Assembly (NCBI GenBank): GCA_013115145.1
Contig: JAAPAO010000312.1
Coordinates: 1 to 40,504 of the forward strand
DNA length: 40,504 nt
Reading direction: 5' to 3'
From: Perkinsus chesapeaki ATCC PRA-425
Taxonomy: Eukaryota; Protista; Perkinsozoa
This document shows positions 1-40,504 of this stretch, piece by piece. Under the pieces are notes generated by a model that saw only the letters and a list, made by a program, of their open reading frames with translations, was not told where the DNA came from and made no database searches. The translations under genes were made by a program, and so were the position numbers. Numbering within the stretch: position 1 is the first letter of the stretch; every line of letters begins with the position of its first letter.

Positions 1-293
1 CACTTAAACTATGTCCATTTGCATGTAAGTATTCTTCCCCACCAAGACCCCCAGTTATAGACTTCTGAGAGCGGCTTAAGGTTTGGGTATCACCAAGGGG
101 CCCACTGTAGTTTGTAGACGGGCACAGCATGACACAATGCGTGTTTCCCTTCATGTGAGAATAAAATCTGTACGCACGCGGAACGTGACATACGTATAAA
201 GCGCGCGCCGCTGTCACCGCCGAAATGTGGGATACTCTTTGACAAAGCGAATCTCTGATACAATGCAACAATTAAAATATATCATATTATAAG

Positions 294-325
294 GAAGTGA
301 TCAATTGAAGTGATCAATTGAAGTG
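294..325. repeat. 13-nt tandem duplication (GAAGTGATCAATT x2 + GAAGTG)
   Basis: Read directly: gaagtgatcaatt gaagtgatcaatt gaagtg. Confidence 0.9.
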
Positions 326-1203
326 GTAAGGATCGATCCATTAACTTCACTGCGGTAATTATGCTGCATTGCGCGTGGCGAGTCATCAAATTTTGTGGCG
401 AGCGAAATTTGCAAAATGCTGACACGGAACATTTATACTGTAGGTTGTGCGAGATTGTGTTTATTCAGCGCAATTGGCTTATTTATCCCTATTACATTGG
501 CGTATCTTTAACATCATTCCTCGAGCATTTCTCTGTGTTGCTTGTACTAATTGTGTACTACTTAGTGCGGAATATGCCTTAGTGTAGGCAATACAGTATA
601 GGTCCGAATAACGTGGACAAACCTCGTCTGACGAAGCTTAATGGGCCCTTAAAAGCTGCTGGGATTCTCTTGTTGATATTGGCACTTAAACCATTGACAA
701 TCGAACAAGTTAGGCGGGGCTTTTTGAAGACAGGATATACCATTCGAAAACGGGCACGGAAAGGTTTCTGGCGCGTTTGAGACGATGCTATTGTAGCATT
801 ACTACCCTTTTAGTTGTAGAAGGCCGTTCAAGTTCACTCTTTCGACCCTGTATGCTCCGAAAACCATCCTTTCGAGCTCGGAACCAAATTATCTCTCGAA
901 ACTGGAATTCGGACTATTGATCGTCCATCGAGTCCGAATATCCTGAGCCATAACTCCTAAGCACAATTCTGAGGTTCTCCAGTGCATTTTGAGGAAGTCA
1001 TATTAAATCAGTGTTGAAGGAATCAGGCTCCATTCTCACTCCGAATGATGATAGCAGATGGTTTTGCCAACCCCCTCATACTAATGCAAGGCACCGCCGC
1101 TGCAAACGATTAGTAATCACTATTACCTACAGAACTCATGAAACACAAGTCCAGATACTTAGAAAAGTGGAAAAGCAACAGTTGTACTACTCCATTATAT
1201 GCG

Positions 1204-1749
1204 TCACATGAAGACTAGAACTGCAGCTCCCAAACAATTAAAGAAATATACCGTAACAAGGGCCACATACAACACTTCACCTGGGGAAGAACCGTATATT
1301 GGCAGTGTGATACTTGGCCGCGAAGAGAGACCCATCCATGACAAATACCCATTCCTCAACGTACTATCCTTTAGAGTTTATCAACTTCACCTCCTCACGT
1401 TACGTGAGTCACGTAGCTCCTTGACGGCGTCGCTGTCGCCCAAGCCAGGCTTTACCTCGTTTGCTTCAACGAACCACAGACTCGAGTTGATTATTGGGCA
1501 AGTAAACGGGTGAAGTACAGTTGTTGAAAGACGAACAAGTTGTGATTCATCGATACGTGTGGTCAGAAGCCATCGTGGTGTTCGTATGAACTCATATCAA
1601 AGGCTGACAGCAATTTGAATCCTTCCCTGGAATAATGGTAACGCCGGAAGTAGCATTATCCACATCAGAGGCAACAATTATAGGACCATGCCACATGGCT
1701 CGTGAGTCCACTTTGTAGAGCAGCAAATACCAGGATAAGGACTAAACAT
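1204..1749 (-). pseudogene. Decayed coding sequence, candidate processed pseudogene
   Basis: Protein-like open segments sit in different frames: YKVDSRAMWHGPIIVASDVDNATSGVTIIPGKDSNC; YEFIRTPRWLL...SLWFVEANEVKPGLGDSDAVKELR; EEVKLINSKG*YVEEWVFVMDGSLFAAKYHTANIRFFPR*. They are joined by frameshifts and in-frame TAG/TGA. An ATG at 1749 lies 2 nt after an SL-like 22-mer. No family recognised. Confidence 0.4.
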
Positions 1750-1751
1750 CA

Positions 1752-1773
1752 CTTGAGCCAGAATGGATACAAA
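1752..1773 (-). other. Relict spliced-leader (DinoSL/Perkinsus SL)-like sequence
   Basis: Minus strand reads TTTGTATCCATTCTGGCTCAAG versus DinoSL DCCGTAGCCATTTTGGCTCAAG: 18/22 identical, 17/19 over the 3' part. It is followed by TG-ATG rather than the GT of an SL RNA gene. Confidence 0.6.
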
Positions 1774-2170
1774 TGCTTATAGATAATTAACATCTTACAA
1801 CTTCTCAGGTATCAAGGAAGGAGGGTGAGTTGGGGAACTCAAGCTCACAACTGAACAAAGGTGAGCAACTTTTTACCTTGCTGGGTAAGATCTCAAATAA
1901 CTCGACTAAGTCAGTAAACTTGCTCCTCGACCAGTCTCAGCTTTTACCGACTCATTTAACTCACGGTATGTTACTGATTCGTAAAGATGATGAAAATGTA
2001 CTTCCTAACTCACTTCACGCCCTCGCTTCAAAGTCGGTCGACGGCACAGTTTTATGGCAACTGCAATGAACTCAACATTCTTCAACAATAAGTTGCAAAG
2101 TGAACACAGCAATTAAACATCAGCCGGCTCAGCAGCAGCAGCAGCAGTGCAATCGATAATCAGAATTTGT

Positions 2171-3353
2171 CTACTGATGATACTCCTCTGTTGTGATAGG
2201 TTGCTCTGAGGCGACAGGTGTGAATGGTGAGAAAGATACCGAAGGCTCCTCGCCCTCACCGCCATCGCCGAACTAAACAACATATCCGAATAGGTTCATA
2301 TGCTCCAACTACATGAGGACGTATCTTTCGAAAAACTTAGCATTCATGTCAAAGCGAGATATGGCCATGTAAAGTGGCAAGAAATTCGTTCTTCCTGAAC
2401 TGATATTTTATGCAACCTAGTCCACGAACTATCGGTTCGTAGTGTTCGGAGAAATATGAAATACATTCTTTTTGGGTTGAGCCTTTAGAGTTCCTCTATC
2501 ACTGCCTGCGGCTTACACTGCCCCCCCAACTGGTTCGTCTTAGAAATGTCGCGGTTAGTTCCTGATGACGCTCGTCTTGAACAGCTGATCCATTCACCTA
2601 ATGAGTTATCGATGCCTAATGAATGGTACTACCACTCCTCCTCTTCTTCCTACTTTAAAATAATACACTAATGTGATAACACCTGTACCCGTCATATATA
2701 TACCAGAAATCACACAGAAGAATGCCCAAAAGCTAAACACATCAAAATAAGAATCCAGTAGTACAGCTTCAGCTTCGAGGAGCGTACGTTGAATTGACCC
2801 TTATAGAAGTAGACGACGACGATTGTCCAAGAAATCGACTGCCGCCGGCTGCATCCAAGTTCCCTTCCTCGGCACTTGTCGCCACATAAGTGTAATTGCC
2901 GCTGCATATCATGCCAAAAATCTGCAAGAGCGCCGTAAATGTTGAAACGGACCATGACCTACTATAAATACGAGAGCTCGGCCCAGCAAGGATGTCATAA
3001 AGGGAGCCACTGCTCTGAGCCTCTTCTGCGCTGGGGAGTCTTGAGGACTGATAAATAACATTATAGGGCGAATGAGAGGGATCGATTAATACCACAGTTG
3101 AGCGATGAGTCCCGAGGCTCCCAAACTAGCACATACACACGTCTCGGCCATGTTGTGTATCAGCATCCAAATACAGTACTGAGGGCACAGCAGATACCTG
3201 AAAATAATAAGATTATAAAAAAGGGAGTTTTTATTACGACAGTGAGTGAGCACATAACATAATGCAAGCTCCACAGCCTGTGAAAGGAAGGATGCTTTCC
3301 ACCACTTGGACAACCCTAAGTACTGAGAACGAAGGCAATATAAGCCAGTTCAT
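2171..3353 (-). CDS. Hypothetical multi-exon protein, possibly secreted
   Basis: ATG 3353 gives MNWLILPSFSVLRVVQVVES (signal-like). Exon-like segments are VSAVPSVLYLDADTQHGRD, the ORF-track SSRLPSAEEAQ...GGSRFLG, FLPLYMAISRFDMNAKFFERY and FGDGGEGEEPSVSF...EEYHQ* (last intron 48 nt, phase 0). Not all junctions were resolved. Confidence 0.35.
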
Positions 3354-3542
3354 TGCTTGGGTACTCAGCTGAACGCTGAACCTTGCAGAAGCAAAGATTA
3401 TAATATACTGAAATTAGACTACGTATTTCAACCGAATATGGATCTTGCAAGGTTGAAACTAAGATACCCCCGACAATAACAACCCAACACCTCTACACTC
3501 TCTTGGATAGTCTCACTTCCAATGAAAAATTAGGTAAATCAT

Positions 3543-4099
3543 ATGATGCAGAAAGTTGATAGAAACATACTACTACCACAAGACTATATAAACACCAGTA
3601 AACCGACGACGACGACAGTCTCAAGGGGAGTACAATCAGTGGCGATCATCTCAACAGAGAGTACCACCGCGGTAGACTGACAAACCGTAGTCGTAATGTA
3701 CAGAAGCTACATGATACTACCACAAGGTCTCTCGAGACCCGTGGAAAGCCATTTGGGAAATGCCTCTTGAAAGGGACAATAAAGTAGTAGTTGTGGTAAA
3801 AGTAAAAGGATATTTTAATAGAAAATTAGTAACCCGAATTGGGAAAAGGTGAATCTTATGAGAACAACAACAATAACAATAGCAACAGTGCCTTATAGGA
3901 CAGGAACAGCTAAGCAATTGAAGTCTCAGAAAATATACAACGATTTTGCTGATGACCAGAATGATGTTACCAAAGACAACAACACTACGATGAATGTTGT
4001 CGTGAGTGGTATCACAGAAAGGCGACAGTAGCACAGCTATATCAATGTGGAAGCCAACGGCCACTATACACCGACGAGACGACACTTACGCATCCGTAA
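3543..4099 (+). CDS. Hypothetical ~140-aa protein, 5 exons
   Basis: A phase-consistent GT-AG chain gives MMQKVDRN...STTA/KLHDTTTRSLETRGKPFGKCLLKGTI/KKLVTRIGK/RTGTAKQLKSQKIYNDFADDQ...MNVV/LYQCGSQRPLYTDETTLTHP*. Some introns are only 32-38 nt and no homology was recognised. Confidence 0.3.
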
Positions 4100-4288
4100 C
4101 CTCGGATACATTGCCGAAAAAGTAAGTTTAAAAGCATTAGCCTTTATAAACTATTACAACGACATGGTATTTAACCGCTATCGTATTGGCCTCCTCTTCA
4201 CTCGCCTGTATCTTTATATGGCCTGGAGATAATAAAAATTGTGAGTAGCAAGTAGTGGGACTAGTCACAAGAGGTTTTACACCATTCA

Positions 4289-5299
4289 TTAGAAAATAAA
4301 CATACCATCATCATCAGCAGTGGCGTGATGACGATAACAACTTAGGTCGGGGTAGTCGAAACTGGTAGTAGTACCATAGCCGGGCACAGCGAACATATCA
4401 ACCCCGCCATCCCAGACACCAAAAGGATCACCAAGTGCAGCAGGAAGTGCATCATCCACCATCATCACGTCCTTTTTAGAATGATTCTTCTCGTCGTGCT
4501 TTGGTGTAGTAAGAACCGTTGTAGGCTCAGCACCGAGACCAGGTGGCGGTAGTAACAACTTATGCTTATGCTCAAACTTCTGAACATCACAAGTGTGACC
4601 GCAAATAACATGTTTTGGTTGAGCGAGAATCCTCTCAACAACATTAGGATCTTCCATAACGACGAAACCAACACTTGGTGGGCGAACTCTAACAGCAGAG
4701 TTATTATTCACTTCAACACCATCACCATCGGGAAGAGGCGATGATGCTTTAGCCTGACGATGTAGAATAAGCAAGTTGGATACTTCTCCCCACATAGAGA
4801 AATACTCTCTCAGTTTCATTGCAGAGTCAAAGCCGAGCTTTTGAATCCTTCTAACAGTGAATACACGGTTTTCTTGTACACCACTTAAAGCATGAAGCAC
4901 ATGCCACAATGGGACACCGTGGGTGGGGAAAGGCTTATCAATATCAGCAATAGCGGATAGAGCATCGAGCGCAGCCTTCTGGTCCTCAGGGCGCATACCA
5001 TTAGCATCAATCTCGCCGCTAAGGTCAAAACTCTTTGCAGAAGGACTGCTGGCAGCAGATGGAGAACGAAGTTGCTCCTCGACAAGCGATGAGGAACGCT
5101 CTAGACTATCCGATAGAGAACGAACTTGTTCGGTGAGCCTATGAGAACGTTGCTTTTCGAACTTCAAATCATCTTCTAAGCGATGAATCGTGGACCAAAG
5201 CTTAACTAAGAGATCGTCACTTTGCATGACCGCTGAAGCTGACCGGTGGCTACTGAAGCTGGACTGCTGATGAAGGTCGTAATCATTAACCGCCGCCAT
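4289..5299 (-). CDS. RRM RNA-binding protein of dinoflagellate/Perkinsus type with N-terminal coiled coil; intronless CDS
   Basis: Single 357-aa ORF containing RVFTVRRIQKLGFDSAMKLREYFSMWGEV...RPPSVGFVVMEDPNVVERIL. The likely start is MAAVNDY (ATG 5299), 9 nt after a TTTATCAG acceptor-like site. Confidence 0.8.
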   Translation of the reverse strand: MAAVNDYDLHQQSSFSSHRSASAVMQSDDLLVKLWSTIHRLEDDLKFEKQRSHRLTEQVRSLSDSLERSSSLVEEQLRSPSAASSPSAKSFDLSGEIDANGMRPEDQKAALDALSAIADIDKPFPTHGVPLWHVLHALSGVQENRVFTVRRIQKLGFDSAMKLREYFSMWGEVSNLLILHRQAKASSPLPDGDGVEVNNNSAVRVRPPSVGFVVMEDPNVVERILAQPKHVICGHTCDVQKFEHKHKLLLPPPGLGAEPTTVLTTPKHDEKNHSKKDVMMVDDALPAALGDPFGVWDGGVDMFAVPGYGTTTSFDYPDLSCYRHHATADDDGMFIF

Positions 5300-5918
5300 G
5301 TTGTTGGCCTGATAAAACAAACGATAGGACAAACTAATACAATGGTCGTTAGGGAACGCCAAGCTAGCAAGGCTAATAAGGAAGCGAACGGTCGCACAAA
5401 ATGTTACAAAATGATGCTCCTGGGGTTCGAACCTGGAACAGAAAATGTTCGGAAGCTGATAAGTACCACAACATTGGAGAGGATTCTCACGTTAGAGCAG
5501 TTTACCATAACTACTGCTGCTGGTAATATGTTTACTATATATCTATTCTTGGACCAAGAACTATCACATCTTTGACCCACAACTCCATAACCGCCGCAAT
5601 AACACAATAACAATGCTGCTGCTACCGAGGGAAACTCAATACTGTTTATAGCTCTTTGACCCGAATCATTATTAATCACGTAGCAAGAGGGAACGGAACA
5701 GGCGTACGAAGGACTGTTCCTCCTCATAAGGGGAGTTAGTAGCTGCCACCAATGAGCCCCGGACTGGCGGATTATCCAGAGGCGTAGACGAATGGGTAGG
5801 GGGGGGATGGTAGGTCAGCTGCTGAATATGACAAGATGATTATGATAACTTATCATAAAAAACTCGCAATACACTCAACAACGAGGGATATGATAACTGA
5901 GTACGTAGTAATGTGAAT

Positions 5919-8900
5919 TTAATAGAGTGGTGGTCTTCTAGCATCATTATAGAACACGCCGTTTTCATCGACCATGCTCTCGAAGTTACGAGCTGTTGAG
6001 GCAATGATCCTATCAAACTCTTCGTCACGCTCAGCCGTGATTCGCTCCATTTTCCTGTAATATTCAGTCGTTAAACTATCAACCTAAAAGAACTGATGCA
6101 TCCGCTATTGCATTGGCCCTTGGAGCCAATGACGTTAAATAGAACTCACCTTTCTGAAAAGCGCATGACACTCCTCTTCGTTTAGCAACACTCTCCGACC
6201 ATTTTTAATCATCGGTGGCCTCGCAGCACTCGACTCAGACGCAGCGGCCACCCTCGGCCTTGCTTCGACTCGTTGCGCTGGTCGACCAGGTGGTGTCACC
6301 CGCTTGGCTGGAGCATGCGCCGCGGCGGGCATCACCGGTGGCTGCTCAGCCCTCAACGATGATGCTGCTCTTTGATCGGCGTCGCCTCGAGGAGCTTGAA
6401 GTCTTCGTTGATCTGTCGGCTTCGGTGGCAGTACTTTGTTTTTCCTTCTCAAAACGCCATTTACTCCTGCCTTCGGGACATGTGGCCTAGTGATATCCCA
6501 GTGATCCTTCATATGGCAATCCTGTTCAGAGCTTTTCCATCCAAGACTCTCCAGCCTCGCCAATCCTTGTCTATATACAGCACCAGAGCTTCCAACCAAC
6601 ACGGTCCTCTTTATCCTCTCCAATTCGATTCTCGCCGGAGCAACTGACTGCGACCGTGACTGGGGTGGTGACGCGGAAGCAGTTTCCACAGGACGACCTG
6701 CTGGGGGAGCACCCGGCGGGGACCTCCTAGTCGGTGCCTCTCTAGCTGGGGGAGAATTTTCCCTCTCACTGAACCGTGGTGCTGCTGCCTGAGCGACTGA
6801 TGGACTTCGCTCTGGCAATGACGACGGTTGTATAGCTAGCGATGATGAAGCCCTCCTCCCTCCTCCCGACAACAGCGCTTGTGACTCCTTAATGTCGGCC
6901 TCCGAAATGCAGGACTCAAAGTCAGAATCGGCTGATGCCGACTCAGTTCTCATCTTTCCCCCAGTGGAAGAAGCCCCTACTGCCGACACCACAGAGGTGC
7001 CGGACTTGGGCAATTCACTCGAGGGCTGCTCAGGGTCGTCGTTGCTCCCCATGCATGTCTCCACATCCTCCACATCGTGCATCATCATTCCGAGAGACTC
7101 TACTACGATAGCTGCAACCGGAGGTGGTAGATCCATCTCATCGGTCATCGGATACACAGGCGAGTCTGCCGCTATTTCCTCCTCGTCCATCGAGTCATTT
7201 CTTTCAGCCGTGGGTCTCTTCTTGGTCTCAGCAGCCTCGGGCGTAGCAGGATCATCTGTGCTTGGGGTGTCCGAAGCACACAAAGCCTTGGGCTCCACCG
7301 TCGACTTAGTAGCTTCAGTTGTCCCGACTGATAATGCAGCTTCTGCATCATCATCAGTCGGGACATTACGCGCGGCTGATGACAGATCCTCTTTGTAAGG
7401 AGCAGCTGCATCAGCCGGTAAAGTAGTAGAAGTAGTAGAAGTAGTAGTAGCAGTAGAAGTAGACGTAGTTGTAGTGTTAGTTGCTTTTGCTGTTGTTGTT
7501 GTTGCTGTTGCTGTTGCTGCTGTAGTAGTAGTTGTTGTTAATGTTGCCGGTTCGTCGTCTCGCCAGGGATTCTCAGGCGCAGGCTCCACTTCATCCAATG
7601 TGGCTGCCGAGAAATCGAATAAGGACTTGGCACCAATGAAGGTCTCCTCTGGGGGGAGCCCTTGTGACAATGGTCGACACTTCTTCAAGTCCGGCTCCAT
7701 ACGGCGTGCAATGTTGGTAGGTGATGGATCTACCAGCCAAACCTCTTTCTCTCGACCAGTAACACTAGGACGATGAGGGGTGTTCGATGATGATGCCAAT
7801 GTTATCATCTCACGCACAGCTTCCCGCAATTGATTCTGAACTGCCCTGACCTAAATGCAGCAGCAGCAGCGGCAACAAGATGAACCCCCGATGCAGAATA
7901 ATGTTTAACTTACCTCTCTTATCAGCTCCACATTCTCAGCAGCCAGATCCTCCTCATCAGTCACAGACTTTACAACAACTGATGCATCCGCACGACGCTT
8001 AGTGGAATCACGTCCACGAAGCAGCACCGACTGAAGAGTACGAATGACAGCAGCAGCAGCAATGCTTGCGCCCCTCCAAGATACTTACTGCTGCCATTAA
8101 GTCTCGAACCTTAGCTACTCGTGCCAGCATCTCCCCAGTGATAGGGCCCATCGGATGAACTAAACGCCAAGCATCTCCTACCAAGCGAAGGTGTGTAACC
8201 TTCCATGCGCCATCAACCTAAATACTTAACTAATTCCAAACATGTATTTATGTATTCTCACCTTGGCCGCCAACCCATGCCGGAATGGTAAGAACGCCAT
8301 TAGCATGACCATCGCCACTCGATTCCGGCAGCGGCATGGCAAGACGGTAACACCATCAGCTCTGGCATCGTTAATCCTTCTATTGTCACCATGACTTGAG
8401 GATGCTTGAATCTTTCCAACTATTCCCCAGTATAGCTCTGGCCCCTCTACTATGTCTACCCTAGGCCGTCTATCAATAGGGCCTACACCCGATCCTGGTG
8501 AGGAGGGCACACTAGGCTTGCTGCCCAACCATCCAGGAGGATTCCTAGGCGACACTTGTACATGGAATTGTGAGTTAATTCGTGATGCTGATATCATATC
8601 AGGCGTGTCAGAGTAATATTTACGCCATCTTATAACGTTTGGTATTAACGGACGTTTCAATTTAATCCAGTCAGACCAAGTCGCTCGATCAGGTTTCACC
8701 GTACACTGATAGCGTCCATCATAGAAGGCTTGTAGTAGTCGAACAGACACCGGTGCGATGAACTGGAACTCGGAATCCTCGACCATGATATTCTTATCAA
8801 CCGATCGATTATCCTCTCCAGGCAGGAACTCGAATGAGTGATCGGTCCTATTAAAATCAGCATTCCCACCAGCAGGGGCCTTTCCTGTTAGTTTTAGGAC

Positions 8901-9320
8901 AAGTTGATGCATCGGCGTGTTCTGTAATAAAAACAACATCAATCAAATAAATCCAATGAGGAGGAGGAGGATTGCTTCTCTTATTACCACTCTAGAAGTA
9001 GAATAAGCTTCTTCTTGCCTCATTGCCAGCTGCTGTGGCAAACGATCAAACTTCACCAAATCTCCGCATTCCTCCACTTTCATATCCTGACATACGACAT
9101 GCTACATGCACTATAGCTGCAGCAGAAGCAGCGGCGCCCGGAGAACTCCGAATCTCAATACTCAAATTCTCTTCACCAAATCGCCGTAGAACACTCTTCA
9201 AAACCGAGCGAATTTTGCCGAATGCCTTCTGGGCTTTCTTTCCTTGCTGACATAGGCGAACACGCGAATAAATGACAGATCTGAGACGTAGACGAACTAC
9301 CCCGAATAAATGACAGATCT
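5919..9320 (-). CDS. Large multi-exon low-complexity protein (Thr/Ala/Ser/Pro-rich); possibly the C-terminal half of the upstream helicase
   Basis: The 238-aa ORF (8226-8942) splices in phase via GTGAGA..TTTAG, GTAAGT..TTCAG and GTAAGT..TTTAG introns to VDGAWKVTHLRL..., SVLLRGRD... and the 564-aa ORF (6135-7829). A GTGAGT..TTTTAG intron then leads to VDSLTTEYYRKMERITAERDEEF...RRPPLY* (TAA 5919-5921). The 5' end is unresolved. Confidence 0.75.
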
Positions 9321-9342
9321 AAGTAGACGAACTACCCCGAAT
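9266..9342. repeat. Imperfect 38/35-nt tandem duplication
   Basis: gaataaatgacagatctgagacgtagacgaactacccc, then gaataaatgacagatctaagtagacgaactacccc, then gaat. Confidence 0.9.
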
Positions 9343-9476
9343 TCCTATTGATAACCTGCGATAGTATACCTCCCTAACCTTTATATCACTGCTGTACGAA
9401 ATACACCACAAAGATCGGAAGTGCCTTCCATAACTCATTCAACACGTTATGAGAACAACTTGTGACAAGTATAATT

Positions 9477-12400
9477 TCAACAATTGCTTGTTGTTGCCCC
9501 ATTATATGAGACAGCGGTGGCAATACTACACATGATGGTGGGACCTACTAATTTCTGGGAATATTCTCCAGTTATAACCCGACTATTGCATCCCATACAC
9601 AGCAATGATTTAGCCTCATCAACCTCTCTTGCCAACATCTCTGAGGATAGTCCAATGTCAAACCCCAGTAAGAGGAAGAGGGTCTTACGTTGAAAAGTAC
9701 CCATATCCAACACGTTCAAATTTCCGCGAAGATGCCCATCCAGTTTTTCCAGCGTTGCCAGAGTCGCTTTGTCGCCTATATCATCACACAACCAGCTGCA
9801 GAAATCCTACAACGACAGAATTAATACAGAATACAACCGAGAAGCCAGGAGGCTACGTGGCATATTTTGCTGGCTGAGTTCACAAGACCATTGAATGCCT
9901 GCAAATTGACGGCAGCTGGATACCAATCCTGTTGGCGTAGTTTATGATTAAACAGTCTCTCTGCCGTCGATCCTCCGCAACCAGCCTCCTGGCCAGCATC
10001 TATTCCGATCTGAAGTAGAGATGACTTGAAATGCAGTGGAGTGTAATTACCTACTTCAATGTAGCGCACAAGCAACCTTCGTAGCATAATCGGCTCACTA
10101 AAGGCACCATCATCAAACATGATACGCCACCAAAAGGAGTTCTCCATATCCCCACGAAAGCGATCTTCATAACCAGGCTGATACCTAGAAATATTACTCT
10201 TACCGAGGCTCGAACTTGCGACTTGTCCTATCTTGAAGCAAAGCGGAAGACATCGCCATCTTGCACAGAAGCTGCAGCCAGCAATATCCCTTCACCAGGG
10301 ATGCCCATAAGCCAGGAGTAGTACACTATTCGTGTAACATGGGCGTCAATATGGAGCCTGATGATGATCAAGTCCACCGCCGCCGCCGCACGTAAAATTC
10401 CTCACCTAGTGGCCAGCGTTCCAAGCAAACTCAGTGGACTCAACTCGTCTGGTTTCTCGAGAAGAATTCCAGCGTGAAACAGATCAATCACGGCGGCCTA
10501 AACCCGACATCTCAAAACCCGCAGAGGTTCGATCCCTGCACCTACTCTAACATTCTCCTGTCTTGGTGGTGTTATTAATGCTTGCAACAGTTCAGATGGT
10601 TTGCATGATCCCGCAGCTGTTTTGTTTTTTTCTTGGACATCAAGGAGCTGTTGATGTTTCGAATCAAAAAGATACGCAGGTAAGGCTGCTTCCTTACAGA
10701 ACTCTGTCACATACCTAACAAATTCATCGACAAACAATACCGAGACATAATGTTGAATGATGATGATGATCATGCCCGAGAATCACTATACTTGAATTTT
10801 AGCAATAAGAATCCCTCCAAATTTTCTACCGTCGACCGTCGACCATGTTAATGTATACTGCCCATGTTGTCCTCAAATGGGGGAGGGGCTGGCTTAAAAG
10901 AATCGTTGACTCATCACTTACTTGGCTTGCAAGAATAGTGTTGTTAGATCTGTATAGAGTATCTCTGGTCGATCATACTCATCCATATATTGCTCATGAA
11001 ACTCCTTAGTAAACAGCCTCACTGCGGTACCGGCACACACTCTACCGGTTCTACCAGCTCTGAAAAGTCACGCGCCTCAAAACATATGACGATACTTCGA
11101 CCAGGCTCTCCTACCTCTGCCTTACACTTGCTTTTGAGCACCATGTGTGTGTGAGCTTGTACACCTGCCTCTCGTGATCGAAACTGATGGAAAAAGCGTA
11201 AAATGGCCGGCATCGCTGGGTTGCATAAGTCACATATTCTCCCTCCTCAATCCAGTATCAATGACCAAATCAACATTTAACACTGTAAGACTTGACTCTG
11301 CAATGTTCGTTGCTAATACCTAACTCAAAAGACAACTCTAGTTTGTTGAGGTACTCTAATCATACCACCACCACTAATAATAATGATGACCAAGTTGAGT
11401 CTAATACGTATGATATGTATAGAGTAGTCTCTTATACAAACTATTCTAACGAGCATATTGCTTAACAATATTGCTTATTAATAATACTGTCATAACCATG
11501 CATATCATAATCGATCAGCTATACATCATCACTTACAATTTTCCTCTCATCATGCATTGGTTGCGATGTTGCTCGATCCTGCTCGTCCTTGGTTAACTTC
11601 GAATGCAGTGGGAATACTCTGAAAATGAAACATTACCACCACCACCTTCCACAGAGGTACAAAGGTCATAAACACAACGACAAATACAGTATCCCAAGTA
11701 CATGGGATAACGAACAGCAGCAGAAGTGGCGATAACATATACTGATATAGAGATACGTATGAATGAGTAATACAACAATGGTAAACATTTTACGGTACTA
11801 CTACAAGCTAAGTAAGTCACCTCTTGAGTAGTACGATGTTACCCAATTGAATTCAACCATATCGTTGACTCAACAATACTTATGACACACACAATAACTA
11901 CTACTGCTGCTTACCTTATATAAACAGTTCCGAATGGAAGCCTTAAAGATTCAAGCGTCTCATCGTAATTAACAAAAGTATTCTGCGACTCGGGAGTAGC
12001 GCCCTGAATAGACGATAAACAACATAAGCTTGGATAGTTTCCTGGCGCGCGACAAAAACTAACTTTGCAAGCCTTCTCCAAATCTTCCATTATAGAATCG
12101 ATCTCTCCTTTTCCTGGTACAAAGACCAATGTAGTGCTGCCTCGCTTTGCCTTTGTCAGCAACATATGGACTAAAAGATCTTGGGTCGGCTTGTACCTAA
12201 TGTGTCGGAATGAGACCCATGATGACAGAATTATCCAAGGATAATAATAGGCTCTTACAGTTCAGCCCTCTTATTAATGTCATCGTCCCAAGGCGCCTGC
12301 TCAGGATTGGCTCCACCTGCCGTAAATCCATAGTCATCTCGCCCACTTTGACTAAAAAAGAATCATGCACGCTTCAAGGTAAGATCCCCTCACATTTTAT

Positions 12401-12854
12401 CAGTCAACTTATCGAACTCTTCCATAGCCTTTTTAGCATCATCTCCCAATTCCTCATCCTGAATTAAATCACCCAAATAGACATCATCAACATGATGACG
12501 TTGTCCTTGGATTCTAATAGGCTTTGGAGAACTACCACTGTTCAAGTCCGTAAAGTATCTACCAATCAAAAGATAATAATACACTAGTAACAGTAACAGC
12601 AGTCCAACATAAAACTGGTGAAGGGAATGAAATGTAAGGAAACCAAGAAGGGACCCATTGAATGGTGGTGGTGAGATTAAACCAATGGCCTCCACCGCCA
12701 CCGCCGACCTGTGAGCCTATTTTCTCTATAGCATTTCCCTGGGGTTAGAGGTAATGCTTGTTACGAAGGTCACCCAACGACAACACAAATATTATGAATC
12801 ATCATCATCATGCTGATCAATACGTCAGCTCCCCCCCTCCCCTCATATACAGTT

Positions 12855-12888
<34 letters not shown>

Positions 12889-15383
12889 GCAGTGCTGTGG
12901 ACTTACTCCAACTTACTTGGAAAATAGTTCTGAATTAAGTGTCGCACTCATAATGACCAACTTAGTATCCCCGTTCTCCGGTCTCAGCAACAATCTCTTG
13001 CAGATGAGACTCAGAAAATCTGAATCGAGGGTGCGCTCGTGGACCTGATTAAGATAAGATTGAAGGAATCGAAAAAGAAGGAATGTAGATAATACGTAGT
13101 AAGCTGTACTAAGCTAATAGTAAGCCAATCGTGGAATGTCTAGCTCCCTCGATGACTAGCTCGTCCCCAAGCTGGATACTACCGTTGCTGCTGCTTACCT
13201 CATCAAGGACTATATGGGAGAATAAATGTACGTCATCTGGTCGATGGATAAGGACTTGTAGGAGATAACCAGTTGTTACATACCTAAGATAACAACAAGT
13301 TAACAACAATGCCAATACCAATACTGCTGCTGCTGCCTCTTTATAATACATTAATAATCCTTCAACTTAAGTTTAACTTAGCAGCACACACTTAGCAGTA
13401 TTAATGCAATGGAACGAGCGAATGACAATATAATCCCCAAATGGCGTTAAGGCTCTCTCCTTCTGCTTCCCTGTTCTTCTTCTTCTTAGTGGTAGTAGTA
13501 GTACGACTTACTCAATCTGTGTATCCTCTGAGACATTACTCTGACCCGATACTCGATAACCACATATTTGACCCAGCGTGTTAGGATTACAAAAGCCAGC
13601 AACTCTGATCATTATAAGAGCAACGACATCATCATCATCATTCCAGCAGCAGCTGATATTAATATTAATAATACTACCTTCTAGCCACTTGTATTGCTGC
13701 TATCCTCCTTGGTTGAGTACAAACTATCTTAGCCATACGACGACCTGAAAATAATTATTAATAATACTTAAATGGACTATCATCATACAATACAAATACA
13801 TGCATGAAGGGGGAACCAGTGATATAGCAATCAAGAATTTACTAAAACTTCTTGGCAAGAACATGTCGTATTTCACTTTTATTTGGCTTCGCACGTATTA
13901 AGTATCTGCTAGCACTACACATGCGGCGGAGGGAGAGCATCATCTGCCCCCGCCACTGCCATTACAGTACTAGTAAAAGCATTATCCACTATACCCCTCA
14001 AATAGCCCCCTCCCCTGCCCTGCTGCTCTACCCGAGGCTGAATACTACCTGCCTCCGGACCCCGATTGGGAGCGACATCCTCATCGTCCTCGGCGAGTAA
14101 TAATAAAGGAATTATCGTAGTTTTGCCGGAGCCAGTGTCGCCTTCAACGCAGGTTACTCGATTCCTTCTAACACGCTTGCATACCTAAATAATCCCACCA
14201 ACAACGTAAAACGCACCTTGCGTGCTTCAACCTAAGATACTATCTCAATATTACCTTATCTCCAACACGGAAAACCGGCAAAGCCTTACACTCTCCATCT
14301 GGAAAACAAACCTGAACAGCAGGCAGATGTAATTCTCACGCGCCTCGATATTCCCTCCCACGAGGGCTATTCTATGTGTAAAATTAAATATCACCTTGCC
14401 GCCCGTTCCCGACATTTGACGTAGCTTTCTCATATTAACATCATCGTCATCATCATCGTCATCATCATCAAAATAATCCATATCCTCCTCCTCCTCCTCT
14501 CCACCATAATCTACCAGATCTTCATCAATACAATCATCTCCATCGTTCTCCTCATCATCTTCCAAACCATGCTCACCAGATGCGTATCTAAGCTCGAAGC
14601 GTGCCAACCGTACCAACTGTAAACCGTTTCACTAACAATAGCACGCATGAGCACAGAACTGTCAAAACACAACAGTCCTTTCTACAATTGCATTCGTATA
14701 TCGACGTCGTCCGGGCAGTAGCAGCAGCACACTCCTTGATAACATATTTCCATTCAACGCAGGTCTCTACTAACATGACATGCAATACAGGAATTATGAC
14801 TCATCGTCGGTAAAATAGACGAAAAGGAGTTACGTCATCATCAAAGGGCCATATTTAAATAACAAGTGGGAAGCAGCTTCCTGTGCAAGTGGTGAGGGAT
14901 GTATCATAACTATACCTAGTCCTAGCCTATATAATATGTGGAGAAGGTAGAGGGAGTTGCTGGAAGGTAGGGGGATTCTAATACTACACCAAGGAAGAAG
15001 AACACCGATAACTGGTAAACAATTCAAGACTAACATTATCAAACGCCTCTCTCTAGTACAGAAGAGGAGGAGGAACTGAACTACCAAAACGTTGCCACGA
15101 CCTTATACTGTATATTCAACATGGACACGGCTGCTGTTGTGCTACGGTGGTGACTGGTCATCCATGGTCAAATCCATGACCTGGTCATCATTTCCCTTCA
15201 TTACTCTTTATCTTCTCTTCTTTCCATATTATCCTCTTCACCATCACCATCATCGCTCTCCTCCTCCTCCTCATCATTATCACTGCTACTACTATCCACC
15301 ATTCGATCCATTATATCATCATCATCCGACCAATCATCATTCAAAACACGTTCGTCAATATCGCCGACTCGAGAGGAGAGCAT
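9477..15383 (-). CDS. DEAH/RHA-family ATP-dependent RNA helicase (DHX36/DHX57/TDRD9-like subgroup), acidic N-terminus, >20 exons
   Basis: Spliced motifs appear in order: LPVFR, GDTGSGKTT (I), TQPRR (Ia), YVTTGYLLQ (Ib), DE|VHER (II), MSAT (III), LVFVPG (IV), PLHS, ATNIAESSLT (V), QR|AGRTGR (VI), then an HA2-like LATRLHIDAHVTRIVYYSWLMG. The start (MLSSRVGDIDER, ATG 15383) and the 3' end are uncertain. Confidence 0.93.
12858..12887. repeat. (AGC)10 microsatellite in a helicase intron
   Basis: Read directly from the sequence. Confidence 0.85.
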
Positions 15384-15587
15384 CACCACAGGGAGAGGAG
15401 GCCAACACCAGCAAACTACAAACAATCAATAATTATTGTCATTTTAATGCTTCTCAATATTATCATATTTATTTATATTAAAGACTGTCAACACCACACT
15501 TCTCGCACTTTTTGAAAACACTATTCATGATAATACCAAACTGAGGAGAAATAATTCGCCTTATAAAAACTCCAAAAGACTATTATT

Positions 15588-18500
15588 TTAATGTAGAGTC
15601 GGGAATGCCCCGCTAAGTTTAGTCACATCAACATCAGCTGGCTCCCTCCATCTCGAAGTGATAGTCTTTATCCTTGTATAGAAATGAACCTGAATGGGTG
15701 ATGAGAGGAGGAGGAGGAGGAGGAGATGAGTTAGTACGACGCTGATAGGTTTGATAATAACAAACATATTACCCCAGCTTTGCCATAGAAATTTAAACTA
15801 GCCCATGCTGATCTGTTCCAACCCGTAAATGAGAACATCGGTAAGGGTACTGGAATAGGAAGGTTAATACCAACCTGAAGAGGAAGAGAGGAACAGAGTA
15901 ATGCCAATATGAATTACAACGAACAAGATTGTCTACAAGGGGGAAAAGAAGGAAAAGAAGGCAATCTGGCAAAGCAAGCAAAAGAAGAAGAAGAGGAAGA
16001 GGAAAGTTAGTGCATAATGCATGTACTCTAATTAAGGGATTGATGATACATTATGAATATGTTATTGCCAATTAATACATAACCCTAAACAACAATAAAT
16101 ACCCTCCTCTCTCTCACAGGTTGAATCACATTTGAACTAGTCAAACCAGCCTGAGACTCAGACTCAGACCATACATGCAGTTATTACCTGCCCAACATTT
16201 ATCTCAGTTTGGAACTTCCTGGCCACAGCACCATTTTGGGTGAAGATAGCCACTCCATTCCCAAACCTAATACAACCAATTAGCAAAGTCCAAGCCCAAC
16301 TAAACTATATTCCCAAGCATTTATAGCAGCAGTAGGCTTTAATGAGGTGCCTGTATATCCACTCGCTAAATATAAACACTAGTAATACAATACTCCATAC
16401 ATAACAACAACAAGAAGAACACATTGGAGGGAACGAGCTCGTCCAGAGTCCCTTCATTTTCAACTAGAAATTAGAATTAAACTCATTATTCTCTGTACTT
16501 GTAGGAATGTAGGTCGTAATTTGCATAAGCAGTACCACGAGGACAAATTGTACTACGTCGAATCAGCCAGATTATACGATTAAAGTGCTATTTTTTGATA
16601 GTACAGGGCCCTAAGTATTTTCCTTCCAGTACTACTGATTCGCATTGATAAGATTAATAGCTTCCTGTAACGTATCAACTTCAGCACATGTCGCCACTGG
16701 CCCAAATACTTCTTGGTCATACGAAGTCATACCAGGCTTACAACCAGCAATCACTGTTGGACCGACAAAGTTACCATTGGGGTAGCCGGGCACCTGATAA
16801 GGAGAAACATGATCCCTTAGAATAGGTTACACTGCTTGTTATTTAATATAACAATTTTCGTAAGTTGTTTTACTACTTACAGTCCCTACGACAGCATGGT
16901 CTGGAAGACGATGATAATGTGTCCATCAAGCGACACTATTTTGGAATACTGCCCAGAGTGAAATAGAATGTATTAAATAGTAATTTTTATCTGTTCAATT
17001 ACTCCTCCTTCTTTATCTTCATCATAATATCTCCCCATCTCACCTTTGGTCTTCTGCCATCTAGCATTAGCCTAGCCCCTTCAGCCTCACATCCTCCTAT
17101 AATACCCTCAACTCGGGATAAAGCTTCCTTTGATACCAATGGACCAAAGTCTGCAGTGGCATCCAAACCCTAACACAAATATAACCAAAATACAGAGAAT
17201 CCCGAATCGCATCGTATAGCGGAAGAAAAGCCATGAAATGTATACCCTTGGTGATGGGAAAGGGAGCCAGCTTCCAGGAGGAAGAAGGAGAGGCCAGCAC
17301 TTCCATAAATCACAGCCTTGATAATACCCAAGTTATTATCAACTACTACTACTGTTGCTGCCATCAAAACCGCCTACATGTCCCGGCTTGAACTTCTTAG
17401 CTCTCTCCACCAACTCCGGTATCCATTCACGTGCTTCCCCAACAAACACCGGAACAGACAGGGCCATGCAGCGCTGGCCAGCAGCCCCAAATGCGGCATT
17501 CGCCACCATATTGAGAGCCTGGCAAAGGAGAGCAGTTTTCTGACACCTCTAGCTGCTGCTGTTGCTGCCTTTTACATCCTCCTTGTCTGCATCGGGCATA
17601 ATTACACAATGGTTCTTCGCACCCATGTTGGCTTGGACTCGTTTACCGTGTGCCGCTCCAGTGCGGAATATATACTCCCCTAACAAAAGAAGAGGGAAAT
17701 CTTTATAGTGCGACGACTGGGAATAGTGCGGCCATGTCCATATCTTTATGGTATAAAGATATTACCTGCAGCATTGCCTCCCACAAAACTAATAGCTTTA
17801 ATATCAGGATGCTTGCAAATCCATTCAACAGATTCCTTTCCACCATGAACCATGTTAACTACTCCATCTGGTATACCTGATTAAGACCATAATACCTGGA
17901 TAAATAATGAAGCATTTGAGCATGATGATGATGAGCATTCCTATTGATAAGAGGGTTACGGTATGAAAGAGTAGTGATATACAGGGTAAGATGGGAAAAT
18001 ATGATACAAAGCTGATTAGCTCATTTTCTTCTTCCCATCTTTATCATAAAAGTACGAAGATGTTTTTACATAAGTATTGAGAAAAGGACTAGACGTAGAT
18101 TATTGAACAGCGAAGGAGGAGGGAGCGTCTCTTTGGATAGAATCTTAAATCGATTATCAAATAATCGAATATTTGCTTCTTGTACAACATCATCAACAGA
18201 GCGTATAAGATATAATATCTCCAAAGAGTTAACATACTCCACAGAGGTAATGCCTACCAGTGTCCATGAGAAGCTCCATTAGCCTTACTGAAGTTAAAGG
18301 GACACGTGGGCTTGGTTTAAGAATAAAACTAAAACCATACAACAACAACACTAATAGTATATGCATAGGCTCTGCTGCTGCTATTATTACGTATTTCCAG
18401 CTGTTACTGCTAATGGGAACATCCACATAGGTATCATAGCAGGGAAGTTAAATGGGCATATTCCAGCAACAATACCAAGAGGCTCACGAAATGAATATGT

Positions 18501-19566
18501 ATCAACACCATTAGCTACACCTTGGACAGTTTCACCTATATACCAGACAATATATTCGAGAGAGTGCCCCCAGGACTTGCTGTTTAATAAGAGTAGGTTG
18601 GTATTATTATTATTCATATTACCCATCATAATAGTCTGAACTGAGCAACTATGTTCAACAACTTCTAAACCACGGAATACCTAATAACCACCATTATACA
18701 AATATTTACCGGTTTAAGACTCCTACTACTATCCAACGATTGGTAGCAATCATTAATAATAATACAATATTCAATCCAATTCGGAAATGCCGTCCAACGT
18801 TGAACTATAACAACTATCCCTTACGCTTCCTTTGGCATCCTCAATAGTCTTTCCTAACTCATCTGACACTATACGAGCCAAGTTATCCATGTCCTGAAGA
18901 TTAGAGGGGGAAATTCGGTATGAAATACGCTAGCTGCTGCACGAATATGAAATACGGTAGCTGCTGCACGCATATGAAATACGGTAGCTGCTGCACGAAT
19001 ATGAAATACGGTAGCTGCTGCACGCATATGAAATACGCTAGCTGCTGCACGCATATGAAATACGCTAGCTGCTGCACGCATATGAAATACGGTAGCTGCT
19101 GGACGCATATGAAATACCGTAGCTGCTGCACGCATATGAATCACCTTGCGAATCAAGTCAGCATACTTGAACATATATCTCTGTCTTACCGATACCGGAA
19201 CCTAACAGCAGACAAGCCTCACTTTTCACCGCGCCACAAAATTAATAATCACTTTTCTCCAGGAATGGAACGCTTCCTGTGCGGTCTTCGCTGCCGACTC
19301 CAACTCATCAACAGAACACTTGGGCGTCCTCGAAATAACATCCTGCGTGGCTGGGTCGACGACATCGATTTCGACCTAGAGGCAATCGTCACTGCGCCAC
19401 AAAATCGACCCACCTGTCCGCTCCTCGAATCAACGAATTTACCACCAACAAACATCGGCACACTTGGCGGGTAGGGCCCTCCAGGAATTATAACCGAGAA
19501 TGCACGAACAAGACCGAGGGCCGCCGCATGTCTCTTCACTGGCAATTTTAGCGAAACGGATAGCAT
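15588..19566 (-). CDS. ALDH6A1: Methylmalonate-semialdehyde dehydrogenase (acylating), mitochondrial-type, multi-exon
   Basis: Contains MLSVSLKLP...[70 protein letters not shown], catalytic [32 protein letters not shown] and [13 protein letters not shown]...FPTLH* (TAA 15588-15590). Confidence 0.97.
18919..19140. repeat. 27-nt minisatellite, 8 units + 6 nt, filling an MMSDH intron
   Basis: Unit TATGAAATACG(G/C)TAGCTGCTGCACG(C/A)A with no spacers, inside the intron 19144 to 18894 (GTGATT...CTTCAG). Confidence 0.97.
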
Positions 19567-19615
19567 CTCAGGTATTTGGGAAATAAGAACCCTGGTTCAA
19601 ATCCCCCAGTCGCCG
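19541..19615 (+). other. tRNA-like element (Pol III A and B boxes, partial cloverleaf) antisense to the MMSDH start
   Basis: A box TAGCGAAACGG (19549) and B box GGTTCAAATCC (19594) are 45 nt apart. The D stem GCGA/TAGC pairs 3/4 and the stem TCTCA/TGGGA closes a 6-nt loop. T and acceptor stems are broken. Confidence 0.4.
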
Positions 19616-19682
19616 TTTATTTATGAGCACTAATTAGAATCCATTCTAATCACATCAGAAACACAGACTAAGCCAGACATGA

Positions 19683-20008
19683 TTAGTGATAGAGACTTCT
19701 ATCAGGCTTGGCTTGTTTATACCATTCCTTATATGGACCAAGCTTATGATTAGGAATATTAAGTGGCATAATTTGTTCTCCATGCCGATGATATGGTATA
19801 AGTATTTGACCTTTTCCACCAGCTTTCTTATACCGTCGATCAGCATGATAAAGACGTTGAAGCTCGTCCACTTTATCCACCTTCGAGCTAGAGATCTTTG
19901 ACTTGTACCTGAATTTAAATACTCTCGGTGGGGTTCGAACTCGGCTTTAACTTTATCAATAGGCTTACAATACGCTACTTCTGTACGAATACAGAAAGTG
20001 CCCTTCAT
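19683..20008 (-). CDS. Small hypothetical protein, probably 2 or more exons
   Basis: MKGTFCIRTEVAYCKPIDKVKAEFEPHREYLNS joins through a 38-nt phase-1 GT..AG intron to VDELQRLYHADRRYKKAGGKG...KPDRSLYH*. The start may lie further upstream. Confidence 0.5.
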
Positions 20009-20250
20009 AATATACTTCCTTCTATCAGATATAACGTCAGTTTCATGCTTTCAACAGTTAACAGTCAGTTTAAGTCAGTTTAATGTTATGACATGTTAAT
20101 AGTCTTTTCATGAAATCGATGATCAACATTTTCCTGTCTGAGTCTAAAGATAAAACGAGTTATAATCCAAAGCGAGAGTAACATTAAAATTATGACTGAT
20201 AGGTCTATATATTTTAAAACATTTAATACTTGATACCCCCCTCGAGCCCC

Positions 20251-21466
20251 CTACTCCTCCATAGCTCTCTTCATTCCTGGTAAATTATCAATTAAACTCT
20301 TAAACTCATCCGGTGATAAATAACATAACGGTCGACGCCTAACGAGAATAACATTACATCCATACATATAAAGACATGCGTCGGTGTTACCTAAAATCTG
20401 TTATACATAGCACAGTCTCAACTTGGTACTCGGTATTCTCTTCAGCCTCTTCTGCTGTTATGTCCTGTAAAAGACAATAACAAGTTCTACAAGTTACAAC
20501 AACTAAACGGATACATACACTCTGAATATGACATGCGACACTCACAACATTATTTCGGTGATAATTATCCCATCAGAAATATCAACACCAGAGTTTGTTT
20601 TGGGGTATTAGGCGGATGAATTCATTATCTCTTCCCACCCAACTTGGTGAATTGCTGCTATCCACATGTGTTGGGTTATTGGTAGATTCATACCCAATGG
20701 GACTTATACTGTACAACGAAAATGCTGCGATGAATCTATGCCGAGATATCTTCCACAAAAGCAAGCCAGTGTGTAGAGTAAATTGATCAACTTTTATATC
20801 CTGCTGCGAACTACCAATAAGATAGGAGATTCCCAAGCCGGTATAGGATGATTAACGTAGGCGGTAAATAGGCTAGTATATATAAATGAACAAATAATAG
20901 CTCCAGTTCAATTCCCAGTGACCTCACTTTTTCATGTGTTCCTAGTATATAGTCATTCGGGTTCTCACCGGGCCGAAGCAAAGATAAAGCAATCTCGTCA
21001 CGGATCTGAGCAACTCATTAAAAACTAAGTAAAATCCAGACGCACCCATTTCGGTCGAGAAATATCCTCGTCAGGCCGTCGAGGATCTCCTTTCATCTCA
21101 ACATGGGGCCGAGCATTATAGACGAAGAATTGTTTTCCCCAAGGCTCAATGGGCTACAATAAAACACACAATATCAGTGTATCTTTGTGTATCTTGCACG
21201 CATGTGCGAGAGATTCCTGGCGGCTTACTTGGACTGGAGAAGCGTCCTTTGGCGGCCAGTGCCGGAATTTGGCCTGCCATCGTTTGATATCTGATGAATG
21301 TTACAACGACAATTCAGCAAACGTTCTTGAGGGAGTACGAAAAGCGAGAGATATGATGCAAGATGCACCCAAATCTTGATCTGGTAAGATACGGAATAGG
21401 TTAAGGGTGTGTCACCCTGCATTCCTTACTTTTCACAAAGATGAATGGAGGGTGTCGAAGCCTCAT
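20251..21466 (-). CDS. Hypothetical multi-exon protein
   Basis: Phase-consistent 5' exons give MRLRHPPFIFVK/NQDLGASCIISLAF/HIKRWQAKFRHWPPKDASPVQ/PIEPWGKQFFVYNARPHVEMKG...RPKW/IRDEIALSLLRPG. The 3' exons are DITAEEAEENTEYQVETVLCITDF/RRRPLCYLSPDEF...KRAMEE*. The middle is unresolved. Confidence 0.6.
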
Positions 21467-21556
21467 TCAATAGAGATTCAACAATCCATCAACGGCGGTA
21501 CAACAAAAATGATCCGAACGCATTGAGGAGTTAATAGAAACAACAAGTGCGCAAGA

Positions 21557-21580
21557 TGTAGGGCTGTAGGGCTGTAGGGC
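21557..21580. promoter_or_regulatory. (TGTAGGGC)3 in the ~130-bp divergent intergenic region
   Basis: Three perfect 8-mers between ATG 21466 (-) and ATG 21599 (+). The regulatory role is inferred from position only. Confidence 0.3.
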
Positions 21581-21598
21581 AAAATTGATAGTTAAGTA

Positions 21599-23302
21599 AT
21601 GATGAACAGTTCCACTGAGAAAAAAGCCAGGAAGTGGCTAAAGCGAAAGGAGTACCTCCGTCGAGCGAATCATCAAACACATAACGCAACAAATGAGGAT
21701 AATATTACAGACAATGTGAGAACCTTGAGGTTGGTTTACAGTCTCCTGTAAGATATCTAATAGGTTACTACACTCACTACCTATCATTCATCCCCTTCTA
21801 CCATCAAGGTAAACATAGGTGAACGTATTGTAACTCATTGTAGTTGTGATAAATATTAACACTAGTATGAGTATTGAGTATAGCATTGACAGTTGTTGAT
21901 GACCTTTCAATCATAACACCTCGTATCAAATAATAACTTCTCTCGTACCTTGTTCCACCGTGTATCTTCTACCACAATTCTCCCCTCAGCTTCATCTCTG
22001 TACATTCAACAGTGGTGGTACAGTCCCTCAAGATGAAGACCTAGAGAAGCTCCTCCCCTCAGACAGGAGAGCTTGTGATATCTTTGTTATCGGTATATGC
22101 GAGTTTGGTATGGCGCTTGAAAAGGCCCTGGTTAACGCCAAAAGTTTGAAGGTAAATAATAAAATGTGGCACTTGTAAGAGAACTTTCAGTTACTAAGCC
22201 ATACGTGGACCACTGACATCCTCGACCGTATGGGAGGCGCACACGATTTTGTCTTAACCGCTTGCCGTCAATTACAAGGGCTACTACTAGCCGTCTTCAC
22301 ACGCCGTGAAATGCCTTTTCGTGTGGTTGCTACCAAAACTGATGCCGTGGCAACAGGTATTGGTAATGTTGTTGGAAATAAAGGAGCAGTTATAGTGAAG
22401 CTTATCATGAGACCATCGACTCACGGAGACACCTCGCCATGTAGCAGAGAGATAGCCGCAGATAACCGCACAAGCCTCACATTCGTGCTATGCCATCTAT
22501 GTGCTCATCAACGCAACGTTAGAAAAAGGACTCAAGACTACGAACGCATTATAACCAACACACACCTTCTAAAGCATTTAATGAGTACGGTAGGCAAGGG
22601 CAAGAATAAGGACCATAGACGACCGTCACAACACCATCACTCAACAAAACATAAACACCAAACTGGCATCTTACGACGTTTTAAAAGGCTTTACAAAAAG
22701 AGAGAGAAGGGACATCTTAGTCATCATCAGGCTGAAGGACCTGTCTTCCTCTTTGGTGACTTAAACTTTCGCGTTCAATGTGCGAATCGGGCATACTGCG
22801 ATAAACTACTGGCAATGGGGCGCTTCGACGAATTGTTGAATAAAAGATGCCAATTGACAAGACAATTAGGTATCTCTGACGATAGCAGTAGTGAGGATTC
22901 CAATCACCTTTCCGAATGGTCAAATGAAGATTATGTGGTTAATGGAGCCAGTAGGGCTGTGCCATTGTGGAAGGAGTGGACCGAGGCACCTGTGCTATTT
23001 CCTCCAACTTATAAATTCGACATCGGAACTAACACGTGAGACCAATTCAGCATCCTTGAATGAGGGAGGGAACCAATGGTGCCTATCTTAGGTATGATAC
23101 GTCTGCCAAGCAAAGAATACCCTCATGGACTGACAGAATATTGTGGCGCAGTGACGCTGATAACCATCGTGGCCAAGTCACTTGTCACGTCTACGATAGC
23201 GTTTCGGCAGTTAAATCCTCTGATCATCGCCCAGTCTACGCAAGATTCACTATCGACCTTGGAGTGCCTCCGGAAATACCTACTTTGATGAATGACACTT
23301 GA
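21599..23302 (+). CDS. Inositol polyphosphate 5-phosphatase (IPPc domain)
   Basis: Contains CTFN, DIFVIGICE, TGIGNVVGNKGAV, CHLCAH, FLFGDLNFR, FPPTYKFD, RIPSWTDRILW and SSDHRPV, with GT-AG introns at ~22152 and ~23036. The N-terminal exon (MMNSSTEKK, ATG 21599) is tentative. Confidence 0.93.
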
Positions 23303-23555
23303 TATTCCTACTACTAAAGGAGAAGATTCCGCAATTGGTGGTCAAGATAATTACTACGGCAATGCTACGGACAAGGTGGAGCGCACACCACTGGAACAAT
23401 TACATGCACATTTTATATCAACTTGTCAAGAATGTCGTGGTTTGATGTGATTTGCGTTGTTGAAGTGGAATCTGTTGTGAAGTGCCACACGTTGTAAGCC
23501 ACACCGGCCTCTAAACAAACATATTCTCGAGCAGACAAGAGCATATTCGATATGC

Positions 23556-24526
23556 TTACATGGGTACAGCTATCGAGAAGATCGTAGAAAGATCGTTGTT
23601 TCGTCTCCTTGAGAGGAACCGGTACTGAATGAGCCGTAAGTCACATGTGTTCACAATCGATGTTACACAGCACATGCGAACAGCTTCTCAAATAGACTCA
23701 CTTACGACGGAGGCCTGACAAAAACAGTTAACCGCATCCCGTAGTAGACGGGATGGCCCGTCACTCAAGAAATGCTGATAAAGCTGCGGCGGTGTACGGA
23801 GTTATCGATTATTAATTGATCCCTTCGCTGTAAATGGGAAGCAAGTCGGAACAAGAATTCGCCGTGCAATGCTTGGTGTGAAGTAAATAAGACGGTCTCT
23901 TTAGAGTGCTAGAATATGTTGCTGGCTTATGGAAAAAGTGAGCGGGAATTTGGGAGACTTGAATATGAACTTGACAGGAATTTTATCGAATTACTGTATA
24001 TATTATTTTATAAGTAGCGGTGGTTTGAGGATAATGCTGTAGAGGTTGATCAAGACCAGACAAAAATGGGAGGTTCTAGCTTCACCTTCCATCTCATAGC
24101 CATATGTTGGGGTCTCTTTCTTCGTTCTCGGATAACTGGAACTAATTTCCAAGGCTCTCCTGGAAGATGCATCATTGTGGTCTCGAGGTTATCATGCATG
24201 CTACGATGTGCTCGATTCGTCGGCCCTCGTGGACCCCCAGGGCCCATGTGATGAGGTAACGCTGAATGCATGTTATGGAGATGATCGTAGACACCCGTAA
24301 TGTAGAGCTCCCCATGGGGTCAATCTCACTATCCTCACCCTTTTTCTCTACAACTAGTTCACCAACCTAGCATTCTAGTCGGCACAAGAATCTTAGATGT
24401 CACCCGACTTCAGTTAACTCTGAGCGATAACAAAAACCATGCTCCTGCTGAGATAGCCGTTCCCGGTGCATGGCGCGTCACGCGCCCGTGAGGTAACTCA
24501 ACGTAACTTTTTACGGCGTAGACCAT
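23556..24526 (-). CDS. Hypothetical multi-exon protein
   Basis: Exon-like segments are MVYAVKSYVELPHG...FLLSLR/VGELVVEKKGEDSEIDPMGSSTLR, HFLSDGPSRLLRDAVNCFCQASV and YRFLSRRRNNDLSTIFSIAVPM*, with GT-AG flanks. The middle exons are ambiguous. Confidence 0.3.
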
Positions 24527-24836
24527 GTTCAACTCTGGGGGAGTAAACAAACAATATATATCTAAGCATCTGATCTGTCTTGAGTGATCCCCCACGAGGA
24601 ATCATGGGCTGCCCTTTGGCAGGTCTTTGAGAATACTGCTTGAATAGATCATGTCTTGATCTGTTTGAGGGTCGGGTTCAAACAACAATGTTTCATTGCT
24701 AATCTCAAATTATCAACGACAGGCTTGTGGGTTTTCCTGTTCAGCTGTAAGGTATTCCTACAATACGCATGTATAGCCGTGTAACGTAAGTTATGTCTAG
24801 CAACAATCACGATTATTCAGCATTATTCGACTTAGT

Positions 24837-26255
24837 ATGGCATTTCCACCTAGTGTAGCCCACCTGGTCCCGAGACCGACCCTATTTTACAAAGTACTGG
24901 CCTTTACCTTCACCTTTATATCTTTTGCTATGGTTCATGCTACTCGTAAAAGTATTGCATCTGCTACTCCTCTCCTCAAGGACCCAGATTTCGGCTATAC
25001 CACGGCATTCTTTGGTATCATGAATATCGTCTTCATGTTGACTTATGCCATAGGGATGGTCTTTACTGGAATACTTGGTGATATTTATAATCCTCTAGTT
25101 GTTCTACTCTGCGCCGCCATTCTGATAGCATCAGTTCAGTGTACATTCGCTGTGCTTGTTGTCTTTTTTACTGCACCTGGACTCCACTATCTGTACTATG
25201 TCATGAACGCATGTAACGGAATTTCCCAATCAATCGTATGGCCAGTGCTTGTTAAGGTTATGAGTAGCTATTTTGGAGCTGCCCACTCTGGTATCATTTT
25301 TAGTCTTTGGACATCTAGCACCGCAGTCGGCAACATTATAGGAGCGAGTTTGGCATCATTAATGATATTCTTCTTGGGCGACAATAAGGGAATGGTTATA
25401 GTCATGACACTCATCACTCCAGCGCTGATGCTTGTCATTATGAGCATTTTAACTTTCGTCTGTCTTCCGGAGACCCTCGACAAGGCTCTCTGCAGTCGAG
25501 TAGCAGCAGCAGACAAGTCTAACACAGGATTTGTGGAGAAAGATGTCACGGTGAAAGGTTATGATGAAGAAGAACAAGGAGACTCGCGACAACCAAATCA
25601 ACAGCGGATCAATATCTGGCGCGTGTGGCTCATCCCAGGTGTGTTTATATATGCATTAGCCTACGCGTGCATTGAAGGATCCCAATATGCCATTTTCTTC
25701 TGGTTACCACTATACCTTAATGAGCATACACATCTTCCTCCTGAGCAAGCTAATTTTATCGATACCATTTATAATGTTGGTGTGGTGGTGGGTAGTCTTG
25801 CCTGTGGTTGGCTATCTGATATGACGGCTGTTATCGCGGATTCTGGCAGAGCTCCTTATCTCTTCCTCTTTCAAGTTTTGTCCTTGATTCCTGTATCCCT
25901 ACTTCACGTCGAAGAGCCTTCAATAGCCTATTTGTATGTCACGCTTTCTTTAGCCGGCTTCTTTATCGGTGGTGTGGCTAATGTTGTATCTTCCGCTGTA
26001 TGCACCGATTTAGGCCGGCGGGATGCTCTTAAAGGGAATCGAGATGCTGTCAGCCAAATAGCGGGTATTATTGAAGGTATTGGTGCATGTGGTGCAGCTA
26101 TCCAACAAGGTTTAGTATTATGGATTGCTACCTATAGTTGGGGTGGTGTATTCATTCTTCTGCCCGTGGCTATTGGTATCTCATGCGTGCTGATGGCCAG
26201 CCTGGCATACAGGGAAACCAAAGCTTATATAATCGGTCGATTAGGCCGACAGTAG
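24837..26255 (+). CDS. MFS sugar-phosphate transporter (SLC37/OPA family, G6P/G3P-type), intronless
   Basis: 472-aa ORF with ~12 hydrophobic segments and the motifs HATRKS, GILGDIY, GWLSD and DLG...LKGNRDAVSQIAGIIEGIGACGAAIQ typical of SLC37. Confidence 0.92.
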   Translation: MAFPPSVAHLVPRPTLFYKVLAFTFTFISFAMVHATRKSIASATPLLKDPDFGYTTAFFGIMNIVFMLTYAIGMVFTGILGDIYNPLVVLLCAAILIASVQCTFAVLVVFFTAPGLHYLYYVMNACNGISQSIVWPVLVKVMSSYFGAAHSGIIFSLWTSSTAVGNIIGASLASLMIFFLGDNKGMVIVMTLITPALMLVIMSILTFVCLPETLDKALCSRVAAADKSNTGFVEKDVTVKGYDEEEQGDSRQPNQQRINIWRVWLIPGVFIYALAYACIEGSQYAIFFWLPLYLNEHTHLPPEQANFIDTIYNVGVVVGSLACGWLSDMTAVIADSGRAPYLFLFQVLSLIPVSLLHVEEPSIAYLYVTLSLAGFFIGGVANVVSSAVCTDLGRRDALKGNRDAVSQIAGIIEGIGACGAAIQQGLVLWIATYSWGGVFILLPVAIGISCVLMASLAYRETKAYIIGRLGRQ

Positions 26256-26630
26256 GCCGCCAATTGTAAGCCCCCGTTTAACTCGTTATGCTAATATTGC
26301 TTATTATAATATTAAGTCTAACTAATAGGCTTTAACAAGTTAGGTGCTGCTAATGTTGCAGAGTAGTGATCAAATGTGCTGATATTTATATAAGGTGACC
26401 TATCTTATTGTTCCCAGCGAGGGGGTGTACCTTAGACTCTCAACGTCTTTATCGTAATTCATTTAGAAAGATAAATCAGTGGCAAAGATCTTCTATCTAA
26501 CTCTTGCTTCGAATAAGAAGCTCAACAAATGCGCTGCTATTTCACGACGATAATCGATAATCTTAGTTTGATCCTATTACTATTCACTATTATCACTATT
26601 CTATTTCTAGCCTTATAAATATTGAGTTGA

Positions 26631-27170
26631 TTATCTACTACAGTTGTAGTAAACGGGACGAATACGGATGACACGGTAGTGTTGGGAGGACGAACCAAAA
26701 TGCACTCGGACATGACGATTGATAGTGGCTGCTGCTGCTGTTACTGTTGTTGTTGTTGCTGCTGCTGTTACTGTTGTTGTTGTTGCTGCTGCTGTTACTG
26801 TTGTTGTTGCTGCTGCTTGCAACGAGAATTCATGAAACGTGTCTTTCCCTCTTTGAATGGCCATTAATGATGACTCACTACTGCTGGTTATTAACACAAC
26901 ATGGTACCTGGGGCAAACCTGATCGATCACTCTACTGGCTGTCAAGCACATCATGAGCTGACTTGTTAGTAGGCAATGATGGCCCACTATACCCCACGAT
27001 TTATTAATTAATGTGTGCCATCATCATCATCATCTGCCATGTGTACTTATGATGGAAGGGGCAACTTGCCGCCGCCGCCGCCTTCCAAAGAGGGTGTGTG
27101 GGGCATATCCTGCTCACAAGAATGCCAATCCTTACTATACAAACTAGTAAGGCCACTAAGACATTGTATA
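26631..27170 (-). CDS. Possible 3' exons of a hypothetical protein with a Thr/Ala repeat
   Basis: Acceptor TTTGCCCCAG is followed by YHVVLITSSSESSLMAIQRGKDTFHEFSLQ(AAATTTTVT-like)x3...RPVYYNCSR*. Upstream exons are only tentatively in phase. Confidence 0.3.
26728..26817. repeat. Compound trinucleotide repeat with 27-nt period (GCTGCTGCTGTTACTGTTGTTGTTGTT, ~3.3 units)
   Basis: Read directly from the sequence. Confidence 0.92.
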
Positions 27171-27686
27171 GCTATGTACACCATTTCAACTTATTGGCCT
27201 ATTGGAGAATAGTAAGTTGAAGAATTAAGACGGGTGAACTCAACATTAGGGCTTCAATAGAAGCCAGCAGAAGGCTAGGCTACAAGTAATAAGCTGATGG
27301 AGGAAGTGATGATAAGAATTGGGACAACACCAGAAGAAGAAGAAGAAGGATGCAGCTCTTGTTAAAGGTAATGTACCCGTAGTAATTGCCAAAATGAGAT
27401 ATGAGCTGTCGCCTGTGACATAACGTCAATAAGAAGGTTTAGTACTTATTCAAGAGCAGACACGAAGCAATCGTTATGATAATAACATGATAACAACTGC
27501 TGGAACAACAACGACAACAACTCATACACTATTCTGGTTCTATAGGGAGGTAGTCAAAGTATGTGATGCGGGTTATTCATATTTCAATGATTACCCATAC
27601 TCTTCTATTATATTACTTAACAAAACGAGATATAACATTATTAACATCATAATAATTAGCACACATATATGATTATAGTTCAACAA

Positions 27687-28243
27687 CTACATATTATCCA
27701 TAGCAGTACGAATCTTTCCGTCATTTGCCTTTAAGTCTTTAAGGACTTTATCTACGTCTATTCCCGATGCGACCTTCGAGCACGCCTCAGCATTTATCGG
27801 CGGAGTAACTTTGATAGATTTCAAAAGACTTTGGGGCATCATTCCCGTCATAGTTTTCCAGTCTCTTTGTTTGTTCTTTTGTTCTCCGGTTTCCTCTGAA
27901 TCCCCTGCCGTCACCTTAACCTGCTTACCTCTCCCATCACTAAAGTAAATTAAAGTAAGATTATAAATAGATAATATTACAATATATAATCGAAATCAGT
28001 ATCGATTTCATGAACCTTTAAGTAAGTTGGCTCGCCTTCTTTGGTAGTTCCAATTTTAATCTCAAAGTTTCCTGGTTTAGTAATAGTGCAACCTGCACTA
28101 TCGCCCTTAACCTAAATCGACGCTACCACCGAGTGTGTATCAGTTATACATACTTGTAGACCTTTGGGGCGAGAATTTTTCTTTAGCGAAGCATTCGCTA
28201 CAGAAGCCAGAATCACCATAGCGTTCACAGCGTTGAACTTCAT
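27687..28243 (-). CDS. Small secreted protein (~158 aa, 3 exons), no recognised family
   Basis: MKFNAVNAMVILASVANA signal peptide; a 42-nt phase-0 intron; VKGDSAGCTITKPGNFEIKIG...DFDYI; a 41-nt phase-2 intron; FDGRGKQVKVTAGDS...RTAMDNM*. Confidence 0.8.
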
Positions 28244-28743
28244 ATCTTTTACTTGAGATATATAACTAATAACGGAGAATTATTAACCGAAAGCTAAAGC
28301 TGAGGACGTCTCCTGGGGGGAATTCAAAATCGCACAAACCAGGCGATGCTCTTTATAAAGGGGCGATGCTCTTTCTGACGATAGAATGTGCACCTCTGAC
28401 GATGTTGAGTAGCCTACTCAGAGTAGGTTATTCTTATTATAATTGGTCGACAAGTAATTAAGGATGAACTGCTGCTGCTACCGGCATCCAATGATAGTGG
28501 TGTAGTGTTTATACGATGAGTATCGAATACTTACTGTGAATAATCTCTATATATAAGTTAGAGTTCATAATAATCTATTAATAACTCTCCACGAGCTGTG
28601 TATCAACCCTCTTCTCAGCAATCATCTGGTTTATTTCTAATTTTAACTAGTGTAATTCAATTATTCATCATTCATACAGAAACATGTTAATTATTAAAGT
28701 GTATATGAATGATATAACAGGATGATAATGATGATGATAATGA

Positions 28744-31248
28744 TCAATAATGAATGTTTAAGAATGCTCTAGTTGCATTAAGTGCACAACTGATAATATG
28801 ATCTTCATTCTCATAACGATAGTTATCCTCCTCCTTTTTGTTGTTCTCTTTATTGTCTATTTTATTCAAGTATCTTCCTCCTAATTCATGTACTGTTCTT
28901 AAATCCTAAATAATAAATATTAACAACGCTAATGTTAAGTAACATACTCGGCTTCGCTGTAATATATCCTCCACCATTTCTGATGTTATTGATTTATTAA
29001 TATTTATTATTGACTTATTCTCTTCTTCAATAATAACCCATCTCACAAATGATAATGCAGCCTCAACATATGGTGTAATACCTTTAGACATACTACTAAT
29101 ACTGCTGCTACTCCTACATCCTGCTGCTGCTATGGACCAACTCATCTGATAATATTACTAATGAGGGGGCTCATCCTCATAATCCTCATCATCACTTCTC
29201 TTTACCTCTTTCTCAATACCATTAACATCCATAAATTTAAATATCCCATTAGCTTCATCAATACCTTTACCACCTTTACCACTACTATAAAATATTATTC
29301 TACTTTTATCATTGAATAAACAACGATAATAATAATATAATGATGAATGGTAGTTATAACAACTTTCATGGTAGCTTGGTAGCTCATAGCAGAAAAAGCT
29401 TCCAACATCTGGCCAAACTCTTTCATATAATAAACGAAGTTCATTTATACTTCCACCATAACCATAACCACGCTGAGAAATATCATCATTAGTACGTAAT
29501 GCTGCTGCTGCTCTTGTTGTTGTCAATGATGATGATGATGTCTTATTATTTCTTATTATATATTTCATAGCTTTATCAACTAATTCAACTTGTCTTTTGT
29601 ATGTCGATGATTTTGGTAAAGATTTACTTGACCATATTTGTTCAGTCGATGAGGTTCCAGTGACATAAGTCCAAAATATATTATCAACAATTGATGATAT
29701 TTTACAACAATTTGACACTATGATGAATTGTTGTTCATTAGTGCTGGAAATAAGACAATTCTCATTATCACGTAGACTAATAATAGCATCTTGTGTAATG
29801 ACCTAAAAGAGGGAAAGGAGCCCTACATATACAACAACAACCCTTCAGAAAGAAGCTTAAGGTCATCAATTTCACTAAGAACGATATCAATTTTGGTTTG
29901 TACTTTCAACTAGACAGATGAATCTGCTCTCATTGCAGAATGTGTGAAGCTGTGGCGTCCCCCTTTCAGAGATCTTCCTGGGAGAATCTTCGAGAAGGAT
30001 ACTTTTGCGCAACGCGAAGAATTCGTTCACACTATATTGTACATTTTTGGCCGTATGAGGATTCTTCTGTGTAGATGGAAGTATAACCGAAATTGATGTC
30101 CTTGTCAGCGAAATTGATTCCCCTATTATTCGCTAAATTGATGGCCTCAAGCGTATGGCTGTATGGTGATAATATACTGCAATAACATATATTTACCATT
30201 GATATTCTTGAACCAGATCCTTTATTAGATAATGTTGGTAGTTGTATAAATGGATTTATCTTATCATCATCATCATCATCATCCATGCTGCTGCTCCTCA
30301 TCCTCATTATACTCATATACTCCATATTATCACCAAGCTGGGGTAGTTTATGATAAACATTAACCTCACCAATACCACCATCTATTGTATTATTAATTAA
30401 TAATGATTGTGGTATAATATCGGATGCCCAAGATGGTAACTATTAATAATAATAAAGTTACATTGTACCTTTATTATTATAGTATCCTAATACATTAATA
30501 ACCTTTAATGCTAATTTAAATGCTGGAATGAATGCATTATGTATAATCGTATTATCATTATTAATAAATCCTTCTTTTGTTATCATAGTATAGGTATACC
30601 ATACACCACTTGATGTAGCTGATGTAGCTAACAACAATAACAACACTAACACCAACAACAGTCCTCTACTACTGCTACTACTACCTTGAGTATCTAATAA
30701 TACTGGCCATTCTATCTTATAACGTAAATAATAATTATATTTATATAATATAAGACATGCTTCCATCTCATGATCTATTTTACCCTTAATAATAACATCA
30801 CCAGTTAATGGTAATATCTCAGCTTCTCCTTCCCATTTAACTGATCTTAACTTTTTATTGCTTTTCTTGTACACTTTATTATTATTAATATATCTAATAA
30901 CACCAATTAACCCAACAACCTCTTACTTTACATAATAATAATAAACCTTACATTGGGCTCTTTAATACATATTTATTATTAAATAAACATTGATAATGTG
31001 ATAACTGTGTTAATGCCTTCTTATACTTCGACGTTGTATATTCTAGACACTAAGTAGTAATATTCATGATGGTAATATCCTCTATTAGTATTATTATTGT
31101 TAATTACCATCCTTATTATATTCCCATCTTGTTCGTGTATTGTTGCATAATTATGTCTTGGTGGTTTATGTATTATATAACCATATTTATCATCTTTACC
31201 TTCACATCTACCATTATCATATATTATTATTTCATCCATCCCTACCAT
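28744..31248 (-). CDS. C5orf34-like (DUF4524/DUF4520-type) protein, multi-exon
   Basis: Segments IIYDNGRCEG...IIRM/CLEYTTSKYKKAL, W...GDVIIKG...ACLIL...YKIEWPVLL, WYTYTMITKEGF...FIPAFKLAL and PYVEAALSFVRW recall the C5orf34 family as I remember it (not searched). The last exon ends ...RAFLNIHY* (TGA 28744-28746). The gene is well supported; the family call is moderate. Confidence 0.5.
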
Positions 31249-31348
31249 ATTATTAACAATATTACTAACTCAACAATAATAATACTAAAATACGATGTAC
31301 GACAGCAATTCATAATCGATATCATCATGACATTCTCTCTCTCTCTCT

Positions 31349-33073
31349 TTATAATTCACCACTGGCCTTCCTACTACCCCCTTTACTACCATACCATCCT
31401 CCTACTCCACCAGTTCCTCCTGTACTATCATCATTACCTGCCATTCTTCTACTTGTTTGTATACTGGCTTTATGTTTATTCATAACCCAATCTTCAGCAA
31501 TAACTGCTGGTGTTGTGCACATTGTACCAGCAATATCTAAATATTAATAATAAGTACTACTACATATCATTTATACTGCGCCCCCGCCGCCCTGCAGCCT
31601 TGCCATGCTGATTACCTCTACAATCTATCCTAGTCTTTGAATCAATATAATGATAATATCTGACGGACAATAATAACAACAATATCAACAGCAGCATAAA
31701 CATCATCATTAGTCAAACAACGACGATGATGATGATGATGATGACAGCACTTACACAAATGAGAATCTACCGTTATGTTTTTCAACTCCTGGTTTATCAA
31801 GTTTTTGTCCTGTTTCAATAACACGATGATCAACTGTTCTCCATCTACCCCCAGTCCATAAACTAACAAATATAATATCTAATATTCATAATAATAATTA
31901 ATAATACTTCATTAATTCACCAACATGTACTAATAATTCCTCTTCATTAGAATCTACACGGGTCCATCCATTAGTCCCATGTTGTATCTCTAAACCAGAG
32001 TTATCAACCTATTATCACCGATATAATGATATTAATAATGATATTAATAATGATATTAATAATAATATACCTGTTTAGTAAGTGTAATAAGGCCATAATG
32101 TCTATGCGCTCCTGATCTTACTGTGCCTATAAAGAATGATAATAAATGCATATCTATAATAGTTATTATTATTACCTTTAGGTATAGTATCAACCCTTTC
32201 AGTATCATTACTACCACTTATCTTTACCTCACGTGTAGGTACTGGATAATGTATAGCTTTTAATAATGATCTATGTTGTGATGATTTACGTAAAAAGAAT
32301 TCTTCAGTAAGGCCTATAATAATAATACACCTTATTATTGTTATATAGTTACAATTCATACTACTACTACTACTACCTAATGCATGTGCCATACATTTTA
32401 ATATCTCATTAGAAGTAAACTCCGTACGTCTATAATAATTCTCCCAGATAGCACTAAAGTCCCCTGGTGATTGAGGCCAGTAGGTCTGTTTCTGAGTATT
32501 CAACAAGTATCATTAAACTATATCAACATATTAACAATAATAACATACATTATTATCATCAGTATGGCCAACCATTACTGTAAATGATTCTTCTGTATCA
32601 CCCAGTGCACTCCTAACAATATTAATAAGTAATGTTAGTAATTATCTACCTACGTATGAGTCTCATAACCATGCGTATTATCTTGATTAACTGGTATCTA
32701 AAGGAAATATGGTATTATTAATAATACTCAATAGCCACCATACTTTCATTTTCTCATCTTTAGGTCTATTAAAATATCTTCTAGTTGTATCATATAGCTC
32801 AATCTGTAATGTAGGACTAATATCGGTATTAATGGCAATAAAGGCACCATATTTGTCGAGGGCTGATGCTATCTGATGAAAGGCTTATTAAAGATATTAA
32901 ATCTTGACCATCACCTCTGATCCACACTTCTTAAGATTGCTTGTATATGATCCATTAGTAGGATGTAGAACTGGATATAGGTCTATTTTAGGTATACCAC
33001 CACCACCGGCTTTGATGAGGTATATGGTAGATAGGAGAAAATTGGCAATGACAATAAGAGGATTATGTAGCAT
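31349..33073 (-). CDS. 2-oxoglutarate/Fe(II)-dependent oxygenase (IPNS/DIOX_N + 2OG-FeII_Oxy fold) with N-terminal signal/anchor
   Basis: Contains GIPKIDL, IASALDKYGAF, RYFNRPKDEKMK, LLKAIHYP, VRSGAHRHYGLITL, GLEIQ...GWTRV, LLVHVGELMN/LWTGGRWRTVDHRV and GRFSFV. The N-terminus is hydrophobic (MLHNPLIVIANFLLSTIYLIKAG). Confidence 0.9.
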
Positions 33074-33139
33074 TATAAATAACACTATTTATATTATTAA
33101 TTGACAACACAATAACAATATAATGCTAACATCAATATG

Positions 33140-33788
33140 TTATACGAACAAGCTGGCAAATTCCGTGAAGTTAATTTTACCATCTCTATCACGGTCAAGT
33201 TCTTCAACTAATCTCTGATTCACAATAATATATTATAATAATAAAACAACAACTTACATCAATTTTAATAGTCATACCAAACTCTTCTTTAACTACTTTA
33301 ATTAACTTATCTTTATCAATAAAACCACTTCTATCTCTATTACCACCCAATGCCACAAATGCATCAACTGGATTATAATAATAATATAATATTAATAATA
33401 ATATACGTACGGGTATCAGCTTCATCTTCAATCTCATTTTGACCACCACGTTGCTTTTCAAATGCTCTTAAGAATTCAGCAAACTCTAAGATATCCAATC
33501 AATATATTATAAAGCCTATCTTACCTATTTCACCAGTACCATCTTCATCAACATCAGCCATAAACCTAATAATAATACATATAATGTATTATATAAATAA
33601 TCTACCGGAATAATTCCTCTTCGGTTGGATTCTCCCCAATAGCTTCTAATAATAATTTCATTTCTTGTGTATCAATAGTACCAGAGCCATCAGCATCAAA
33701 TGTATTGAATGCCTCCCGACATTTCTAAGATATGTATTATTAATATAACAATTAACCTTACTTGTATAAAACCTTCGTCAAGAACCAT
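33140..33788 (-). CDS. DLE1: Flagellar outer-arm dynein light chain LC4 (calmodulin-like, 4 EF-hand), 6 exons
   Basis: MVLDEGFIQ/KCREAFNTFDADGSGTIDTQE...NPTEEELF/RFMADVDEDGTGEI/EFAEF...DEADT/LDAFVALGGNRDRSG...IKID/RLVEELDRDRDGKINFTEFASLFV*. The DTLDAFVALGGN motif is characteristic of LC4 rather than calmodulin or centrin. Confidence 0.88.
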
Positions 33789-34140
33789 TGTCACCACCGG
33801 CGATCTTGCGCTGCTACAATTTGGCTAATATATTTCAATTCGAAAGTATAAAGCGCTCGCCCTGTAATCGATCACGCTATCACAACACGCTACGTGTTAA
33901 TATTAAGAACTGCGTGTATGTTATGATGATTGTAGTTGTTGTTGTCCGCCCTATATTGTATCAGTCATTATTGTTTATTATATAATATATGATTGGAATA
34001 TAGGGTATATTAATAATAGATTGGATAGCTGGAGGCCTTTAACTTATATAATAGATTAGGCTTTCTTTACCGCCCAAACTACATATAACGACGAATACAA
34101 GCAATACTTAACAGTAGTTTTCCTCATACTCCTTTTTATA

Positions 34141-35612
34141 ATGATTAATTATATATGTTATGTTTTATTACCATTATTAATATTAGGTTGGGATAAAACA
34201 TTACACGATAGAATTGGTGATGCTGTTACTAGTGTATTAGCTAATAGAGATATGTAATAGTATTATAATAATAAACAAAATATTATATTAGGGAAGATTT
34301 AAATGAATTCTTACAAGGCAAATCATTATCATGGATGTCGAGATATGCACATGATAATCTACAATACACTAAGTTCGATAGAACAGTGGAAAATCACTAC
34401 GAGACACAATCACGGTAATAATCGACATCAAATAGTATCTTCGCACATTAAGCTAAGATTCTCAGGAATTGGCAATGCACTTTCGACATAGATAATCCTT
34501 CACGTACAGCTAATAAAGGTGGTTTATATGAAACAGTAATAATAATATAAATAATAATAGTTGATAATAATTAGAATAGGTTGATGATATATTTGGTAGA
34601 ATATGTCATCAAAATACGTATGATAAAGGTATTGGTAAAGATAAAACAGAACAAGTACAATTAAGTTGGTTAATGGGTATCAATAATATCATCATCCTCC
34701 TCCTCATCATTATTATTATTATTAGGATTGATACAGGATATGCATCAACCATTACATTTAGGATTTGGATCAGATGATCATGGTAGAAGGATTAATATTG
34801 AATATCATGGTAATCATTATAATTTATATGATTTTTGGGAAAAGGAAGTAAATATATATCATTATTATAAGTATTATTAATATTTATTAAGGTATCACCA
34901 TCAGTTAACCTTGATAGTGGTTCTATAAGACAAACTTATATTAATGAATTAAATAGAATGAAACATGATGGTACATCACGTAATATGAAATTAGTTAAAG
35001 AATTATATGAAAGAGGTATTATATAATAATATGTTAATAATAATAGTAGCAGCAGCAGGTTTAGCAATGTGGATTGATGAGAATATGAGAATAGCATGTT
35101 ATGAGATATATGCAACAATAGCTGGTGGTGGTGGTAGAGAAGTTCCTAGAAAGTAATAATAATAATATTAATTATTATTATTATTGTTATTAGTTTTGTT
35201 ATTAATGATAATATTTATAATGAATGGCGTCGAATAGCCGCTGAACAAGCTATTAAGTCAGCTGCTAGAACTGCAGTTATATTACATGCTGTTGCAATAC
35301 ATGTAATAAGCATTATTAATTGGGTTGTTGTTAATGATGATGATTATATTAATGCTGTTAATAGGTGAGAACATATCATCCAGAACAGACTGGTTTATAT
35401 AAAAGATCATCAGTAAAACATCGTATTAGAGATAATTGGCATATAGCTTTATTAAAGAATATTGGTATAGCAGCTATTGTGGTACCTATATTAATGTTAT
35501 TATTAAATACTAATACAAAAATGTAAGTTATAATAATATATACTATTAATATTATAATAGGTCTATGAAGGATATATTAAAAAGGGGTTCAAGAGGAGGA
35601 AGAATGGATTAA
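34141..35612 (+). CDS. S1/P1 nuclease-like protein with signal peptide and C-terminal transmembrane segment; degenerate Zn ligands
   Basis: MINYICYVLLPLLILG-WDKTLH places W1 and H6. Also present: ENHY, LIQDMHQPLHLGF, NLYDFWE, WIDENMRIACYEIY, EQAIKSAARTAVIL and a TM segment IGIAAIVVPILMLLL, ending ...GRMD* (TAA 35610-35612). Confidence 0.88.
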
Positions 35613-35750
35613 TGTGTTTATCATCATCATCATGTGAACTATAGTTTTCTTATTAATTAACTTGTGTTTAGTATTAATGCCTTCTGGCCTCCTTTTATAC
35701 TCAACTCATAATATTATAAAATAGAAACTATTAATTTGTTGTTAAATGTA

Positions 35751-38700
35751 TTATAATAATAGATCTGGAGGTGGTGATGATGATAGTACAGGTAATGATG
35801 GAGGTTCAATGGAGTCTACTTCTCTCTTTTCATTATTGTTATCTTGTATTGTATTAATAAGGCTACCAGTCTCTAGGGTAAATGTAGCACTGATAGGTTT
35901 ATGATCACTTGTTAGATATCTAAATTGGATATACATATAATAATAAGCCAATTATTAATAATTACCTATGATGTGAATGATATGATCTTAACCATAAACT
36001 GCCAGGTTTAGTAAAATTAAAGAATATTCTATCACACCAGCTAGGGGTACGATTATTAGCATATTGATGTGTGCCGGGTTCGAACCTGTGCAGATATTAT
36101 TATAACAACATTTATGGGTTATACATACTTATATGTTGGTAAGAAGTCAGAAAATGGTCCTTCTTTACAATGTACTAATATAGGATCTAAACATTCACCT
36201 TGTTTATATTGATCATATTGTGATAAACGTTCTAAAATATGAATAAGTTAGTACTACAATAATAATATAATGATGATGCTATTATTGTTATTACTACCAA
36301 GATCTCCTTTTTCTATTAATCTTATAGCAGTTGTTCTATCACAATTTAAACGAAAATTAAAATCACCAAATAATATAATAACTCTCCTTTGTGAATGTGT
36401 ATTAGTATAGTATTGTCGTAATTGTTGTTTATATTCTGCCATGATGAGATATAATTGCTCATTACGTATTTCCATCATCCTAGTAATAATAATAATAATT
36501 AATATAACAAAAGATTTATTATTACCTTTCTCCAGCTTCTAATTGTAAACTAGTTAATGTTAATAATGTTTTATTTATCATCATACTTAATATTATACCA
36601 CCTTTATTACCATGACTACCTCCCAAACCACCTTTAACCTTTTTACAATGTATATTAGATATATTATTTATTAATGATTCTTTAACAAATATAGATATAT
36701 AAATACCAACCATAGCAGTACAATAAACCTAGTATAACAATAAAACAACAACATTCAACACTTTATCAATATTAATATACCATATATCATTAACATCTTC
36801 CTTAATATTACTTCTATATATTTCTCACATTTATTATCGCGTTGTTGTTTCTCCTGTCCTATCCCCATCATCATTTGCCCTTTTGTTAATAATCTATTAA
36901 ACTCAGTAGCAAACTCCGCTTTCCTTACACTATGTTCTGTATCACCATCAAACTTCTTTTTAACCTTATTATTATTAATATACCTTATTATTATATTCAT
37001 ATTATTATTACTCTTGTAAAACCTCTCTTTATTAATGCTTTAGCGTTTAAGTCTACAAACTCCTGCATACCAACAACATATATCTAATATATGTTGTTAA
37101 TTATTATTATGTTATTAATATTATTACATCATTAATTTCAAAGAATTCATCATCTCTTAATCTCATCCATTCACTTAAATCCTCTACATTCCAAACCCTA
37201 GTTGCATTAACATTCCATGACCCTACCCATACATTAACGGGTCTAGTATCTATTAATATATACTAATAATAGTATTATTATAATCATTATTACCAACATT
37301 CCCCATACTAGATGCTCTAATAACACTTTGTCTTATATGTTTAGTACTATCCCCTAATACTATTCTATTATCTATCATTCTTGCCGCCGCCGACGCCGCC
37401 GGTGTTGTGACAATCGGCGTCGTCGATGATGATGATGATGTGGTAGTAGTAGGAGTGGGTATAGACTTTGCTAATTTTAATGTTGCATCTATTGCTGTTT
37501 GTCTATCTCTATCAGTACCAAAGTTATTTATACGATATCTAATAATACCATATTTCCTCCAACTTTTCCCTTATTATCACCTATTAGCACTTTTAACTTT
37601 TTGTTGTACTTTATTTTGCCATGTACATTTACCTTGTGTTACTAATGTTGTTAATACAGATCCTGTACCAGTATAATGCATCTATAATATATCCAATACA
37701 CTACTATCCTCTAATACTACTAGTATTATTATTATTACTGATATTTGATCACCATGTTGTGCCCATAATGTAGTTATAACCTTTTTAACATCCACTGATA
37801 CTGGTTGCCTTATTGATGTTAATATCTTTGGTACAATATAAAGTGATATTGCTAATTGACCTACTATTAATAATAATAATAATCTTATACATGATATAAT
37901 ATTATTAGTGATATTGTTATTATTACCAGCATTAGTTCTATCTAAACAATCTAGACAATTAGTACGTACAACACCTGTCTGCAGTCTACTAGCTTTACTA
38001 CCAATGCCATTAATCCCTATTTGCCACCAACCATATCTAATAATAATAATGATATTATTATTATGAATAATAATAGACTATTATTACTCATCAATCCATT
38101 TCTTAGATGAATCTATTATTATATTAAATACCGAATCAACATCTAATATTATTATTATCAACATCATTATATGCCATCATTATTATTACCATTAGTTTTA
38201 ACCATTTTAGCAAAATCATGATCAATAATATGTATTTTAGATGAATTTAATGATGTTGATGATGCCATTATATCCTTCATTACTTTACTTAATTTACCCT
38301 CATTACCACCTATATAAATACTATTATAAATACTATCTAATATTACCTTTATTAGATGATAATAAATTTAAGAATAAGCAACCATCAGGACCATATCTTT
38401 TCATTAAATCAGATATATGTTTTTCATAAGCAATAACAGTCATATCTTTACTCCGTGTTATATCTAATTGTTGTGTACCTATATCATAACCCATATCCTA
38501 TATATACCCTTCTTCCACTATTACTTGGGTTCTGTTGCCAAAATGCTGGTACTGAACCACGTATTTGAGTATGAGATGCTAATACTGCATCCTTACTACA
38601 TAATAGTAATTCAGATTCTACAAAATTAGCTACATTACCAGAATCATCTAAACCACGATGATTATATCTAATATACCACAGTTATTGATTATATATGGTT

Positions 38701-39966
38701 ATATCATAATCATCATCCCCTTTAATTACCTTGTACCAGCCCTTTGACAACTTCTACGCCCAATTAATATAGCATCTAAATAGTCAGATAATGGTGTTGG
38801 TGAACTTACATAACCCTAAAAAGTTATTAGGTATAATACTATTATATAATACTATTTAAATAGTATTACCTGCATTAATACTGTACACCATCTATCTAAA
38901 TCTATATTATTATTAGGTATTAATGCATCTTTTCCTAACATATTCTGTGTCATACGCCTGTTCCAACAAAATAATGTATCACCATTTAACCATACATTAT
39001 CTAATAATAATACTGTTATATATTATTAAGATATTATTATTACCATTATTATTATATTCATCATTATGCCATTGTTGACCATGTGTTATATCATATGATC
39101 TACAATAATAATAACCACCATTACTAAACAATCTAAATAAGCATTAATAATATATACTGATCGGATGAGGAGAAGGATGGGGAAGGGTTTACTTTTCAAC
39201 ACGTTCAGTTAAAGCAAATATAGCATTTACATCAGATGATGATGTTGATGTAACATCTTCTTTTATTGCAGAGTCAGATAACTAATATTATAGTATCGTA
39301 ACTATTATTGTTGTTGTTATTATCACCTTGGGATTATACGGTATACAAGATACTTTAGTAACCTCCATAATAACATGGCCACCCGGTAGTTTACATATAG
39401 GTATTGCATCAGTCACTAATACTAGAAATGGGGTTTGTTGTGATCCACTACCAATTACTATTGTTCCTAAACATATATTATAATATTATTAATATTATTA
39501 TTGATATTATTACCTAGTATAGCACATACAGTTATTTCCTGTATAATAGTACCACAACTATCAACTGATGGTAATTGTGTAACCATCATCTCTTTACCAT
39601 CTGCTATTCTATCTCTATATAACAATAATGCTATATCAAGATTACCACCATGTCGTATAACCTACTATTAGTCATATTAATTTTTATATCTGTATATTAT
39701 TACTATTGTATTCTCACAAAATGTAACTCTATAATTGAGGTTAGCTTCATATCTTCTTTTAGTTAATGATGGCGGAGGTGGTGATAATGATGATGATCTA
39801 TTATACTATTATTATGTATTGTAATATTATATTATTACCTAGATGATGATGACGTTGTTGTTGTGTGTTGATGTGTTGTTGTTGTGGATGTAGATGGGTC
39901 GGTACTTTGAGTTTGACCCCTTTGATATACCCATTCATCGTTGTCATCCTCTTCAGGTGTTAACAT
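35751..39966 (-). CDS. Synaptojanin/Inp52-like phosphoinositide phosphatase (Sac1 domain + 5-phosphatase domain), many exons
   Basis: Sac1 part: QTGVVRTNCLDCLDRTN (37934-37975) and LWAQHGDQIS/MHYTGTG. 5-phosphatase part: VGSWNVN, D/IYVVGMQEFVDLNA, HGNKGG, FGDFNFRL, LPTYK/FEPG, TPSWCDRI and SDHKPI. Start MLTPEEDD (ATG 39966) is tentative. Confidence 0.93.
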
Positions 39967-40041
39967 TATTATAAAACAGTAACTATTCACACAAGTCTCA
40001 AATTGTACATCTCCCTCCGAGTTGCGTTAATAGCCTAAGTT

Positions 40042-40111
40042 TACGGTACTGAGGATCGAACCCGAGTCGTCTGGTGGGTAAGTAGGCGCTCTACCGCTAC
40101 ACCATACACGC
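40042..40111 (-). other. Degenerate tRNA or tRNA-derived SINE-like element
   Basis: GCGTGTA TGGTGTAGCGG TAGAGC...GACTCG GGTTCGATCC TCAGTACCGTA has an A box at tRNA position 8 and a B-box/T-loop motif. The anticodon stem is unpaired, the acceptor stem is imperfect and there is no T-run terminator. Confidence 0.5.
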
Positions 40112-40504
40112 AGCCAGATAATTATCCACCGTGAGGTAATCACGTGAAGGCTATACAGTACGACGAGATCTAGAATTGACTCTTCGATGAACGAAGTCGA
40201 TTTCTCCAAGTTAGCGAAACTGAAAAGTAGTTGAAGAGTGAGTTGAAGGAGCTACATTCCGCAAACACGATCGAGATCTGTCGAGTTCGGATTCGGACCT
40301 TCAACGCCAGCCGCCGCGAAATTGATGTTTTAAAGGATAAACTAGATATTGATGAGGTGTTGTAGTTTACCGTTATACTTGCTACAGTATTAATGCTGTC
40401 AACACAATTGTGATGTCTCTTCTACAGCTATACCTAGCGCAGTGCAGTCCGAGGCCCTCCGGGGTGCTAGAACCCACGCCCTCGTGGTCGTTAGTTTGGT
40501 AATC

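Follow-up and report, generated by a model that had tools for sequence, protein, structure and literature searches.

The window analysed here, i.e., the whole stretch of 40,504 nucleotides, corresponds to the first 40.5 kb of contig C2318 in an assembly of Perkinsus chesapeaki that comprises 41.7 Mb in 3,544 contigs, and this assembly was searched throughout. On the minus strand, a conserved RRM-like gene (5299-4292) lies upstream of a second gene on the same strand (gene A, 2171..3409), which encodes a small membrane-like protein conserved in Perkinsus and was delimited by cDNA joints and exon-wise tblastx. Compared exon by exon, the coding part of gene A extends from 3353 to the stop codon at 2173-2171, with both the C-terminus and the stop being conserved, and contains three cDNA-proven introns of 40-45 nt at about 3237-3198, 3092-3048, and 2962-2922 (cDNA joints 3194/3235, 3047/3093, and 2921/2963). 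Still on the same strand and ~400 nt downstream of the gene A stop, a spliced-leader-like 22-mer is found (1752..1773), which is the sole leader-like site within the window. Beyond it lie the stretch that the original prediction had taken for a decayed gene (1204..1749, minus strand) and, at the very start of the contig, a short repeat of 73 nt (1..73) that also occurs on contig C1348 (50122-50201, ~98% identity over ~78 nt). Rfam and tRNA scans of the window returned nothing. Towards the other end, between 28000 and 40504, the G+C content falls from ~43% to 28-34%, which is unusual in comparison with the rest of the window.

Both P. olseni and a second Perkinsus contig show synteny for gene A and the RRM-like gene; for a neighbouring gene, the closest orthologue from a named species is that of P. 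olseni, at 70% amino-acid identity. At both of these loci, a convergent Rad51-like gene follows ~120-150 nt after gene A (L039:13072-13193); in the assembly studied here, the Rad51-like orthologue is located on contig C404 (2409-3029), without overlap with the window. Both tblastx and blastn similarity stop at 2210, and the segment 1..2170 is missing from the syntenic site of both P. olseni and the second Perkinsus contig. This segment of at least 2.2 kb is either lineage-specific or the result of a rearrangement. It begins ~400 nt upstream of the 22-mer and is far larger than the putative copy discussed below. The start of the contig at the edge of the 73-nt repeat is probably an assembly break, and given that the contig ends at this repeat, the boundaries of the non-syntenic segment cannot be fixed.

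Read on the minus strand from 1773 to 1752, the 22-mer is TTTGTATCCATTCTGGCTCAAG and is followed by TG and then ATG, not by GT, just as had been described from the sequence. The leader of this genome, ACCGTAGCCATCTTGGCTCAAG, is the L-type leader of Perkinsus marinus (PMC3101222), and its 19-nt core, GTAGCCATCTTGGCTCAAG, occurs in 32 exact copies genome-wide. The 21-nt S-type leader is absent from the assembly and was rejected as the source of the 22-mer. Compared with the genome's own leader, the core of the 22-mer (1770-1752, GTATCCATTCTGGCTCAAG) is identical at 16 of 19 positions. The 17 of 19 matches to DinoSL initially reported could be reproduced; however, the appropriate yardstick is the genome's own leader, against which there are three mismatches in 19 rather than two. 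The central dinucleotide of the leader accounts for two of the three mismatches, and the last 9 nt at the 3' end (TGGCTCAAG) match exactly. The leader centre is variable across Dinozoa, where it reads TTTT, TCTT, or TCT (PMC9399869), and among the leader-derived copies of this genome the central dinucleotide variants are CC, AT, GC, and GT; a "TC" variant was found nowhere else in the genome by the free-centre pattern search described below. The "AUUCUGG" printed in PMC3101222 conflicts with the leader given in that paper and with its "TCTT", and was taken as a misprint. At the 5' end, the 22-mer has TTT where the leader has ACC, with none of the three bases matching, and the resemblance begins at G4 of the leader. 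Since a start at G4 is common among non-gene copies whose upstream flanks are unrelated, the missing first three bases are not evidence against a leader origin.

The locus is transcribed. Its parts are present at 100% identity in four small 454 libraries made by RT-PCR, which derive from two samples of one marine metatranscriptome study. In cDNA contigs from these libraries, CCGTAGCCATTTTGGCTCA, the DinoSL primer, is found attached to minus-strand sequence at four sites. Two of them are AG acceptors located between gene A and the 22-mer: a distal one (1974..1975), supported by runs X2 and X3 (the same sample), whose contigs continue gap-free from 1975 to 1633 and 1559, and a proximal one (1851..1852, ctttgttcAG), seen in a contig of run X1 (the second sample) that continues gap-free from 1852 to 1527. 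The other two, likewise on the minus strand and each defined by a cDNA contig, are the leader acceptor of gene A (3409/3408) and an acceptor in the region of the RRM-like gene (about 5850/5849, joint 5851/5849). At each of the four junctions the final aligned bases are AG, and a pyrimidine-rich tract precedes the acceptors at 1975, 1852, and 3409. Given that the genomic sequence agrees with the primer's own 3' end over these two or three bases only, the junctions reflect trans-splicing and not mispriming. Taken together, the three contigs (0 differences) define a trans-spliced, cis-unspliced RNA body (1527..1973, minus strand) in which the 22-mer sits in sense orientation, 77 or 200 nt from the RNA 5' end. 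A new leader is thus added at the two upstream acceptors, 1974 and 1851, and the old leader-like sequence is kept in the mature RNA. Since the contigs with a leader upstream run unspliced through the 22-mer, it is internal to a currently trans-spliced RNA, as a relict would be, and it is not intronic in those cDNAs, which are assembled contigs rather than reads, stem from a single study in which either acceptor is documented by one sample only, and would miss rare spliced forms.

Resemblance to a leader can also arise by chance, when ordinary sequence, be it non-coding or leader, comes to look like a spliced leader by accident, and a genome scanned window by window entails heavy multiple testing. 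Allowing up to three mismatches, the genome's own 19-mer gives 91 genomic matches (32 exact, nine with one, 19 with two, and 31 with three mismatches) versus eight for the reversed-pattern control and 8.4 under a uniform expectation. The flanks of every inexact match were examined in order to remove repeat families, after which ~14 single-copy (orphan) matches with three mismatches are left versus ~8 expected by chance. By this strict orphan count alone, the odds that the 22-mer is fortuitous would be roughly even, and the lack of flanking integration marks around it (see below) also speaks for chance. However, the placement of two mismatches exactly on the known variable dinucleotide, with the 3' 9 nt intact, speaks against it, as does a search with the centre left free (GTAGCCATNNTGGCTCAAG, at most one other mismatch), which gave 52 matches versus 0 in the controls (uniform expectation ~0.25). 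The 22-mer is one of ~6 orphans in that search, a count which was discounted, as the free positions had been picked partly post hoc. Relative to controls, leader-like sites are in excess with the partly post hoc free-centre pattern and close to background when strict orphans are counted. Position offers a further argument: across the 6 kb that were examined, just ~6% of strand positions fall within 200 nt downstream of a mapped acceptor, so that a sense match 77-200 nt behind the mapped acceptors would be an unlikely accident, and the location of the 22-mer is independent support for a leader origin. With these points weighed, we regard a chance resemblance as unlikely.

A leader-derived sequence could, in turn, be what is left of a retroelement that carried a leader (an old solo LTR or truncated element, for instance), and not of a cellular mRNA. 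Most other leader copies in this genome are located in LTR retrotransposons or multi-copy repeat families. Leader pairs ~6 kb apart are found in direct terminal repeats of 200-430 nt, with the LTRs being 99-100% identical, and four complete LTR retrotransposons were delimited (L103, C8:400-7600; L104, C919:21300-29000; L105, C2061:25100-31800; L106, C61:1-6927). An exact leader, oriented like the long internal ORFs, is present in each of their LTRs; two of the elements have a single ORF (1,857 and 2,027 aa), the other two have several ORFs of ~260-660 aa, and the ORF that was scanned, the one of 2,027 aa in L104, carries Pao-type peptidase and integrase domains. Many of the genome's exact leader copies belong to these elements. 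The window locus is like them in that a leader would have become fixed in DNA via an RNA intermediate; furthermore, the host segment resembles an insertion, and a repeat marks the break of the contig. However, positions 1-2300 of the window show no blastn or tblastx similarity to the four complete elements or to ~95 leader-bearing loci, no LTR pair or gag-pol remnant was found at the locus, the region is single-copy both by DNA and by protein, and no terminal or inverted repeats bound it. A retroelement fragment is, in our view, an improbable source of the 22-mer.

Several other classes of leader copies are present in this genome. At L075 (C739:1645-1663) and L026 (C3036:22410-22428), the same 5' UTR and ATG follow different leader variants, with unrelated upstream flanks, which is direct evidence of leader-capped RNAs being copied into this genome. 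The same arrangement is seen for L097 and L009, where a common downstream 5' UTR and ATG stand once behind a variant and once behind the canonical leader, again with unrelated flanks. Each pair represents retro-copies of one RNA that had been trans-spliced with different leaders. Leader-RNA genes were identified as well: at L010 and L024 the leader is followed by GTAAATATCCGGTCC..., and L077 (C796:357-375) is a variant leader-RNA gene with GTAGCCTATTTGGCTCAAG followed by GTAAATATCAGG. The introns of L010 and L024 resemble those of P. marinus, judging from the 3'-RACE primers in PMC3101222. The "SL-like" families of Zhang et al. also occur here (AAG-ATCTTAG... and AAG-GTCTCAGTGTAC...). In addition, TTTGTGGTGAAAACACACGATTTTT stands behind a diverged leader (GTTGCCATGCTGGCTCAAG or variants of it) in a repeat family that comprises at least 10-14 copies; its members are L054, L059, L071, L072, L081, L083, L090, L093, L094, and L096, with L055, L057, L060, and L089 being more distant. 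A tandem array with a 59-nt period (L062, C2799:30602-31038) has a unit that contains the leader-like GTAGTCAT(C/A)TTGGCTCAAC.

The original prediction held that the 22-mer stands directly ahead of a protein gene decayed into shifting frames, i.e., a processed pseudogene formed by the recycling of a trans-spliced mRNA. The frames of 1204-1749 are indeed broken by stops, as claimed, but the protein signal within them is no better than that of shuffled sequence. The longest stop-free piece has 69 codons, a length that half of the dinucleotide shuffles reach (fraction 0.50), and the number of stop-free pieces of at least 40 codons is reached by a fraction of 0.40; for comparison, a real gene within the window has a stop-free piece of 472 codons. 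The codon-usage score has a mean z of ~0.9 and a best window at z ~2, from a small training set that makes it weakly discriminating. Overall, this single-copy stretch is indistinguishable from non-coding sequence. The signal-peptide-like reading proposed for its beginning requires an invented one-base deletion.

A parent copy was likewise sought. DNA searches of 1100-2100 and 1-1100 against the assembly gave self-matches only, apart from the 73-nt repeat at the contig start, and six-frame protein searches with the pieces of 69, 57, and 49 aa at E values up to 10 gave self-matches only, in an assembly that may be incomplete. With a leader divergence of ~16%, a surviving parent copy would have been readily found. 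The intron-containing parent that the pseudogene reading had envisaged is therefore not present among the sequences searched, which counts against that reading by its own terms. An exhaustive phmmer search of the 69-aa piece against 1.84 billion proteins gave no informative homologue. Two bacterial-type repeat proteins obtained in that search were rejected as spurious, as their score sums several repeats on the same query stretch of ~20 residues. Neither of the two integration marks suggested at the outset was seen: between 2100 and the contig end at 1, the minus strand has no run of six or more A and no A-rich 20-mer that could be a poly(A) remnant, in a contig that ends 1.75 kb downstream of the 22-mer, so that a longer copy may extend past its end, and no target-site duplication was found. 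Besides the 19-mer, the locus carries no mark of an integration event, and there is no indication of a protein gene ever having stood behind the 22-mer. With no coding signal, parent, poly(A), or informative homologue, the processed pseudogene of a protein gene is not supported.

A related possibility is that the relict belongs to a functional protein-coding retrogene, lying in a long 5' UTR or first exon with the coding exons located downstream or past the contig start. In its favour, the RNA is trans-spliced as mRNAs are, the contig ends 1.5 kb past the last cDNA base, the introns of this locus are short enough (40-45 nt) that small exons could be hidden between them, and by codon usage a 117-nt interval directly behind the 22-mer reaches the score of a weak gene. 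Against it, at least 320-450 nt of the RNA are unspliced and contain several short upstream ORFs: translation from the earliest ATGs of the RNA stops after 14, 23, and 34 aa, and no ORF beyond these was found within ~500 nt downstream of the 22-mer. In addition, the open frames across 1973-1 equal those of shuffles, and no homologue exists in the syntenic Perkinsus loci or in the organism's own genome. We therefore consider a functional retrogene very improbable. Hardly credible, finally, is a 22-mer within the intron of an intact gene or in a dead spliced-leader RNA gene, since the GT and AG boundaries of a 57-nt intron that surround it (GTAAGA..TTTAG, 1798-1742) are crossed gap-free by all three cDNA contigs, from the same libraries in which the gene A introns were removed, and taking this intron out yields no ORF, while the leader-RNA genes and variants that do occur in the genome (L010, L024, and L077) have a GT donor and a conserved intron (GTAAATATC.GGTCC...), neither of which follows the 22-mer.

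By one route or another, the 22-mer is probably derived from a leader. Its descent is suggested by the 16/19 identity, by mismatches in the variable centre, by a similarity that sets in at G4 as in many other copies, and by a sense position in leader-carrying cDNAs from two samples; the copying of leader-capped RNAs into this genome also speaks for it, as does the fact that two other Perkinsus genomes lack segment 1-2170 at the syntenic site. Against such a descent stands the fact that the 22-mer is an orphan with three mismatches, a class in which about half of the members are expected by chance, and that the first three bases of the leader are not matched. On balance, we favour the interpretation that it is the decayed leader of a reverse-transcribed, leader-capped RNA, now embedded in a trans-spliced, apparently non-coding, lineage-specific transcript. 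Under this interpretation, a leader-bearing RNA would have been reverse-transcribed and integrated, or its cDNA would have recombined into the locus, and the insertion would have landed ~400 nt past the stop of a conserved gene, on the same strand. The old leader, no longer needed once a new one was added upstream, might then have drifted, including a G-to-T change at the leader-internal AG. In dinoflagellate relicts, the leader-internal AG is often re-used as acceptor, and its loss here may account for the use of the upstream acceptors.

The RNA after the 22-mer has no detectable protein-coding capacity, judged by the absence of a signal, and the locus behaves as a lineage-specific, trans-spliced, probably non-coding transcript and not as a recognisable pseudogene of a protein gene. 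The RNA that was copied could have been a cellular mRNA, a non-coding RNA, or the RNA of a retroelement. What stands of the original idea of a retro-integrated, trans-spliced mRNA is therefore a probably leader-derived sequence in sense orientation and without a GT donor; the decayed protein gene behind it does not.

Relict spliced leaders and recycled cDNAs are said to have been recognised in dinoflagellates by Slamovits and Keeling in 2008. Genome-wide, such relicts were mapped in Symbiodinium (PMC5585692). Like them, the 22-mer is encoded in the genome, lies in sense inside an mRNA-like transcript downstream of a functional leader, retains at least 9 nt of exact leader sequence, and is not followed by the leader-RNA intron. 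Unlike them, it is found in a perkinsid, and it lies 77-200 nt behind the new leader, whereas the distance in dinoflagellates is 0-30 nt. Moreover, it has not been truncated at the internal AG (here changed to AT), no ORF follows it, it has no parent copy, and it is more decayed than is typical. Closer to the present case, P. marinus has genomic PmaSL copies without the leader-RNA intron, some of them ahead of protein-coding sequences, which the authors explain by leader-bearing mRNA having been reverse-transcribed (Zhang et al. 2011, PMC3101222). The genus and the 22-nt L-type leader are the same; however, the P. marinus copies are mostly exact, multi-copy, and tandem, whereas the 22-mer is a diverged single-copy orphan for which cDNAs document re-trans-splicing upstream. 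Given that relict leaders have already been published for P. marinus (PMC3101222 sections 16 and 22; PMC6050394) and for dinoflagellates (PMC5585692), the class is known and the 22-mer is a weak further member of it.

For annotation of this contig, the mapped acceptors and introns are of direct use, in particular for gene A and the RRM-like gene. The locus also calls for caution: as most leader copies in this genome lie in retrotransposons or repeats, and orphan near-matches are close to chance, a leader-like tag alone is insufficient to identify a processed pseudogene. In dinoflagellates, relict leaders are the standard tag of RNA-mediated duplication, and relict leaders in Perkinsus push this process back to the common ancestor; to these, the present locus adds one example that is backed by cDNAs but is decayed and non-coding. 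More speculatively, a leader-capped RNA may have been retro-integrated between convergent conserved genes, picked up by read-through and new acceptors, and in this way born as a lineage-specific, trans-spliced non-coding RNA. We put this forward only as a tentative scenario, which, if true, would represent a cDNA-documented perkinsid case of leader recycling seeding new transcription units.
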